In this document: positions 1-64,000 of the stretch, one piece after another
How positions within the stretch are numbered: the stretch's first letter is position 1
How the letters are laid out: the number at the start of each line of letters is the position of its first letter
From: Promethearchaeota archaeon
GTDB lineage: Archaea; Asgardarchaeota; Lokiarchaeia; Sigyniarchaeales; SOKP01
DNA: 64,000 nt
Assembly: GCA_019057795.1 (NCBI GenBank)
Contig: JAHLWS010000038.1
Coordinates: 1 to 64,000, forward strand
Direction of reading: 5' to 3'
Made by a program: the position numbers and the translations under genes
Notes under the pieces: model-generated
What the model was told of the DNA's origin: nothing
The model's input: the letters and a program-made list of their open reading frames with translations, nothing else
Databases searched by the model: none

Positions 1-138
1 GACGCTAAATTTAAGGCGTCTACTGCCAAATTAAGAATTCATCCCCCCCTACTTTTTTCTTCAACGTCTTTAAATTCATTAATGTCGTTAGTTACATTAA
101 GAAAAACTTTTTTTTTGATACTTAACTTGTAAACTTAA

Positions 139-543
139 GAAATCGCTAAAATATTAAAAAAATCCCCAGTAACGGTAAAAAAGCATATAGAAGAACTAGA
201 ACAACAAGGCGTTATCAAAGGGTATGGGATTGATATTGACTTTGAAAAATTGGGGTACAATATTATTGCGACAATAGAAGTAACTGTTTCAAAAGGTAAA
301 ATGATTGAAGTAGAAACGGATATCGCGGAAAATCCTAATGTCTTTGGGGTCTACGATATCACGGGAGATTACGACGCCCTCGTTTTTGCTCGCTTCAAAA
401 CGCGCACGGAGTTAAGCGCAATGATTAAAAAACTTCACTCATCTCCTTATGTAGAACGGACAAATACCCATCTAATTTTGAATGTAATTAAAGAAGGAAG
501 CTCTTTTGTTGATCTTTTAGAAAAAGAGAAGAGTAGTAAGTAG
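139..543 (+). CDS. Lrp/AsnC family transcriptional regulator, apparently 5'-truncated
   Basis: The frame is open from 139 (EIAKILKKSPVTVKKHIEELEQQGVIKGY, the Lrp HTH) into the RAM domain (VYDITGDYD). In-frame TAA codons lie at 130 and 136, the first helix is missing and there is no ATG. Confidence 0.8.
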   Translation, partial: EIAKILKKSPVTVKKHIEELEQQGVIKGYGIDIDFEKLGYNIIATIEVTVSKGKMIEVETDIAENPNVFGVYDITGDYDALVFARFKTRTELSAMIKKLHSSPYVERTNTHLILNVIKEGSSFVDLLEKEKSSK

Positions 544-641
544 ATACGCACACATTTTTATTTAAATCTCCAATTTTCACTTTTATTACTAAATTTGTCG
601 GGACTCTATTTTTATTATTCTTGAATTTTATATCCATAACT

Positions 642-860
642 ATGAGTTTAGAAATTATTGAAAAAAAAAATGCTGTACTAAAAGAAAATATTTATATCTT
701 GCCAAATAACGATTTTTTTGATCTTTCTCACTCCATCATCCCCTTTTCAGACTTTTTCCAAAAATATCCTCGCTCAGATCTATACGCAGGGATGGAAAAC
801 ATTCCTTTCGAAGAAAGAGACCCGGAATATAAAAAAATTTTACTAACCGAATTTTCATAA
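642..860 (+). CDS. small hypothetical protein
   Basis: ORF with a plausible ATG at 642; no recognised motif. Confidence 0.45.
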   Translation: MSLEIIEKKNAVLKENIYILPNNDFFDLSHSIIPFSDFFQKYPRSDLYAGMENIPFEERDPEYKKILLTEFS

Positions 861-995
861 ATTATCTTCAAAAAATCTTTTTTCTTGTAATAAAAAGGAA
901 ATGTTTAATCTAGATTAACTCCTTTATGCAAACATTTAAATTTGTTATTCAATCTATTAAATGTTAGATTAACTTTTTTGAGAGGAATGAATTTT

Positions 996-1154
996 ATGTC
1001 ATTTTATTGGAGACTCAGATATATGTTAAGAAAATCTAAGGAAATAGAAGATTTAGAAAAAGAAAAAGGAGTTAGAGGAGATAAAGGGATTAAAGGAGTT
1101 AGGGACACCTTAAGAGAAATCGACGAAAGAAATTCAAAAAATAATCCTGAATAG
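996..1154 (+). CDS. small basic hypothetical protein
   Basis: ATG preceded by GAGAGG; translates MSFYWRLRYMLRKSKEIEDLEK... Confidence 0.45.
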   Translation: MSFYWRLRYMLRKSKEIEDLEKEKGVRGDKGIKGVRDTLREIDERNSKNNPE

Positions 1155-1341
1155 AAATATAAATATATGATGTTATCTCTTCAGTTGGATTGCGTGGAAT
1201 TAGGATGTAATACCCATAGATCCAATGAACTATGTCTCCACCATCAAATCCTATAGCCTGACTTACATGAGTTGGGAAGATAAATCCACTTAATGAAAAA
1301 CCAGGTGATAAATAAAAGAATAGAATAATTTTCCAAGGCAC
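1099..1341 (-). CDS. hypothetical membrane protein, possibly a truncated remnant
   Basis: GTG start preceded by AGAGGGAGAG; hydrophobic N-terminus; the 3' end overlaps the convergent ORF. Confidence 0.35.
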   Translation of the reverse strand: MPWKIILFFYLSPGFSLSGFIFPTHVSQAIGFDGGDIVHWIYGYYILIPRNPTEEITSYIYISIQDYFLNFFRRFLLRCP

Positions 1342-1345
1342 GCTC

Positions 1346-2084
1346 TCCCTCTTTTTTTATAGAATTTAATTATTGCGTTATAATATTTTTTGTCAACTAA
1401 AATAGTTTATTCTCTACGAACTAAACATCTCAAATGATTTAAATCCCCACTTCAAGGTTAAAATTTATATTTTATAATTTAACTCTGAATAACCCTTAAT
1501 TCTAATTTGTTAAATGTTTAATCTCCTTACCGAAATTCATGGTGACATATAAATTTCTTAATTTTTATTTGATAGTAATAAAATTGAATTATATATAAAG
1601 GTGTAAACAAATGTCTGAAACTGAGGAAAAAGAAAAATCTTCAGAAATAGAGCCTGTAAAAGACAAACCCTTAAAATTAATTGCCTATCCTCAAGTATGC
1701 GCCGTAGAGAACGAAGATAGCACCGGATTCGATATAGAAGTGTATTTACCTGGCGTTGATAAGGATACAATTAAATTGAAAATGGATAGCGAATACATAA
1801 TTATTACCGGTGAGACAGATACAGTGAAATATACAGGATTTTATAATTTATGTTGTCCTGTTGAGCCTGAAAAAGCCAAAACTACGTATAAAGAAGGTTT
1901 GTTGAAGATTACCGTGCCCTATAAGGAGATTAAAATGCAAACCATAGATATAAAAATCGATTAATTTTTTTTTCTTTTTTTTAACTTGTTATTAGATTTT
2001 TTTAAATATTAAAGAAGTTGTTCCCTCTTGTTCTATAAATTGTATAAAATCTCTAATTAATAATATTTTTTGTCAACTTAAATA
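1346..2084. repeat. direct repeat pair (duplicated minus-strand promoter/RBS) flanking hsp20
   Basis: ATAATATTTTTTGTCAACT is identical at 1380-1398 and 2060-2078, and TCCCTCTT lies upstream of both (1346, 2022). Confidence 0.65.
1611..1964 (+). CDS. Hsp20/alpha-crystallin small heat-shock protein
   Basis: LPGVDKDTI and AKTTYKEGLLKITVP motifs. Confidence 0.9.
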   Translation: MSETEEKEKSSEIEPVKDKPLKLIAYPQVCAVENEDSTGFDIEVYLPGVDKDTIKLKMDSEYIIITGETDTVKYTGFYNLCCPVEPEKAKTTYKEGLLKITVPYKEIKMQTIDIKID

Positions 2085-2395
2085 TATTTTTCATGTAAAG
2101 AGTAGGCTCATAAAGAAATTTTTTAGTAAATATACTATAAAATTCTCAGTTTTTTGTCGGTACGCGTTTTTTTGTGGTTAAAAAAATTTTAACGCAAAAC
2201 AATAAGTTTATAAGCAAGTTAAGCAGTTTTTGAAACCTTTTTAGATCCTTTTATAATAAATTGAACAAATCTTAAGAGAAATCCCAAAAGGAAAACTATA
2301 TATGGATACAAACGCTATATTATTTAAAATATTTTCATTATGGGAAACAAATCCCATAAACAATAAAAAAAAATTATCTTGTATATGAATTATGG

Positions 2396-2656
2396 ATGAT
2401 GAAGATGTTAGAAAAGTTAGATAAAAACCCAGCGGTTGCGATAATCGCAACGGAAGAAGTGTTTAAGACCTATGAACTAATATGCTTAGATAAGTTAAAG
2501 GAAATAGGGAGATCAACAGCGAGAGAGTGGTCTTTTGCAATGGGATACAACCATCGTAGTTCACTTGCTAAAATTATTCGAAGGATTAAAGAGAGATACC
2601 CTGAGAAGCTCAAGATTTATGAAGATAGATATCCACGCCTCTACGAAGCAATGTAG
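2396..2656 (+). CDS. small putative winged-helix DNA-binding protein
   Basis: LKEIGRSTAREWSFAMGYNHRSSLAKIIRRI resembles an HTH, followed by a beta-wing (LKIYEDRYPRLYEA). Confidence 0.6.
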   Translation: MMKMLEKLDKNPAVAIIATEEVFKTYELICLDKLKEIGRSTAREWSFAMGYNHRSSLAKIIRRIKERYPEKLKIYEDRYPRLYEAM

Positions 2657-2659
2657 AAC

Positions 2660-2798
2660 TTGTAATTCTCAAAACCAAAATTACAATTCTAACCATCGTG
2701 AATGGAATTGTAAGCACGACACAGTATCCAAAAACCTTTGCCATGGATGCCCCCTATGTTGAATACATAGCCATGGCAAGGGTGATAACTGTGGTTAG
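2660..2798 (+). ncRNA. unassigned structured RNA element
   Basis: Nested helices: ACCTTTGCCATGG 2734-46 / CCATGGCAAGGGT 2771-83, CTATGT/ACATAG, CTAACCA 2689-95 / TGGTTAG 2792-98 and TCGTG/CACGA. The strand is uncertain. Confidence 0.5.
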
Positions 2799-2856
2799 TA
2801 AGATATAACTACGAAAAATATACTTAATAAAAATATAATATATATAAGAAATAAAA

Positions 2857-4656
2857 TTAATCCATTGCTTTTTCAAACTCGTTAACAAATTCTTCGAATT
2901 GTTTTATCCCTAGCTTCCAAAAGTCGGGCTTGGTTATATCTAAACCAACAATATCGCCTAGTTCAACAGGAGATAAACTTCCTCCGGCACTTAAAAGTTT
3001 CTTAAATTTGGGGATAAAAGACTGACCTTCTTCCTTATACTTGCGATATAAAGCGAATACAAAAAGTTGGGCGTATACATATGGATAATTGTAAAATCGA
3101 AAATTCGGCTGATAATAATGGGGTTTCATAGTCCATTCCCATATCATTTCATCGAACCACTCAACGGAATCACCGTATATTCTATCTCTTCCAGCACACC
3201 AGTACTTTGAGATTGTTGGGCCATCTAAATTTTCGCCTTTTTCGATTGCATCATATAGACTTTGTTCGAACCATAAGCGTCCACTTACTTGAAACGCAGC
3301 TTGCCCTGCATCGTCTAACACGTGTGCTAAGAGCGCTCTTTTTTCTTCGTTACTTTCTGCCTTATTTAATAAAAGATCTGTCATCAAAAGCTCGCCAAAT
3401 GTGGACGCGGTTTCAGCAACCGTATATCCTGGGAAGCCGTTAAAGTACGATTGTTCTTTAACAGCAAGATAAGCATGAATAGCATGGCCAAGCTCGTGAG
3501 CGAGAGTGTATATTTCATTTAAAGCACCTGTAAACGATAGCAAAATAAAAGCAGACTTTCCTTTGTTCCAAGTGTCGCAGTACGCTCCATTTCTTTTTCC
3601 TTTTCTTACAGCAGCGTCTATATGGTTTTTTGTGAACATATCATTGACATATTTCTCAAAATCTTTATCAACCTTTCCATAAGCTTCAAAAACAAGCTCT
3701 TTTGCTTCAGTCCAAGAACGTTTTTTCATTGAAGGTGCTTTAATAGGAGCTCGAACATCAGCACAAGTTAGTTTGGGCAAGTTCATTAGTTTTGCTTTAA
3801 GACTTAAATATCTTCTATAAACGCCTACATTATCCTCTATGACCTTCATCAAGTTGTCAATAATAATTTGTGTTGTATCGTTTGTAATAAGGCTCTGATG
3901 CATTGGACTATCGTATTTACGCCTTTTGGTAATTTTCATCCAATCTGAACAAATATTTCTGAGCGCTGTAGAAAAAACTTCTTGATCTTTTCCTAGTAAC
4001 CCATAGATAGATTTGTTAGCAGAGATCCTCGTTGCTCTATCGGGATGAGTTATTAAACTGTTAGCCTCTCCATAAGATAAAATTTTCTTTTCTCCTTCTA
4101 CTTCGACCTCAAATTCCCTTGTATTTAACCATTTGCCCTGTAAACTGCTCCATGCTTTTATTCCATATTGGTCTTTTTCTAAAATCAACTGTTCTTCAAT
4201 CTCTGAGAGCTGGTGTGGAACATCCCTTACAATTTTCTCTAAAAAATGCTTATAGTTTTTTAATATTGGATTATCTACCAATTCTTTTCGACTATAAACA
4301 AGTTTACCGATCTCCAATTTTAAAAAAGCCAGTTTCTTAGAAGTATCAGTGTTAAAGTCATCAATTTTATTTTTTAGCGCTTCTAATTCTGGAATTGTCA
4401 TGTTCGCATCGTACGACATATGAGAAAATAACGCTAATTCTTCAAGATTTTCGTAAAACTCTTCTTGCTTCTTAAACAACTCGAATAAATCCTTAACTGA
4501 GAAACTTGGTACATTAATTTTCCCTTTATATGTCTTTACAAAATCTTCCACTTGTTTATGAAGCGAATCCATAGTTTTGGAAATTCTTGGATCATCGTGG
4601 CCAGAAAAAATTTCAGATAAATCCCACGTAATTTCGTTTTCTTTCATAGTAATCAA
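2857..4656 (-). CDS. pepF: M3B oligoendopeptidase F
   Basis: WDLSEIF N-terminus, GKRNGAYC, TLAHELGH zinc motif, AETASTFGE, FYNYPY. Confidence 0.93.
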   Translation of the reverse strand: MITMKENEITWDLSEIFSGHDDPRISKTMDSLHKQVEDFVKTYKGKINVPSFSVKDLFELFKKQEEFYENLEELALFSHMSYDANMTIPELEALKNKIDDFNTDTSKKLAFLKLEIGKLVYSRKELVDNPILKNYKHFLEKIVRDVPHQLSEIEEQLILEKDQYGIKAWSSLQGKWLNTREFEVEVEGEKKILSYGEANSLITHPDRATRISANKSIYGLLGKDQEVFSTALRNICSDWMKITKRRKYDSPMHQSLITNDTTQIIIDNLMKVIEDNVGVYRRYLSLKAKLMNLPKLTCADVRAPIKAPSMKKRSWTEAKELVFEAYGKVDKDFEKYVNDMFTKNHIDAAVRKGKRNGAYCDTWNKGKSAFILLSFTGALNEIYTLAHELGHAIHAYLAVKEQSYFNGFPGYTVAETASTFGELLMTDLLLNKAESNEEKRALLAHVLDDAGQAAFQVSGRLWFEQSLYDAIEKGENLDGPTISKYWCAGRDRIYGDSVEWFDEMIWEWTMKPHYYQPNFRFYNYPYVYAQLFVFALYRKYKEEGQSFIPKFKKLLSAGGSLSPVELGDIVGLDITKPDFWKLGIKQFEEFVNEFEKAMD

Positions 4657-4760
4657 GTTGTCATAAATTCTAAAAAAATAAAAATCTTATCTTTATCGAA
4701 AAACGATGCTAATAAATTGGTTAATTAAATTAAGCTAATCAATAGAATTTTGTAAACAAA

Positions 4761-6320
4761 TTATTCGTACTCAATTGTACTGGGAGGCTTATTTGAAATA
4801 TCGTAAACCACTCGATTTATGCCTTTAACCTCATTAATTATCCGGGTCCCAATTTTATCCAAAAGCTCCCAATCTAATTTTGCAAAATTAGCCGTCATGG
4901 CATCTAACGATTCGACAACTCTTATGGAGCATATATACTCGTAGGTACGGAAATCACCCATTATTCCTACTGTTTTTAAAGGTAAGAACACGCAAAAAGC
5001 TTGCCAAAGGGCATCATAAACGCCCGCTTTTTTGATCTCTTCAATTAATATCTCATCTGCTTCTCTCAAAATTGTAAGTTTGTCTTTGTCAATCGCCCCG
5101 ATAATCCTTACGGCCAACCCTGGACCGGGAAAAGGATGACGCCTTATAATGTCTTCTGGTAATCCTAGTTTTAGACCTATTTTTCTAACTTCATCTTTGT
5201 ATAAATCTTTCAAGGGTTCAATAATTTTTAGCTTCATATCGTCAGGTAAAGTCAAGTTATGGTGGGACTTGATTTTTACTGAAGTTTTACTTGTCGCAGC
5301 AGTTTCTACACGATCGGGATAGATTGTTCCTTGAACTAGAAATTTAATATTGGGATGTGATTCTTCTAACTCAATTGTTTTTTTTTCGAAGACTTCGATA
5401 AAAGTATGACCGATAATTCTTCTTTTTTCTTCAGGATCTTTAATGTCTTTTAACTTTTCTAAAAATAAGTCTTCAGCGTCAATGTAATGGAAGTTTTCTA
5501 ATTTTAGCGCGTGTTTGAATGTTTCTTGAACCTCAATTTCTTCGTTTTTTCTTAATACTCCATTGTTGACAAAAATGCTATGTAACCGATTTCCTATCGC
5601 TCTTTGGAGCAAAATCGCCACAACAGAGGAATCAACACCTCCACTTAGCCCTAAAATCACTCTATCGGTTGATCCAATTTCACTTCTAATTTTTTCGATT
5701 GCGTTTTCTATCCAATCTTCTAACATCCATTCATTCTTCGCTTTTACAATGTTCAAAACGAAGTTTTTCAAAACGGTAATCCCCTTTTGCGTATGGATAA
5801 CTTCAGGATGAAATTGAACGCCGAATAAATTCAAACTTTCATTTGCATACGCCGCAATAGGGCAAGTAATTGTTTTTGCTAATACTTCGAAACCGTCTGG
5901 CATAGATTCGACTTGGTCTCCGTGAGACATCCACACAGTCTCCCTCTTATCTAAAGATTCGAATAGTTTCTTAGGCTTAAGGATTTCTAACTCCGTTTTG
6001 CCGTATTCTTTCCGATTAAATGGCTTTATTTTTCCACCTAATTGATGAATTATCAAGTGTAAACCATAGCAAATCCCCAAAACAGGTATTTTTTCCTTTT
6101 TTACAAAACTAAAGAAATTTTCTGTTAGTTGTGGACTATCCTCTTCGTAGACGCTACTAGGGCCACCAGAAAGAATAATCCCTTTTGGGTCAACCCTTTT
6201 TAATTCTCCAATAGAGACATCGTATGGTAAAATTTCTGAATACACTCCTAATTCTCTAATACGTCTAGCTATAAGGTGCGTATACTGTGAACCCATGTCT
6301 ATTACGCAGATTTTATCCAT
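4761..6320 (-). CDS. guaA: GMP synthase (glutamine-hydrolysing), fused GATase + ATP-PPase
   Basis: GSQYTHLIARR, LGICYG, QFHPEV, LSGGVDS, RHPFPGPGL and C-terminal KPPSTIEYE. Confidence 0.97.
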   Translation of the reverse strand: MDKICVIDMGSQYTHLIARRIRELGVYSEILPYDVSIGELKRVDPKGIILSGGPSSVYEEDSPQLTENFFSFVKKEKIPVLGICYGLHLIIHQLGGKIKPFNRKEYGKTELEILKPKKLFESLDKRETVWMSHGDQVESMPDGFEVLAKTITCPIAAYANESLNLFGVQFHPEVIHTQKGITVLKNFVLNIVKAKNEWMLEDWIENAIEKIRSEIGSTDRVILGLSGGVDSSVVAILLQRAIGNRLHSIFVNNGVLRKNEEIEVQETFKHALKLENFHYIDAEDLFLEKLKDIKDPEEKRRIIGHTFIEVFEKKTIELEESHPNIKFLVQGTIYPDRVETAATSKTSVKIKSHHNLTLPDDMKLKIIEPLKDLYKDEVRKIGLKLGLPEDIIRRHPFPGPGLAVRIIGAIDKDKLTILREADEILIEEIKKAGVYDALWQAFCVFLPLKTVGIMGDFRTYEYICSIRVVESLDAMTANFAKLDWELLDKIGTRIINEVKGINRVVYDISNKPPSTIEYE

Positions 6321-6587
6321 AGAATATAAACTACTTTGTAATGTTGATTAAGTATTTATTAAATTGATATTTTAATTAACTTTTTCAATATAAAATATAT
6401 ATTGATTATCATCGTAAAAAAATAAATAAGTAAAAGAAAAAAGGATAAAAAAATCAAATTGAATTGATTTATTGGTCTTTTTTATAATTTAAAGAAGTAA
6501 TAATTAAATGCTTATTCATAAAGCAGTACTTGTACTAATGATATTTTTTTTTTAAATCATAGAAACTAAACTAAAGAAGAAAAAATC

Positions 6588-7838
6588 ATGAAAGAAAATC
6601 TAGATCCGTTTCAGATCTCTCAAATACAACTTTATAATGCGTGTAAGATTCGAGGTTGTGATAGAGAAATTTATAAATCTTTAAGTCAGCCTGAAAGATT
6701 CGTTGAAATAAAGCTAACAATAAAGATGGACGACAATTCTCTTAAAACTTTTAAGGGTTTTCGTTCTCAATACAATTCTGCGAGAGGTCCAATGAAAGGA
6801 GGAATAAGGTGGCATCCTGATGAAACTGCTGCACTTGTAAAAGCATTGAGCGCTTGGATGACATGGAAATGTGCATGTGTAGATATTCCATTGGGGGGTG
6901 CTAAAGGTGGTATCATTTGTGATCCAAGAGAAATGAGTAATAGAGAACTAGAAACGCTTGCAAGGAGTTATATTAGGAAATTAGCAGATTTTATTGGACC
7001 AAATATTGATGTTCCTGCGCCTGATGTCTATACTAACCCCCAAATTATGGCTTGGATGATGGACGAATATGAAATAATTGTACGTAAGCATGCGCCATCT
7101 GTAATAACTGGAAAACCATTACCCTTAGGAGGTAGTGCTGGGCGTTCAATTGCAACGGCAAAAGGTGGATCATATTGCATCAGAGAAGCTGCAAAAGATC
7201 TTGGTTTAGATTTAAATGGAGCAAGAGTTGTAATACAGGGATATGGAAATGCTGGCTCTTGGGGTGCTAAAATCTTGCAAGATGATTATAATTGTAAGAT
7301 AATTGCTGTTTCCGATTCAAAAGGGGGCATTTACAATAAAAATGGGATTGATGCTTATGCTGCTTCGGAACACAAAGAAAGAGCTTCCACGGTAGTAGGG
7401 TTGAAAGGAACGCAAGAAATAACAAATGAAGAATTATTAGAATTAGAATGCGATGTTTTAGTTCCTTCTGCGCTTGAAAATGTAATTACACGTAAAAATT
7501 CACAAAATGTAAATTGTAAGATTATAGCAGAACTCGCAAATGGACCAACAACACCTGCAGGAGATCAAATTTTATTCAAAAATGACATTGTTGTTATTCC
7601 TGATTTTTTATGTAATGCTGGAGGCGTTACTGTTTCTTATTTCGAAATGGTGCAAGGATATTATCAATATTTCTGGACTGAGGCAGAAGTATTTACTGCA
7701 TTGGATAAAATAATAACTAAAGCATACATTTCCGTTGTTCATAAAGCAAAAGAACATAATTCTAATTATAGAATGGGTGCATATTTAATAGCCATTGATA
7801 GGGTGATAAATGCCATGAAATTACGTGGTTGGTTATAG
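6588..7838 (+). CDS. gdhA: glutamate dehydrogenase (Glu/Leu/Phe/Val family), copy 1
   Basis: KGGIRW, MTWK, GGAKGG, DVPAPDV, IQGYGNAG, ANGPTT, NAGGVTVSY. Confidence 0.93.
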   Translation: MKENLDPFQISQIQLYNACKIRGCDREIYKSLSQPERFVEIKLTIKMDDNSLKTFKGFRSQYNSARGPMKGGIRWHPDETAALVKALSAWMTWKCACVDIPLGGAKGGIICDPREMSNRELETLARSYIRKLADFIGPNIDVPAPDVYTNPQIMAWMMDEYEIIVRKHAPSVITGKPLPLGGSAGRSIATAKGGSYCIREAAKDLGLDLNGARVVIQGYGNAGSWGAKILQDDYNCKIIAVSDSKGGIYNKNGIDAYAASEHKERASTVVGLKGTQEITNEELLELECDVLVPSALENVITRKNSQNVNCKIIAELANGPTTPAGDQILFKNDIVVIPDFLCNAGGVTVSYFEMVQGYYQYFWTEAEVFTALDKIITKAYISVVHKAKEHNSNYRMGAYLIAIDRVINAMKLRGWL

Positions 7839-8017
7839 GGCATACATCACTCTATAATTTTTAACATAAAATGAAAAACTTTTCTTTTTTTTTCACTTTT
7901 TAATGAACAAACAACAATTTCTATATACTAATAGATCATTTTATTAAAAATAATTTAATTTTAAATACTATATTAAATTTTTAATATCATAATAGATATA
8001 ATTTGGAGTTTAGAATT

Positions 8018-8236
8018 ATGTTACTAAACCCAAATGAGAGTTCTAAAGAAAATATGAATAAAGCTGCAGAATTAATTGATTTGCACAATAATACTTTGGA
8101 ATATCTAAAAAAGATGGAAAGAGTGCTCATCAATTCTATTTCTATAACGATGCATAATGGTTCAGTAAAAATATTTAAAGGTTATCGAGTTCACCATTCT
8201 ATTTTACGAGGTTAAGCATAAGGAGGTATTTTTTGA
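8018..8236 (+). pseudogene. decayed 5' fragment of a glutamate dehydrogenase (copy of the 14399 gene start)
   Basis: Colinear with gdh copy 2 (FKGYRVHHSILRG), then the GPAKGG motif is broken by TAA at 8213 and 8219 and TGA at 8234. The upstream non-coding DNA is duplicated too (7875 vs 14253). Confidence 0.88.
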
Positions 8237-8335
8237 CATCTAGATGAAAACATTGCTTTAGTAAAAAGTCATATCAACATAATATAAAATTAAATAGTTT
8301 TTCCAAAAAAAAACCATAAAAAATTGATATAAACC

Positions 8336-8836
8336 ATGACACAATCAGAAAAGAATTTAGAAGATGTAAATATAATAATAGATGAAACTTTTCTTGATAA
8401 ATCTATAGAAAAGCATGGTAATTTTCTTATTCCTATATTACAAGATATACAGGAAAAATATAGATATCTACCTGAAGAGTGCCTCATCATAATTGCAGAA
8501 AGATTGCAAATTCCACTGATAGAGGTGTATGGGGTGGCTACATTTTACCAGTCATTTAGTCTTATTCCTAAAGGCGAGCATATTATTACTGTTTGTTTAG
8601 GAACTGCATGTTATATACGTGGTGGAACAAATATGGTAGATGTGCTTACAAAAGAATTGAATATAAAACCTGGAGAAACTACAAAAGATAAAAAATTCTC
8701 GCTTGAAACGGTTAATTGTCTTGGTTGTTGTGCTATAGGGCCTATGGTTCTAATAGATGATGAATATTATGGGGAGATGACACCACCAAAGGTAATTAAA
8801 CTTATAAAAACTCTGAAGATGGAAAAAAATGAATAA
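8336..8836 (+). CDS. NuoE/HydC-like 2Fe-2S subunit
   Basis: VATFY, CLGTAC and CLGCC thioredoxin-like 2Fe-2S motifs. Confidence 0.93.
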   Translation: MTQSEKNLEDVNIIIDETFLDKSIEKHGNFLIPILQDIQEKYRYLPEECLIIIAERLQIPLIEVYGVATFYQSFSLIPKGEHIITVCLGTACYIRGGTNMVDVLTKELNIKPGETTKDKKFSLETVNCLGCCAIGPMVLIDDEYYGEMTPPKVIKLIKTLKMEKNE

Positions 8837-11800
8837 ATTACATTCTATTAAAGAATTTGAGGTGTTATCTAAAAAGATTATCGAAAGTCATGATTCTAAA
8901 AAACATATTATATCTTTATCTTCAGGTACATGTGGTTATGCAAGTGGTTCAATTAAGGTTGGAGAGGCATTAAAACAAGCAGTTAAAGGATATGAAAATA
9001 AGATTGACCTAAAACTAACAGGATGCCACGGTTTTTGTGCGGCAGAACCCAATATAATAATATTCCCTGAAAAAATTTTCTATAAAAACTTAAAACCAGA
9101 AGATGCACCTAATATTATACAATCTATATTAAAAGGAAAGATAATTGATAATTTGGTTATTAGCGAGAATGGAATAAAATATGACCATATTTATGATATT
9201 CCTTTTTATAAACTCCAAAAGCGTATACTTACAGGAGATAATCCCCTTATAGATCCTACAAATATCGAAGATTATATAGCGATTGGTGGTTATAAAGCAC
9301 TTGCTAAAGCTTTAAGTATGCATCCTAAAGATATTATTGAAGAAATAAAGAAATCCGGATTAAGGGGTAGGGGTGGAGCAGGATTTTCGACAGGAATTAA
9401 ATGGGAAATTGCGAGTAAACAAAAAAGTGATGTTAAATACATAATTTGTAATGCTGATGAAGGTGATCCTGGGGCTTACATGGATAGAAACCTACTTGAA
9501 GGTAATCCGCAATTAATTATTGAAGGTATGATAATTGGTGCCTATTCAATAGGTGCAAATAAGGGATGGGTTTATGTTCGCGATGAATATCCACTTGCTG
9601 TGGAAAATGTCGCTATAAACATTAAGAAAGCAAGAGAAATGGGCGTTCTTGGTAAAAATATACTTAATACTGGTTTTGATTTTGATATAGAAATTACACG
9701 CGGTGCAGGTGCATTTGTTTGTGGTGAAGAAACGGCATTAATCCATTCTATAGAGGGTAAGAGAGGTATTCCAAGTCAACGACCACCTTTTCCAGCTCAA
9801 AAAGGACTTTTTGGCAAACCTACAAACATAAATAATGTAGAAACATGGGCTAATGTGCCTAAAATTATTGAAAAAGGTGCAGACTGGTATGCAAATATCG
9901 GTACCAAGACGAGTAAGGGTACAAAAATATTCTCACTTGTTGGTAAAGTTGAAAATACTGGATTAGTTGAAGTACCTATGGGTATTACTATAAAAGAGAT
10001 AGTATATGATATTGGTGCTGGAAACTCAACTGGTAAAAATATAAAAGCTATACAGACTGGTGGTCCATCTGGTGGATGTATTCCACAAGACCTTTTTAAT
10101 CTGCCAATTGATTATGAATCACTTAAGCAGGCAGGTTCTATAATGGGTTCAGGTGGAATGATTGTATTGGATGAAGATACATGTATGGTTGATTTTGCAA
10201 AATACTTCACAAATTTCTTACAGAATGAATCCTGTGGTAAATGTTCAATATGTAGAGAGGGTACTCAACGTATGTTTGAAATACTGACAGATATAACCGA
10301 AGGTAAAGCAAATATTGAATCCATTGATCTGCTTGAAGAGCTTGGTCATGTAATAAAAGATACTTCTTTATGTGGACTTGGCCAAACTGCTCCGAATTCT
10401 GTGCTTTCTACACTAAAATATTTCAGAAATGAGTATTTGGAACATATTTTAGAACATTATTGTAGAGCAGGGGTTTGTACAAGCCTTTTAAAATCTCCAT
10501 GCGAAAATAGTTGCCCAGTCCATCTAAATATTCCAGGATTTATACAATTATTCAAAGAAAATCGTCTTGAAGAAGCATATGAATTGATTATGCTTGATAA
10601 TCCTCTTCCCGCAACTACAGGGCGAATTTGTTTTGCACCTTGTAATAATCGGTGTAAAAGAGTATATATAGATGAAACTATCAATACAAGATCTCTTCAT
10701 CGCTATATTTCAGACACTATATATAAAATGAAAAAGGATGAAGAAATTATAAATAGGTTTATAGGTAAAAAATTACCAACAACAGGAAAGAAAATTGCAA
10801 TAATTGGAGCTGGTCCTTCGGGTTTAACTGCAGCTTATTATTTAGTTAGATTGGGTCATTTAATAGATGTATATGATAAAAAATCTAAACCTGGAGGAAA
10901 ATTATTATATAGTATTCCTGAATACCGTCTCCCTACAAATGTTTTAGAACATGAAATAGATATTATTAGAAAATTAGGAGTAAATTTCATTTTAAAAACA
11001 GAAATTGGTAAAGAAATACATTTAAATAAATTAATTGAAGATTATGATGCAATATATATTACAACTGGTACTCAAAAAATAATACCTTTGAATATTCCTG
11101 ATTATGATGCTCCCGGTGTACTTTTAGGAATTGAAGAATTAGAGAAAATTAAAAACAGTGAATTTAGTCAAAATAAAGATAAAATAGTAATTATTGGTGG
11201 CGGAAATACTGCATTAGATGTTGCAAGATCATTAAAGAGATTGGGAGGGGATGTTACTATTGCTTATCGTCGTACTTTAAGAGACATGCCTGCAAATGAA
11301 GAAGAAATAAAAGAGGCAATGAAAGAAAATATTGAATTTATGTTCATGGTTTCTCCTCATACTATTGTAAGTAACGATGATAATTTAAAAGGAATTGAAC
11401 TTATGAAAATGAAAGGTGGTGAATATGATCCATCTGGCAGAAGAAAACCTATTCCTATTGGTGAAACAGTTATCATCCCTTGTGATAAAATATATACAGC
11501 TATCGGTGAAAGGATAAATATTAATTTTGTAGAATGCACGGATGTTAGTATCAAGGATACTGTGGAAATAAATCCGACTACTTTGCAGTCTAGTAATCCT
11601 AAAGTATTTGCAGGAGGGGATTTTATAACAGGGCCAACTACTGTTGTAAATTCTATGTCAGAAGGTAAGAAAGCAGCTCGAAATATAAATATTTTCCTAA
11701 TAGGTGATGATAACTTTTCTGAATTATACAAAGATTTTGATTATAAAGGCGAAATTCCTCTTGAATCTGAAATTTCTCCTAGAATTATGGAAATAGAAAT

Positions 11801-11924
11801 TCCAGTGAAAGAAAGAATTTCCAATTTTAAAGAAGTTAGAAAAACTTTATCAAAAGAGCAAGCAATAAATGAAGCTATTAGATGTTTACGATGTGATTTA
11901 GAAATAATAGAAAAAAATAAATGA
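8829..11924 (+). CDS. NuoF/HydB-like FMN/NADH subunit fused to a GltD/NfnB-like FAD/NADPH domain
   Basis: N-terminal part: GLRGRGGAGF, NADEGDPGAYMD, CGEETAL, ESCGKCSICREG. C-terminal part: PCENSCP, GRICFAPC, IIGAGPSG, IGGGNTA..YRR, FAGGD. Confidence 0.92.
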   Translation: MNKLHSIKEFEVLSKKIIESHDSKKHIISLSSGTCGYASGSIKVGEALKQAVKGYENKIDLKLTGCHGFCAAEPNIIIFPEKIFYKNLKPEDAPNIIQSILKGKIIDNLVISENGIKYDHIYDIPFYKLQKRILTGDNPLIDPTNIEDYIAIGGYKALAKALSMHPKDIIEEIKKSGLRGRGGAGFSTGIKWEIASKQKSDVKYIICNADEGDPGAYMDRNLLEGNPQLIIEGMIIGAYSIGANKGWVYVRDEYPLAVENVAINIKKAREMGVLGKNILNTGFDFDIEITRGAGAFVCGEETALIHSIEGKRGIPSQRPPFPAQKGLFGKPTNINNVETWANVPKIIEKGADWYANIGTKTSKGTKIFSLVGKVENTGLVEVPMGITIKEIVYDIGAGNSTGKNIKAIQTGGPSGGCIPQDLFNLPIDYESLKQAGSIMGSGGMIVLDEDTCMVDFAKYFTNFLQNESCGKCSICREGTQRMFEILTDITEGKANIESIDLLEELGHVIKDTSLCGLGQTAPNSVLSTLKYFRNEYLEHILEHYCRAGVCTSLLKSPCENSCPVHLNIPGFIQLFKENRLEEAYELIMLDNPLPATTGRICFAPCNNRCKRVYIDETINTRSLHRYISDTIYKMKKDEEIINRFIGKKLPTTGKKIAIIGAGPSGLTAAYYLVRLGHLIDVYDKKSKPGGKLLYSIPEYRLPTNVLEHEIDIIRKLGVNFILKTEIGKEIHLNKLIEDYDAIYITTGTQKIIPLNIPDYDAPGVLLGIEELEKIKNSEFSQNKDKIVIIGGGNTALDVARSLKRLGGDVTIAYRRTLRDMPANEEEIKEAMKENIEFMFMVSPHTIVSNDDNLKGIELMKMKGGEYDPSGRRKPIPIGETVIIPCDKIYTAIGERININFVECTDVSIKDTVEINPTTLQSSNPKVFAGGDFITGPTTVVNSMSEGKKAARNINIFLIGDDNFSELYKDFDYKGEIPLESEISPRIMEIEIPVKERISNFKEVRKTLSKEQAINEAIRCLRCDLEIIEKNK

Positions 11925-11950
11925 TTAAATGTTGGAAAAATTGATTTAAT

Positions 11951-12664
11951 ATGCCAAAAATAAAAATTGATGGAATTGAGGTTAATTGTCCGGAATATTG
12001 GACAATTCTTGATGCTGCAAAATTTATTGGAATTAATATACCCACTCTTTGTTATCACGAGGGTCTTTCAATGTGGGGTGGTTGTCGTCTATGTATTGTT
12101 GAAATAGGGAAAGATAAAAACACAAAAATGGTTTCCTCGTGTACATTCCCTGTTCAAGAAGGTCTTTACATCCGAACTGCAAGTAAAAAGGTAATCAAAT
12201 CAAGAAAAATGATACTTGAGCTTTTAATTGCACAAAATCCGACTGCAAAAGTATTACAAGATCTTGCATCTAAAATAGGATTGAATAAAATCAGGTTTAA
12301 ACCTAAATGGGAAACCTGTATTTACTGTGGTTTATGTATCAGGATGTGTGAAGAACAGATGATGGCAAAGGCTATTGGATTTGTTAATAGAGGAAATAAG
12401 CTAAAAATAACTACCCCCTTTGATAAAAACTCGGAGGATTGTCAAAGATGTGGTGGTTGTATGTATATTTGCCCAGCATGCACAATAAGATGTGACGGGG
12501 CCCATCCAGAAAGTGTGTTATGTAATGGCTGTTATAATATACTCCAACCTACGTGCTTGGATGTTTATGATAATTACGCATGTTGGATGGGGTTAAAAGG
12601 AGAATGTGGAATTTGTGTTACTACATCAACTAATCAAAAAATAAATGAAAAAAGGGAGATATAA
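11951..12664 (+). CDS. 2Fe-2S / 2x4Fe-4S subunit (NuoG/HydA N-terminal-like, no catalytic domain)
   Basis: IPTLC..GGCRLCIVE, CIYCGLCIRMC, CQRCGGCMYICP and a Cys-rich tail. Confidence 0.88.
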   Translation: MPKIKIDGIEVNCPEYWTILDAAKFIGINIPTLCYHEGLSMWGGCRLCIVEIGKDKNTKMVSSCTFPVQEGLYIRTASKKVIKSRKMILELLIAQNPTAKVLQDLASKIGLNKIRFKPKWETCIYCGLCIRMCEEQMMAKAIGFVNRGNKLKITTPFDKNSEDCQRCGGCMYICPACTIRCDGAHPESVLCNGCYNILQPTCLDVYDNYACWMGLKGECGICVTTSTNQKINEKREI

Positions 12665-12667
12665 AAA

Positions 12668-14248
12668 ATGGTAAACTTAAAAATAAATGCTTCGGCTGCC
12701 ACATTGACGAAAAATAGAACTGAGGATTCAATTGTACCTGAAAGTGGAATGTGTGCTACTTGCATAGATGGTTGTATCGGTATGTGTGATGTTGGAAAAT
12801 CTGCATATAGGGGTTCAGAAGTATTATATCCAAAGCCCTTTGGTTTGATAACATCTGCAGGTGTAAAAAGTTATCCGGTGGATTTTTCTCAGTTTACAAT
12901 ACTAGGCTCATGTAGAGGTGCATATGGTATTGAAGCAGATTCTGATAAAGCATTATTCATGAACGTGAATTTAGAGCAAAGAATAGGGCGAGATAAAAAA
13001 ATCAAGTTAAAACTTCCATTTATTATTCCAGGACTTGGCTCAACAGCTGTAGCGAAAAATAATTGGGACGGACTTGCAATTGGAGCAGCGCTTTCAGGAA
13101 TAATTCTTACAATTGGTGAAAATGTGTGTGGTATGGATCCTAATTCAAAACTAGAAAAAGGAAAGATAGTGTATTCCGAAGATCTTGAAAATAGGGTTAA
13201 ACTTTATAAAGAATGGCAGCAAGATGGTTATGGTGGAATTGTAGTTCAAGCAAATGTCGAGGGTACAAAACTTGGTGTGCAGGAATATGCATTAGATAAA
13301 TTAGGTGTAGAAATAGTAGAACTTAAATGGGGGCAAGGAGCTAAAGATATCGGTGGAGAGGTAAAATTAAAAACTTTAAAACGCGCCCAAGTGCTTAAAG
13401 ATAGGGGTTATTTCGTACTGCCAGATCCTTATGATCCAACAGTTATAAAGGCATTTGAAAACCATGTTTTTAATGAATTTGAGCGCCATTCAAGGTTAGG
13501 TATGGCAAGTGAGGAGGGTTTCTGTAAAAGAGTAGAAGAATTAAGATCTTTGGGAGCGAAATATGTTTTCTTAAAAACAGGAGCATATAGACCTAAAGAT
13601 TTGGCTCTTGCAGTAAAATGTGCCTCTGAGGCTAAGATTGACTTATTAACAGTAGATGCGGCAGGAGGCGGGACAGGAATGAGCCCATGGAGGATGATGA
13701 ATGAATGGGGTGTGCCCCGTTTTGAGCTTTGGTCACTTCTTTATAAATATCTTGATATTCTATCGAAGAAAGGAAAATACATTCCTGATATTGCAATTGC
13801 CAGTGGTATTACTATGGAAGATCAGATATTTAAGGGTTTAGCATTAGGCGCTCCCTATTTTAAACTAGCGGGTATGGCTAGAGCACCACTAGCGGCAGCA
13901 ATGGTCGGTAAAACTATAGGTAATTGTTTAGATGATGGTGAATTACCTGTATATATTTCGCGTTTTGGAAGAAGAAAAGAAGAGATTTTTATAACAGCCC
14001 CTGAGCTTCGGCGTAAATTTGGAGATAAATTCGATTCAATACCTTCAGGTGCAATTGGGTTATATACATATATGACTAGACTTGAGCAAGGACTTAAACA
14101 ATTGATGTGCGGAGCAAGAAAATTCGCATTAGAACATATTACTCGAGATGACATTGCTTCATTAACACATAAAGCTGAAGAAATAACTGAAATTCCATTA
14201 GTAATGGATTGCGATAAAGAAGAAGCTGAAAGACTTCTTGATTTTTAA
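12668..14248 (+). CDS. FMN-binding glutamate synthase family protein (GltB synthase domain only)
   Basis: ELKWGQGAKDIGG, DAAGGGTG and N-terminal CATCIDGCIGMC; no amidotransferase domain. Confidence 0.88.
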   Translation: MVNLKINASAATLTKNRTEDSIVPESGMCATCIDGCIGMCDVGKSAYRGSEVLYPKPFGLITSAGVKSYPVDFSQFTILGSCRGAYGIEADSDKALFMNVNLEQRIGRDKKIKLKLPFIIPGLGSTAVAKNNWDGLAIGAALSGIILTIGENVCGMDPNSKLEKGKIVYSEDLENRVKLYKEWQQDGYGGIVVQANVEGTKLGVQEYALDKLGVEIVELKWGQGAKDIGGEVKLKTLKRAQVLKDRGYFVLPDPYDPTVIKAFENHVFNEFERHSRLGMASEEGFCKRVEELRSLGAKYVFLKTGAYRPKDLALAVKCASEAKIDLLTVDAAGGGTGMSPWRMMNEWGVPRFELWSLLYKYLDILSKKGKYIPDIAIASGITMEDQIFKGLALGAPYFKLAGMARAPLAAAMVGKTIGNCLDDGELPVYISRFGRRKEEIFITAPELRRKFGDKFDSIPSGAIGLYTYMTRLEQGLKQLMCGARKFALEHITRDDIASLTHKAEEITEIPLVMDCDKEEAERLLDF

Positions 14249-14398
14249 TCTTAAAACTTTTTTTCTTTTTTTTAGTTCTTACTGAACAAAAAACTGATTC
14301 TTATTTTCTAATAGATTGTTTTATTAAAAAAAATTTAATTTTAAATGCAATAGAAAATTGTTAGTAATCAGAATACTAATAATTTGGAATTTAGAATT

Positions 14399-15649
14399 AT
14401 GATAATAAACCCATATGAGAGTGCTAAAAAAAAAATTGATATAGCAGCAGAATTAATTAATTTACATCCGAATACTTTGGAATATCTGAAAAAAACGGAA
14501 AGAGCCCTCATTGTTTCTATCCCAATAATGATGGATGATGGTTCTCTCGAAATTTTTGAAGGATACAGAGTTCATCATTCTACTTTACGAGGTCCAGCAA
14601 AAGGAGGAGTAAGATATTCTCCCTTTGTGACTCTTGACGAGATGAAGGCTTTAGCTCTTTTGATGACGTTTAAGACTGCTTTATTAGGGTTACCTCTTGG
14701 TGGTTCTAAAGGTGGTATAAGAGTCGATACTAAAAAGTTATCGAACAGAGAATTAGAGCTTTTAACGAGAAGATATACAATGGAAATAATAAATATGATC
14801 GGACCAGATAGAGATATTGCCGCACAAGATATGTATACAGACTCACGTATAATGGCTTGGATGATGGATACATATAGCATGCAAAAAGGGCGATCTATTC
14901 CTGGAGTAGTAACTGGTAAACCAATTGATATTGGAGGCACTATAGGAAGTATTGAAGCTCCTGGTACAGGAATGTGTTATTTACTAGAACATTTATGCCA
15001 AAAATTAAATTATAATTTAAAAAAAATGAGTGTTGTAATTCAAGGTTTTGGAAAAGTGGGGTCTGTTGTTGCAAAGCAATTGTCCAACATATCCTGCAAT
15101 GTTATTGCAATCTCTGAAGAAGAAGGAGGGATATACTCGCCAGATGGTTTAGATATAGACACATTAATTAAATGGAAACAACAAGGTAATTTATTAAAAG
15201 AATATGAGGGCAAAAATACAAGACCAATAACTAATGATGAATTACTAAGCACTAAATGTGATGTTTTGATCCCTGCAGCTATGGAAAATCTGATTTATAG
15301 CGGAAATGCAGATAAGATAGATTGTAAAGTAATATTAGAAGGAGCTAATAGTCCAACGACTTCTCAAGCAGATAAAATCTTGGAGGAAAAAGAAATAATA
15401 GTTGTTCCAGATATTCTTGCAAATAGTGGAGGCGTATGTGTATCTTATTTTGAATATATTCAAGATATGCATAGTTATTTCTGGAAGTTAGATCGCGTTA
15501 ATAGAGAAATGAAAACTATTCTTCTATACACATTTGAGGAAATATTTAAATTTTCAAAAAAAACGGATTCATCACTCAGAACGGCAGCATATGCTATTAG
15601 CACAAATCGATTAGCAAAAGCACATGAATTGAGAGGTTTATTTCCATAA
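14399..15649 (+). CDS. glutamate dehydrogenase-like protein, copy 2 (divergent motifs)
   Basis: GDH fold, but DIAAQDM replaces DIPAPDV and GSIEAPG replaces GRxxATG. ATG at 14399 chosen by analogy with copy 3. Confidence 0.88.
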   Translation: MIINPYESAKKKIDIAAELINLHPNTLEYLKKTERALIVSIPIMMDDGSLEIFEGYRVHHSTLRGPAKGGVRYSPFVTLDEMKALALLMTFKTALLGLPLGGSKGGIRVDTKKLSNRELELLTRRYTMEIINMIGPDRDIAAQDMYTDSRIMAWMMDTYSMQKGRSIPGVVTGKPIDIGGTIGSIEAPGTGMCYLLEHLCQKLNYNLKKMSVVIQGFGKVGSVVAKQLSNISCNVIAISEEEGGIYSPDGLDIDTLIKWKQQGNLLKEYEGKNTRPITNDELLSTKCDVLIPAAMENLIYSGNADKIDCKVILEGANSPTTSQADKILEEKEIIVVPDILANSGGVCVSYFEYIQDMHSYFWKLDRVNREMKTILLYTFEEIFKFSKKTDSSLRTAAYAISTNRLAKAHELRGLFP

Positions 15650-15744
15650 ATGTGAGTATTTTAGTTTATGTGGAATAATTAATTATTAGATTTAGCAGAA
15701 ATTATTATAAAAAATAAAAAATAAAAAAAAGAAAGTGTAATATA

Positions 15745-16995
15745 ATGGTCATTAATCCTTTTGAAATGGCAAAAAAGCAGATTGATATTGTAGCAGAAGT
15801 GATGGATTTAGATCCAAATATTCTTAAGTTTCTAAAAAGAGTAGAACGTTCTTTAATAGTTTCTATTCCAATTATGATGGATGATGGTACTTTAAAGGTT
15901 TTTGAAGGTTATAGGGTTCATCATTCAACAATCAGAGGACCTGGGAAAGGCGGATTACGATATTCTCTAGGCGTTAATCTCGATGAAGTAAAAGCTTTAG
16001 CAACATGGATGACATGGAAATCTAGTCTATTAAACTTGCCTTTAGGGGGCGCTAAAGGTGGTATATGCGTTGATCCTTTTAAATTGTCTAAAAAAGAGCT
16101 AGAAAAACTTACAAGAAGGTTTACTGCTGAAATTATTAATATCATAGGACCAGATATTGATATTCCCGCTCCAGATGTTAATACTAACGCACAGATTATG
16201 GCATGGATTATGGATACCTACAGTATGCAAAAAGGACGGACGATTCCTGGCGTTGTAACTGGAAAACCAATTGAAATTGGCGGTTCTGTTGGTAGAGCAA
16301 ATGCTACCGGAATGGGCTTGTATTTTGTGCTTCAGGCTTTAGTTGAAAAACTAAGTTTAGATTTAAAATCCTTAAAGATTGTAGTTCAAGGTTTTGGCAA
16401 TGTAGGAGGTACGATTGCCGATCTACTTTATAAACACGGATGTAAAGTTATTGCCGTCTCAGATATATCAACGGGCATTTACTGCGAAGATGGCTTAGAT
16501 GTAGAAAAATTATTAGATTGGGCTAAACAAGGTAATTTATTAAAAGATTATAAAAATGATAAGTATAAGCTTATTAGTAACGACGAGCTACTTACATCAA
16601 AATGCGATGTATTAATCCCAGCAGCCATAGAAAATCAAATAACAGAAAAAAATGCGGAGAAAATAGACTGCAAAATAGTTTTAGAAGGTGCAAATGGGCC
16701 TACAACACCAGAAGCGGATAAAATTTTGTTAAAGAAAGAAATTTATGTTGTACCAGATATTCTCGCCAATAGTGGTGGAGTTTGCGTCTCTTACTTCGAA
16801 TATGTCCAAGATATTAATTCGTACTTCTGGAAACTAGATCGTATTAACGAAGAACTTAAAAGAATAATAATTGAAGCTTTCGAAGAAACGTATAAAATCT
16901 CAAAAGCGAGAAACATTTCGCTTCGTACAGCCGCCTACATTATAGCGGTATCAAGAATCGCGAAAGCAATTGAGTTAAGAGGGATTTTCCCTTAA
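15745..16995 (+). CDS. gdhA: glutamate dehydrogenase, copy 3
   Basis: GPGKGGLRY, MTWK, GGAKGG, DIPAPDV, GRANATG, QGFGNVG. Confidence 0.93.
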   Translation: MVINPFEMAKKQIDIVAEVMDLDPNILKFLKRVERSLIVSIPIMMDDGTLKVFEGYRVHHSTIRGPGKGGLRYSLGVNLDEVKALATWMTWKSSLLNLPLGGAKGGICVDPFKLSKKELEKLTRRFTAEIINIIGPDIDIPAPDVNTNAQIMAWIMDTYSMQKGRTIPGVVTGKPIEIGGSVGRANATGMGLYFVLQALVEKLSLDLKSLKIVVQGFGNVGGTIADLLYKHGCKVIAVSDISTGIYCEDGLDVEKLLDWAKQGNLLKDYKNDKYKLISNDELLTSKCDVLIPAAIENQITEKNAEKIDCKIVLEGANGPTTPEADKILLKKEIYVVPDILANSGGVCVSYFEYVQDINSYFWKLDRINEELKRIIIEAFEETYKISKARNISLRTAAYIIAVSRIAKAIELRGIFP

Positions 16996-17021
16996 ATCTT
17001 TTTTTTTATTAAAATTTCTTT

Positions 17022-18341
17022 TTATGAAGTAAAGGGAATAAGGATTAATAAATAAAGGCATGAAATTACGATATGAATAAACGCAAACATAGCTCCTGTT
17101 TTCAACAACCTTTTGAAACCTAGATTTTCTACACCACTATCTTTGGCTACTTTAAGAGTCATCATGTCTGCAGCAGCCCCAGAAGGTAGAATGTTTCCCC
17201 CAATATTTACAGCAACGATAAAGGCAAATAGTAGAGGTACTGCTGGAAAGGCAAATTCCTCTATTAAAACTTCAATTATTGGTAAAAAGATCAGTGCTAT
17301 TGGCGTATTTGCTACAAAACCAGAAAGTAGGGAAACAAGAATAAGGATTATAAATACTGTTAATATAGGACCAAAAGATTCGAAAGGAATCAAAGCAATA
17401 ATGTCTCGAAACCCAGCTTGTAACATGCAATTTATAAGCACATACATGGAGATGAAAAAGAAAATAATTTCCCATTCAACATCTTTTAAGATTTTTCCCA
17501 TTGGTTTATTAGTATATTTTCTATTTACTAAAACTAAAATTACTGCTGAAATTGCAGCTGTAAGATATAGTAAAGGTAATACGACAAATAAAACAATTGT
17601 AACGAGTATAGCGATGCTATTAAAGTAAAACATTGTTTTATTTTTGATCATAACATCCGTACTTATTAGTTCTAAAACGTACTCTCTCTGTTGCGCTTCA
17701 ATCTCCGGCTCTTTTGAAAGCATTAATTTATCTATCAAAAATATGGTTAAAAACAGCAATCCAAAAGAAAAAACCCAGAAATATTGGAAAAAAAAGACCG
17801 TATCAAGTCCAAACCAAGTAGAAATAATGATATTTTCACCACTTGAAAAGGGGGTAATGATACTTCCTATGTTAATGCATATCGTCATTCCTAGAAGGTA
17901 AGTACCCGCTCTTATTTTTAAAAAATGACAAAGGCGAACGACTACAGGTGCTAAAATAATAACCACGACCACATCACTGATAACAGCTGCTAATAATGTA
18001 GTAATAACGCAAAGTAGATAAAGAAAGTATCGTTGATTTCCTTTTGAGATTTTAAAAATCTTTACGGCTAGATATTCTAACACATTTGAATCCTGAGCAA
18101 TTTTAGATATAATACTCATGCTCATTATAATTATTATTGCTTGCCATTCAATAGATAATACAAAATTATCAAACCAATTGTCAAAATTTAAGGGGACTTC
18201 CAATACTAAACCAGTTACAAATGCAGCTATGAACATACATATTAGGCTAATTGCTACGAAATCTACATCTTTCATAGAGTAACTTACAATAATTAATGCA
18301 AAGACAATAAAAACAAAAATGAGTAGAGGAAGATTAATCAT
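17022..18341 (-). CDS. ArsB/NhaD/SLC13 (IT superfamily) permease
   Basis: Multi-TM protein with NIGSIITPFSSGENII and NIGGNILPSGAAA repeats. Confidence 0.85.
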   Translation of the reverse strand: MINLPLLIFVFIVFALIIVSYSMKDVDFVAISLICMFIAAFVTGLVLEVPLNFDNWFDNFVLSIEWQAIIIIMSMSIISKIAQDSNVLEYLAVKIFKISKGNQRYFLYLLCVITTLLAAVISDVVVVIILAPVVVRLCHFLKIRAGTYLLGMTICINIGSIITPFSSGENIIISTWFGLDTVFFFQYFWVFSFGLLFLTIFLIDKLMLSKEPEIEAQQREYVLELISTDVMIKNKTMFYFNSIAILVTIVLFVVLPLLYLTAAISAVILVLVNRKYTNKPMGKILKDVEWEIIFFFISMYVLINCMLQAGFRDIIALIPFESFGPILTVFIILILVSLLSGFVANTPIALIFLPIIEVLIEEFAFPAVPLLFAFIVAVNIGGNILPSGAAADMMTLKVAKDSGVENLGFKRLLKTGAMFAFIHIVISCLYLLILIPFTS

Positions 18342-18457
18342 TTCTCTAAATTAAGTAAGATGTTAGTTTTATATTAATATTGTTTAATTGTTTAATAAAC
18401 CTAATTAAAGTACATTTTCAAGGTTTTTAGAATGCATAGACTATTTCCTAGATAAAA

Positions 18458-19306
18458 TTATTTTAATAAAAAAAGTTGTAAAAGAAATTTGAACAAATTT
18501 AGTTCATTTAGTAGAGAAATGTTAGAAATCAAATATTCAAAAATATTCTCTTCTATAAAATAATGTAGACTTACATAATATCCCTCTTGGGTTTTTATCA
18601 TTTCAACAATCCTTCTTATTAAATTAATAATTTGCTTTTCAACTACCAGCATGTCACATTTAGTAGGGTCAATATTAATGATATTAATTCCAGTAGAACG
18701 GCTAAATGAAAACTTGCTTAATTCAGAATGATTCTTCACGTATTCATTCCTTAAATAATGTTCAAACATAGATTCGATTTGAGAATTAATCATTTCTTTT
18801 TTTTCAGCTGGAAAATGAGCTTCAATTAGATTGGTAAGTAAATTTAATATCTGTTGAAATACACCTAAAATATCAAAATATTCTGCGATTGTTGTGATAT
18901 TTTCGGCTGTTAACCACTGCGCATAGTATTCATCGATAACATCTTTAAAAGGGCTAAAAAGATCTGTATCGCCTTTCCATATAGAGCCCCACTTTTCTTT
19001 ATCTCCAGAAACATATTGCTCAATAAATGTTTGCATGATAACATTGAGCCGAGCTTTTAACATATTTGAACTTATATTTTTCTCAGATGCCGCAATAAAC
19101 AACAACTTACACTCTTTATCTTCTAAATAGGACCATCGGAGTCCTCCCATTTCAATACTTTCTATACCTTGTTGAAATTCATAAGTAGTAAATTGATTTA
19201 ACGCGGCTAAAAGACCACTTATGAGGTCTTCGTCTAAAGCCAAATCCATATACGGTTTATATAATAAAGTTATTCCGCTTTCAGAATCTAAAATCCATAC
19301 GTTCAT
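18458..19306 (-). CDS. longin-like domain protein
   Basis: The N-terminal pattern VWILDSESGITLL..DEDLISGLLAALNQF..IESIEMGG resembles Asgard longin-like domains. Confidence 0.6.
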   Translation of the reverse strand: MNVWILDSESGITLLYKPYMDLALDEDLISGLLAALNQFTTYEFQQGIESIEMGGLRWSYLEDKECKLLFIAASEKNISSNMLKARLNVIMQTFIEQYVSGDKEKWGSIWKGDTDLFSPFKDVIDEYYAQWLTAENITTIAEYFDILGVFQQILNLLTNLIEAHFPAEKKEMINSQIESMFEHYLRNEYVKNHSELSKFSFSRSTGINIINIDPTKCDMLVVEKQIINLIRRIVEMIKTQEGYYVSLHYFIEENIFEYLISNISLLNELNLFKFLLQLFLLK

Positions 19307-19505
19307 TTTTCCAAAAACCCAGTGTTATTAGAGGTTATCTCTAATTATCTCTAACTATATAGCTTATAAATTACGAGCTTATAAATTATTTTTTTTACAT
19401 AAAATTCTAAATGTATTACAAAAAATCTTTATACGAACTGCGAACTTTTACTTTTTTATTTTAAGAAATTTTAGACTCAAATCTATTGGTTTCCGCTCGT
19501 TTCTT

Positions 19506-20000
19506 TTATAAGAAATCTTTCAGATCTTTTGTTTTGCAATATTTCTCAATATTCCTCATCATTTCGGTAATCTTTTTTTGAAGTGTAAGATTTGCAACAC
19601 TGCCTATCAAACTGATGAAATCGCCACTTAAAGCAAACTTCTCCACAAAGACTCCTAGTTTAGTTTTAGTAGGAGATAAGGCCTTAATTCGCAAACGACC
19701 TTCTAAATTTTTGATATCTTTATTATTTCTAACGTTAAATTCGACTAATCGCCCCTTTCCTTCAATTTCACCTTTGTCTGAAAGCACTAATTCACCTTCC
19801 ATCTCAATTTGAACGTGAATTACATCTATCTCGTCGTAAATTTTCGTATACAACACATTGGGTGCTATAAATTTGGCTTCCATTTTCTTAGACGGGTTAA
19901 TAGCATCCCAAAATTCTGCTTTGTATAGTACCTGAGAAAGGATATCCTTATTGCAATTGTCAATTTCTAAAACTTTTGTAATTTTAGCCATTATTAACAC
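19506..20000 (-). CDS. hypothetical protein (possible SRPBCC/CoxG-like fold)
   Basis: Beta-rich body and a long C-terminal helix; the fold call is inference. Confidence 0.55.
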   Translation of the reverse strand: MLIMAKITKVLEIDNCNKDILSQVLYKAEFWDAINPSKKMEAKFIAPNVLYTKIYDEIDVIHVQIEMEGELVLSDKGEIEGKGRLVEFNVRNNKDIKNLEGRLRIKALSPTKTKLGVFVEKFALSGDFISLIGSVANLTLQKKITEMMRNIEKYCKTKDLKDFL

Positions 20001-20196
20001 ACATATATCTATTTCGTATGATTTTCTAATACATCGAAAGTTTATATTCTTTTATAATACTAAAATAGAGTCAAGAAAGTTAACCTAAGCCTTCTAAGAT
20101 TACTTAATAAAAATCGTAAGTAATACTAATAAAAAGAGCTTGAAGCAAGTTTTTTCCATAAATTAGTTGTCTCGAAACAATCTACTTTTTTCTATA

Positions 20197-20403
20197 TTAA
20201 TTATCTCGGAAAATTCTTGACTTTTCTTCATCTCGTTCCTCTTTGCAGTTAGGACAAATCCATGTGGTATCGTTCTTTTTTACAGAATTTAAGCAAACAT
20301 CGCAAACAGTGATATCGCATATGCAATAATGGCATTTATCTAATATATCATCACAATTCTTCCCGCATATGTAACAATTAGGAGGGCTTTTGGTTTTGGA
20401 CAT
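20197..20403 (-). CDS. stand-alone C4C4 RING-type zinc finger
   Basis: C-x2-C-x13-C-x-C-x4-C-x2-C-x12-C-x2-C. Confidence 0.75.
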   Translation of the reverse strand: MSKTKSPPNCYICGKNCDDILDKCHYCICDITVCDVCLNSVKKNDTTWICPNCKEERDEEKSRIFRDN

Positions 20404-20503
20404 TTCTAGGTTATATTTTAAATTCTTTTATTTATTATAATATTCATTATTATGATTATTATTAATTAAATTTAACAAAATTATTTTTAGCAAAATTAGC
20501 AAA

Positions 20504-20689
20504 ATGGATAAACTAAAATCGGGAGTTCAATTGCTTTCGCTTTTTATAATTTTTTTTATATATAAGGTTATAGCGGCTATTATTGATAACAATTTCTCTG
20601 AATTCGTTCTATGGTTTATGTTTTCTATTGTTTATGCTATATCTCTTACGATCTTATATTTTGTTTTTAAAAAAAGGCACTTATTATAG
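20504..20689 (+). CDS. small two-TM membrane protein
   Basis: Two hydrophobic segments and a basic C-terminal tail. Confidence 0.6.
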   Translation: MDKLKSGVQLLSLFIIFFIYKVIAAIIDNNFSEFVLWFMFSIVYAISLTILYFVFKKRHLL

Positions 20690-20748
20690 TTTAATTAATT
20701 TTGACTTAGAAAATAAATAAATTCCTAAACTTCTTTGAAATGTTTCGT

Positions 20749-21027
20749 TCATTTCTTTATCTTTTTTTTAAAAATATCCGGAATTAAACCATTAATCCCA
20801 AGACGGTTCAAAATAGTATCACTAATATCGATTTTAACTTTCATATCTTGCATAGCTTTTAATGTTTCTCCTAACATTTTGGAAAAACTTTCGTTCATTT
20901 CTTTAATAGTATCTGAAGTCAATTTAAGAGATTCTCGAATAGCAAGATTTGTCTCGTGTAACTCTGAAGTCATTTTTTCCATACTAACCCTCATTTCTGA
21001 AATCTCTTTTTTTATTCCCATTATCAA
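20749..21027 (-). CDS. small coiled-coil hypothetical protein
   Basis: Heptad-like helical sequence. Confidence 0.55.
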   Translation of the reverse strand: MIMGIKKEISEMRVSMEKMTSELHETNLAIRESLKLTSDTIKEMNESFSKMLGETLKAMQDMKVKIDISDTILNRLGINGLIPDIFKKKIKK

Positions 21028-21196
21028 TCCAAATCTTAACTTGTTTTATTTTTTTAGTAATTTTATAAAGAATGAAGTACTTAAAGTTTTTATTTAAATA
21101 GACAATAAATCTCGTATAATTATTAATTATAACAAATACTCTTTTAAGATTGCTTAATTATATTCAAAATAACTAATAAAATAAAACTTAATCAAA

Positions 21197-21334
21197 ATGT
21201 CTGAATGGAAATACAAAATTAAAAAACCCGTAGCCGAAGAAGCATTTTGTACTGGCTGAGGCATCATTGACGGAATCATTTCGTGTATATTTAATATAAA
21301 AAAAAAACGCAAAGAAAAAAAAAGTAAAAAATAA
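21197..21334 (+). CDS. micro-ORF 1 with in-frame TGA (candidate selenopeptide, CTGU)
   Basis: MSEWKYKIKKPVAEEAFCTG[TGA 21257-59]GIIDGIISCIFNIKKKRKEKKSKK-TAA; 20 aa if TGA is a stop, 45 aa if read through. Confidence 0.5.
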
Positions 21335-21338
21335 ACAA

Positions 21339-21401
21339 AATCTCGAGGAGTAAAGCAAAAACGTTAGGTTTTATTCCTTAGTTCCGCAAGAACTTGAGAT
21401 T
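21339..21401 (+). ncRNA. three-way-junction RNA element, copy 1
   Basis: P1 AATCTC/GAGATT, P2 GGAGTAAAGC/GTTTTATTCC, P3 AGTTC-CGCAA-GAACT. Confidence 0.7.
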
Positions 21402-21555
21402 AACTCTTACCTTTTTACTTAATATCGATCTTTTTATTATTATAAAAAATCACATAATTGCCCAGTAACTTTATTTTTTATAAACCTCACCCTTAATACT
21501 CCTGATTTTTATAAACTTAACAATAAATTTAATAATTTTATAGTGAGAAAAACAC

Positions 21556-21729
21556 ATGTCAGAAGAAGATGACTTTGATTTTGGATTTGATTTCGGATTT
21601 GATTTTGGATTTGATAACAATTGCTACGAAACTAGTTGATCGTTACTTACTATGTGGTACTTAAGAGCTTTAAAAACACGAAAAACTAAAGAAAAAATGG
21701 AAAAAAACATAAATAATAAAAATCTCTAA
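21556..21729 (+). CDS. micro-ORF 2 with in-frame TGA (candidate selenopeptide)
   Basis: MSEEDDFDFGFDFGFDFGFDNNCYETS[TGA 21637-39]SLLTMWYLRALKTRKTKEKMEKNINNKNL-TAA; 27 aa if TGA is a stop, 57 aa if read through. Confidence 0.5.
21574..21615 (+). repeat. 12-bp tandem repeat encoding (FDFG)3FD
   Basis: TTTGATTTYGGA x3.5, with a synonymous change in the middle unit. Confidence 0.9.
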
Positions 21730-21786
21730 GATTAAGTCGTTAAATGATTGGATTTAATCAATAAGTTCTATGCAAGAACTTGAGAT
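21722..21786 (+). ncRNA. three-way-junction RNA element, copy 2
   Basis: P1 ATCTC/GAGAT, P2 GATTAAGTC/GATTTAATC, P3 AAGTTC-TATGCAA-GAACTT; shares GCAAGAACTTGAGAT exactly with copy 1. Confidence 0.7.
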
Positions 21787-21833
21787 AGAATTTCTTTTTA
21801 CTTTTTTATTTGAAAAACAAACAGAGAAAAACG

Positions 21834-23198
21834 TTAATAGGGTTTTTTTGACCCTTCTCCAATCTTTCTGTAAATAAAACCTTTTTCTTCAACCAATTTC
21901 TTTTCAAATATGTTCCTTCCATCTATAATAATCGGCGTTCTTACTCTCTTCTTTAAATCAGCAAGATCGATATTGTAATATTCTCTGTGATTTGTAGTGA
22001 AAAGCAATACATCAGCATCGGTTACTGCTTTGTTGAAATCTTTGGTTAATTCAGTAAGATTATAATCGCGTGATTTTACATGGGGGTCGTGAGCAATGTA
22101 AACGATATTATGAGAATGATATCTACTTTTTAGAGCTCTAATGATATTTTCGGTCGGGGTATTTCGCGTGTCATCGGTGTTCGCTTTATACGAGACCCCT
22201 AAAAGGGTTATCTTAATATTGTCTACTAACCTATGGGCGTCTCTGAATACATTTTCCATTAACTCGACCATATGATACGGCATATAATCGTTCAAATTTC
22301 TTGAGTTAGAAATTATCTTCATTTTAGATTCGTTAATTTTTTCAGTATATTTATTAAATCCGTACAATAGAAGCCAAGGATCTTTTGTCAGGCAATGTCC
22401 TCCTACGCCTGAACCGGGGGAATGCATCATTCTGTCGTGGCGTTGATTTATTAATTCTATAATTTCGAATATATTTCGATTAAAATCTTCGCTTAATAAC
22501 GCCATTTCGTTTGCAAATGCAATATTTACGTCTCGGTATGCGTTCTCTATGCATTTAGTTAACTCTGCCGTAAGAGTGTCTGTTATCTGAAGTTCTTTTT
22601 TAACGACCTTCCCGTACAAATACATAGCTTTATCGTTTGCCTCTTTACAACCGCCACCAATTACCCTAGGAAAATTTATGATATACTCCAATAACTTACC
22701 GGGCATTACGCGCTCAAACGAGAAAACAAGATAGAAATCCTTACCCCGCTTTAAACCACTTCCTTCTTCTAAAATAGTTTGTACAACATTATCTGTCGTT
22801 CCAGGTGCTACTGTAGATTCAAGTATGACTGTAACACCCTTTTTTATATGTTTTGAAATCTGTTGAGAAACTTCCTTTAATGATTCATACCTTGGGACTC
22901 TCTGGTCGTCTACAGGCGTTTGTACATCAATTAAAATATAATCTGCAACATCAACATCATCATAATTATCAGTAACCTTAAACTTTCCATTTTTTACCAC
23001 CCTTTCAATTAATGCATCTAAGCCAGGCTCATCCCCTTCAAAAGGATTTTTACCCTTATTAAGCCAATCAATTTTCCAACTTGATCTTTGAGACCTTCGT
23101 TGAATACCCGTAACATAGAAATCGTCTACATCAGCTAACAGAGTAGCCATGGGAATACCAACGTATCCCATACCAACAACAACGATATTAGTAGGCAT
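21834..23198 (-). CDS. nucleotide-sugar dehydrogenase (UDP-ManNAc/UDP-GlcNAc dehydrogenase family)
   Basis: VVGMGYVG, ESTVAPG, ENAYRDVNIAFANE, GVGGHCL, YKANTDDTRN. Confidence 0.92.
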   Translation of the reverse strand: MPTNIVVVGMGYVGIPMATLLADVDDFYVTGIQRRSQRSSWKIDWLNKGKNPFEGDEPGLDALIERVVKNGKFKVTDNYDDVDVADYILIDVQTPVDDQRVPRYESLKEVSQQISKHIKKGVTVILESTVAPGTTDNVVQTILEEGSGLKRGKDFYLVFSFERVMPGKLLEYIINFPRVIGGGCKEANDKAMYLYGKVVKKELQITDTLTAELTKCIENAYRDVNIAFANEMALLSEDFNRNIFEIIELINQRHDRMMHSPGSGVGGHCLTKDPWLLLYGFNKYTEKINESKMKIISNSRNLNDYMPYHMVELMENVFRDAHRLVDNIKITLLGVSYKANTDDTRNTPTENIIRALKSRYHSHNIVYIAHDPHVKSRDYNLTELTKDFNKAVTDADVLLFTTNHREYYNIDLADLKKRVRTPIIIDGRNIFEKKLVEEKGFIYRKIGEGSKKPY

Positions 23199-23343
23199 TT
23201 TAATTACTCAAGCTTATTAAAAAATTTGATATTAAATTTATAACTTAAATTCAAAAATAAACCATAATTGAAAAAATTTTATACTTTTCATTAAAAAAAA
23301 AAATAAGAAAATAAAAAAATTATTAAATAATTTCGGATTACGA

Positions 23344-24003
23344 TTATTTTTTCTTTTTCATATATGATGACCCTCTAACGGCTTTAAACATTATTGCTAA
23401 AACGGCACCAGCAACGAAACCTCCCACATGCGCGAAATGTGCCGTTCCTGACATTTCAAGCGCAAAAAATGCGTAAGTCAATTCGGCAATAAAATAAGTT
23501 GCTATAAAGTATCCCGCAGAGACAGCTCTCGTTGATCCTAACAATAAGAATTTATTTGAAGGATATAGTATCATATAAACTGCCATAAGCCCAAATATCG
23601 CTCCAGAAGCACCTAATGAGGGAATACTAGATAACATCGGACCCCATATGGGAATCATTGTGCTGACTGCATGTGCCAGCGAACCGACGAGTCCAGAAAC
23701 AAGATAAGTTATTAAGTAGAAGGTATGCCCCATTGCGTGCTCACAATTGTCAGTTATTACAATGAAAAACCACATGTTCATAATTATATGCATAATATCT
23801 CCGTGCATAAACATTGAGGTAAATATCGTCCATACTTTTTCTCCAGCAAAAAATTCAGCTGGAACAAAAGCATATTCAATGTGCATCTGTCCCGTAGGAT
23901 CCAATATTTGCCATATGAAAACTAGAATATTAGCAACTAAGATAATAACCGAGAAAAATTGCTTCATAAAAGAAATTTTATCGTTTGACGCTTCGAATAC
24001 CAA
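23344..24003 (-). CDS. rhomboid intramembrane serine protease
   Basis: FMHGDIMH..NM, GASGAIFG, AHFAHVGG. Confidence 0.95.
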   Translation of the reverse strand: MVFEASNDKISFMKQFFSVIILVANILVFIWQILDPTGQMHIEYAFVPAEFFAGEKVWTIFTSMFMHGDIMHIIMNMWFFIVITDNCEHAMGHTFYLITYLVSGLVGSLAHAVSTMIPIWGPMLSSIPSLGASGAIFGLMAVYMILYPSNKFLLLGSTRAVSAGYFIATYFIAELTYAFFALEMSGTAHFAHVGGFVAGAVLAIMFKAVRGSSYMKKKK

Positions 24004-24163
24004 TTTAATTCACACTTCCTATATATTTATAAAGTTTTAAGTGTTTTTGTAGAGTTAGATTTTAATAGTATTTAAGAATTTTTTTGATAATTAATAAATT
24101 TCTATAATTATTAGTAAATTTGGAAATAAAAACATAAAAAATTAAAAAGGGATAACAAGTACT

Positions 24164-25348
24164 ATGCGATTAGGAGAATCTACTTTACGTGGTATTGCAA
24201 AAATCCACCCTGATACGGTAAAGAGGAAGCGAATTTCAAGTTACGACAAGACTGGGGGAAATAACGATTGGATCGATGTTCAACCTGGAGAAAAGGTAAT
24301 AATTGGAAAAGAAGATTGTACTGGGTGTATAACCCATTTATGGTGTACAATAAAATGTAAAGACCGTTATTATTTAAGAAACATTATAATTAGATTGTAT
24401 TGGGACGATGAACAAGACGATAAACCTAGCGTAGAGGTTCCGATTGGGGATTTTTTCGGCTTAGGTCACGCCAAACACAAGAATTTTGTTTCATTGCCAC
24501 TCCAGATGAGTCCACAATCGGGAAAAGGATTCAATTGTTGGTGGCCAATGCCATTTTCAAAAGGTTTTAAAATAACTATAGAAAACGATGCTTCTAAACC
24601 AATGAGATTTTTTTTCTACATAGATTACGAAATCTACGAGGATGGATTCGAAAATGAAAGGGACTATGGAAGATTCCACGCTCTCTGGCACCGCGAAAAT
24701 TATACAGCTCCTAAAAAGAAAGACAGTGAAACGGGAAAAAAGTTTTACAAGGTGAGACCAAAGAAATTCAGTCATAAAGGGTGTAATGTCGATAATCCTC
24801 TTATGGACAATTATAAAATCCTTGAAGCAAAAGGTAAGGGTCAATTTGTTGGATGCCATTTAGATATTGATAATATTACATTTATGCCTTGGTATATTAA
24901 TTGGCCTGGCGAAGGAGACGACATGATATATATCGACGACGATGTTGAAAAAGGCGTACCCACTTTACACGGAACGGGCACAGAAGATTATGTGAACCAA
25001 GCCTGGGCGCAACGCCAAAAGTACTTTGCTCCTTATCACGGCACAATTACAACTGGTGGGATAAACTGGTGGGGTAAAATATCCTATTATAGATATCATA
25101 TTGAAGACCCTATCTATTTCAATAAAAGAATAGTGGTCACAATCGAACACGGGCACGATAACCATCGTAAAGACGATTGGTCGTCAACGGCTTATTGGTA
25201 TCAACGAGAACCACACGACCATACATTATTTCCAAAATTACTAGATAAAAAAGGAAGAAAACCGCGCGTTCATGTTGCTCATATGGTTAGAAAATCTTTT
25301 TGCCTTGTTTTAATCGTAATCGTCCCACTTTTGTGGTTATTTCTTTAA
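24164..25348 (+). CDS. DUF2961 / GH172 family protein with C-terminal membrane anchor
   Basis: SSYDKTGGN, PMPF, WPGEGD, GTGTEDY, SSTAYWYQ and a hydrophobic C-tail. Confidence 0.88.
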   Translation: MRLGESTLRGIAKIHPDTVKRKRISSYDKTGGNNDWIDVQPGEKVIIGKEDCTGCITHLWCTIKCKDRYYLRNIIIRLYWDDEQDDKPSVEVPIGDFFGLGHAKHKNFVSLPLQMSPQSGKGFNCWWPMPFSKGFKITIENDASKPMRFFFYIDYEIYEDGFENERDYGRFHALWHRENYTAPKKKDSETGKKFYKVRPKKFSHKGCNVDNPLMDNYKILEAKGKGQFVGCHLDIDNITFMPWYINWPGEGDDMIYIDDDVEKGVPTLHGTGTEDYVNQAWAQRQKYFAPYHGTITTGGINWWGKISYYRYHIEDPIYFNKRIVVTIEHGHDNHRKDDWSSTAYWYQREPHDHTLFPKLLDKKGRKPRVHVAHMVRKSFCLVLIVIVPLLWLFL

Positions 25349-25451
25349 ATTTTTTTACAAATTGTTTTTTTATGAAGCTAAAAATAAAACGAATGAAAAT
25401 TAAAAGATTTAATATTTTTTAATTAATATCTTATCGTCTGAAGATGATTTA

Positions 25452-26444
25452 TTATATTGGTTCACTAGTCCCACCTATTTTAATAGATGTAGAGGATTTC
25501 TTACCATCCATCGTCTTAATATCTACTTGAAATCTTCCGAGCGCTGATGTTCCAATGAATATCAAAACGATCGCTAAGAAAAATAGAAAATAATTATTGA
25601 ATGTTTGTCTAAAGACTAGGATTCCAGCAATTATCGGTATTGATAAACCAATTGAATCCAATATCGGAAATACTACAGCCATTCTACTTTTTTGGAAAGC
25701 ACTTTGATAAAACGCAAAACTAGCTAAATTACAAATCGCCAAGCCCCACCACCCAATAAAAACCCACAAATGAATGTAATCAAACCAAAATATTCCAAAA
25801 AATATTTCTATTCCAAAATACCAAGTAAGTTGTATGTTTGCTTGCACTATAGCTTGCGCTAGGATGTTCGTGAAGACGCCTCCAAGCGCCAAAAAAAAAG
25901 AACCGGTTAACATAACAAAAAAACCTTCAAATTTCGTTCCTCTTTTCTTTTGAGAAAAAACAAAGCTACCAATAGTTATAGAAAAAGTTATTATCAAAAA
26001 AATTGTTAATGGGATGACCATTTCGTATAAATCAATAGCGACTTCTGAAATTCCTGCTAAAGCAATTAGTATAGGGGAAATTGCTAATAAGGCTATTGCG
26101 AGAAACTCATACCAAGTTACTTTTTCACCTAAAATACGGTTTGCGGCAATAACTACGATGATAATACCCATACTGTTAATTGGCTCTGCGACCATAAATC
26201 CAACTAATCCTATTGACATTATGTACGGAAACCAACCAACTATACCCAAAATAGCGCCCAAAAGCCACCACTTGTTTTTTGCAATTTCTTTAAATGCTTT
26301 TAGTACTCCTACAAATCCTTTATCAAAACGGATTTCTGGACCTTCTCGTAAACCCATCTTCTGGAAGACTAGCGCTAAATTAAACATAGGGGTTGCGATT
26401 AAAACTAAAATAATACCCAATGTGACTGTGTATGTATCAACCAT
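25452..26444 (-). CDS. DMT/NIPA-like membrane transporter
   Basis: ALVFQKMG..KNKWWLLG and ILGEKV patterns; about nine TM segments. Confidence 0.65.
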   Translation of the reverse strand: MVDTYTVTLGIILVLIATPMFNLALVFQKMGLREGPEIRFDKGFVGVLKAFKEIAKNKWWLLGAILGIVGWFPYIMSIGLVGFMVAEPINSMGIIIVVIAANRILGEKVTWYEFLAIALLAISPILIALAGISEVAIDLYEMVIPLTIFLIITFSITIGSFVFSQKKRGTKFEGFFVMLTGSFFLALGGVFTNILAQAIVQANIQLTWYFGIEIFFGIFWFDYIHLWVFIGWWGLAICNLASFAFYQSAFQKSRMAVVFPILDSIGLSIPIIAGILVFRQTFNNYFLFFLAIVLIFIGTSALGRFQVDIKTMDGKKSSTSIKIGGTSEPI

Positions 26445-26563
26445 AAATCCCTAACTCTAATTAAAGGCTTATAATACTTAAGAAAATTATTCATCAATTT
26501 TAATCTTATTTATATAATAAGTATAGATTTCTCGAGAATAATTTTGAAACAATTAAGAAGTAA

Positions 26564-26962
26564 CTAATTAGTTTCTTTTTCTTTTTTTTCAAGTAAATTT
26601 CTTATGTAGTTTATAATTTCGTTTCCGGAAATTGCCTTAACTAAATAACCATCTGCACCGAGTTCTTTACCTTTTTTAATATCTTCAAAAAAGTTTTTCA
26701 CAGTAAAAAGAACTACAAGGATATGCTTAAATTTTTCGTTGGATTTTATGGATTTGAGTACCTCGTACCCATTAAGATTTGGCATCATAATATCTAAAAG
26801 TACTAGTGCGATATCCTCGTGTTTTTCTTCCACGATCTGTAACGCTTCACTTCCATTACTACAAGTAAGAGTTTCGTAATTCTCAAGTTGTAAAAACTTT
26901 TCGGTTAAATTGACGATATCTTCTTCGTCGTCGACTATGAGAATTTTTCTTGCTACTGACAT
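26564..26962 (-). CDS. single-domain response regulator
   Basis: ILIVDD, LLDIMMP, GADGYLVK. Confidence 0.92.
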   Translation of the reverse strand: MSVARKILIVDDEEDIVNLTEKFLQLENYETLTCSNGSEALQIVEEKHEDIALVLLDIMMPNLNGYEVLKSIKSNEKFKHILVVLFTVKNFFEDIKKGKELGADGYLVKAISGNEIINYIRNLLEKKEKETN

Positions 26963-27185
26963 TTAGAACCCAAATTTATGTTAATATAATTTTTAATTCT
27001 AACAAATAAATTGTTTATTTTGTCATTTATAAAGTGTGTATAATTTTAACTAATTTCTTGATAGTATCAAGAAAATTAACTTATAAATATTTATTTAAAA
27101 ATCATTTGATTTTAAGTTGATTAGAACTTTTGAAATAAGTAATTTACAAACTTATATCAGAATTTAATAGTTTTAGTTACACGAT

Positions 27186-27578
27186 TTATCTATTTAAAAC
27201 TTTTTTTACGTAATCACGCAGTTCATTACCCGAAAACGGTTTGGTAATGTATCCATCTGCGCCTAATTCTTTACCTTTTTCAATATCTTCTTTAAAACTC
27301 TTAACTGTGAAAAGGACAACTGGGATATCCTTATAGTCTTCCTTCGATCTTATGGATCGGAGAACCTCAAATCCTGAGAGTCCAGGCATCATTAAATCAA
27401 GGAGTATTAGGGCGACTTCCTCGTGTTTTTCTTCAAGGCCCTTTAAGCATTCTTTCCCGTTGCTACAAGTAAGTGTCTTAAAACTATCAAGTTTTAAAAA
27501 TCTTTCAGTAAGATTGACGATATCTGGCTCATCGTCGCAAATTAGGATAGTATTTTTTTCTGACATGCTAAACCTCAA
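27186..27578 (-). CDS. single-domain response regulator
   Basis: ILICDD, LLDLMMP, GADGYITKPF. Confidence 0.93.
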   Translation of the reverse strand: MRFSMSEKNTILICDDEPDIVNLTERFLKLDSFKTLTCSNGKECLKGLEEKHEEVALILLDLMMPGLSGFEVLRSIRSKEDYKDIPVVLFTVKSFKEDIEKGKELGADGYITKPFSGNELRDYVKKVLNR

Positions 27579-27707
27579 TTGTTTTTAATAAAATAGTATT
27601 TTTTTTTATTTGGTATTTAACTTATTCTTATGACTACATATATATTTTATCTACTTATTTAATAATTTATATGTATACTTTTTAGCATTTTTATATATCG
27701 AAAATTT

Positions 27708-28364
27708 ATGTCAAATCGTGAAAGTACGCCCAAATTTCCAGAGTCCTACATCGGTGATAAAGCAGTAGAATATGATAATTCAACGTGGATGGAAAGAAAT
27801 CAAAAAAAGACAACTTTATTATGTTTACAATATTTACGCGATGATAAGTTGGATAACCTCGGTAACTACAACGTTTTAGATGGTAATCGTTACATTATTG
27901 TGGATTTGGGATGTGGTTCAGGCTTTTCTTCGGAAATCTTAGTGGATAGTGGCCATCGAGTTATTGGTATCGATATTCTAATCGATATGCTCTCGAAAGC
28001 AAAAACTAAAAAAAAAATCTCAGAAAATAAAAAAAATCTAGAGCTAATATTAGCTGATATTAATTATTTACCTTTAAGAAGTGCTTCAATTAATCATATT
28101 ATTTCAATTTCTGCTTACAATTTTATAATTTATGGAACAGAAACAATTCGAGACAAATTTAAAGCTGTTAATAATACAGCAATGTATTTGAAAAAAGTTT
28201 TAAAACGAAAAGGAAGAATAATAATCGAATTTTACCCAAAAGAAGATAATGAATTAGAATTATTTACTTCTTCCTTTAATAATAACGGTTTTGATGGATT
28301 TATGATTAAAAAGAATCCTGCTCAAAAAGCGGGTCAAACTTACTTATTATTAAAAAAGCGGTGA
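27708..28364 (+). CDS. class I SAM methyltransferase, Bud23/WBSCR22-like
   Basis: DLGCGSG, IISISA, EFYPK, and an N-terminus resembling Bud23 (PESY..A.EY..ST). Confidence 0.75.
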   Translation: MSNRESTPKFPESYIGDKAVEYDNSTWMERNQKKTTLLCLQYLRDDKLDNLGNYNVLDGNRYIIVDLGCGSGFSSEILVDSGHRVIGIDILIDMLSKAKTKKKISENKKNLELILADINYLPLRSASINHIISISAYNFIIYGTETIRDKFKAVNNTAMYLKKVLKRKGRIIIEFYPKEDNELELFTSSFNNNGFDGFMIKKNPAQKAGQTYLLLKKR

Positions 28365-28370
28365 GAAGAT

Positions 28371-29465
28371 ATAGGAACTTGCATATTCTGTGGAAAAACA
28401 GGCATATTTATTTCTGATGTGCTTCAAGTATGTCGAGATTGCATTCTAAATAAAAATTGGGAGGTCGTTGAACTGCATATTTTAGCTGTTCATAAACAAG
28501 TTAGAAATTTAGTAGATTTACCGTCCAAACCTCCAAAAGCAGATGATATGGATGCTAAATTAAAATGTAACCTTTGCATTAACGAATGTGTTCTTTCTAA
28601 AAATGATTTAAGCTATTGTGGGTTGCGAAATATACCGAAAAGTCAAAGTGGTGAGTTACCCTTACCTTCTAAATCAAGAGGTTATATTCACGGGTACCTT
28701 GATCGAATACCAACTAATTGTTGTAATGCATGGTTTTGTAGTGCGGAATATGATACATACTCGTACGCTGCGTTTCTTTATGGTTGCACTTTTAATTGCT
28801 TATTTTGCCAAAATGCATCCCATAAATCTTTTTCTAATAATTATTTGATTGATGTCGAGACTTTGGCCAACCAAATCTATAAAAATAAAAAAATCACATG
28901 TATATGTTATTTTGGTGGGACTCCTGAAGCACAACTACCTTTTTCAATTAATTTAGCAGAGATGGTTCTCGAAAAAATCAAAAAAGAAGGAAAAAATCGA
29001 AAATTTAGAGTATGTTGGGAATGGAATGGTAGCGGGAACCAAGACTTAGTTGAAAAATGCATGCAAATTGCCATAGCATCCGGAGGAAACGTTAAATTCG
29101 ATTTAAAATGTTTTAACGAGAAATTAAACTTAGCTTTATGTGGAGTCAGCAATACAAGGACCCTTGATAACTTTAATTTTTTAGCGAAAAATTACTTTGG
29201 AACACGAAAAAAAACATATGAATTAAGTGCATGTACATTATTAGTTCCAGGTTATGTAAACCACGAAGAAGTGGAACTAATTGCAAAATTTATTAGTGAA
29301 ATTAACGATACGATTCCTTATAGCTTGCTAATTTTCCACGGAGACTATCAAATGAAGGATTTACCAATAACTCCAAGAAAACAGGCAATAAAATGCTTAG
29401 AAATAGCTAAAAAATATCTTAAAAATGTGAATTTAGGAAATAAATTTCTTTTAGGGCTTTCTTAA
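28371..29465 (+). CDS. radical SAM protein (AmmeMemoRadiSam/PFL-activase-like) with N-terminal zinc ribbon
   Basis: CTFNCLFC, FGGTP, KFDLK, LLVPGY. The frame extends upstream of the tracked GTG to ATA 28371 and includes GTCIFCG. Confidence 0.85.
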   Translation: MGTCIFCGKTGIFISDVLQVCRDCILNKNWEVVELHILAVHKQVRNLVDLPSKPPKADDMDAKLKCNLCINECVLSKNDLSYCGLRNIPKSQSGELPLPSKSRGYIHGYLDRIPTNCCNAWFCSAEYDTYSYAAFLYGCTFNCLFCQNASHKSFSNNYLIDVETLANQIYKNKKITCICYFGGTPEAQLPFSINLAEMVLEKIKKEGKNRKFRVCWEWNGSGNQDLVEKCMQIAIASGGNVKFDLKCFNEKLNLALCGVSNTRTLDNFNFLAKNYFGTRKKTYELSACTLLVPGYVNHEEVELIAKFISEINDTIPYSLLIFHGDYQMKDLPITPRKQAIKCLEIAKKYLKNVNLGNKFLLGLS

Positions 29466-29613
29466 TTTTTTTTTAAAAGCGTTTATTGGTTTGATAAAAT
29501 ACATATTTTCTAACGATCTTGTGAAACTGTTATTAACTTTTTTCCATAATAATTATTAAATAGGAAAAATAGGATAAGCTTATTATTAATTTTAAAAAAA
29601 AAGTTGCTTAAGA

Positions 29614-30714
29614 ATGAAAAGAATTAAGAGTGTTGATGCAATTCGCGGATTATGCATACTTCTCATGATTCTTGGACACTTATTAGATTGGTGGATTAGA
29701 CCCGAGGATAGATGGTTAGTATATATGTTGTTTGCATTTTTAGCGCCTATAGCTGCTACAGGATTTATGTTTATTTCAGGATTCAGTGCAATTTTATCTT
29801 ATAAAAGGAAAGTTACAAATATAGAAGATTCAAATGGACTTACTATGCGCAAAGTTAAAAATATATACCTTATTAGAGCTTTGTTATTATTAATAGTAGC
29901 CTTGCTCTATAATACAGCAATAGCTTTTGGTATTAATGATCCTACTTGGATTTGGGCGTGGAATGTTTTACAAACAATCGCGATTTCGCTCTTATTGGGG
30001 TGGTTTTTCTTAAATACTTCAAAAACATTTAGGATTTTGGTTGGAATTGTATTACTAGTTGTCAATCAATTTATTTCACCCTTTTTGATACCCTATGAGG
30101 GACAAACTAATATTTATGGGCTGTTATTCTATATTTTATACCATCCTTTAGAGCAATTTACAATCTTGTCTTATTTTTCTATATTTCTCCTTGGAACTGT
30201 AGTGGGAGATTTGTTTACTGAGGTTAACAAAATTAGCGATCAAGAGGAAAGGAAACATGCGATAAAATATGAATTTATAACGCCTTTATTGTTAATTGGG
30301 ATAATTTTAGTGTCTTTTGGTTTCATTTTTCGTTTTCCTGATATTATTTTTCGTAGAACCCTTTCTTCGCTGGTTTTTTCTATTGGTTTTTTTCTAATTT
30401 TGCTTTCAATACTTTTATATATTGAAGAATTTGAAATTGTTAAAACAAAAAAAAGTTATAGATTTTTCTATTATTACTCTTTTTACTCTTTTACTATTTA
30501 TTTGGGGCATAATCCATTGTATTTTATATTTTTTGGGCAATTAAACGCTTTGACTATTTGGATAGGCCTCGTAGGAACTACAATTTTGATAACGCTAATA
30601 CTCAAAGGCATTTATAAAAAATGGGGGAGAAAAGCCTCTTTAAAAACTCAATTAAGCATCCTAAGTTTAATAATACTAAGTAAAATAGAACAAAAAGAAA
30701 GTAAAAATAGTTAA
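29614..30714 (+). CDS. DUF1624 / HGSNAT-like membrane acyltransferase, copy 1
   Basis: RIKSVDAIRG..MILGH, FMFISGFS, WNVLQTI. Confidence 0.85.
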   Translation: MKRIKSVDAIRGLCILLMILGHLLDWWIRPEDRWLVYMLFAFLAPIAATGFMFISGFSAILSYKRKVTNIEDSNGLTMRKVKNIYLIRALLLLIVALLYNTAIAFGINDPTWIWAWNVLQTIAISLLLGWFFLNTSKTFRILVGIVLLVVNQFISPFLIPYEGQTNIYGLLFYILYHPLEQFTILSYFSIFLLGTVVGDLFTEVNKISDQEERKHAIKYEFITPLLLIGIILVSFGFIFRFPDIIFRRTLSSLVFSIGFFLILLSILLYIEEFEIVKTKKSYRFFYYYSFYSFTIYLGHNPLYFIFFGQLNALTIWIGLVGTTILITLILKGIYKKWGRKASLKTQLSILSLIILSKIEQKESKNS

Positions 30715-30835
30715 TTTAACAATAACATTTTTTTCAATAAAAGTTAAGTTTCTTGTTTTAAGGTATGAATGATAAAATTTATTTAATTTTAATAATTTCT
30801 AATTCTAATTATTGAATCTATAAAATGTTTAAAAA

Positions 30836-31141
30836 ATGCAAAGAGCAAGGATTAGGCTTTCTTCTACTAAACTTCCAGCGCTAAAAGCCGTATGCGAACA
30901 AATAGAAAGCGTGTGTAAAAATCAAGGCATTAGAAAACTTGGACCAATTCCCTTACCTACAAAGCGATTACGCGTACCCGTATTAAAAGCACCTTCTGGT
31001 CAAGGAACTGCAACTTGGGCGAAGTTTGAAATGAGAATCCACAAACGCCTTTTTGAAATAATTGCGAACGAGCGCTCGATGCATCTTATTATGAAGATCC
31101 AGATTCCAGAAACAGTTTTAGTTGAAATTGAGTTAATATAA
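30836..31141 (+). CDS. rps10: 30S ribosomal protein uS10 (archaeal type)
   Basis: GPIPLPTKRL..KAPSGQGTATW..FEMRIHKRL. Confidence 0.96.
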   Translation: MQRARIRLSSTKLPALKAVCEQIESVCKNQGIRKLGPIPLPTKRLRVPVLKAPSGQGTATWAKFEMRIHKRLFEIIANERSMHLIMKIQIPETVLVEIELI

Positions 31142-31214
31142 TCAAACTTCTTTTTATAATCTAGAAATATTCCATCATAAGAATTTAAATATTAAAAAAA
31201 TAAATTATAATTGT

Positions 31215-32081
31215 ATGCCTTTTACATCATATCATTTAGGCCCAGGCTTAATGATAGGATTGTTGTTTCTTAATTTCATCGATTTTCCTACATTCTTAAT
31301 TGCTAGCATAATTGTTGATATAGAACCCTTTATAGTCTTATTTTTTAACTTAGATTATCCGCTTCATGGTTTTTTCCACAGTTTTTTAGGAGGGACTATT
31401 GTTGCACTTCTCTTGACGGTGGTAATGAGCAGAATTAGAAAATATTTTTCCCCTTTAATGTCGTTTTTCAAGTTAGAACAAGATGTATCGTTTAAAAAAA
31501 TCTTGGTTGCCTCTCTTTCGGGAATTTATATTCACATTTTACTCGATTCCCCTATTTACACGGATATTCAACCTTTTTTTCCTTTCGCTTTTAATCCTTT
31601 CTATCGAAGTACTAGTTTTCCTGGATTATTGGAAACCACGATATGCGTTTTGTGTTTCATGGGAGCATTAATTATTTACATAATTAGATTATTTCAATAT
31701 AAATTAAAAAATCAAGAAAAAATTCAAGTGAAAAAAGAGTTAGAAAATCTTATTCAGTTAGTTAAAAAACAAAAATTGATATCCATAATAATTGCCTATT
31801 TCATAATTGGGATAATCTATGTTTTAACTGGATTTTTCCACGATATAATTATAGGAAAACAAATCATATTCCCTCTTATGATAAGTATACCTCTTGGAGC
31901 ACCATTTTGGCCATTGTTGGTTTATGCCGATTTTATAAACATCGGTATAATGCTTCAAGACGTTACTACATTAATTTCCTTTATTCTTTTTGCTTTATTC
32001 TTTTTGTATTGTTTTAGGATGGTTAAACCCGTAAATGAAATAACGAAAGAAGAAGGTTCATCATATAAATATAAGAATTAA
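31215..32081 (+). CDS. membrane-bound metal-dependent hydrolase-like protein with C-terminal TM extension
   Basis: MPFTSYH, LHGFFHS and HILLDS metal-ligand pattern. Confidence 0.7.
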   Translation: MPFTSYHLGPGLMIGLLFLNFIDFPTFLIASIIVDIEPFIVLFFNLDYPLHGFFHSFLGGTIVALLLTVVMSRIRKYFSPLMSFFKLEQDVSFKKILVASLSGIYIHILLDSPIYTDIQPFFPFAFNPFYRSTSFPGLLETTICVLCFMGALIIYIIRLFQYKLKNQEKIQVKKELENLIQLVKKQKLISIIIAYFIIGIIYVLTGFFHDIIIGKQIIFPLMISIPLGAPFWPLLVYADFINIGIMLQDVTTLISFILFALFFLYCFRMVKPVNEITKEEGSSYKYKN

Positions 32082-32249
32082 TTAAATATGAAATAGAGAT
32101 GTGCAAAATATTCTAAAAAGATACAAGCGATTGATTAGTATACAATGTGGGCACATACAAACATTAATCCGAATTGATCTAAGAAAACATATAAAATGCT
32201 CAACATTGCAGAACGCTTTAAAACTGCAAAAATTGTTCAATTAAGATTT

Positions 32250-33362
32250 TTAATATGAATTTAAATCCCGAGATAAGTATCTTTCTTCTAATTTATTCGC
32301 TAATTTTGAACTTAAAATGCTTATTAACACTTTTAAAGAGGCATTTTTTCCCCATTTTTTATAAATTCCTTTGAGTAAGAGCGTCAAGAAAATAAATACT
32401 CCTACGATGGCTATCCAGACACTTAAAACGTTTAATTGTCGAAAAAATATAAAATACAATGGATTATGCGCCAAATAAATAGTAAAAGAGTAAAAAGAGA
32501 AATAATAGAAAAATCTATAACTTTTTTTTGTTTTAACAACTTCGAATTCTTCAATATATAAAAGTATTGAAAGCAAAACTAGAACTGTACCTATTGAATA
32601 TAACATCGAAGAGAACGTTCCATGGTATAAAAAATCAGGAAAGAAAAAAATTGCACCAAATATCATTAAGATTATTCCAATTAACAATGAAAATTTTATA
32701 AATTCATATTTTATCGCATGTTTCCTTTCCTCTTGATCGCTAATTTTGTTAATCTCAAAAAAAACATCTCCTACTACAGTTCCTATAAGAAATACAGAAA
32801 AAAAAGACAAGATAATATATTGATCTAAAGGATGGAATAAAATATGATAAAATACCCCATACATATTAGGTTGACCCATATATGAGGTTAATAATATTAA
32901 GATACATTGATCAGCAACTAATAAAACAATTCCAAGAACAATCCTAAATGTTTTTGAAGTTTTAAGTAGAGGCCACATCAGAAGAAGAGAGACAGCAATC
33001 GTTTGTAAAACATTCCAAGACCAAATCCAAGTAAGATCATTTATCGTAAAAGCTATTAAAGTATTATAAATTAAAGCTATTATTAATATTAATAAAGCTC
33101 TAATAATGTATTCATTTTTAATTTTACGCATAGTGAATTCATTTGAATTTTCAGCTTTTATAACCCTACTTTTATATGATAATGTAGTGCTGAATCCTGA
33201 AATAAACAAAAATCCCGAAGCTGCTAATGGTGCTAAAAGTTCAAAAAGTATTACTTGCAACCATTTATCTTCATATTTTAACCACCAATCGAGCAGATGT
33301 CCCAGAATCATCAGGAAAATACAAAATCCGCGAATAGCATCAATATTTTTAATTCTCTTCAT
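32250..33362 (-). CDS. DUF1624 / HGSNAT-like membrane acyltransferase, copy 2 (inverted paralogue)
   Basis: Colinear with 29614-30714. Confidence 0.85.
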   Translation of the reverse strand: MKRIKNIDAIRGFCIFLMILGHLLDWWLKYEDKWLQVILFELLAPLAASGFLFISGFSTTLSYKSRVIKAENSNEFTMRKIKNEYIIRALLILIIALIYNTLIAFTINDLTWIWSWNVLQTIAVSLLLMWPLLKTSKTFRIVLGIVLLVADQCILILLTSYMGQPNMYGVFYHILFHPLDQYIILSFFSVFLIGTVVGDVFFEINKISDQEERKHAIKYEFIKFSLLIGIILMIFGAIFFFPDFLYHGTFSSMLYSIGTVLVLLSILLYIEEFEVVKTKKSYRFFYYFSFYSFTIYLAHNPLYFIFFRQLNVLSVWIAIVGVFIFLTLLLKGIYKKWGKNASLKVLISILSSKLANKLEERYLSRDLNSY

Positions 33363-33595
33363 AATTTATGAAGAACATAATTTTTTTATGAAAATGATTA
33401 AAGTTATACTATTTTTTCCTATTTAATAATTTTTATTAAATAACTTTCTTTCTTCTTTTTTCTATTATCTTTACTAAACTGGAGCTTAATTTTCTTAATT
33501 AAATTTTAAATATTTTAATCAGATTTAAATCGTTAGACACTCTTATTTTTAATAAATATAGATAAATGGATAATTGAAAAACATAAAATACTCAA

Positions 33596-34852
33596 ATGAT
33601 TAACTCTAATAACAGTAAAAGATTTTACGCTAAACCGATTTTCGTGAATTCTGTATTATTAGTTGTAAATTTAGGTCTATTTATTTTTAAGTTAATTTTT
33701 GCTGATTTAAGCGGTAGTTTGGCGCTTCGAGCGGATGCTTTTGATAATCTTACAGATATAATTATGGTATTTGCTGCTTTAGTTGGAATCATTTACGCAA
33801 AAAGAAAACCAAATGAACAATTTCCTTATGGATATTACAAAATAGAAAATATAATCAGCTTAATTATAGCACTAGTCATATTTTTTACAGCGTATAATAT
33901 AATTATTATTTCGTTCTCCGAAATTTACGCACACTTCGTTGGACTTCCAAAACAAATAATAATTTCTCCCGTAATTTTTATTTTCTTAATCATTTCATTA
34001 ATTATTTCGTTCTCAACAACCTTATATTTAAGTGTAATAGGAAAACAAACAAACTCACCTATAATTCAATCTCAAGCAAGCGAAAAATTCTACGATAACC
34101 TTATCTCGTCTTCAGTGATAATTGGTTTTATAGGTGCCTTATTCGGCGTGAATTTTTTAGATTCAATAATTAGTCTGATTATTGCTTTACTAATTATTAA
34201 AGGAGGATACGATATTTTCTTGACTTCTACTAAAATATTATTAGACGCTATAATCGATTTTGACCAAAGAAACGAACTTCATAATTTGATTAAAAACTTT
34301 CCAAATGTTAAAGAAATTGAATACCTTGAAATTAGATCATACGGGCGATATATTTTTCTGGAAGTTGTAGTAATTTTAAATAAAGAACTTAATTTGCATC
34401 AAATTCAGTCGTTGGAAAATGCGATGTCAGATAAAATCCAAGCGGAATTCCCTCAAATCTTTAGAATCATTATTATTTCTCAAACTCTACCAAAAGAAGT
34501 TATAAAGATCGCCGTGCCTTTAGCGAACAACGAAGGTTTAAGTTCTAAAATCTCCGAGCACTTTGGAGAAACGCCTTTCTTTGCTATCTTGGAAATGCAA
34601 GAAGAAAAAAACTTACTTGAATTAAAGAACTATAACATTCTACCAAACAAGTTTGCAAACGAAGAAAAAAGAAAAGGTATACTAATTTCTGAATGGCTAC
34701 CTTTAGAAAAAATAGATAAGCTTTATTTAAAAAATAAGTTGAAAAAGGGTCCACATTTACTCTTGGAAAATGGCTTTGTCCAAATGATTGTAACAGAATT
34801 AGGTAGCATAAAAGAAATTTTGGAACAAGAAAGACATATTCAATCCTCTTAA
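33596..34852 (+). CDS. cation diffusion facilitator with C-terminal NifB/NifX-like domain
   Basis: SLALRADAFDNLTD, FPYGYYKIE, and C-terminal IAVP..ISEHFGETPFF. Confidence 0.88.
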   Translation: MINSNNSKRFYAKPIFVNSVLLVVNLGLFIFKLIFADLSGSLALRADAFDNLTDIIMVFAALVGIIYAKRKPNEQFPYGYYKIENIISLIIALVIFFTAYNIIIISFSEIYAHFVGLPKQIIISPVIFIFLIISLIISFSTTLYLSVIGKQTNSPIIQSQASEKFYDNLISSSVIIGFIGALFGVNFLDSIISLIIALLIIKGGYDIFLTSTKILLDAIIDFDQRNELHNLIKNFPNVKEIEYLEIRSYGRYIFLEVVVILNKELNLHQIQSLENAMSDKIQAEFPQIFRIIIISQTLPKEVIKIAVPLANNEGLSSKISEHFGETPFFAILEMQEEKNLLELKNYNILPNKFANEEKRKGILISEWLPLEKIDKLYLKNKLKKGPHLLLENGFVQMIVTELGSIKEILEQERHIQSS

Positions 34853-34900
34853 TAAAAGATATTTACCTAATTGTATTTTATTATTTAATCAAACTTTTGA

Positions 34901-35737
34901 TTGGTTATTATGGAACTAAGTATCGATCTATTGAAGCAAATTGCTGTAAATGTATATGATGCTATACATCCTATCTTAGGCACTAAAAAGGCGGCAGAAA
35001 AATCTCAGAGGGGCGCAGGTGGAGATGTTTCAATGCAAATAGACCTGATTGCGGAAAATATCGTTATTGACACTTTAGAAAATGGGAATGTAAATATATT
35101 GTTAATTAGCGAAGAATTGGGCGAACGATATATAGGAAATAAAGAAAAAGCAATTAAAAGCCAAAATGTTTTAATTATCGATCCTGTTGACGGTTCTAAT
35201 AACGCAGTAAGAGGAATCCCATACTGTTCAATATCAATAGCCTATGCTATAGGAAGAACGATTAATGACATAAAGAAAGCAGTGATTCTTGATTTAAACA
35301 CGAAAGATATTTATTGGGCTATTAAAGGCGAGGGTGCTTACTTAAATAATAATGAAATTCATGTTTCTGATTTAGACATTAGTGATAGTTGCTTTTTTGA
35401 GTTAAATCTTCCCATGAAAAACTTTTTTAAACACATAGATAATTTAAAACCAATTTTTAAAAGATTTTATCGTATCCGAATATTAGGGAGTAGTGCTTTA
35501 ACGTTGTGCCAACTTGCGAAAGGTAGCATGGAAGCATTTGTTAACTTAAGAGAAACAAATCGATTAGTTGATGTCGCAGCGGGATTTCTAATCCTAAAAG
35601 AAGCTGGAGGAGAAGCTTTTTCACTTAATGGTAGTAAAATTGAAGGAGATTTATCTATTTATTTGAAATTCCCTTTCATAGCTTCAAATAAAAAGTTAGT
35701 TTCATTCTTGAAAAAAGGATTAAGTTCCAATTATTAA
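34901..35737 (+). CDS. inositol monophosphatase / FBPase (archaeal bifunctional family)
   Basis: ISEE, IIDPVDGSNN, RILGSSAL, DVAAG. Confidence 0.92.
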   Translation: MVIMELSIDLLKQIAVNVYDAIHPILGTKKAAEKSQRGAGGDVSMQIDLIAENIVIDTLENGNVNILLISEELGERYIGNKEKAIKSQNVLIIDPVDGSNNAVRGIPYCSISIAYAIGRTINDIKKAVILDLNTKDIYWAIKGEGAYLNNNEIHVSDLDISDSCFFELNLPMKNFFKHIDNLKPIFKRFYRIRILGSSALTLCQLAKGSMEAFVNLRETNRLVDVAAGFLILKEAGGEAFSLNGSKIEGDLSIYLKFPFIASNKKLVSFLKKGLSSNY

Positions 35738-35754
35738 TAGCTTATTTAGATGTA

Positions 35755-36834
35755 TTAATCAGGAATATTTATAGGATAAGTCCCGTATTTTCTCTTAATA
35801 TTTTGCATAGCTTCAAATCGGTCAACTGTAACTGCTGGGTTTATGCTATGTCCTGAACTAAAGATATATCCACCGCCTGGTGCTAATTCCCGTATTAATT
35901 TTTTGGCATAATCTTCAATTTCAGAAATCTCTCCCATTGCTAGCAAGATAGGACTTAAATTGCCAACAAAGGTAATCTTATCGCCATATTTTTCGTTTAA
36001 TTTAAATATATCATAATCTGGGTTAGCTGTAGTAGATTCGATGGGATTGAGCGCATCAACTCCGCATTTTATAATGTCCTCAAAAATCTCCATTAAATCT
36101 CCATCTGAGTGTAGTAATATTTTACAATCAAGCTTATGAGCAGCATCGCATATCTGTTTTATCCATGGGAATATATATTTACGGTATAAACGGGGGCTCA
36201 TGAATAAACCGTTCTTAAATCCGTAATCGTCCCAAAGTAACACAATTTGTGCATCGTTTTCAGCCAAGATTTTTACTACCTCGAGCGTAAACGAGCCTCG
36301 GTCGTCGAATATTCTTTTGATTTGCTTATCGCGCCCCAGTATTCTTGAAAAGGTTTCAATTCCAAAACCCTCCCAAGTACATTCCATAAGTGATCCTGTA
36401 GCCGGAATAGAAAAAACTACATCGTTCATTTCTTTTTGAATTTTTCTTCCGCTAAGAAAGTGAGCTAAACGCATTTTTAAGTTCGGATCTGGCTGTTCCC
36501 AGCTTTCGTAGTCCTCAAACGACTCAAAGTGCCCTCCGTGATAAGCTAAGATCATAGTTTTGTCTTCAGCATATTCGTATTTCATTACTCTACCATATTC
36601 ATCGATATATCCTCCCCTAAACATTTTTCGGGGAAATAAACTTACATAACTAAGGACTAAATCTATACCAGCTTTATAGGAAAATTCATAGGAACCTTTG
36701 TAACCACCAGATTTTCTTGGATCAATTCCATAATATTTTATGATTGTGTTATTTGTAAACGCACTTTCAAAAGCGGGAACCCTATCTGGTTCTTCGTGCT
36801 CAATCGTTTTTAAAATTCTTTCTGGAGCGTTCAT
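35755..36834 (-). CDS. uroporphyrinogen decarboxylase / MtaA-CmuA family protein
   Basis: EPDRVP, DDYG, LHSDG, GGGYIFSSGHS. Confidence 0.88.
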   Translation of the reverse strand: MNAPERILKTIEHEEPDRVPAFESAFTNNTIIKYYGIDPRKSGGYKGSYEFSYKAGIDLVLSYVSLFPRKMFRGGYIDEYGRVMKYEYAEDKTMILAYHGGHFESFEDYESWEQPDPNLKMRLAHFLSGRKIQKEMNDVVFSIPATGSLMECTWEGFGIETFSRILGRDKQIKRIFDDRGSFTLEVVKILAENDAQIVLLWDDYGFKNGLFMSPRLYRKYIFPWIKQICDAAHKLDCKILLHSDGDLMEIFEDIIKCGVDALNPIESTTANPDYDIFKLNEKYGDKITFVGNLSPILLAMGEISEIEDYAKKLIRELAPGGGYIFSSGHSINPAVTVDRFEAMQNIKRKYGTYPINIPD

Positions 36835-36939
36835 TTTATCTTAAGTTAATACTATTTTATTAAAATCTTTTATTAATTATTCATAATCTTTAAAATATAT
36901 AAAAGTTTAATTTTACAAATTTGTAGAGCTGATTCCGAT

Positions 36940-37539
36940 TTGAACGAGTTAAGAAGGTTAACAAGGGAATTTTTTTCGAGAGAAACGGTGTTAGTGGGCA
37001 AGGACCTCTTAGGAAAATATCTCGTTAGAAAAACAGCAAAAGGAAGAATGATTGGAAAGGTAGTTGAGGTAGAAGCCTATTTAGGTCCAAAGGATAAAGC
37101 GTGTCACTGCTATAATTATAAAAAAACTGAGAAAACAAAAATAATGTATATGAAACCCGGTACTCTTTACGTTTATTATATCTATGGCACATATTTCTGC
37201 CTTAATGTTATCACTGAACCAGAGGGGTTTCCGTGTTCTATATTCATAAGAAATTTATATCCAATTGATGGGATTGAATTAATGAAAGATAATCGGAACG
37301 TCAAAGTTGGCAAGAATTATAAAAATTTAGCGGATGGTCCAAGCAAGCTTTGTATGGCTATGAAAATAACTAAGGAGAAGTTTAATAGCAAAGATTCTTG
37401 CGCTGAAAACTCAGTACTCTTTTTCACCGAAGGAGAGAAGATCGATGATAAACAAATTTTATTAAGAAAAAGAATTGGAATTGATTATGCTGAAGAAGAT
37501 AAAGATAGACTTTTGCGTTTTATTTTGAATGAGGATTAA
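36940..37539 (+). CDS. mpg: DNA-3-methyladenine glycosylase (MPG/AAG family)
   Basis: EVEAYLG..DKACH, YVYYIYG, GPSKLC, RIGI. Confidence 0.93.
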   Translation: MNELRRLTREFFSRETVLVGKDLLGKYLVRKTAKGRMIGKVVEVEAYLGPKDKACHCYNYKKTEKTKIMYMKPGTLYVYYIYGTYFCLNVITEPEGFPCSIFIRNLYPIDGIELMKDNRNVKVGKNYKNLADGPSKLCMAMKITKEKFNSKDSCAENSVLFFTEGEKIDDKQILLRKRIGIDYAEEDKDRLLRFILNED

Positions 37540-37657
37540 TAGTTACAAACATGCTTAAATTTATATACGATTTATTTGACTTTTTATCTAGAGTTAAGGA
37601 TTGTTTGACCACAATTTTAGTAAAAAATTAGGAAAAGTCAATTAGGGGTTGATTTAA

Positions 37658-38101
37658 ATGGTAAAAGATGCTTTAAAATTTTTTCACGCATATGTAAACG
37701 AGATGATTGAAGTTGGCGGAGAAAACCTCCCACGGGCCGTTAGCACAAAATTGGGAGCAAAATTAGCCGCTTTATACAAAGAAAAAGGTATTAACGATTT
37801 AACAACTGCTTTAGAAACTTCTTATAAAGCGTTAGGTGCCTCAACTTCAATTAAAAAAATAGATGAGAACACATATTTTATTCAATTAAAACATTCTAAG
37901 AAATTTTGTCCAATTGGCGGAAAAAGGAACCCAACAAACGCAAAAACTATTCAAGAAAGCATATGTTCTCCTTATACGAGGAGTTTTTTGACGAGTCTAT
38001 TTCCTGAGTTTCAATTTGAGACTGAAATTAAGGAGTGTATTGTTGATAATAGTAATTCTCACTGTAAATATAAGCTGAAAGTAAAGAAGAAATCGTATTA
38101 A
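37658..38101 (+). CDS. V4R-like / output-domain protein
   Basis: CPIG..IC..C..C pattern in about 150 aa. Confidence 0.6.
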   Translation: MVKDALKFFHAYVNEMIEVGGENLPRAVSTKLGAKLAALYKEKGINDLTTALETSYKALGASTSIKKIDENTYFIQLKHSKKFCPIGGKRNPTNAKTIQESICSPYTRSFLTSLFPEFQFETEIKECIVDNSNSHCKYKLKVKKKSY

Positions 38102-38137
38102 TCTTAGGAAATGGTTTTTAGGAAGGAATAGAATAAA

Positions 38138-38441
38138 AGACCTGAATCTCGATTCCAATCTTACTATTATGACCAGATAATATGCTCCTCCACGACCTTA
38201 CCATAAAGCGTGAACGCCTAAACTTACGATTGCTCCATCCCTGGCCTGATCGGGTTTGTTATTACGAGCTCAAGCCTTTCCTACAAAAGGCACTACTCTG
38301 GTACCCACCATCATGGGGATCGCTTCGTTGGGACATAAAATTGGATAATAATTCTCATGAAACCTGAATCCAGGCAATTTCCGCTAATGAGGACTTTGCG
38401 GTCCATCCAGCAAAGGGACTTCAGAGCACCCCAAACGCTCC
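38138..38441 (-). ncRNA. ffs: signal recognition particle (7S) RNA
   Basis: GC-richer ~300-nt island. On the minus strand: helix 8 GAUCAGG-CCA-GGGA-UGG-AGCAAUC (SRP54 site), helix 6 GCCUUUU-GUAG-GAAAGGC, Alu-like UGAAGUCCC, and long-range helix CCUGGAUU/GAUUCAGG. TATA-like tract about 25 nt upstream. Ends are approximate. Confidence 0.92.
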
Positions 38442-38493
38442 ATAAAAATATAATGAAGGGAAAAATAAAAATTTATTGATTGATTTATCTTTC

Positions 38494-38688
38494 TTAGGTT
38501 AACTCTTTATTTATCTTTCTCCTTAATATCGATAAAAATTCGCTTGTATCAGGAAAAACGTAAGTTATATTGCTACCATCGTCGTCAACAGTTACTTCTT
38601 TGAAAAATTTTCCTTCTACTTTAACTTTCATGTCATTCAATATCATAAGTAAAATATATTGAAAAGGATTCAAAAAATCACATAACAT
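38494..38688 (-). CDS. small hypothetical protein or remnant
   Basis: Short ORF; no motif. Confidence 0.3.
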   Translation of the reverse strand: MLCDFLNPFQYILLMILNDMKVKVEGKFFKEVTVDDDGSNITYVFPDTSEFLSILRRKINKELT

Positions 38689-38793
38689 GGAAATAATATT
38701 TTATCAAACTTTTTGTAAAATCGAAAATAAGATAGCTTAGATTTAGTTAAGTAAGTGTTAATAAAAGTTTTTAAAAAACTATTGATGATTAAT

Positions 38794-39612
38794 ATGTCTG
38801 GGAACATATTTATAGCTATATTCATAGTTTGTGTCATCACATTTGGCATTGCTATGGTAGTGGTTTATATAACTAAGTACAAAAGACTTCCCATCGATGT
38901 TTGGAAACCAGGTGCAGCTTGGATTCGAGCATTAATCTATTTTTCTTTTTGCAATATTGTTACGGCTGTTTCTGGCACGCTCGAACAGATACTAAACCAG
39001 CCCATATTCACTACGGCGCAAATTTCAAACCCCTTTTGGATAGCCTACTTTTCTTTCTGTGTTATCTATGTTTTCATTGCATATTGGATTCTATGGTCTC
39101 GCATGACGCTCACTTTCAACCGTAAATACCATCTCGGTTCTGAGATCGTGTTTGGTGTTATTTGGGGTTTCAGCACTGGAGGTCTTCTTCTTTCGTTTTA
39201 TCACCTTTGGAGCCTAACCGGCGTACCAGGTTGGGCTAATTACTTACTTGGTTTCGCATCCATGGGTTTATGGCAATATTTCATTCAAAATTACTTTTGG
39301 GACATCTATGTTAGCCCCGAGCACGACACTCCAAGGTCGATTATCGTCAAAACTGCCGTTTGTCACATACCCAATGTGGCTATTTGTTTGGGTTTTCTCA
39401 CTATTTGGAACAACTATGCCATATACATAGCGATTCAAACGTTTGCTTTGCTCGCATCGACCATTTTTCAAAAGTTCCCCGCTCCTTGGGCTAAAAGTCA
39501 CTTCCACGCTCCTATGGTCAAACCTGGAATTGGTGGTTATCCACGCGGTACAGGATATATAGGCGAAATCGACAAAACCACTGGTAAACTGGTTGAATCC
39601 AATCCCACTTAG
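38794..39612 (+). CDS. hypothetical multi-pass membrane protein
   Basis: About seven hydrophobic segments; visibly GC-richer than its neighbours. Confidence 0.75.
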   Translation: MSGNIFIAIFIVCVITFGIAMVVVYITKYKRLPIDVWKPGAAWIRALIYFSFCNIVTAVSGTLEQILNQPIFTTAQISNPFWIAYFSFCVIYVFIAYWILWSRMTLTFNRKYHLGSEIVFGVIWGFSTGGLLLSFYHLWSLTGVPGWANYLLGFASMGLWQYFIQNYFWDIYVSPEHDTPRSIIVKTAVCHIPNVAICLGFLTIWNNYAIYIAIQTFALLASTIFQKFPAPWAKSHFHAPMVKPGIGGYPRGTGYIGEIDKTTGKLVESNPT

Positions 39613-39752
39613 GTTTTCACTTCTCACATCATGGCGTTTATTCTAAACACAGTGACTAATCCTATTATGATAAAATGTCTTTTGTTTAAAGCTAAATTTT
39701 TAGCTTTTTAAGTATGAACTTGACCGGCTCTGTTGCTTTCTTTCATTACTTT

Positions 39753-40637
39753 CTAATTGCCATTCTTGTTGCTATTCGCAACTAATGCGTTTACAATATG
39801 AGGTATGGCTTCACGAGGGAAACTATGCCCCATTCCATCCAAAATCAATAATTCTGCTCCGGGTATTGCTGCTGCGATGTCTTTACCCGCTTCAACATGG
39901 TTAAGTGGATCTTCCCTCCCATGAATAACAAGAGTAGGCGCTCGTATTGCAGCAAGTTTGGGTTTTAGATTACCGGGAACAGCCATTGCCGCTAATTGGC
40001 GAGTTATCCCTTCGGGATAATAACTGCGATCGTACTCTTTAGCTCTATACTCTCTTGATTGATCCTCATCATAGGCAAAAGTGCCGTGAATGAGACGACC
40101 GCGTTTGACCATTTCTTCAATAAAATCCTCGCGTTCGGAAGGAACGGGTGCAAAGAATTGCGCTAAGATTTCTGGCTTCGGTTGCGGTAGGTCGGGGTTT
40201 CCAGTCGTGCTCATGATTAATGTGAGAGATAGCACCCGAGATGGATGTCTATATGCTATAACTTGTGCGATCATTCCACCCATGGAAGCACCGCAGACAT
40301 GTGCTTTATCTATATTCAGAGCATCCAAGACACCAACGGCATCATCAGCCATGTCCTCTAAAGTGTATGATACTTCGGGTATATCTCCACGAGAATAGGC
40401 CGCATTAATCTCCAAAAAGTCCGGCAAACCGGCATCTTCAAATTTTGTTGACAAACCTATATCTCGGTTGTCGAATCTGATGACAAAAAAGCCACGATTT
40501 GCAAGAATTTCGCACATCTCATCCGACCAAGCAAGCATCTGGCTTCCCAATCCCGCTATCAATAACAACGGTTTTGAAATCGGGGCTCCGATAGTTTCAT
40601 ATTCAATCTCTATATTATTTACATTCGCTTTTGGCAT
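39753..40637 (-). CDS. alpha/beta hydrolase
   Basis: RFDNRD.G.S, GASMGG nucleophile elbow, HGREDP, GMGH. Confidence 0.93.
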   Translation of the reverse strand: MPKANVNNIEIEYETIGAPISKPLLLIAGLGSQMLAWSDEMCEILANRGFFVIRFDNRDIGLSTKFEDAGLPDFLEINAAYSRGDIPEVSYTLEDMADDAVGVLDALNIDKAHVCGASMGGMIAQVIAYRHPSRVLSLTLIMSTTGNPDLPQPKPEILAQFFAPVPSEREDFIEEMVKRGRLIHGTFAYDEDQSREYRAKEYDRSYYPEGITRQLAAMAVPGNLKPKLAAIRAPTLVIHGREDPLNHVEAGKDIAAAIPGAELLILDGMGHSFPREAIPHIVNALVANSNKNGN

Positions 40638-40791
40638 TGTAGATCTTCCTTAGTTTTATTATTAATCAAATTAAATATGAAATGTGATTAATAATTAAAA
40701 AATATAAACTTTATGTAAAACCAAAAATAAGCTAGAATATAGTTCAATTATCATAAAATAATGAAATATGAGTAAATTTTAATGGATTACT

Positions 40792-41895
40792 ATGTCTGAA
40801 AATATTATATATCTCGACGCAAAAACACTTGAAAGTTTTATGAGAGATGTTTTTATTGGGCTTGGGGTTCCTAAAGACGATGCCCACATTATAGCTGAAG
40901 TATTAATTGCTTCTGATATGAAAGGAATTGATACGCATGGAATACAACGTTGTAAAATGTATTTCGATCGTATCAAAGCTGGAATGTACGAAGTAATTAC
41001 AAAGATTGACATCGTTAAGGATGGTCCAACTACAGCTCTTTGGGACGGAAATTGCGGAATGGGGCACGTTATTGCTTATAAGGCGATGAAAACTGCGATT
41101 GAAAAAGCTAAAAAGTATGGACTTGGTTCTGTTGCTGTTCGAAATTCAACCCACTTTGGAATTGCGGGTTACTATTCTCTCATGGCTACAAAGGAAGGGA
41201 TGATTGGCTTCGCAGTTACTAACGCTCGCCCCTCCATGCCCCCTACTTTTGGAGTTGAACCAATGTTAGGAACAAATCCATTAACTGTAGGCGCTCCAAC
41301 AGACGAAGAATTCCCCTTTTTAATTGACTGTGCCACTACAATCATTCAAAGAGGTAAAGTAGAATTATACAATAGAATAAATAAACCTTTACCGGATGGG
41401 GTGGTAATAACAGACGATGGTAAAACAGAAACTGATCCTGCTAAAATATTAGAGGGTATGAGTAAAGGGAAAGCTGCGTTATTACCCTTAGGTGGCAAAG
41501 GAGAAAGTACTTCAGGTTATAAAGGCTATGGTTACGCAACCTTAGTTGAATTATTATCTGCAGCTTTACAAAATGGAATATATCTTAAAGATACGATAGG
41601 TATCGTTGAAAACGGGCAAAAGCGTTTAAAGGTGGGACATTTCTTTTTAGCAATTAATATTGAAAGCTTCCTATCAATTGGTTCTTTTAAAAAAACAGCC
41701 GGAAATATCATGAAGGGATTGAGAGAGTCAAAAAAGGCTCCAGGCGAGGAAAAGATTTACACTGCGGGAGAGAAGGAATTCATTGCCGAACAAGAAAGAT
41801 TAAAAACGGGCATTCCGATTAACAAAAGTTTACAAGAAGATATCAAAATTATGCGAAAGGAACTTCATCTCGATAAATACGAATTTAATTTTTAA
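40792..41895 (+). CDS. Ldh_2 family (malate/L-lactate/sulfolactate dehydrogenase-like), copy 1
   Basis: GIDTHG, NSTHFG, GTNP, GYKGYG. Confidence 0.92.
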   Translation: MSENIIYLDAKTLESFMRDVFIGLGVPKDDAHIIAEVLIASDMKGIDTHGIQRCKMYFDRIKAGMYEVITKIDIVKDGPTTALWDGNCGMGHVIAYKAMKTAIEKAKKYGLGSVAVRNSTHFGIAGYYSLMATKEGMIGFAVTNARPSMPPTFGVEPMLGTNPLTVGAPTDEEFPFLIDCATTIIQRGKVELYNRINKPLPDGVVITDDGKTETDPAKILEGMSKGKAALLPLGGKGESTSGYKGYGYATLVELLSAALQNGIYLKDTIGIVENGQKRLKVGHFFLAINIESFLSIGSFKKTAGNIMKGLRESKKAPGEEKIYTAGEKEFIAEQERLKTGIPINKSLQEDIKIMRKELHLDKYEFNF

Positions 41896-42060
41896 AAAAG
41901 TATCCTTTATTTTTCAATAAATTTCTAATTCTTTTTCTATAAAATTATCAAAAAAATCGCTAAAAATTATTAAAATTAGAGTTACACTAACTTTCAACTT
42001 ATATTCAATATGATTTTAATTAAATAGAAGGAATTCTAGTAAAATTCTATTGCATTCAAG

Positions 42061-43203
42061 ATGGTCTATATGACAAGTACAAAAAATGACATAGTACCCT
42101 TATCTAGTGATATTATTTACATAGATTTTAAGACTCTCAAGAATTTTATTAGAGATGTGTTCGTTGGTCTTAAGGTAAATAAAGTGGATTCTGAAATAAT
42201 TGCAGATGTATTAATGACATCCGATCTAAGAGGAATAGATTCGCATGGTATTCAGAGATGTAAGATGTATTACGATAGGATTAAAAAAGGAATTTATAAC
42301 ACAAAAACAAAGATAAAGATCGTTAAAAAAGGTCCTACAACTGCGGTTATTGATGGTGGATGTGGGTTAGGACCGGTTATAGGTTATAATGCTATGAAAT
42401 TAGCGATTCAAAAAGCCAAAAAGTATGGACTCGGAGCTGTTGCAGTTAGGAATTCTACGCATTTTGGGATTGCGGGATATTACTCTCTCATGGCTATAAA
42501 AGAAGGAATGATAGGGATTACAACCACTAACGCTAGACCCGCTGTTCCTCCAACATTTGGTGTAGAACCAATGTTAGGTACAAATCCCTTGACTGCGGGG
42601 GCACCAACAGACGAAAATTTTCCTTTTATGATTGATTGTGCGACCTCAATTATTCAAAGGGGTAAGATAGAAGTTTATAATAGAGAGCAAAAACCGCTTC
42701 CTGAAGGAGTAATCATAACCAGAAATGGAAGAACCCAAAACGATCCTCAAGAAACATTAAAAAATTTAGAAGATAGTACTGCAGCTCTTTTACCGCTAGG
42801 CGGTGAAGGTGAAAATACATCAGGTTATAAGGGTTTTGGATATGCTACACTTGTAGAAATTTTATCATCAGCATTACAAAACGGAGTATTCCTTAAAGAT
42901 ACAGCAGGAGTTATCGAAGAAGACCAAAAACGCTTAAAAGTTGGACACTTCTTTTTAGCAATAAATGTAAACCACTTTACACCCTTAAAAATGTTTAAAC
43001 GAACTACTGGGACAATTATGAGAACTCTTAGAAACTCTAAGAAAGCACCTGGTAAAAATCGAATATATACTGCTGGAGAAAAAGAATATTATTCTGAAAA
43101 AGTTAGAAAAAAACAAGGCATTCCAATTAATAAAAGTTTACAAGAAGATATTAAAACAATGCAAGAAGAACTGGGTTTATTTAGCTATAATTTTCCATTT
43201 TAA
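42061..43203 (+). CDS. Ldh_2 family oxidoreductase, copy 2
   Basis: Tandem paralogue with the same motifs. Confidence 0.92.
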   Translation: MVYMTSTKNDIVPLSSDIIYIDFKTLKNFIRDVFVGLKVNKVDSEIIADVLMTSDLRGIDSHGIQRCKMYYDRIKKGIYNTKTKIKIVKKGPTTAVIDGGCGLGPVIGYNAMKLAIQKAKKYGLGAVAVRNSTHFGIAGYYSLMAIKEGMIGITTTNARPAVPPTFGVEPMLGTNPLTAGAPTDENFPFMIDCATSIIQRGKIEVYNREQKPLPEGVIITRNGRTQNDPQETLKNLEDSTAALLPLGGEGENTSGYKGFGYATLVEILSSALQNGVFLKDTAGVIEEDQKRLKVGHFFLAINVNHFTPLKMFKRTTGTIMRTLRNSKKAPGKNRIYTAGEKEYYSEKVRKKQGIPINKSLQEDIKTMQEELGLFSYNFPF

Positions 43204-43204
43204 A

Positions 43205-44647
43205 TTAAAAAAAAATTCCATCTGTTCGACCTTCTAAAGGTTCAGAATGGATAATAATTTCTGTTAGGTTTTCAATTTTCAGAGTTTCTTCTATTTGTTG
43301 CTCTAAATTTGAAACTATATTATGAACTTTCGAAATGTTTAAGGATCCATCAAAAAAAACATGGAGTTCGAGTGTACAAAAATCAAGTGCTGCCCAAAAT
43401 TCTAAACCATGATATCCTTTAACTTCTGGATTGCTTTTTAATAAGCTTTCTAAAGTAATCTGGATTTCTCTTTTCTTTTGAGGTTCAATAGTAGTACAGA
43501 CTAAATGTTCAGCTATTAATTTTCGTATCGTAGCTTCTGATTCTATATGAGTAATTATTCGTGATATAAACGGAACTTGTTCCTTTAGTTGATTTTCAAA
43601 CATAATACTTAATTCGTGAGCTTCTTCTAGTAATAAATTCTCGTCAACTACTATTGCTACAGATAAAAAGTATTTATTTTCTATTCTGAAAACGTTTAAA
43701 TTCCTGAAATCTGAAATCTCATTAAATTCACTTTTCATTGAATGAAGTAAGTTAATTATCTCTTCACCCATTGAAGATTCACCACTTAAAGGATTCATCT
43801 CAACTATACATTCTACATTATAAGACGAAAAATATTTTTTACTCAATGTATGAATTGCTTTTGTAATTACATTTGCATGAATAACAGATATATGATCTTC
43901 AACAGATAAGCGAACATCTAAAAATAATGTGTTTCCACCAATTCTGACTTTTAATTCTTCAACATCATTAACATGATCAAGGTTAAAAACTTTTTCTTTG
44001 ATTTCTTCTAAAATAAGATAACTTATGGGATTTTCATCAATTAAATCTTTAATACCTTCTTTTGAAAGCTTAAGTGCGGTGAATATTATCCATAAAGAGA
44101 GACCAATACTAAAAAACGGGTCTAAAAATTGGATACTGAAAAAGAGAGCTAAAATGAAATTAATCATAACTATAATCGCTCTAAGAGAATCTTGGAATAG
44201 ATTTAAACCCATAATTTTAAGCGATAAGCTACTCCATTTCTTTCCTTGCCATATTAAAATCATAGAAAAAGTTAAATTAATAATGAATGAAATAATTAAC
44301 AGTAGAAACCCTAAATCAGGGTTCATAATACCATACGCGTTGGTTAATATTGTTTGAACAGCTAAATAAATAAGAATACAATAAAGATTTATCAATATAA
44401 TTCCTTGAATTAATCCACCTATTGAATCAATCTTAGAATGCCCGTACATATGTTGGAAATCTGGGGGTTTTTGACTTACATACAGAGAATAAATTGTTAG
44501 AAAAATAAAAAAAATATCAGTAAGCGTATCAACAGTTTCAGATAAAAAACTAAGACTTCCCGTTAGGATTACCCCTAGTAGTTTTAAACCTGACTGAATT
44601 AGGATTATGAAAAAAGTAATAATTCCCAATTTAATTTTTATGTCCAT
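43205..44647 (-). CDS. cation diffusion facilitator with three C-terminal dimerisation (ZT_dimer-like) domains
   Basis: PPDFQHMYGH; three repeats ending IVEMNP, IITHIES and IIIHSEP. Confidence 0.85.
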   Translation of the reverse strand: MDIKIKLGIITFFIILIQSGLKLLGVILTGSLSFLSETVDTLTDIFFIFLTIYSLYVSQKPPDFQHMYGHSKIDSIGGLIQGIILINLYCILIYLAVQTILTNAYGIMNPDLGFLLLIISFIINLTFSMILIWQGKKWSSLSLKIMGLNLFQDSLRAIIVMINFILALFFSIQFLDPFFSIGLSLWIIFTALKLSKEGIKDLIDENPISYLILEEIKEKVFNLDHVNDVEELKVRIGGNTLFLDVRLSVEDHISVIHANVITKAIHTLSKKYFSSYNVECIVEMNPLSGESSMGEEIINLLHSMKSEFNEISDFRNLNVFRIENKYFLSVAIVVDENLLLEEAHELSIMFENQLKEQVPFISRIITHIESEATIRKLIAEHLVCTTIEPQKKREIQITLESLLKSNPEVKGYHGLEFWAALDFCTLELHVFFDGSLNISKVHNIVSNLEQQIEETLKIENLTEIIIHSEPLEGRTDGIFF

Positions 44648-44763
44648 TACTTTCCTTTTATTTCTTTAGAAGTTGATTAAAAGACTTAAAGAAATACTGA
44701 GAAATAAATATTTGGTAATTAAATAAAATAAAATGAAATAAAATAGAAATATTTAAAATTTTT

Positions 44764-45993
44764 TTAGAGGTGTCTTGGAATTTTTATTTCAAGATCTGTA
44801 ATTGGGTAGGATGCGCATGGATGGAAATAATCAAATTTCTTATCCCCAGCTTTTCTCCAATCAGAAACGGGATTTATATATACATCACCAGAAATAAGAA
44901 GTGAACGACAGAACCCACATTCGCCAGAGCGGCATTTTGATGGTGGATTTAAGTTTGCCCGTTCTAGAGCAACAAGGACTGATTCTGTTGCCTTTGCTGG
45001 TATGTCTTTAATCAAACTTCCAATGTGAGTCTTAATTTTAAATACTTTATCAACTACATCTTGAGGGAAGTCTGGATTACTTAGAATATCTTTAATTTCA
45101 CCAAATGCTTCTCTACGGACGCGTTTATGATGTAAATTGAATTTTTCTAATTCTTTTTCAACAAAATTATACATAACTTGTGGTCCACAGATAAAAAATG
45201 AACTATTGTTTATGTCGCAATACTTTTCTATAATATCAGAAGTTAAAAAACCCAATTCAGATCCTTCAAGGGTGACTTCTTTACAACTTAAAACATGTAC
45301 AACTTTAATTTTTTCTGGGTACTTCTTTTCAATCTCTTTAAATTCGTCGTAATAAATAATGTCGTCTTCTTCGCTACTTCCATACAGCAAAGTTAATTTT
45401 GCATCTAATTTGTCTTCAACAATTTCTTTAGCGATGGATCGGAAAGGTGTAATTCCTGACCCTCCTGCGAGACCGACTATCTGTTTTAAATCCCTAAGAG
45501 GTTCGTAAAAAAAGAATCCTTCTGGTCCAGAACTTTCAATTTTAGTTCCTACTTTCCAACTATCCCATATGTATCCAGTTAAAAATCCGGGTTCTTCTTT
45601 TCTAATCGTAATTTCATAGAAACCTTTTAAAGCATCCGAAGGAGAAGAAGCTATTGAATAAGGTCTTGTGATAGCAACTCCATTCACTTGAACCTTCAAA
45701 CTTAAATATTGACCGGCTCTAAAATAGGCCAATTCTTTTGTGTTTGAATCAGGATCGGGTGTGAGCTTAAATGTTTTAGTGGATTTTGTTTCGTCTTTGA
45801 TTTCACTAATAACTAAGTATTGTCTTATGGGATGAAGTCGCACAGCGAGTTCATTCATTGGATCCTTTGTTATCGGCTCACTAGATGCCTTTTCGAACCT
45901 CTTTTTTCGGTTTGGGACTAATTTTGTAAACGCAAATAAATCTCTTGTGTTGCTTTTGATAATTATATCAAATTTCTTTTTTTCTCCGCTCAT
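44764..45993 (-). CDS. FNR-type FAD/NAD oxidoreductase with C-terminal 2Fe-2S
   Basis: RPYSI, AGGSGITP, ICGP, CRSGECGFC. Confidence 0.92.
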   Translation of the reverse strand: MSGEKKKFDIIIKSNTRDLFAFTKLVPNRKKRFEKASSEPITKDPMNELAVRLHPIRQYLVISEIKDETKSTKTFKLTPDPDSNTKELAYFRAGQYLSLKVQVNGVAITRPYSIASSPSDALKGFYEITIRKEEPGFLTGYIWDSWKVGTKIESSGPEGFFFYEPLRDLKQIVGLAGGSGITPFRSIAKEIVEDKLDAKLTLLYGSSEEDDIIYYDEFKEIEKKYPEKIKVVHVLSCKEVTLEGSELGFLTSDIIEKYCDINNSSFFICGPQVMYNFVEKELEKFNLHHKRVRREAFGEIKDILSNPDFPQDVVDKVFKIKTHIGSLIKDIPAKATESVLVALERANLNPPSKCRSGECGFCRSLLISGDVYINPVSDWRKAGDKKFDYFHPCASYPITDLEIKIPRHL

Positions 45994-47558
45994 TTTAGCT
46001 CACCTTTTTTATGTAAATCTTGTAAAGTTAGTAAAGCAGCAGTTTCTCCGTCCTTTAAAGCACTACTATATCCGTGACATCTTTTGCCAAAACCACCACA
46101 AAATTCAAGACCCTCAATATGCTTTTCGTCATTCATTGTCATCAAGCGTGGGACAAATGAATCCCAAGAATCTGGTTCGTATCCATATACTACTCCATTA
46201 TAACTTCTGGTAAATCTTGATATGGTTTGAGGCGTAGCAACTTCAATTTCTTCAATATGTTCCTTTATTGGAGCACCAGTAGTTTTTTCCAAAGTGTTAA
46301 TAAGGTCTCCCGCGATTTTATTTTTTAATGTAAAGTAATCTTCGGGTTTAACATCGTCCCATACTCCCGGTAGAAAAGCAGTTGTAATCGAAATAATACA
46401 TGTACCTGGAGGTGAGCAATCTGGGATTGCATTATTTAAACAAATTGTTGCTTGAACCCCAGGCGTTTCAAGGTTGTTCAAAGATTCGTAAAGTACATCA
46501 GTATTCTTATTGTTATAAATAAAATAACTATAATCTTTGAGTCCTAATTCATCGGCCGTTGCATCTAAACCCAAATAAACAACAAATGTAGAAACTCCAT
46601 GCCTTCTCGCATTTATTTCCTTATAAGCAATTTCTGGAACTTCTGATTTGGGATGTATTAATTTGTTATAAGTAAGCGTGGGCGAAGCGTTGCAAACAAC
46701 ATGATTCGTTTTAATCTTATCTCCTTTAGAAGTTTCAACTCCGACAACTTTACCGTTTTCAACCAATATTTTTTCCACTGTCGTGTTATATTCGATTTTA
46801 CCCCCTAATTCTCTAATACTTGTATCTAGAGCAGTAGTGTAGTCGTGAGATCGATATTTTGGAATATAAGCACCTTTTAAAATATAACCATAAACCATAG
46901 AAGCAAAGATCGTAAAATTTACTCTACTTGTTGGAAGGCCTAAATAAACCCAATACGCGTTAAGAATGCTCCTTGCTTTTTCTGGCATATTAAGGGCATT
47001 TTGAATATCCTCCACAGAATAAGCTGTAGTTTTAAGAAAATTTGAATGCTCCTTTAGTAAAACATTTTGATCTGGGTTTCCTTTTGATTGCCCTATATAG
47101 GCAGTTGCCCTATTAATGTCTTCTGCTAAGCCAAAAAACTTACTTACCGATTCTCTACTTCCCGGGACCTCTTTTTCAATAGTATCAAGATAAGAATCAA
47201 TTCCAAACGGCATTACTACATCAACACCTTCATCTGGGTCCGTTAAAATTAACCTATACGCCTCAGGAACTTCTACGAACTCTGAATCTAGGTTATATTT
47301 TTCTAATAATCTTCTAGTACCGCCCTTATCTGATGAAGGCCCATAATCATAAAGTTCGTGAAGTGAAGTCTCAAACTCAAACCTTCCCCTTACAAAGCTG
47401 GAAGCAAATCCTCCAGGTAAGTTATGTTGTTCTAAAAGCAGTATTTTAACGCCTCTCATTGCTAATTCTGCGGCGGCTATTAGACCGCCATTACCGGCGC
47501 CAATTATTATAGCATCATAAGTTTCGCTAATTGCTTGTTCAATACTCTCATTACTCAT
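45990..47558 (-). CDS. phytoene dehydrogenase / retinol saturase-like FAD oxidoreductase
   Basis: IIGAGNGG, EQHNLPGG, ATPQT..GVVYG. Confidence 0.88.
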   Translation of the reverse strand: MSNESIEQAISETYDAIIIGAGNGGLIAAAELAMRGVKILLLEQHNLPGGFASSFVRGRFEFETSLHELYDYGPSSDKGGTRRLLEKYNLDSEFVEVPEAYRLILTDPDEGVDVVMPFGIDSYLDTIEKEVPGSRESVSKFFGLAEDINRATAYIGQSKGNPDQNVLLKEHSNFLKTTAYSVEDIQNALNMPEKARSILNAYWVYLGLPTSRVNFTIFASMVYGYILKGAYIPKYRSHDYTTALDTSIRELGGKIEYNTTVEKILVENGKVVGVETSKGDKIKTNHVVCNASPTLTYNKLIHPKSEVPEIAYKEINARRHGVSTFVVYLGLDATADELGLKDYSYFIYNNKNTDVLYESLNNLETPGVQATICLNNAIPDCSPPGTCIISITTAFLPGVWDDVKPEDYFTLKNKIAGDLINTLEKTTGAPIKEHIEEIEVATPQTISRFTRSYNGVVYGYEPDSWDSFVPRLMTMNDEKHIEGLEFCGGFGKRCHGYSSALKDGETAALLTLQDLHKKGELK

Positions 47559-47833
47559 TTTAAATTCTCCTCATTTTTCAAAAAAAAAACAATATTAGTT
47601 CAATAAATTTTTGCATCTATTAATATATTATTCTGTTATTATTTAGTCAATATTTAAAATATATTGATTTAATTGTGGAAAGATCAAACTTTAAAAAAAA
47701 AGTATGTTTAATTATTTGACAAAGAGATATAATTTTTAATAAAAAAAAATAACAATTAAAATATTAAAAGAAAAGAATTATATTAGTACCAATTTAAAAT
47801 AAGAAATTTTTCGAATTTAAAGAGATAATTAAT

Positions 47834-50800
47834 ATGAATGAATTAGAAATTGATAAAGAGATTGAAAATTTTAAAGAGCAATTAAATTTACTAGCGATGA
47901 TATTCGATACTCGTAGAAAAATGCGTAGAGAGATATCTAACGAAAAAACAGGATTTGTCTTTAATGCTAGATATCAGTTTACTACAAAAGATGATGAAGT
48001 TAATGTAAACGTAATATTTAAAGATGGAAAAATGACAGTCGGCGAGGGAAAAATTGACGATCCAAACATAACAATTTATTATAAAGATAAAGAGACTTTG
48101 GCTAATCTCTATAATAAAAGTGCTGAAGAATCTCTTGATTATCTTTTGACAAATGAAATGGGGTATATAGGAAACATGTCTTACCTTACTAAATTCTCTT
48201 ATCTTACTTCACTTGTTACGGCTCCTAAAAAAAGGGCTTATAAAGGTCCAGAAAATCAATTAATATATCCTATCGAAGATATTGATAAGGGAAAAAAGAG
48301 CAGAAAACTAAGGAACGAGAGCTTAAATCGTAAGATCGATAATGTTCAAGTTTTAGAAGATCCATATCTGTCAAAATATACTTTAGATGATTTTCCACGC
48401 TTAAAATATTTGAAAAATAGAAGATTTGCCTTAAAACCAGTGATATGTGTTGAAAGAGCAAAACATTTGACAGAATATCATAGAGAGAATGGATTTGAAG
48501 TAGACAATTCAGGAAATCCGATTGATCCCGAATTGCGCCAGGCAAGAGCAGTAAATCATATAATGTCAAATAAAAAACCAATAATTCATGATAAACATCT
48601 TATAGCAGGTTCAACTACTTCAAAAGAAGTAGGTATCCCCTTGTATCCGGAACTTATCGCGACGGGTATATGGCCTGAACTAAAAACTATTGGTGAACGT
48701 GAGCTTAATCCTAACGATATCTCAGATAAAGATGCGGATATCTTAAGTTTGGAAGTATTTCCCTATTGGATGGAGCGGAATGTAAGAGAATATTGTAGAA
48801 CAAAAAACAACGATCCATTCTCGCAGCATTTAGAAGAAGGGTGGGTTTTTTATTTCATGATGAAAAATAACGCGATTAGTCATACTGTTCCTGGTTTTCC
48901 AATGGTGCTTAATGAAGGGTTAGAAAGCGTGAAGAATAAAGCTAATAAAATGGAAATAAAAGCGGATACAACTGAAAAGCAAAATTTTTATAAGGCTATT
49001 CAAATTGCAATCGATGGGGTTCTAGCGTATTCTCAACATTTAAGTGAAGAAGCCCTTAGATCTGCTAATAATTTAGATCAAAATGATCCGGAACAAGCTA
49101 CTCGCATTGAAGAATTGAAGGAACTCTCTAGAATATGTGCCAAAGTCCCTGCTAAACCAGCAGAAACAATGTATGAAGCAGTTCAATCAATTTGGACTAG
49201 TTTTGTTTGTCTTCACTGTGAAAATGCAAATTCGGCTTTATCAATTGGTCGGCTTGATCAAATGTTACAACCTTTCTTTTTAAAAGAAATTGAAAAAGCT
49301 GCAAATGATGAAGAAAGAAATCAAATTGTAAAAAAAGCTATAGAATTTGTAGGATCGTTATTTTTGAGGATAAATGACCACGATCCGGTAATGCCGAATG
49401 TAGGGTGGAAATTATTCGGGGGGAGCTCTTCTGACGACACAGTAACTATTGGAGGTGTAGATAGAGATGGTAAAAATGCCGTAAACGATATGAGTTTTAT
49501 TATATTAAAAACAAATGAAATGCTGGGTTTTCAGGATCCTAATATGAATGCCAGATATTATTCTGGTATTAATTCAAAGGAGTATCTAAGACGATTGTGT
49601 GAAGTAAATATCAATATGGGCGCTTCGCCTAGTATTCATAACGATAGAACTATGATTGAAGCGTTGGTCCATGAAGAATTCTCAATTGAAGACGCAAGAG
49701 ATTGGGCGGCTACAGGTTGTGTAGAGCCCACAATTGTAGGTAAACATTATGGTCATACGAATTGTATGCTTTTAAACTTAGTCGCACCATTAGAAATTAC
49801 TTTAAATAATGGTTTCATACCTTTAACTGGAGAAAAAGTGGGTCCTGAAACGGGTGATGTTCGAACATCTTTCCCGACATTCGAAGACTTTCTTAATGCA
49901 TATAAAACTCAACTCAAATATTTAGCAGAAAAATCAATTGAAATAAATAATTATTTAGGAGAAGCCCATCGGTATATACATCCTACACCATTATTATCTG
50001 GATTCTTTGAGGGTCCTTTAGAACAAGGCAAAGATCTTATTCAAGGAGGAGCTATTTATAATACATCAGGAGTTGCCTTAGTGGCATTGACAGATGTGGT
50101 TGATAGCTTATTAGTTGTAAGAGATCTCATCTACAAGAAAAAAGAATTGAACTTTGCTACATTGATGGATGCCATTGAAAATAACTTTGAGAATGGTTTT
50201 GAATCAGTTCTACACAATATAGAACAAGTTCCAAAATTTGGGTCTGGCGAAAATGGTACTTTCGAACTTGCTCAAGATTTAATTGACTTTTGCTACGATG
50301 TTTATCATTCTATTGATAATTATAGAGGAGGTAAATACTTAGTGGGATATTGGTCTATTAGTTACCACGCAGGGTTTGGAATGCTTACTGGCGCCTTGCC
50401 CTCAGGTAGAAAGAAAGGTAAAGCATTAACACCTGGACTAACTCCCGCCCCGGGTACAACGGATATCCTATTACCAAGTATTCAAAGTGTTGCGAGCTTA
50501 GATTACTTGAAAATGCCAAATAATGCATCTTATAATGTAAAATTAATACCTCATTCTGGAGATTCACATAAAGAAACATTAGATCTCTTTACAAGTTATG
50601 TGCAAAGCTTTTTTGATTTGAATGGGATGCAGTGGCAATTTAATGTCGTGTCCACTGATACATTAAGAGATGCGATGGCAAATCCAATTGATTACCGCTG
50701 GCTTTTAGTTAGAGTTTCAGGATATAACGCATATTTCACGAAATTAAATAAGAATATGCAATTAGAATTTATTGAGCGGCATGAATATAAATCAAGATAA
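47834..50800 (+). CDS. glycyl radical enzyme with N-terminal SCP2-like domain
   Basis: GRLDQ, GCVEP Cys loop, LLVRVSGY Gly loop. The N-terminal FKDGKMTVGEG..DPNITI..GNMSYL resembles SCP2. Confidence 0.88.
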   Translation: MNELEIDKEIENFKEQLNLLAMIFDTRRKMRREISNEKTGFVFNARYQFTTKDDEVNVNVIFKDGKMTVGEGKIDDPNITIYYKDKETLANLYNKSAEESLDYLLTNEMGYIGNMSYLTKFSYLTSLVTAPKKRAYKGPENQLIYPIEDIDKGKKSRKLRNESLNRKIDNVQVLEDPYLSKYTLDDFPRLKYLKNRRFALKPVICVERAKHLTEYHRENGFEVDNSGNPIDPELRQARAVNHIMSNKKPIIHDKHLIAGSTTSKEVGIPLYPELIATGIWPELKTIGERELNPNDISDKDADILSLEVFPYWMERNVREYCRTKNNDPFSQHLEEGWVFYFMMKNNAISHTVPGFPMVLNEGLESVKNKANKMEIKADTTEKQNFYKAIQIAIDGVLAYSQHLSEEALRSANNLDQNDPEQATRIEELKELSRICAKVPAKPAETMYEAVQSIWTSFVCLHCENANSALSIGRLDQMLQPFFLKEIEKAANDEERNQIVKKAIEFVGSLFLRINDHDPVMPNVGWKLFGGSSSDDTVTIGGVDRDGKNAVNDMSFIILKTNEMLGFQDPNMNARYYSGINSKEYLRRLCEVNINMGASPSIHNDRTMIEALVHEEFSIEDARDWAATGCVEPTIVGKHYGHTNCMLLNLVAPLEITLNNGFIPLTGEKVGPETGDVRTSFPTFEDFLNAYKTQLKYLAEKSIEINNYLGEAHRYIHPTPLLSGFFEGPLEQGKDLIQGGAIYNTSGVALVALTDVVDSLLVVRDLIYKKKELNFATLMDAIENNFENGFESVLHNIEQVPKFGSGENGTFELAQDLIDFCYDVYHSIDNYRGGKYLVGYWSISYHAGFGMLTGALPSGRKKGKALTPGLTPAPGTTDILLPSIQSVASLDYLKMPNNASYNVKLIPHSGDSHKETLDLFTSYVQSFFDLNGMQWQFNVVSTDTLRDAMANPIDYRWLLVRVSGYNAYFTKLNKNMQLEFIERHEYKSR

Positions 50801-50889
50801 ACCTAATGAAAGATATTTTTTTTATTCATTTTATCTAACTTTTTAATTTTTTTATCTTTACTTTTATTGACGATATTATATTCTCAACA

Positions 50890-51789
50890 ATGACAGATAA
50901 AACTCTATTAGTAGATATTAAAAGGAACGCTTTAGATGACGGTCCAGGAATAAGAACATTACTATTTTTTAAAGGTTGCCCACTTTCTTGTGTATGGTGC
51001 CAAAATCCTGAAGCCAAATCGCCATTTAAAGAAATTTCTTTTAATAAAGATAGTTGTAGTGAATGTGGAACATGTTTAAAAGTTTGTAATCAAGAAGCTA
51101 TAGATTTTTCATATAAATATCGAATAGATCGCTCTTTATGTAATCTCTGTGGTAAATGCATTGAAGTATGCCCAAATTATGCCTTAGAATTTGTAGGACA
51201 AGAATATAGCATAAAAGACTTACTTGAAATTATATTAAAAGATAAAATTTTTTATAAAAATTCAGGTGGAGGGGTTACCTTTTCTGGCGGAGAACCACTT
51301 TTTCATATAGATTACATAAAGGAATTAGTAAAAGAACTCAAAAAAGAAGATATTCATTTATGCATTGAAACCTGTGGATATTATAATCGAGACAAATTTT
51401 ATGAATTTATTTTACCATATATCGACCTTATTTATTTTGATTTGAAAATTTACAATCCACAATTACATGCTAGATATTGTAAAGTTTCAAACGAGAGGAT
51501 ATTAAAAAATTTTGAAGATATCATTGAAAACAAATCAATAGAAATATTACCAAGGATTCCTCTTGTTCCTAATATAACTGATACTGACGATAATTTGAGT
51601 AACTTAGCTAATTATTTGAAAACCTTAAATATAAAAAAAATAGGATTATTACCTTATAATCCACTCTGGCTCTCTAAACCAGAAAAGATAGGAATTAAAC
51701 CATCCTATGACTATTCTGAATGGTTAGATAATAAAGATAAAGAGAGAATTAAATCAATTTTTTCTGATTTTGAATTTAAAGATTTTTAG
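50890..51789 (+). CDS. glycyl-radical enzyme activating protein
   Basis: DGPGIRT, CPLSCVWC, a 2x4Fe-4S insert, GGVTFSGGEP. Confidence 0.95.
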   Translation: MTDKTLLVDIKRNALDDGPGIRTLLFFKGCPLSCVWCQNPEAKSPFKEISFNKDSCSECGTCLKVCNQEAIDFSYKYRIDRSLCNLCGKCIEVCPNYALEFVGQEYSIKDLLEIILKDKIFYKNSGGGVTFSGGEPLFHIDYIKELVKELKKEDIHLCIETCGYYNRDKFYEFILPYIDLIYFDLKIYNPQLHARYCKVSNERILKNFEDIIENKSIEILPRIPLVPNITDTDDNLSNLANYLKTLNIKKIGLLPYNPLWLSKPEKIGIKPSYDYSEWLDNKDKERIKSIFSDFEFKDF

Positions 51790-52133
51790 CTAAGCAATTT
51801 ATTTTAATATCTCTAATTTTTATTTTCTAAAAATTTCTGCGACATCTTGTCCCTTTTTTGGACATATACATTAGACTGTATACTCTACAAATTCTATGAA
51901 CAACAACCTTTCTCTGCTTATCATGATAATCGCTTCTTTTAATTAATATCTAAAAAAATATTTATTGTTTTTATACTAAATTGTTAATTCCTAAATAATT
52001 AGAGCCCAAATCAAATACCAGACATTCAAACCTGTTATTTTGGTACAAGATTCACAGAAAAAGAAATATTATATATCAAAAAAAATGCAAAAAAAAGAAG
52101 CCAGACAATTGGTGAATTAAATAATTAATATAT

Positions 52134-53276
52134 CTAGAAAATGTTAAATAATTCAGAATATCTTCTAAGGTAATCAGGAAATTTATCGATTAAATCTTTC
52201 GTTTTGAATGCATTATTAGCACAATTTACAAAATCTTGTTGCGATTCTAATAAATCATCTGGAAAAATACCTGAAATTTTAACTTTATTCAATCTAATTT
52301 CTCTTATTTGAGAGTAGTTGGTATTTAAAAATTCTTTCCATTTATCCAGAAAAGAATCCTCTTTAATAATAAATAGATTGATAATATCTTTAAACATGGA
52401 GTTTGCGACATCTGGTCTTTCTTTTATATTTAATTCAGCATTTTTACATTTTGTTTTTAATTCTTCAGCATTTTTGAACCAGAGGATATATTCAAGAAAT
52501 TTTTTTATATTAGTTAGTAAGTCAAGATCGTAATAAAAGATATTTTGCAAATCTTGTTCTCTTTTGACAAGTCTCAGAATATCTCTAACTTGTTTTATTC
52601 TAGTGATTCTTTCTTGAAATCCCTCTACTGAATCCTTTTTATGCTTCCAAAAATTCGTCCAACCCTTAATAAAATACTCTGTTATCTCTTTATTTTCAAG
52701 AAAAATAATTTCCTCTATTGGGATTCTTGAATAGAAATGAGATAATTTTCCAATAAATATTTTACGAGCTTGTTCTATGATCCTTGCCTTCCAACAATAT
52801 TTCAAATTTTCAATTATTATATTATAAGGGACATTAAATGGATTATGAAAAATAATTTCAAATGGACCATATGATCTACTAGCATCTGGAGGAGAAATTC
52901 TTGGTATATACAATCTTCTCGTTGTGTCCTTTATTTTTGTATTAATATCTTCAATAATATTATGCGAAGGAAGGAGTATTTCTGTAGATTCAAGTGGAAA
53001 AAATATCAAGTCTTTATTAGGAAGGATATCACAATCTTGACTAGCTAAAATGCCCCAGTGAGCATCTATGAACCCTTCCACTTGCATTTGACCTCCATTT
53101 TTTAATATTTTTGTTAAAATCTCGTCTTTTTCATTTTGAAACTTATCTAGAATGTCTGGACTCGATCGAATTAAGGAGTCATACGTTAAATAAGGTAAAT
53201 TGCAAAAAATATCTCCTTGCGAGATTAAAACTTCATTCTTAATCATATCCTTGTATTTATAAATTGTTTTTTCCAT
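52134..53276 (-). CDS. hypothetical protein with SQGDI..ILASQDCD motifs
   Basis: Long ORF, last gene of an apparent three-gene operon. Confidence 0.75.
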   Translation of the reverse strand: MEKTIYKYKDMIKNEVLISQGDIFCNLPYLTYDSLIRSSPDILDKFQNEKDEILTKILKNGGQMQVEGFIDAHWGILASQDCDILPNKDLIFFPLESTEILLPSHNIIEDINTKIKDTTRRLYIPRISPPDASRSYGPFEIIFHNPFNVPYNIIIENLKYCWKARIIEQARKIFIGKLSHFYSRIPIEEIIFLENKEITEYFIKGWTNFWKHKKDSVEGFQERITRIKQVRDILRLVKREQDLQNIFYYDLDLLTNIKKFLEYILWFKNAEELKTKCKNAELNIKERPDVANSMFKDIINLFIIKEDSFLDKWKEFLNTNYSQIREIRLNKVKISGIFPDDLLESQQDFVNCANNAFKTKDLIDKFPDYLRRYSELFNIF

Positions 53277-53294
53277 GATTAAGATCCAATTATT

Positions 53295-53924
53295 TTATTT
53301 TAAATTCCTCAATCTTTCCTTTCTATTCTGAATACAATTAGAATACACTATTAAAGATCTTACGGAATGTTTCAATAATTTATTTTCTTTCTTGTTTGTA
53401 ATCTTCTTAAAAATTTCATCCTTCCAAAATTCTTCATCAATGATTTCAACTAGATCATTATCTTTTGATAATTCATTACAAATGTAATAGAAGGTATCTG
53501 GAGAAAATTGATCTTCAGGTTCTAAACGTGAATAGGCATCCGGATCATTCTTTTTTAATTCATATATAATAGAAAGGTAAAATAGCGTTATAGAATTTAA
53601 GAATTTCGAATTCTTAATCTTAGGATCCCCTAAGAGTCGAAGGTATGTGATGATTAATCGGTGAAAAATGAGTGGAATTATTTCAGAACTCTCTTTGCTA
53701 ACTAGATTTTTAATTTTCATTTTAATTTCCTTTGTTTTATCTATAAATTCTATTAGTGGATCTTCTTCCGATTCTTCGGATTCTTCCTCACTTTCAGTAG
53801 ATGTTGCATCATCGTAAAACCATTTTATAATAATAGACGCATTATCGATAATCCAATCTTGAATTTCAAGTTCAAGCTTTTTTAAATCAGGTGATTGGAA
53901 ACTTTCCTCAATCTTATAACTCAT
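53295..53924 (-). CDS. hypothetical helical protein with acidic tract
   Basis: ORF lying 13-19 bp from both neighbours. Confidence 0.7.
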   Translation of the reverse strand: MSYKIEESFQSPDLKKLELEIQDWIIDNASIIIKWFYDDATSTESEEESEESEEDPLIEFIDKTKEIKMKIKNLVSKESSEIIPLIFHRLIITYLRLLGDPKIKNSKFLNSITLFYLSIIYELKKNDPDAYSRLEPEDQFSPDTFYYICNELSKDNDLVEIIDEEFWKDEIFKKITNKKENKLLKHSVRSLIVYSNCIQNRKERLRNLK

Positions 53925-53936
53925 TTCAAGCCCTTT

Positions 53937-54683
53937 TTAATAATCTTTTACTTCAAGTTCGAGAGCATCTCTATATTCATCTGTCAAAAAATTTATGAAG
54001 TAATCTTCAATTCTATCATGGCATTCATTTAAATGACTTTCAAGAATTTCAGTATCGGGGCCTATACTAGTATTAGCTACACTTCCTACGGTCTCTAATC
54101 TAAAATTGTAGTTTACCTCATCGTGATTTTTGGGGATAGATTTGAATCTTATGACAATCTTTCTCTTTCCCGAGATAGGGTCATCTTCAAAAGGTACAAA
54201 TCCTAAGATTGTGTCATAGAATTTTATTTCCCACTCGTGTTTAAAGTTAAAATTCGGCATAGTAAAAAACTTATTATACAAAAACGCCTCCTTTGGAATA
54301 GTAAAAATATCTATATATGTTAATACTATTTTACTAATCTTAGGAAGGTCTAAAATTTTACCTAGAGCATTTAGTACAGTCAATATTTTAGGCAATTCTC
54401 TAACCCATTCTTGATAGTCAGAAAAAGTAAATAAAAGATAGTCTTGCCCAAGTTCTACACGATTTCTTTTGTTTGTATCCCAGAAAGTAAGAGGAGCTAT
54501 ATTAATTTCTGTAAAGCGCTTTTTGAGTAATCCTAAGAGTGGTTTTGTAGGGTAATATGCTTGAATGGCTTCTGCAAAAGGATTTATTTTTTCAAGTTTT
54601 ATTCCCGGAAGCAATCTTTCATAGGTTAAATTAATTATGAAATTATCTAATGTTCTCTTTCCAAAATATACTATTCTCTTCAT
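53937..54683 (-). CDS. TIGR04255-like sporadically distributed protein
   Basis: VELGQDYLLF..Y.EW..ISKIVLTYIDIF pattern, recognised by eye. Confidence 0.6.
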   Translation of the reverse strand: MKRIVYFGKRTLDNFIINLTYERLLPGIKLEKINPFAEAIQAYYPTKPLLGLLKKRFTEINIAPLTFWDTNKRNRVELGQDYLLFTFSDYQEWVRELPKILTVLNALGKILDLPKISKIVLTYIDIFTIPKEAFLYNKFFTMPNFNFKHEWEIKFYDTILGFVPFEDDPISGKRKIVIRFKSIPKNHDEVNYNFRLETVGSVANTSIGPDTEILESHLNECHDRIEDYFINFLTDEYRDALELEVKDY

Positions 54684-54947
54684 AATAAAAACTTAAAATT
54701 ATTATTTTACTTTAATAGATCTTTATACTTTTTATCAATAAATTTTTTATCATTAAAAATTTATACTTTTTTGAATATTCAATTATTCCTTTAGTAAGAA
54801 ATTAACTTTGAAAATTAAAAATCAACTACTAATAAACATCATCATTATTTCTATAAATTTTATTTCAGGGATAATAGACTCCCTCAACCAATTGAGAGTT
54901 ATTTATCGTTTACAGAAAAAAATTTATCCAGAACTTACCATAAAATT

Positions 54948-55202
54948 ATGGAAGAAAAATCTATAAATAACCTAAATGAGAAGGAAATAAAATATCTAGT
55001 TAACCTTACTTATTACTAATAAGTCCGAATAGAATATATGAGAACTAAAGCAATACAGATATTAAAGGATGCTACAGAAAAAGAGAAATCTAATTACTTG
55101 AAAGATCAAACAATTAAAGAATATAATGAATTTAAAGAGTTTGGCACGACTAAGCATCCAATCAGACTCCAAAAATTATTAATTGTTGTTGATGATGATT
55201 GA
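54948..55202 (+). pseudogene. disrupted small ORF remnant
   Basis: MEEKSINNLNEKEIKYLVNLTYY, two consecutive TAA, then the same frame continues to a TGA inside the 51-bp repeat. Confidence 0.4.
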
Positions 55203-55377
55203 ATTTAACGATTTTTAGCTAAGCAATTTTTTTTATTATCTCTAATTTTAATATTATCAAAATAACTCTAGCATAACATTTAAATAGATAAATCCCTATA
55301 TATATAACATAAGCATATCCTTTAAAATTAGAAAAGATGTTTGTATAACAATTACTTTTTGAAAAAGGTGGTATTGT

Positions 55378-55941
55378 ATGACAACTATTGCAGAAAAATT
55401 AATAAAAGAATTAAAAACAAAAGCTTTAACAATTCTTCAATTAAGTGAAATAACAGGGATTGAAGAACCAAAAATAAGAACTACTATTAAAAGATTAAAA
55501 GATAGAGCCATAGTCCAAGAAACAGGTATGTTTTCAGAAAGATATAAAATATATAAACTTTCAGACAAATTGTTTAATGCATCTTTCATAATGAGAATTA
55601 TAAAGAAGCTTGATGGTGTAAAAGCTGTCATTCTTATAAGTATTATTGATGGCGCACCAATAAGCAGTATACTTCCGGAAGGAGCTAATGAATCTCGTTA
55701 TGCAGCAATGACTACTGCTCTATTTAGTCTAGCGCAAAGAGCATGCGTCGCAACTAATAAAGGAAAATTCAAATTTTCTTATATCGAAGGAGAAGATGGA
55801 AAACTTCTAATAATATATTACCATAAAGCGTTAGTTTTATCGATTTCATTCGATTCAACAATTAGCAATGAAATGATTTTTACATCCTATATTAGAATTA
55901 TAGAATTAATCGGTAATCCTTTATCTGATTTAATTCAATAG
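55378..55941 (+). CDS. winged-HTH fused to a Roadblock/LC7 domain
   Basis: N-terminal LTILQLSEITGIEEPKIRTTIKRLK; C-terminal GVKAVILIS..DGAPISS..YAAMTTAL..IEGEDG. Confidence 0.75.
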   Translation: MTTIAEKLIKELKTKALTILQLSEITGIEEPKIRTTIKRLKDRAIVQETGMFSERYKIYKLSDKLFNASFIMRIIKKLDGVKAVILISIIDGAPISSILPEGANESRYAAMTTALFSLAQRACVATNKGKFKFSYIEGEDGKLLIIYYHKALVLSISFDSTISNEMIFTSYIRIIELIGNPLSDLIQ

Positions 55942-55973
55942 AGCTTTATTTAATAATTAAGCTGGTTCTCAAG

Positions 55974-56049
55974 TTCTGAATGGTTAACTAAATAGAAAAA
56001 AAAAGAGATTAAAGAGATATTTTCAGATTTTGAATTTAAAGATTTTTAA
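55974..56049 (+). pseudogene. orphaned former 3' end of the activase gene
   Basis: SEWLTK*KKKEIKEIFSDFEFKDF* vs SEWLDNKDKERIKSIFSDFEFKDF* at 51714-51789; 58/76 nt identical, no gaps. Confidence 0.85.
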
Positions 56050-57842
56050 ATTGGTTTACCTTGTGCATCCCACTTTCTAATTTGGTAATACTTTTCTAAT
56101 AATCCTTCTAATGGAGGAATATTATGTTTAGTTCCACCTTTTTCAAGGGGTGAATAAAATCTCTTCCCAAAATTATCGTCTGCTTTAGTGATCCCACAAT
56201 TTACATTAAAAATTCTTTTCATTCTAATGATCTTTTGTCCTACTTTCATGAAATCATCAACTGTATATGCTCTTCCAGTAATTCCATTAAGACCATTTAT
56301 CCAAGGTGTGAGTTTGTGGATGAACCAGAATCCAAATATACATCCACCACAGGCAGAATACGCCTCACTGGCATCTTGAATCTTTATTACAGCTTTGGCA
56401 ACATCATCCCCCGTTCCAAAACGATCTACTTGTTCGGTTAAACCGATTTCTTCTTTTTGATTCATATAGGAAGATAAATGCATTGGTTCATAACAATGAT
56501 ATGCACCTCGAGGTGTTGTTGCATAATCTAATGCCGTTAGATTATTTGCTCGTGGTTCATGAGCAGGAACCTCGAGTCCTTTTCCATGCATGGAGAGTTC
56601 TTCTGGTAATCCCTTTACTTCACAAAAAGATCTCACTCCTTCAGCTAAATCATTACCAATTCCTTCTCGATAAGCAATTTTAGTGAAAAGTTTTTCTATC
56701 GGTCCAATAGCACCCCAAATATTTTCCTCAGTAAATCCAAATTCATCTAAATTAACATCAATTAGCTTTCTTTCAATAGATTCAAGAAAACATCCTATCA
56801 TTGCCCCAAGACTAATTGAGTCCAGACCAAGATCGTTGACTATTAAATTCCATTTGATTAACGCTTCTAAGTCGTTAACTAATAAATTAGAACCTAGCAT
56901 TCCTAGTGTTTCATATTCAGGGCGAGTTACCCATTCTCCCTCATATTCCACGAACCCTCTGCAAGCCGTTGGACAATTAAAACAACCATGCATTTTAACT
57001 TCTCCTCTTGCATTTAATGCTTTTGCTCCAATTTTTTTAATCCCAGTCCATCTTCCTTGAGTATAGTTCTTAATAATAATATCTCCTACACTAGCCATGG
57101 AGTCTATGTGGACTGGTGTACCTGAATCTGCTATTACCATTCCTAATCCGGATTTCTTTAATAATTCTCTAAGTTCTTTAGCTGCATCATTCACTTTATC
57201 TTTATCTTGAACGGGAACTTTCCCCGTACCAAGGACTGCAATAGCTTTTAAGTTCTTGCTACCCATTACAGCTCCCATACCGCAACGTCCAGCTGCGTGA
57301 TGTTTATCATTGATTATACACGCATATTTGACTAAATTTTCTCCAGCAGGGCCAATAGTAGCTACTTTTATTTTATCGTTTCCAAGCAGATCTTTTATTT
57401 TTTCATCAGTTTCTTGAGTTCCTTTTCCCCACAATTCAGAAGCGTCCTTTATTTCTACTACCCCGTCATTTATCCATAGATAAACCGGGCTTTGACTTTT
57501 ACCCTTAATGATTACTAGATCAAAACCTGCAGATTTAAGCTCCTTACCAAAAAAACCTCCTGAAGATGCTTCCCCGAGAATTTTAGTTAGCGGTGATTTT
57601 GCTGTAATAAAGTATCTACCACAGAAAGGAATAGCTGTGCCGCAAAATGGACCAACTGAGAAGATCAAAAGATTATTTCCATCAAACGGATCAATTTCGG
57701 GTTCTACTTCTCGTGTGAAGATCGCAGTTGCTAAACCCATTCCTCCGATTAATGACACTTCATCTTCATCACTGTAATCTTCATAGTCAATGTTTTTCGT
57801 TTCTAAATCTATTCTTAAAATTTTTGCGATTTTTATCACCAA
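56046..57842 (-). CDS. aldehyde:ferredoxin oxidoreductase family (W/Mo)
   Basis: KSPLT, AAGRCGMGAVMGSKNLKA, CFNCPTAC, EYET, GLDSIS. Confidence 0.94.
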   Translation of the reverse strand: MVIKIAKILRIDLETKNIDYEDYSDEDEVSLIGGMGLATAIFTREVEPEIDPFDGNNLLIFSVGPFCGTAIPFCGRYFITAKSPLTKILGEASSGGFFGKELKSAGFDLVIIKGKSQSPVYLWINDGVVEIKDASELWGKGTQETDEKIKDLLGNDKIKVATIGPAGENLVKYACIINDKHHAAGRCGMGAVMGSKNLKAIAVLGTGKVPVQDKDKVNDAAKELRELLKKSGLGMVIADSGTPVHIDSMASVGDIIIKNYTQGRWTGIKKIGAKALNARGEVKMHGCFNCPTACRGFVEYEGEWVTRPEYETLGMLGSNLLVNDLEALIKWNLIVNDLGLDSISLGAMIGCFLESIERKLIDVNLDEFGFTEENIWGAIGPIEKLFTKIAYREGIGNDLAEGVRSFCEVKGLPEELSMHGKGLEVPAHEPRANNLTALDYATTPRGAYHCYEPMHLSSYMNQKEEIGLTEQVDRFGTGDDVAKAVIKIQDASEAYSACGGCIFGFWFIHKLTPWINGLNGITGRAYTVDDFMKVGQKIIRMKRIFNVNCGITKADDNFGKRFYSPLEKGGTKHNIPPLEGLLEKYYQIRKWDAQGKPI

Positions 57843-57991
57843 TTTTTACTTTAATTGTAATTAAATCTGTTTACATGTTATTTATAGGTTTTCTTCGTGA
57901 TTATAATAAGTTCATAAATATTGGTCTACTGCAATTTAAAGTTATGTAAATTATTACACTATATTAGAAAACTAATATTAAATCATGAAAA

Positions 57992-59095
57992 ATGAGTATA
58001 AGAAAAAATATTAAGTTAGTAGACCCAAATATGGCAAAAGTCTTCATTCCATGGGTATTAAGACATCCTTCTTATTTAATTACAACAAGAAAATTAATTA
58101 AATCCTTCAAAAATACAGTTGAATTATGTAAAAAAGCTAAAGAAGAAGGTTTAAAAGTTCCACCCTTTCTAATTCTGAGTATTACGAAACAATGTAATTT
58201 ACATTGTGCAGGATGTTATGCTGCTACCGCTGGAACCTTGAGCATCAAAACTGAAAAGCAATTAAATACCGATGCTTGGAGAAAGATTATAAAGGAAGGA
58301 AATGAATTAGGAGTATTTTGCTATGTAATTGCTGGTGGAGAACCATTCATGTTTCCAAACCTACTCGATTTATGTAGCGAGTTCAAGGATAGAGGTTTTA
58401 TAATTTTTACAAATGGAACGGCAATCAAAGAAACTGATTATGAGAAATTGAAAAAATTAAAAAACATCGCGATCATCGTTAGCATTGAAGGAGGTAAAGA
58501 GGAGACTGATAGTAGAAGAGGAGCGGGGGTTTATGAAAAGGTATTAAAAACTATTCATAGACTTAACAAAATTGGCACAATAAATGGTATATCAGTGACA
58601 ATCAATGGAATGAATTATAAACAATGGATGGAACCTTCTATGATTGACTTTCTTATTAAAAAAGGTGTAAGAATAGGATTCTTCTTAGAGTATATTCCCA
58701 CCAAGCATGATATTACAGAATCTTTAATGTTGACAGAAGAAGAAAGAACAGCATTCCGAAACCAAATATTAAATTATAGAGCGAATAAAAAAATTTATTT
58801 AATTCATTCACCCGGAGATGAAGAATATATGGGCGGATGTGTTTCAGCGGGAAGAGGTTTCGCCCATGTTACTCCATCTGGAGCTTTAACACCTTGCCCA
58901 GTTTCTAGTATGACTACGCATAATTTAACTAAATCATCATTACGTGAAGGATTAGCTAGTGATTTTTTTAAATATATAAGGGAAAATGAACATTTATTGG
59001 AAACTGAAGGCTCTCCTTGTGCACTTTTTAGCCATCAGGAAGAATTGGCCTTAATTGCTTCTAAATTTAAAGTAAGTAAGGTAAGTACATTATAG
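57992..59095 (+). CDS. radical SAM protein with SPASM/twitch-like domain
   Basis: CNLHCAGC, AGGEP, GCVSAG..TPCP. Confidence 0.9.
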   Translation: MSIRKNIKLVDPNMAKVFIPWVLRHPSYLITTRKLIKSFKNTVELCKKAKEEGLKVPPFLILSITKQCNLHCAGCYAATAGTLSIKTEKQLNTDAWRKIIKEGNELGVFCYVIAGGEPFMFPNLLDLCSEFKDRGFIIFTNGTAIKETDYEKLKKLKNIAIIVSIEGGKEETDSRRGAGVYEKVLKTIHRLNKIGTINGISVTINGMNYKQWMEPSMIDFLIKKGVRIGFFLEYIPTKHDITESLMLTEEERTAFRNQILNYRANKKIYLIHSPGDEEYMGGCVSAGRGFAHVTPSGALTPCPVSSMTTHNLTKSSLREGLASDFFKYIRENEHLLETEGSPCALFSHQEELALIASKFKVSKVSTL

Positions 59096-59141
59096 TTTTT
59101 TATATAATACTACTTTTTTTAAATAAAATGGTTTTGTAATC

Positions 59142-60107
59142 ATGGTTAATAATTTTAATTTTTCTGTACTTGATGGCCATATCGATACAATTAAAAAAAG
59201 CTCAAGAGACAAACTTGACTTTTCAATCCGTTCTGAAATTGGTCATTATGATTTACCTCGTATGGAAGAAGGAAATGTACAAGCTGCAATTTTTGCAATC
59301 TATCCCGCTTCGTCGATAAACCGCATTCTTAAAGGTCTTGACTTATGGTTTAAATTTGTCTTTAATCCAATTAATAAATTAATGCAAATAAAAAGAATAG
59401 ATGATTTCACAAAAATGCAAACATTGGGTAAAAGGGGAGCGATCCTACACTTTGAGGGTGCTGGAGGGATTGATAAAACTTTTCGCCTTTTAAGGATTGC
59501 ATATCGTCTTGGGTTGCGAACAATGGGTTTAAGCTGGTCAAATTTTAATAAATTTGCTACGGGAGTGATGTTTAACGACCCTCAAAAAGAATCTGGTCTA
59601 ACTAAAGAAGGAATAAAATTAGTTGCTGAAGCACAGGCTCTTGGTATCGCCATAGATGTTTCTCATTTAAACGAACCTTCTTTTTGGGATGTTTATGAAA
59701 TCACTGAAAAACCGATTTTTGCCTCACATTCAAATGCTCGTGCTATTGTTAATCATCCAAGGAATTTAACTGATGAGCAAATAAAAGCAATTCATGAAAA
59801 GCATGGAACCATAGGGATTAATTTTGCAATGGGTTTTCTAAATGCTAAAGAACCAGGTATGTATAATTATAACCTAAATTTTGATTCAATTAAAAAACAT
59901 ATTGACCATCTCGTTGAAATTGCTAGTATCGATATAGTAGCTATAGGTTCAGATTTTGATGGTGCAGCTACACCAACTTGTGTTAAAGATTGCTCTAGGT
60001 TTCCCAGATTATGGGATTATCTTCTTGAAAATGGGTATAGTGAACATGATATTGAAAAGATCTCACATACAAATTTATTACAAGTTTTTAAAAAAACATG
60101 GAAATAG
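59142..60107 (+). CDS. membrane dipeptidase (M19)
   Basis: DGHID, DVSH, ASHSN, GSDFDG. Confidence 0.93.
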   Translation: MVNNFNFSVLDGHIDTIKKSSRDKLDFSIRSEIGHYDLPRMEEGNVQAAIFAIYPASSINRILKGLDLWFKFVFNPINKLMQIKRIDDFTKMQTLGKRGAILHFEGAGGIDKTFRLLRIAYRLGLRTMGLSWSNFNKFATGVMFNDPQKESGLTKEGIKLVAEAQALGIAIDVSHLNEPSFWDVYEITEKPIFASHSNARAIVNHPRNLTDEQIKAIHEKHGTIGINFAMGFLNAKEPGMYNYNLNFDSIKKHIDHLVEIASIDIVAIGSDFDGAATPTCVKDCSRFPRLWDYLLENGYSEHDIEKISHTNLLQVFKKTWK

Positions 60108-60153
60108 GTTTTTTTTTATTAAAGAAAAAAAAAAGATTTGTTTATTTTTGAAT

Positions 60154-60480
60154 TTATTCTGGTGGCTTGAGCCCTAGAATATCCATTGCTTCGACAATTG
60201 AAGACATAACTTCGACCTGATATTTATAGCCCTCAATACCATTTGCGATAAAAAGTAGGGTTTTATTTAGTTGGGCAATAAATGCATTAAGTTTCCCTTC
60301 TTTAATTTCAGACGCGCTTACTACTTTGTATCCTTCTTTGGTTGCAGCGACAGCATTATTTAGGAGGTCTTTAGAAAGAGACCTATCTCCTGGAAATTTT
60401 TTCGAAGCTTCAATGAACAGTTTCCCTGCCTCAGAGGCTTTAGCATGGGGGATCCATACTGTAGTCATAACTATTACCAT
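60154..60480 (-). CDS. hypothetical protein
   Basis: Clean ORF with GGTGA RBS and an upstream TATA-like tract. Confidence 0.7.
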   Translation of the reverse strand: MVIVMTTVWIPHAKASEAGKLFIEASKKFPGDRSLSKDLLNNAVAATKEGYKVVSASEIKEGKLNAFIAQLNKTLLFIANGIEGYKYQVEVMSSIVEAMDILGLKPPE

Positions 60481-60574
60481 CTATATCACCTTAAATAAAT
60501 AATATTTTATTAAATTCGCATCATTTTTTGACAAAAACGACAATTTTATTATATTAATCATATATATAAAAATA

Positions 60575-60592
60575 TTACTGAGATTTCAGTAA
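60575..60592. promoter_or_regulatory. palindrome TTACTGA-N4-TCAGTAA, candidate operator
   Basis: Perfect 7-bp inverted repeat beside the TATA-like tract upstream of the 60480 gene. Confidence 0.4.
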
Positions 60593-60754
60593 AATTTTAG
60601 AAAAAATGATGAAACATTGTTAGTCTCTGTATCTCAATACAAAGTCGCTCCATATTTTTTAAGAGTTTAGAGCAAAGGGTGGCATTTTTGATACAGAAAT
60701 ATAAAAACAAACCAGAATTCGAATAGTTATTTTTAATTAATCTCAAATGGGACC

Positions 60755-62020
60755 TTTGCTGGTGATGCATCTAAATTTAAAGTCCGAAAATTGAATTCAA
60801 TTTAGTCTTTTTATTGAATTTTATAGCTTGATTTTTTCATTTTACTCTTATAATCTTTATGATATAGACGTTGATGTTTGATAGGCATCTTCTCAAACTC
60901 TTCTGTTGCTTTATCTGGAGGAAACACTTCAAGATTACCCTCTTCTCTTTGAATGACGCATCCAGAATTAACCAATATTTTGTATCGTTGAGCTGTTTCT
61001 TTTGGATTGCCGGCACAAACAAGTTGGCAATTTGCACAAGTGAGTTGAATATTACTCTTTCCACCATAAGATGCAGGTTGATATCCGCTTGAGCAATCTT
61101 TAATGGGAGGTCTTTTCCTTTGACTTGACATTGCGAGAGACATAAGGCGTGCTACTTCTTTATCGTTTTCGGGGTAATCATACCGTCCAGGAGACCACGT
61201 TGAAAACTTACCTGACGGATGTAATCCATTAGATCCGCCACATGTAAGAAAACAGCGCATTTTATTCATCCTCTTGGAGTAACTAAATGTATTACCCCCT
61301 ATTGTTACAGTAGTTTCTTCTGTAGGTGAGAACATTTGATAAGCACAGACTTTTGTGCAGATTTTACACTCATCACAAAATGATTCTGAATCAGGTAAAG
61401 GGTCTGTTGGTTCAAGTTTGGCATCAGTAATGATTCCTCCTAGAATAATGGCAGTTCCATGCTCCTTTGTGCCAACATTCCCTGACCAACCAAACGATGC
61501 CACTCCAGTTCGAACGGCCAGATATCTTAACGAAAGCTCGGGGGGTAAGGTAACTTGCCATCCCGGGATATCCGTTCGATAGTGGTTATTCGGAATAACG
61601 GATATTGCTTTATAGCCCTGCTCAATCAACCAATGTTTAACGCGTTGAGCCGCTCTCCAAATTATATAATGAATTTCTAAATTTTCTTCTTCGTGAATTC
61701 CACGTATGGACGGATCTTCTTTTCCTAAATATTTTAAAATCATCTCTTTATCAAAGGGCAAGTAAAAACTTATCGCTGACTGAGCTTCGGGAAGTAAATA
61801 AGTGATATCGGCCCCTGTTGGTCCACCTGTCATTGTTTCTTTAGTAGCAAATCCGACTTTTTTTGCTCCACCCTCGAATAACATATCTTTAATATTTTGT
61901 TCTAACATAATAAATTACCACCTATATATGTTTCATCAATACTTAATTTAAAATTATTCAAGTTTAGTGATTAGAAATTTCAGAATAATCCAAGGTATTA
62001 TTTTTTTGCTGGTGATGCAT
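60755..62020. repeat. 16-bp direct repeat pair flanking the QueG-like gene
   Basis: TTTGCTGGTGATGCAT at 60755-70 and 62005-20. Confidence 0.8.
60811..61908 (-). CDS. epoxyqueuosine reductase / reductive dehalogenase-like Fe-S protein
   Basis: SLRYLAVRTGVASFGWSG, CDECKICTKVC, TCANCQLVC. Confidence 0.75.
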   Translation of the reverse strand: MLEQNIKDMLFEGGAKKVGFATKETMTGGPTGADITYLLPEAQSAISFYLPFDKEMILKYLGKEDPSIRGIHEEENLEIHYIIWRAAQRVKHWLIEQGYKAISVIPNNHYRTDIPGWQVTLPPELSLRYLAVRTGVASFGWSGNVGTKEHGTAIILGGIITDAKLEPTDPLPDSESFCDECKICTKVCAYQMFSPTEETTVTIGGNTFSYSKRMNKMRCFLTCGGSNGLHPSGKFSTWSPGRYDYPENDKEVARLMSLAMSSQRKRPPIKDCSSGYQPASYGGKSNIQLTCANCQLVCAGNPKETAQRYKILVNSGCVIQREEGNLEVFPPDKATEEFEKMPIKHQRLYHKDYKSKMKKSSYKIQ

Positions 62021-62888
62021 AACAATAATCACAATTATGTTTGCACCGAAAAATACCTGTATATCCACCGATATCTTTAGATTTAAAACACCCGCAACCT
62101 TTTCTTTGTCCTGTATCTTTTACTTTTGAAATTTTTTCCCCTATGATTTGTTCGATTTTATTAGCGTCAACGCAGTGAGCTTGTTCTATGCCATTAATTT
62201 CAAGTAACCCCGGTTGGCAACAAGCTCTCATCTGCATTTCATGTTTATTGCAAATTTTCAATAATTTATTGAGAATTTCTTTCTTTTTACTAAAAGGGGG
62301 ATCAAGTGGGATAAATCCTCTTGCTTTCATTCGATTGTTTACTTTTGTATAAATTGTAGCGAAGGAAAATATCATTTCTTTCAACCCAAGAGCAGAAACT
62401 TTTTCTATTATATATTCAAATTTGTCTAGGTTACTTTTTATTCTATTTTCATCCTTCTTTTTGTAAATGATTATAGGATCAAATCTAAAACTTACAGAAG
62501 TCAAACCAAATTCATCGATTATCCATTTTAATTGGTCAAATCTCTCTTCTAAGGAGATACCCAGATTTTGCTCTAATTCAGAAGGTGAATTAATCGTAAA
62601 CTGAAAGTAATGTCCCCTATAAGATTTAAAAACTTGAGTGTTTCTTTCATAGTTTTTGATCCATCCTTCAAAATTTTTACTCCACCACACCCAACATCTT
62701 ACATCCTTGGGTTTCAACGAAACTCGAGACATTTGTTTTCGATTAAATGGATTAACCACATCCACATAACCGATCTGGATTCTATCGATTACCCAATCCA
62801 TTAAAAAAGCGGGAATATCTGTTCTACGAGAACAAGAAATTATTGGAGATTTAACAATTTTCATTAAATCATTTGAATTTTTAACCAT
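61998..62888 (-). CDS. DUF1848 family protein
   Basis: IISCSRRTDIPAF, WSKN, RFDPI, C-terminal CKHNCDYCYA. Confidence 0.9.
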   Translation of the reverse strand: MVKNSNDLMKIVKSPIISCSRRTDIPAFLMDWVIDRIQIGYVDVVNPFNRKQMSRVSLKPKDVRCWVWWSKNFEGWIKNYERNTQVFKSYRGHYFQFTINSPSELEQNLGISLEERFDQLKWIIDEFGLTSVSFRFDPIIIYKKKDENRIKSNLDKFEYIIEKVSALGLKEMIFSFATIYTKVNNRMKARGFIPLDPPFSKKKEILNKLLKICNKHEMQMRACCQPGLLEINGIEQAHCVDANKIEQIIGEKISKVKDTGQRKGCGCFKSKDIGGYTGIFRCKHNCDYCYASPAKK

Positions 62889-63081
62889 TCTATCCTTAAC
62901 TTCTCTGAAATTATATTAATACTCCAACCAGATAGGACAAAGTTCCTATTTGCATTATTACAAAAATAAGTTTTCTTAACTTTAAGGTATTTTCTTTTGA
63001 TTGATTTTTTAATAATGAAACTGATAGAAAAACATATGAAATTACGGGTATTAGAATAAGTAATTTTTGATAAATTAGGCG

Positions 63082-64000
63082 CTATTTCCCCGATAAATAT
63101 AAAATCATTGCTGAAACAAATAAATCATTTTTCTCGTTCATAGATAATTGCTCATCTATGCTTTGCAAACCATCAAGTGAAACTTTGAACTTTCTGAAGA
63201 GTAATTCATCAAAGATCATTATATGAGGATTTGAAAATACCGCGCCGTTTTTTGTTTCTTTTCGTAGCAGTTTTCTAAATTCAGGATCTAGCCAGATTCT
63301 AAAAGGACCAGGGCTATGTTCTGCTTTATGTTTTATGTTGAATTTATTTTTAAGATTAATAATAACATCAAAGACAGTTTCGCATATTAGTTTCAAATTT
63401 TTTTCTTTTTCTTTGTAGAAATACTGAATCGGGACTGGTAAGCGCATATGTAATAGTAATCCTTGACCCTTCCGAAAGTTTATGTGACCGTATCCAAAAA
63501 TTACTTTATGGAACCCGTGCTTTATAAATAGTTCATTTATAGTCTCAATAATATCTGGTAAGTTTTTTGGTTCGCTTAAGATATCTTCAAACCCTGGAAA
63601 TGCGATATAATCGGTAGATTTGTCTTCAGTTTGGATTATTAAAGCAAAGGAAGAACGTTCTTGGAGATAATCTTGAAATTCTTCTTCGGTTAATATTTTC
63701 CAAGAACAATCAGCCTGCCGTTTCATTACATCAATAAATTTATCAACACTATTCTTTGATCCTTCAATAAGGGCCGCCCATTTCACCTTTTTATTCTTTT
63801 TGCTTTCTCCCCCAAGTTCGCTAAACTTTCCAGGAAGTTTTTCATCTGAAATTACAAATTCACTAACTAAGGGAAAAATCTTAGAATCTAAAACTGATTG
63901 CAAACCCTTAAACGCTAAATTTAAATTATATCCATATATAATAGCTTGTTTTAAATTAGTTTCAGGACGATATAATCGAAATACAGCGCTCAATATTACG
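63082..64000 (-). CDS. FAD-linked oxidase C-terminal region (partial, runs off the window)
   Basis: FGYGH..LHM..AEH pattern; the frame is open to the window edge. Confidence 0.6.
   Translation of the reverse strand, partial: VILSAVFRLYRPETNLKQAIIYGYNLNLAFKGLQSVLDSKIFPLVSEFVISDEKLPGKFSELGGESKKNKKVKWAALIEGSKNSVDKFIDVMKRQADCSWKILTEEEFQDYLQERSSFALIIQTEDKSTDYIAFPGFEDILSEPKNLPDIIETINELFIKHGFHKVIFGYGHINFRKGQGLLLHMRLPVPIQYFYKEKEKNLKLICETVFDVIINLKNKFNIKHKAEHSPGPFRIWLDPEFRKLLRKETKNGAVFSNPHIMIFDELLFRKFKVSLDGLQSIDEQLSMNEKNDLFVSAMILYLSGK

Follow-up and report, generated by a model that had tools for sequence, protein, structure and literature searches.

The closest described counterparts of the RNA reported here are the lokiSECIS, or Asgard eukaryote-like SECIS of type I, which lie in the 3′ UTR near the stop codon; above a lower stem they have an upper stem of 9 bp, capped by an apical loop of 11 nt that begins with adenines and ends in AG (PMC4989117; PMC11227280). 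AUGA lies 5′ and GA/AA lies 3′ of the upper stem, and both published Asgard SECIS models require this AUGA/GA quartet (PMC4989117; PMC11227280). Two adjacent UGA-containing genes may use one copy, as in the published hdrA-vhuD pairs, and Lokiarchaeota have no known SBP2 homologue (PMC4989117). Eukaryotic SECIS also reside in the 3′ UTR, act on a distant UGA, and expose unpaired adenines in the apical loop, and their kink-turn quartet is recognized by SBP2. Euryarchaeal SECIS (Methanococcales) are 3′ UTR stem-loops of selenoprotein mRNAs in which an invariant, asymmetric GAA/A bulge separates a GC-rich lower stem from a short upper stem of GC pairs. Among selenocysteine (Sec)-containing proteins, the nearest in kind are SelW/Rdx and VhuU (about 50 aa, Methanococcales and Loki), which are very short and have one Sec at a helix start with a nearby Cys; VhuU is a hydrogenase C-terminal fragment of the DPCxxC type. 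Catalogues of Asgard selenoproteomes have relied on homology to known families and on SECIS models that need a GA/[GA]A core (PMC11227280; review PMC13188914), and an eSECIS-like structure is reported to be missing from roughly 12–15% of Asgard selenoprotein genes (PMC11227280). In the literature searched, neither of the two peptide families described below is reported, nor is any core-less Asgard SECIS.

The stretch of DNA analyzed here (the window) comprises 64,000 nucleotides of a Lokiarchaeial contig, and two tiny genes within it almost certainly encode previously undescribed Sec-containing peptides, as predicted by the comparisons below. The main reading, to which we assign a probability of roughly three in four, is that these are two paralogous, independently transcribed micro-selenoprotein genes (45 and 57 residues) in which a SECIS-derived 3′ element licenses the reading of UGA as Sec. 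The ribosome would meet UGA about 20–28 codons into the ORF and, instead of terminating, would insert selenocysteine brought by Sec-tRNA(Sec) and the archaeal Sec-specific elongation factor. The license for insertion would be a structured element 73–101 nt downstream of UGA, around or just past the stop codon, and this element would derive from the Lokiarchaeial eukaryote-like SECIS, with the lower stem, upper stem/loop, and side hairpin kept and the AUGA/GA quartet lost. The features of the locus are as follows.

21197..21334, plus strand: family 1 gene with motif C-T-G-U; 45 sense codons including one UGA, then TAA.
21257..21259, plus strand: family 1 in-frame UGA, the proposed Sec codon (codon 21, in C-T-G-U), from its invariance in homologues.
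21340..21400, plus strand: 3′ element 1, a three-way junction (MFE fold; 80.1 bits to covariance model R1; covariation).
21410..21440, plus strand: T-tracts 3′ of element 1 (T5 at 21412–16 and 21431–35), from the sequence.
21556..21729, plus strand: family 2 gene with motif C-Y-x-T-S-U; 57 sense codons including one UGA, then TAA.
21637..21639, plus strand: family 2 in-frame UGA, the proposed Sec codon (codon 28), from 12/12 distinct genus sequences and TGT in some homologues.
21722..21786, plus strand: 3′ element 2, a three-way junction like element 1 (MFE fold; 71.1 bits to R1; covariation).
21790..21812, plus strand: T-rich tract 3′ of element 2, from the sequence.
21834-23198, minus strand: next gene, a UDP-glucose/GDP-mannose dehydrogenase family protein (ORF list, Pfam).

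An earlier sequence-only reading of this DNA had described two parallel units, each with a Cys ahead of an in-frame TGA, a frame open to TAA, a common fold, and T-tracts, and all of these are present in the sequence. Unit 1 starts at ATG 21197 and reads MSEWK...F-C-T-G-U-G-I-I-D-G...; after TGA, the open frame contains GIIDGIISCIFNI and a terminal Lys-rich tail and closes at TAA 21332–21334. Unit 2 starts at ATG 21556 with an acidic N-terminus of FDFG repeats, has C-Y-E-T-S ahead of TGA, and continues through SLLTMWYLRALK and a Lys-rich basic tail to TAA 21727–21729. The same reading had placed the structured element right after each ORF, which is correct for unit 1 and incorrect for unit 2, where the 5′ strand of the lower stem P1 (AUCUC, 21722–21726) constitutes the final two sense codons and TAA falls within the junction. 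It had also noted that no plus-strand gene follows, and the next gene indeed lies on the minus strand. The two units are far beyond chance because the ORFs and the RNAs are both conserved in dozens of genomes.

In element 1, P1 is formed by 21340–44 with 21396–400, P2 by 21345–56 with 21368–79 around the loop AAAAACGUUAG (21357–67), and P3 by 21380–84 with 21390–94 around the loop CGCAA. In element 2, the corresponding helices are 21722–26 with 21782–86 (P1), 21730–38 with 21751–59 (P2, loop of 12 nt), and 21764–68 with 21776–80 (P3). AUCUC...GAGAU encloses two hairpins in both elements, which have the exact 15-mer GCAAGAACTTGAGAT in common and whose MFE folds are an identical three-way junction (z = −2.9 and −1.9, respectively). 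When RNAalifold is run on an unfitted MAFFT alignment, P2 and P3 emerge again, and 13/14 pairs show double-sided changes. Across 71 distinct element sequences, 94% of cells are paired and compensatory changes occur in 16/20 pairs; these values are matched by none of 500 shuffles, and the signal collapses once the partners are slid. The family consensus has a 9–10-bp upper stem (at least 9 bp in unit 1), whose base pairs covary as G-C, A-U, and G-U, and an 11–12-nt apical loop in which, among 70 sequences, AAA is found in all 70, U in 69, A in 68, and G in 70. The lower stem AUCUC/GAGAU is almost fixed, with GAGA invariant in 69–70 of 70 sequences. The junction strands are 2–5 nt long and A/U-rich, being [A/G][A/U] on the 5′ side and U/A-rich on the 3′ side, and the 5′ junction is variable (A47/G18/U5 at position one and A57/U11/G2 at position two). 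An Rfam scan of the region gave nothing beyond C/D-box noise below threshold, so the element belongs to no known RNA family.

Relative to the stop codon, the start of the element ranges from 13 nt upstream to 21 nt downstream, and the element lies 73–101 nt from UGA. A covariance search of the genome (G000) yields two scoring copies only (80 and 71 bits), the next best match reaching 25.7 bits. In closed or near-closed relatives, all significant matches but one adjoin a family 1 or family 2 locus, the exception being a marginal 32-bit match in G158. Genome G088 contains neither the peptides nor the RNA, and no match was found in five genomes of other families. These computational comparisons show an RNA that is conserved and structured and that, wherever checked, accompanies only family 1 and 2 genes.

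The canonical SECIS of the same genome provide the most direct comparison. They are three-way junctions located 3′ of PrxL, MvhD, FrhA/VhuU, and both SelD genes, with two more to which no gene is assigned, and the same architecture is seen in other genomes. The PrxL, MvhD, FrhA/VhuU, and two unassigned elements combine a 9-bp stem with the loop AAAAAnnnUAG, and the side hairpin occurs in every canonical element, its loop being of the CGCAA, CGUAA, or GCAA type in several. Only 12 hairpins genome-wide combine the 9-bp stem with the AAAAAnnnUAG loop, of which five belong to canonical SECIS and one to unit 1. In silico, the element has in common with the canonical SECIS of G000 the lower stem, the 9-bp stem with its AAAAAnnnUAG loop, and the CGCAA side hairpin. 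The AUGA/GA quartet is absent from the element, as judged from the junction columns and the covariation of P2, and the base of the upper stem consists of ordinary Watson–Crick pairs; furthermore, a pattern scan for canonical-form SECIS returned none on this contig. A hidden or circularly permuted kink-turn, with GA at the base of P2 opposite UGA before the 3′ strand of P1, was considered and rejected because the base pairs of P2 covary as Watson–Crick pairs. With lokiSECIS of type I, the element shares its place in the 3′ UTR near the stop codon, its upper-stem length, its apical loop, a lower stem, and the use of one copy by two genes; the lower stem, however, is variable in canonical lokiSECIS and almost fixed here, and covariance model R1 gives no score to canonical lokiSECIS. 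With eukaryotic SECIS, the element shares its 3′ UTR location, the unpaired loop adenines, and the distant UGA, whereas it lacks the quartet and its helix is much shorter. With euryarchaeal SECIS, it shares the 3′ UTR location in an archaeal selenoprotein mRNA, although it has no invariant GAA/A bulge, its 5′ junction being variable, its stems are AU-rich, and it forms a three-way junction.

Archaeal transcription terminates at oligo-T, and the T-tracts past element 1 are likely archaeal termination signals; the T-rich tract past element 2 would similarly serve as a terminator. These tracts immediately 3′ of the element, along with the missing AUGA/GA core and the retention of the element after four Cys-form genes, lend some weight to an alternative in which the selenoproteins are real and the three-way junction is a terminator or a stability or regulatory element of the 3′ UTR, with Sec directed otherwise or in need of no element. 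This alternative is considered unlikely, as the apical-loop motif, stem length, and side hairpin are those of bona fide SECIS, no canonical lokiSECIS is available on the contig, and the element, which ordinary genes of the genome do not use as a terminator, is found only after UGA-containing micro-ORFs. Two adjacent UGA-containing ORFs may also be followed by a single copy: in L086, L087, and L147, the two ORFs lie about 25–30 nt apart and have one common element. Moreover, the element has disappeared after family 2 in the deeper Cys lineages (L067–L069 and L136/L137, the two most diverged), where the upstream family 1 retains both Sec and its own element. The correlation between Cys and element loss is imperfect, and the Cys-form family 2 loci that still have an element (L135, 79 bits; L138, 71 bits; L133/L134, 57.5 bits; L097, 54 bits) look like recent conversions. 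Low covariance-model scores were considered as a sign of decay after Cys conversion and were discarded as such, because Sec-linked family 1 elements elsewhere, in another genus, score equally low. Compared with L037, its nearest Sec-linked relative, the L133 element carries two changes that disrupt helices. The sequence-only reading had proposed tiny selenoproteins with a non-canonical 3′ element, and the comparisons bear this out, with the element now recognizable as a lokiSECIS-type junction without the AUGA/GA core. We infer that the element RNA directs Sec insertion, and we rate at slightly better than even the stronger proposal that the three-way junction, although core-less, works fully as a SECIS and that the AUGA/GA kink-turn is dispensable in this Lokiarchaeial family.

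The identity of the residue inserted at UGA is addressed by its conservation. Family 1 homologues occur in 104 of 161 class genomes (10 genera), always with one TGA, which is invariant in 18/18 distinct genus sequences and in every more distant homologue inspected; divergent members retain C-T-G-U-x-[IL]-[IV]-D. Family 2 homologues occur in 66 of the 161 genomes (4 genera). A single TGA is present in the family 1 gene of about 100 genomes and in the family 2 gene of about 60, all genomes compared being MAGs, and both families are restricted to one taxonomic family within the 161 class genomes searched. No Cys homologue of family 1 was found among the class genomes and protein database relatives. 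In family 2, natural homologues carry TGT (Cys) in place of TGA (L067, L068, L069, and L097), Cys also stands at the Sec position in P0035, P0040, P0042, P0044, and P0045, and these Cys-codon homologues are uninterrupted ORFs of equal length. TGA is accordingly aligned with Cys codons, one of the outcomes that had been anticipated for selenopeptides, and no credible homologue has TAA or TAG at this position. The aligned sequences show Sec/Cys interchange in family 2, and Sec would be the residue inserted at UGA in both families.

The organism has the means for such insertion. SepSecS is encoded in the genome (484 bits), two SelD genes each have an in-frame TGA and are themselves Sec-containing, and a PSTK-like gene reaches 143 bits, which is under the equivalog cut-off. 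tRNA-Sec was not detected by ARAGORN or at the Rfam RF01852 threshold; two 73–74-nt matches of 36–38 bits were rejected as candidates because they are of ordinary tRNA size. A T-arm intron has been reported in Lokiarchaeota tRNA-Sec (PMC5330540) and probably explains the missed gene. SepSecS is present in 153 of the 161 class genomes; the occurrence of both families in Sec-using genomes is consistent with the proposal but does not discriminate, the set being nearly uniform for Sec machinery. Global reassignment of TGA was rejected, since TGA is an ordinary stop that terminates 243 of 1817 long ORFs (13%).

A structure-stimulated reading of UGA by a near-cognate standard tRNA (e.g., Cys, Trp, or Arg), which would make the products ordinary small proteins, is improbable. 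Coding conservation past UGA demonstrates read-through and does not fix the residue, and the element is not a canonical SECIS, both of which are compatible with this alternative. However, more than 100 genomes strictly retain UGA where a sense codon would be the simpler choice, no natural replacement was seen other than Cys, the hallmark of Sec positions, and the upstream Cys provides a classic CxxU-type redox geometry. The organism, furthermore, has a full Sec system and other selenoproteins, and the RNA has specific modules in common with the SECIS of the same genome.

In silico, the codon patterns show that both ORFs are translated past UGA. The invariant residues downstream of TGA are D, G, I, and R in family 1 and S, L, Y, L, R, and A in family 2, each encoded by 2–4 synonymous codons. 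Over the 13 codons past UGA, pN/pS is 0.48 in family 1 and 0.29 in family 2 in frame, and 0.76–1.33 in the shifted frames of the same codons in both families. No frame-breaking indel occurs in more than 80 sequences, and the extra stops encountered are true C-terminal stops where checked or belong to weak matches with E > 0.002; coding-type conservation past TGA and an intact downstream frame, which had both been named as tests of the selenopeptide proposal, are accordingly observed in the two families. That UGA is a true stop, leaving 20-aa and 27-aa peptides with a long structured 3′ UTR or a non-coding RNA, as the sequence-only reading had offered as an alternative, agrees with TGA being a normal stop in the genome and with standard ORF calling, which ends both ORFs there, yet is highly improbable, being contradicted by third-position variation with invariant amino acids over at least 13 codons past TGA in the same frame, by in-frame pN/pS of 0.29–0.48 versus about 1 out of frame, by the uninterrupted Cys-codon homologues of equal length, and by the intact frame.

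Neither peptide matches a Pfam-A family at E ≤ 0.01, and the database relatives of both are only unnamed members of the same two families. Sequence homology between families 1 and 2 is not demonstrable, since their profiles have no significant similarity (hhalign probability 4.6%), and their proposed paralogy is based on the common architecture, the common RNA, and the tandem position. Structure models, obtained from natural database sequences, have a mean pLDDT of 81.5 for the Cys form of family 2 (helix at residues 13–48) and of 75.5 for the W-translated forms of family 1 (helix at residues 20–44). Each product is predicted to begin with a disordered N-terminal segment and to continue as one long, basic, amphipathic helix, whose N-cap and first turn carry Cys and Sec, arranged as CxxU in family 1 and CxxxxU in family 2. 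Redox-active dithiol or selenylsulfide motifs typically show this geometry, and the peptides may therefore be redox-active. In brevity, the single Sec, the nearby Cys, and the position of Sec at a helix start, they resemble SelW/Rdx and VhuU; however, no similarity to these proteins was detected, the single predicted helix is not a thioredoxin-like fold, and the peptides are not hydrogenase fragments. The FDFGFD N-terminus of family 2 was considered as a mimic of the ribosomal stalk (aP1) tail and rejected, as the likeness is only general and the G000 stalk ends in EEEPTGIGSLF. The neighboring genes, all on the opposite strand, encode the dehydrogenase, a rhomboid protease, a 92-aa protein without a significant family match, and a small zinc-ribbon protein, and provide no functional clue for the peptides.

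Homology searches and SECIS-core filters would both miss the family 1 and 2 genes, and the archaeal selenoproteome is hence larger than listed. Part of it would consist of micro-proteins that gene callers truncate at UGA or mistranslate with code 4, and, if the core-less junction is a fully functional SECIS, two micro-selenoprotein families (in more than 100 genomes) would be added to the seven families now listed for Asgard. The peptides, each predicted to place Cys and Sec at the start (N-cap) of one basic amphipathic helix, represent a minimal candidate selenium redox module. Lokiarchaeia have been used in arguments on the origin of the eukaryotic SECIS/SBP2 system, and a working core-less element in the same cells would bear on that scenario and would shift the view of the AUGA/GA core as the archetype linking archaeal and eukaryotic SECIS. 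The element amounts to a natural dissection of SECIS, in which the loop and side hairpin are kept and the kink-turn core is lost, and it makes the SECIS reader and the key nucleotides testable. A functional core-less SECIS would be recognized through its AAA...UAG apical loop, its side hairpin, and the GAGA strand of the lower stem, whether by an archaeal SECIS-binding factor, by the Sec elongation factor, or by the ribosome. The AAA...UAG loop and the side hairpin are kept in canonical lokiSECIS as well.

Two minus-strand genes flank an 800-nt gap that contains two parallel plus-strand units, each with an in-frame TGA in a micro-ORF, a structured RNA element and a T-tract 3′ of that element. 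The sequence-only reading had described two units with a common 3′ fold, and this layout was confirmed at the following coordinates.

Features of the two-unit locus and its neighbors
20749-21027, minus strand: ~90-aa protein without a significant match to any family, upstream of the micro-ORFs, syntenic
21197-21334, plus strand: unit 1 ORF (MSEWKYKIKKPVAEEAFCTG, TGA, GIIDGIISCIFNI, Lys-rich tail, TAA)
21257-59, plus strand: in-frame TGA of unit 1
21340-21400, plus strand: element of unit 1
21556-21729, plus strand: unit 2 ORF (MSEED, FDFG repeat, NNCYETS, TGA, SLLTMWYLRALK, basic tail, TAA)
21637-39, plus strand: in-frame TGA of unit 2
21722-21786, plus strand: element of unit 2
21834-23198, minus strand: UDP-glucose/GDP-mannose dehydrogenase family gene, downstream of the micro-ORFs, syntenic

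The last two sense codons of unit 2 form the 5′ strand of the outer stem (P1) of its element. The FDFG repeat is encoded by the 12-nt unit TTTGATTTYGGA, present three times in tandem at 21574-21615 and as a single copy in relatives. Synteny around the locus is maintained across genera and in metagenome contigs, and the neighboring genes, on the opposite strand, provided no functional clue.

Comparative genomics on metagenome-assembled genomes (MAGs), the basis of all conclusions here, suggests that both ORFs encode selenoproteins and that the element is a SECIS lacking the canonical core, a reading to which we assign a probability of approximately 0.75. The host MAG (G000; 4.95 Mb, 31% G+C), whose contig C38 carries the locus, is a selenocysteine (Sec)-using genome: it encodes SepSecS (484 bits), a PSTK-like gene, and two SelD genes with one in-frame TGA apiece, and it carries at least five canonical Lokiarchaeial SECIS (lokiSECIS) elements of the form ATGA-N9-AAAAAnnnTAG-N9-GA/AA, several of which lie 3′ of PrxL-, MvhD-, and FrhA/VhuU-type genes with in-frame TGA. 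The Rfam model yielded no tRNA-Sec match above threshold in this genome, probably owing to the T-arm intron of the Lokiarchaeal gene (PMC5330540). TGA otherwise serves as an ordinary stop, terminating 243 of 1817 long ORFs.

The conservation pattern indicates that both ORFs are genuine genes whose conserved UGA is translated. A nucleotide search against relatives recovered the complete locus from many members of the genus (65–92% identity). Both ORFs persist in the translations of these copies, which keep the TGA and an unbroken frame past it; the TGA is invariant among the distinct genus sequences of family 1 (unit 1, C-T-G-U; 18/18) and family 2 (unit 2, C-Y-x-T-S-U; 12/12). The predicted coding-type conservation past the TGA was found in both families. 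In family 2, unchanging residues past the TGA are encoded by varying synonymous codons, namely Ser (TCG/TCT/TCA), Leu (TTA/CTA), Tyr (TAC/TAT), Arg (AGA/CGA), and Ala (four codons), and in family 1 the same holds for Asp, Gly, Ile, and Arg. Over the 13 codons past the UGA in a wider set, pN/pS is 0.29 for family 2 and 0.48 for family 1 in the continuing frame, as compared with 0.76–1.33 for both shifted frames. TAA or TAG in place of the TGA and frameshifts past it, either of which would refute selenopeptides, were sought in 161 genomes of the class and found in no credible homologue; additional stops in the profile-search output were genuine C-terminal stops wherever inspected.

Sec is by far the likeliest residue at the UGA. 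Profile searches of the 161 class genomes identified family 1 in 104 genomes of 10 genera, all in a single taxonomic family, with exactly one TGA per match, and family 2 in 66 genomes of 4 genera within the same taxonomic family. The most divergent family 1 members preserve C-T-G-U-x-[IL]-[IV]-D, and their N-termini are unrelated. The expectation that the TGA would align with Cys codons in homologues held for family 2. Four genome matches of family 2 lack the internal stop and have TGT exactly at the TGA site, and further Cys forms occur in the public protein collection (entries P0035, P0040, P0042, P0044, and P0045); no Cys form of family 1 was found in the class genomes or in that collection. 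Where family 2 is a Cys form, the adjacent upstream family 1 gene still has TGA. Most other public entries have Trp at the Sec site, evidently an annotation artefact, because gene callers apply code 4 to short metagenomic contigs, and these entries thus represent further TGA copies. Both micro-ORFs are represented at full length among P0001-P0034, with Trp at this position.

In both copies, the element is a three-way junction comprising P1 (AUCUC/GAGAU), a 9–12-bp main hairpin (P2) with an 11–12-nt A-rich loop that has UAG or UUG at its 3′ end, and a 5-bp side hairpin (P3) with the loop CGCAA or UAUGCAA; it has no Rfam family. From a structure-blind MAFFT alignment of 58 elements, RNAalifold recovered P2 and P3 with double-sided changes in 13 of 14 pairs. 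A three-helix covariance model (R1) gathered 80 copies giving 71 distinct rows, in which 94% of cells are paired and 16 of 20 pairs show compensatory changes; none of 500 shuffles matched these values, and the signal was lost when pairing partners were slid. P1 is almost unvarying, the GAGA of its 3′ strand being invariant in 69–70 of 70 sequences, and there is little or no variation at positions AAA, U, A, and G of the P2 loop or at the G of the P3 loop.

In the genomes examined, only family 1 and 2 genes are accompanied by the element. Just two copies score with R1 in the host genome (80 and 71 bits; next, 25.7), and in closed or near-closed relatives all significant matches adjoin family 1 or 2 loci, with the exception of a marginal 32-bit match in one genome (G158). 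Every inspected Sec-form ORF has an element, own or shared. The UGA and the element are separated by 73–101 nt. G088, a genome of the same taxonomic family, has SepSecS and lacks both peptides and the element, and no element was found in five genomes of other families of the class. In many lineages (loci L053-L055, L119-L125, and others), the family 1 ORF extends into the element, with its UAA stop within the 5′ strand of P2 (GAUUAAAUC), so a ribosome terminating there would have to open P1 as well as a portion of P2.

If the peptides are selenoproteins, the element is quite probably a SECIS that lacks its former kink-turn core. The published lokiSECIS comprises AUGA, a 9-bp stem, an 11-nt loop from AAAAA to (A)G, and then GA (PMC4989117), a description matched by the canonical elements of the host genome.

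Canonical lokiSECIS elements of the host genome, by contig (strand where noted)
C15:5819-5896
C60:5168-5245
C26:16753-16830
C26:18278-18355
C22, approximately 32520-32600
C24, approximately 23530-23620, minus strand
C63, approximately 23650-23745, minus strand

Folded with their flanks, these elements are three-way junctions in the order lower stem, AUGA, upper stem and loop, GA, short side hairpin, and lower stem, and the same architecture is observed in other Lokiarchaeial genomes (L168, L172, L176, L177, L185, and L186). Their side-hairpin loops include CGCAA, CGUAA, GCGA, and UUGCCU, and are often CGCAA- or GNRA-like. The micro-ORF element resembles them in architecture, stem length, loop motif, and CGCAA side hairpin. 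The P2 loop of unit 1 is AAAAACGUUAG; relatives have AAAAAUAUUAG, the same loop sequence as in the C24 canonical element. A genome-wide search for a 9-bp stem with an AAAAAnnnUAG loop returned 12 hairpins (reversed-sequence control, 5), including five canonical elements and one of unit 1. By contrast, the junction strands of the micro-ORF element are 2–5 nt, A/U-rich, and without AUGA or GA, and the base of its upper stem covaries as ordinary pairs.

Sharing of the element and its loss in Cys lineages fit a SECIS role. In genera g27 (L086 and L087) and g19 (L147), the two ORFs lie ~25–30 nt apart with one element only, 3′ of the second ORF; this looks like a two-cistron arrangement with a common element, as hdrA-vhuD pairs likewise share one (PMC4989117). 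The two most diverged family 2 Cys lineages (L067-L069 and L136/L137) lack the element, and the next gene starts ~40–100 nt after family 2. The main internal weakness of the SECIS argument is that four Cys forms closely related to Sec forms (L135, L138, L133/L134, and L097) retain it. We read this retention as probable gradual decay after recent conversions; compared with the Sec-linked copy closest to it, the L133 element differs by two substitutions that break helices.

Neither peptide has a Pfam match. Profile comparison between the families revealed no significant similarity, although the non-significant alignment places the Sec positions in register. AlphaFold2 modeled a natural Cys form of family 2 (18 relatives; mean pLDDT 81.5) as a disordered acidic N-terminus and a single helix at residues 13 to 48, and a family 1 sequence from the database, in which W replaces Sec, with a helix at residues 20 to 44 (mean pLDDT 75.5). 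In both models, a long helix, basic and amphipathic, has the Cys and the Sec position at its N-cap and first turn, where the redox-active CxxC/CxxU motifs of established families are located. On the basis of this placement, our best guess would be a selenylsulfide redox function.

Sec recoding via 3′-UTR SECIS is known; the new aspects would be two selenoprotein families not described before and a class of SECIS failing a defining feature of published models. Five selenoprotein families were reported in Lokiarchaeota in 2016 (PMC4989117) and seven in a 2024 survey of >400 Asgard genomes (PMC11227280), which relied on homology to known selenoproteins and SECIS models requiring a GA/[GA]A core; the list in a 2026 review matches that of the survey (PMC13188914). 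Full-text searches found no literature on micro-ORF selenoproteins or core-less SECIS in Asgard archaea. The canonical side hairpin, which separates the 3′ GA from the lower stem's 3′ strand, may be an unreported conserved feature; the published models consulted cover the core, upper stem, and apical loop only (PMC4989117, PMC11227280). Two canonical-type elements, at ~23600 of C24 and ~23730 of C63 (both minus strand), have no obvious known selenoprotein ORF upstream and may mark further hidden small selenoproteins.

Follow-up and report, generated by a model that had tools for sequence, protein, structure and literature searches.

Two copies of a three-way-junction RNA element lie on the forward strand of the 64-kb window (the whole stretch of DNA that was analysed), and each copy is very probably a SECIS-type recoding element of the small gene whose end lies at or within that copy. 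Insertion of selenocysteine (Sec) is inferred here, with no experimental or proteomic evidence. An earlier note on this DNA had described the element as a functional cis-RNA family that it could not name; the evidence presented below supports a name for it, that of a SECIS-type element related to lokiSECIS. No paper describing the element was found in the literature.

Sequence and fold of the two copies

The two copies have in common a 15-mer, GCAAGAACTTGAGAT, with exactly two exact occurrences both in the window and in the 4.95-Mb genome. The helices of each copy, its junction strands and the T runs that follow it are located as follows.

21340-21400, forward strand: element copy 1, with P1 at 21340-44/21396-400 and junction strand J31 at 21395
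21347-56/21368-77, forward strand: P2 of copy 1, extendable to 21345/21379, with the apical loop AAAAACGUUAG at 21357-67
21380-84/21390-94, forward strand: P3 of copy 1, with the loop CGCAA
21412..21416, forward strand: T5 run after copy 1, likely an archaeal oligo-T terminator (role inferred)
21722-21786, forward strand: element copy 2, with P1 at 21722-26/21782-86, J12 formed by a UAA stop codon at 21727-29, and J31 at 21781
21730-38/21751-59, forward strand: P2 of copy 2, with the apical loop GUUAAAUGAUUG at 21739-50 and J23 at 21760-63
21764-68/21776-80, forward strand: P3 of copy 2, with the loop UAUGCAA
21795..21808, forward strand: T5 and T6 runs after copy 2, likely a terminator (role inferred)

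Termination at oligo-T tracts is a known property of archaeal RNA polymerase. For both forward-strand copies, RNAfold returned the three-way junction (P1 AUCUC/GAGAU, P2, and P3 AGUUC/GAACU) as the minimum-free-energy structure and as the centroid, with folding energies of -19.6 kcal/mol for copy 1 and -17.0 kcal/mol for copy 2 (z -4.4 and -3.5, respectively; 0 of 200 shuffles as stable). P2 comprises 9-12 bp and closes an apical loop with a length of 11 nt (copy 1) or 12 nt (copy 2). The earlier note had drawn this architecture from the letters alone, and most of it stands: the two copies with their ATCTC/GAGAT closing helix and common 15-mer are present at 21340-21400 and 21722-21786 as it claimed, and its P2 pairing with 11- and 12-nt loops and P3 pairing AGTTC/GAACT are borne out by both the sequence and RNAfold. 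Since the reverse strand folds less well (-13.9 for copy 1 and -11.7 for copy 2), its argument that G-U pairs favour the forward strand also holds. An alternative extended P1, which it had considered a competitor of P3, did not survive, being found only in copy 1 of this genome; in the 74 homologues its three additional pairs form no better than shuffled pairings (mean 1.51 of 3, against 1.63 of 3 after shuffling). The Rfam search that the note had proposed gave no matches at gathering thresholds in the whole 64-kb window with Rfam 15, including SECIS_1-5, hammerhead and tRNA.

Distribution and covariation of the element

A covariance model (R1) was built from 22 copies. Within the window's own genome it recovers only the two copies described above (copy 2 with 81.7 bits, E 3.2e-15; copy 1 with 79 bits, E 1.5e-14); a third match (C30, E 0.09) falls inside a long ORF and was rejected as chance. 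In a survey of 151 genomes of the order, one or two copies were detected in 105 of the 131 genomes belonging to the window's family, spread over 10 genera, with tandem copies approximately 360 nt apart, and no R1 match was obtained in 19 genomes of three sister families.

Covariation was computed on an alignment of 75 R1 matches. All nine pairs of P2 change on both sides while 97.6% of cells remain paired; none of 500 shuffles reached the observed values, and the signal collapses when the partner strand is slid by one column. P1 is nearly invariant (98.4% paired), with variation confined to the outermost pair, and is almost without covariation, so that it is supported by complementarity only. 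P3 was parsed per sequence in 74 elements because it is partly misaligned in the 75-sequence alignment; the hairpin occurs in all 74 with 41 distinct stems, such as AGUUC/GAACU, AAGCU/AGCUU, GAAUUC/GAAUUC and GCGUUUU/AAAACGC, and its loop is CGCAA in 33 of them and contains GCA or GUG in most others. The junction is tight, leaving 1-3 nt (mostly A) between P1 and P2, 0-4 nt between P2 and P3, and 0-2 nt between P3 and P1. The apical loop has an invariant AAA, an invariant U and an invariant final G, which is preceded by A in more than 90% of the elements.

The view of the earlier note that this is a functional cis-RNA family is thereby upheld: one Promethearchaeota family contains it in 105 of 131 genomes, and both P2 and P3 covary strongly. 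The note had named the absence of further copies and the lack of covariation as outcomes that would refute it; both were tested and neither occurred. The idea of a chance repeat or a functionless remnant of duplication, which the presence of only two copies in this genome might have favoured, can be regarded as practically ruled out, as at least 10 genera conserve the element with compensatory changes and the covariation already refutes it.

Two small genes with an in-frame UGA

Immediately before each copy lies a small ORF that contains an in-frame TGA. The earlier note does not mention these ORFs, and the checks that it suggested pointed to them. The two genes, hereafter ORF A and ORF B, and the sequences before them have the following positions.

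21120..21150, forward strand: A/T-rich promoter-like region before ORF A, with TATA-like ATTATAAC followed by TCTTTTAAGA (promoter role inferred)
21197..21334, forward strand: ORF A, 45 codons plus TAA, candidate selenoprotein family A with a C-x-x-U motif
21257..21259, forward strand: codon 21 of ORF A, an in-frame TGA that does not vary among 37 distinct homologues and is present in all 58 profile matches
21470..21500, forward strand: promoter-like block before ORF B, TTTATTTTTTATAAA..CACCCTTAATA (role inferred)
21556..21729, forward strand: ORF B, 57 codons plus TAA, candidate selenoprotein family B with a C-x4-U motif
21637..21639, forward strand: codon 28 of ORF B, an in-frame TGA that does not vary among 24 distinct homologues

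With the UGA read as Sec (U), ORF A gives MSEWKYKIKKPVAEEAFCTGUGIIDGIISCIFNIKKKRKEKKSKK, its TAA lying 5 nt before P1 of copy 1, and ORF B gives MSEEDDFDFGFDFGFDFGFDNNCYETSUSLLTMWYLRALKTRKTKEKMEKNINNKNL, its TAA being the 5' junction strand of copy 2. A unit of 730 nt, consisting in order of a promoter-like box, ORF A, the element, a second promoter-like box, ORF B and the element again, aligns in relatives at 64-89% identity, with both TGAs invariant. In a 10-genome alignment of the locus, the block at 21120..21150 is conserved and that at 21470..21500 is the best-conserved intergenic block, and no other conserved structure was found in or around the two genes. The sole RNA run with part of the stretch contributes one contig at 21770-21900, which is not informative on ORFs A and B.

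The link between element and ORF is nearly without exception. A check for UGA-containing ORFs 5' of the element, likewise proposed in the earlier note, revealed an A- or B-type ORF containing an in-frame UGA ahead of 73 of 74 elements, the single exception being N-masked. Stop codons are placed anywhere between a point about 20 nt ahead of P1 and the interior of P2, and the element often overlaps the coding end; many ORFs end in ...KNLKD* with the stop in a P2 strand. The UGA precedes P1 by 70-98 nt in A and by 82-92 nt in B.

The sequence beyond the UGA evolves as coding sequence does. Codon variability after the UGA in homologues of A and B is lowest at position 2 and highest at position 3, a coding pattern. 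Among the residues after the UGA, A has an invariant Asp+4, and B has an invariant Trp, Tyr and Arg and a near-invariant Ala+10; the conserved Asp of A and the conserved Tyr and Ala of B vary at the third codon position. Judging from these substitution patterns, both ORFs are translated through the UGA.

Profile searches covered 301 genomes of the phylum. The profile for A (A3) matched 57 of 68 genomes of the family and none of the 233 genomes elsewhere in the phylum, always with one TGA; in the 11 family genomes that lack A, R1 likewise has no match. The A-type consensus reads MSEWKNK...C[TSA]GU[GSA][IL][IV]D[GS].I..., followed by a basic tail. ORF B was found in 27 of the 68 family genomes and has the consensus M.EE.E..D..FDDDCY.TSU[SG][LM][IL].MWY.RA.KL.K...; several genera contain A without a detectable B. 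In the complete family sample, profile A4 retrieved 66 B copies in 64 of 135 genomes, among which 62 carry TGA and 4 carry TGT.

Replacement of Sec by Cys

The four B copies without TGA (in genomes G064, G076, G098 and G079) all have TGT, a Cys codon, at the Sec position. G064, G076 and G098 form one clade (CYYTSCSLINMWH), in which the element after B has been lost: R1 has no match there, and what remains after B is either a P3-like remnant, AAGTTCTAT, or only GTGAGAT. The A-linked element of the same three genomes, approximately 250 nt upstream, is intact and scores 59-64 bits. G079 carries an independent Cys form; its element is retained, scores lower than any other (37 bits), and has a mismatch in P1 (AUCUA) and broken basal pairs in P2. 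Each TGA-bearing B that was cross-checked has an R1 match within about 15 nt downstream; this cross-check left out the second match of G060, which was not listed, and G376 and G377, which lie outside the R1 sample. Retention of the element only while the UGA is present is the pattern expected of a SECIS element, with the reservation that it rests on two independent events only and that in one of them the element persists.

The Sec trait and canonical SECIS elements of the genome

The organism is a selenocysteine user. Its genome encodes SepSecS and contains two selD genes, each of which has one TGA, as well as four VhuD/FlpD genes, each of which has two. Within this assembly, aragorn identified no tRNASec, and the Rfam model RF01852 gave only sub-threshold matches of 73-74 nt; the bacterial SelB winged-helix domain is absent from the genome, as expected for an archaeon. 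As SepSecS occurs in 145 of the 151 genomes of the order, a phylogenetic profile of the element against the Sec trait is uninformative.

Canonical AUGA...GA elements are located behind VhuD, selD, a Prx-like gene and several small UGA-containing ORFs. In nine aligned canonical cores, AUGA is invariant and the loop measures 11 nt, with AAA at positions 3-5 and AG at positions 10-11 also invariant. When folded with their flanks, most of twelve canonical elements adopt a three-way junction of P1, P2 and a 3' hairpin, in which a variable lower helix (P1) is followed by an internal loop holding AUGA and GA, with P2 above it, and a 3' side hairpin stands before the return strand of P1, its loop often being CGCAA, GCAA or GCGA. 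LokiSECIS was described as AUGA, a 9-bp stem, an 11-nt loop (AAAAA....AG) and GA (Mariotti et al. 2016; PMC4989117), and the side hairpin is absent from the main text of that paper (PMC4989117).

The new element resembles lokiSECIS in several respects. It lies directly 3' of a Sec-encoding gene with a conserved UGA in a Sec-using organism; its upper helix is of about 9 bp (nine covarying pairs, extendable to 10-12); and its 11-nt loop, with an A-rich 5' side and an AG end, has the same invariant positions as the canonical copies of this genome. A single nucleotide separates the loop of copy 1, AAAAACGUUAG, from a canonical loop, AAAAACGCUAG, and the loop of copy 2, at 12 nt, matches at the AAA and UAG positions. 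The new element and the lokiSECIS elements of this genome also have in common a lower closing helix and, on the 3' side, a small hairpin with GCAA-type loops. In contrast, AUGA before the upper helix and GA or AA after it are missing, the internal loop gives way to a tight three-way junction with 1-3 unpaired nt, and the closing helix is fixed as AUCUC/GAGAU, whereas it varies in the canonical copies. The published model of the Asgard type I eSECIS-like element, another name for lokiSECIS, requires GA_[G/A]A and allows an upper stem of 7-15 bp (Huang, Xiao & Zhang 2024; PMC11227280), and a search with this GA_[G/A]A requirement excludes the new element by definition. A second covariance model (R2) was built from the genome's nine canonical cores; at E<=10 it reported neither copy in the window, the only alignment being a local one of 8.1 bits to the apical hairpin of copy 1. 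Its best match in the window (20858-20896, reverse strand, E 0.11) is not significant.

With the loop signature and the topology of the canonical copies, the element resembles a lokiSECIS that has lost the internal loop with the quartet and acquired a closing helix of fixed sequence, and descent from the Lokiarchaeal eukaryote-like SECIS is part of the best explanation.

These observations bear on three other explanations. A generic 3'-end structure that stabilises the messages of two small genes or aids their termination, with the UGA decoded through some other, undetected signal, would be in keeping with the location of the element at the very 3' end of the messages, next to T runs, and with the missing canonical core. 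It would leave unexplained why the invariants of the apical loop coincide with those of the canonical SECIS elements of the same genome, and why its loss or weakening is seen precisely in the genes with UGU in place of UGA while the gene and its 3' end persist; moreover, a stabiliser needs neither invariant loop nucleotides nor a fixed 9-bp/11-nt geometry, and neither gene has any other conserved structure within it or nearby. This explanation is considered quite unlikely.

A different role, as a binding site or regulatory RNA (for example a localisation signal, a small-RNA precursor or a riboswitch-like sensor) that merely accompanies the two genes, is considered very unlikely. The near-invariant AUCUC/GAGAU helix suggests sequence-specific recognition of some kind, and here, too, the canonical core is absent; however, the arguments against a generic 3' structure apply equally, and parts of P1 and P2 often lie within the coding end of the ORF. 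With one or two copies per genome, all of them after A or B ORFs, there is no sign of a broader regulon.

The third possibility is ordinary read-through of the UGA by a near-cognate tRNA (Trp, Cys or Arg), stimulated by the element. Downstream RNA structures can promote read-through in other systems, and the kink-turn thought necessary for SECIS-binding proteins is absent here. The known stimulators, however, act within a few nucleotides of the stop codon, whereas the element stands 70-98 nt away from the UGA. The UGA itself is placed in a redox-type motif (C-x2-U or C-x4-U) and is replaced by Cys codons only, the classic Sec/Cys pattern, and this in an organism with the full Sec trait whose SECIS elements have the same loop and topology. 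Such read-through is therefore judged highly unlikely, and the reading of each copy as a SECIS-type recoding element is retained in what follows.

Absence of the kink-turn and relation to known SECIS elements

The absence of a canonical AUGA/GA core, already remarked from the two copies alone, extends to the homologues, whose junction strands have no conserved GA. A kink-turn, with tandem sheared G.A/A.G pairs and a 3-nt bulge, was considered and rejected: no GA is conserved on the junction strands, and P1 is fully Watson-Crick. Alternative registers of GA/GA, including one that would use the GAGAU strand of P1, were likewise dismissed, none being conserved and most homologues having only 1-3 junction nucleotides. 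The quartet of every published Asgard or eukaryotic SECIS is thus missing, and the junction mostly leaves no room for it, which was counted against the SECIS reading.

With the eukaryotic SECIS (SECIS_1; a kink-turn bound by SBP2), the element shares a 3' stem-loop with unpaired apical adenines, placed about one helical turn above a structural discontinuity. Unlike the eukaryotic form, it has no GA/GA quartet and therefore no kink-turn, has an extra side helix, and gives no match to Rfam. An SBP2 homologue was not found in Lokiarchaeota (PMC4989117). The euryarchaeal SECIS of the Methanococcus/Methanopyrus type is characterised by a GAA_A bulge and three G-C pairs (PMC9622424, PMC11881835). 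The new element has in common with it an archaeal 3'-UTR location and, in a few homologues, GAA at the 5' junction strand; in contrast, this strand is mostly AAA, AAG, AUA or UAA, so that GAA is not conserved, three consecutive S-S pairs are lacking, and the upper helix, which is rich in A and U, is much longer. A euryarchaeal GAA_A reading was rejected, as GAA occurs in a few species only.

Proposed mechanism and implications

The following mechanism is proposed. In the mRNA of ORF A or ORF B, a ribosome would meet a single UGA 70-98 nt upstream of the element, and the three-way junction at the 3' end would recruit the archaeal Sec machinery, that is, Sec-tRNASec with its elongation factor, either directly or via an unknown adaptor, such that the UGA would be read as Sec and not as a stop. 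The parts retained for this purpose would be the upper helix of about 9 bp, the 11-nt loop with AAA...AG, the 3' side hairpin with its (C)GCAA-type loop and the closing helix, and the AUGA/GA non-Watson-Crick quartet would have been replaced by a tight junction with 1-3 A-rich nucleotides together with the invariant AUCUC/GAGAU helix. The conserved parts suggest recognition by way of the apical loop, perhaps also of the GNRA-like loop of P3 and the invariant P1; this is inferred, and the binder is unknown. It is similarly an inference that the bend, supplied by the kink-turn in canonical elements, comes from the tight junction in this one. An L7Ae-type kink-turn binder cannot be invoked for the new element. 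What can be observed directly, by comparison, is the structure with its conservation and covariation, the association with UGA-containing ORFs, the loop and topology held in common with canonical elements, and the loss or weakening that accompanies UGU; insertion of Sec, the binding factor and the role of the junction as a geometric substitute for the kink remain inferred.

On balance, it appears more likely than not that one Promethearchaeota family uses a second SECIS class without a GA quartet beside the canonical one, with a junction and an invariant helix replacing the kink. If so, the archaeal Sec machinery would read the apical AAA...AG loop and the side hairpin, not a kink-turn, and the dependence of eukaryotes on the kink-turn and SBP2 would be either dispensable or fixed only later. 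A GA_[G/A]A quartet is a requirement in all published models of SECIS elements, Asgard and eukaryotic, and search tools rest on it. An element that lacks the quartet and keeps the apical loop amounts to a natural deletion experiment, bearing on which part of a SECIS the archaeal machinery, for which no binding protein is known, reads, and on the origin of SBP2 and the kink-turn.

Two candidate selenopeptide families

The archaeal selenoproteome would, under the same reading, gain two families of selenopeptides of about 50 residues. Eleven selenoprotein families were counted in archaea in a 2026 review (PMC13188914) and seven in Asgard archaea (PMC11227280), all of them found by homology, and neither A nor B is among those published in reviews up to May 2026. 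Catalogues based on homology (7 Asgard and 11 archaeal families) overlook very small selenoproteins. Searches of Pfam and NCBIfam gave no match for A, B or the Cys form of B, and only the Cys form of B is present in a collection of 5.8 billion proteins, as a 'hypothetical protein'. The C-x-x-U and C-x4-U motifs resemble the redox motifs of known archaeal selenoproteins with a thioredoxin fold; at 45-57 aa, however, A and B are far too small for that fold. Both candidates have clear motifs of this kind, and their genes are short enough for synthetic reporters. AlphaFold2, run on the alignment of A, predicts a helix over residues 19-44, with block-mean pLDDT values of 91-93 for residues 21-40, and the C-x-x-U motif is placed at the N-terminus of this predicted helix.

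Side hairpin in the canonical lokiSECIS elements

Folding of 12 canonical lokiSECIS elements with the AUGA...GA core from the genome to which the window belongs (G000) yielded a three-way junction in most cases. The lower helix varies from element to element, and the 3' GA is separated from the return strand by a small side hairpin. This hairpin often has a CGCAA, GCAA or GCGA loop, and it is not mentioned in the main text of the 2016 paper describing lokiSECIS (PMC4989117). The elements folded lie at the following sites.

Contigs C5, C15, C22, C24, C42, C63, C65 and C87 (loci L008-L010, L012, L109, L110, L112 and L114): canonical lokiSECIS

Additional UGA-containing ORFs in the same genome

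Several short ORFs with in-frame UGA codons precede canonical lokiSECIS elements in G000, and an element-like hairpin was also found.

L111:2330-2524 (G000:C26:53929-54123), plus strand: 65-aa ORF, one in-frame UGA
L112:177-383 (G000:C63:23756-23962), minus strand: short ORF before canonical lokiSECIS, several in-frame UGAs
L113:2135-2494 (G000:C78:176434-176793), plus strand: short ORF before canonical lokiSECIS, several in-frame UGAs
C63:7549-7604, within L115 (G000:C63:7400-9600), minus strand: element-like hairpin

In the 65-aa ORF the N-terminal segment is hydrophobic and the UGA lies in the context ..PPDDNGGGULCLAVGY... The ORF is followed 4 nt after its stop by a perfect canonical lokiSECIS, and represents an additional small selenoprotein candidate absent from published lists. 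One of the two ORFs at L112 and L113 encodes 69 aa with four U residues and is zinc-ribbon-like (CPFC...CQNC), and the other, of 120 aa, contains ..GCUU.. plus one further U, three in all; frame and start are putative in both. The hairpin in L115, a weak match (19 bits) to R1, the covariance model of the element, has a 7-bp stem and the loop AAAAAUGUUA, resembling a SECIS apical hairpin. Approximately 90 nt upstream of it is the end of a 43-aa ORF that contains a single UGA. This hairpin is probably a chance occurrence.

Variation within families A and B

The Cys-Sec spacing of family A is not fixed, since C-x4-U (FCTTSGU, FCMTSGU) replaces C-x2-U in homologues from some members of the genus (L053, L052; genomes G106, G148), and C-x7-U occurs in one genome of another genus (G128). 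The A-B unit can also duplicate: the complete single-contig genome G102 carries five element copies. Two belong to one A-B pair, a third to an additional B copy at a distance of approximately 1 kb, and the remaining two to another A-B pair approximately 1.9 Mb away.

L073 (G102:C1:188878-191947): element copies
G102:C1:2131809-2132248: element copies

In ORF B of G000, the FDFG repeat (FDFGFDFGFDFGFD) is expanded at window positions 21571-21600, all relatives having FDFGFD. Exactly 24 nt are missing there in contigs of two sediment metagenomes, so the acidic N-terminus of this ORF is polymorphic in repeat length.
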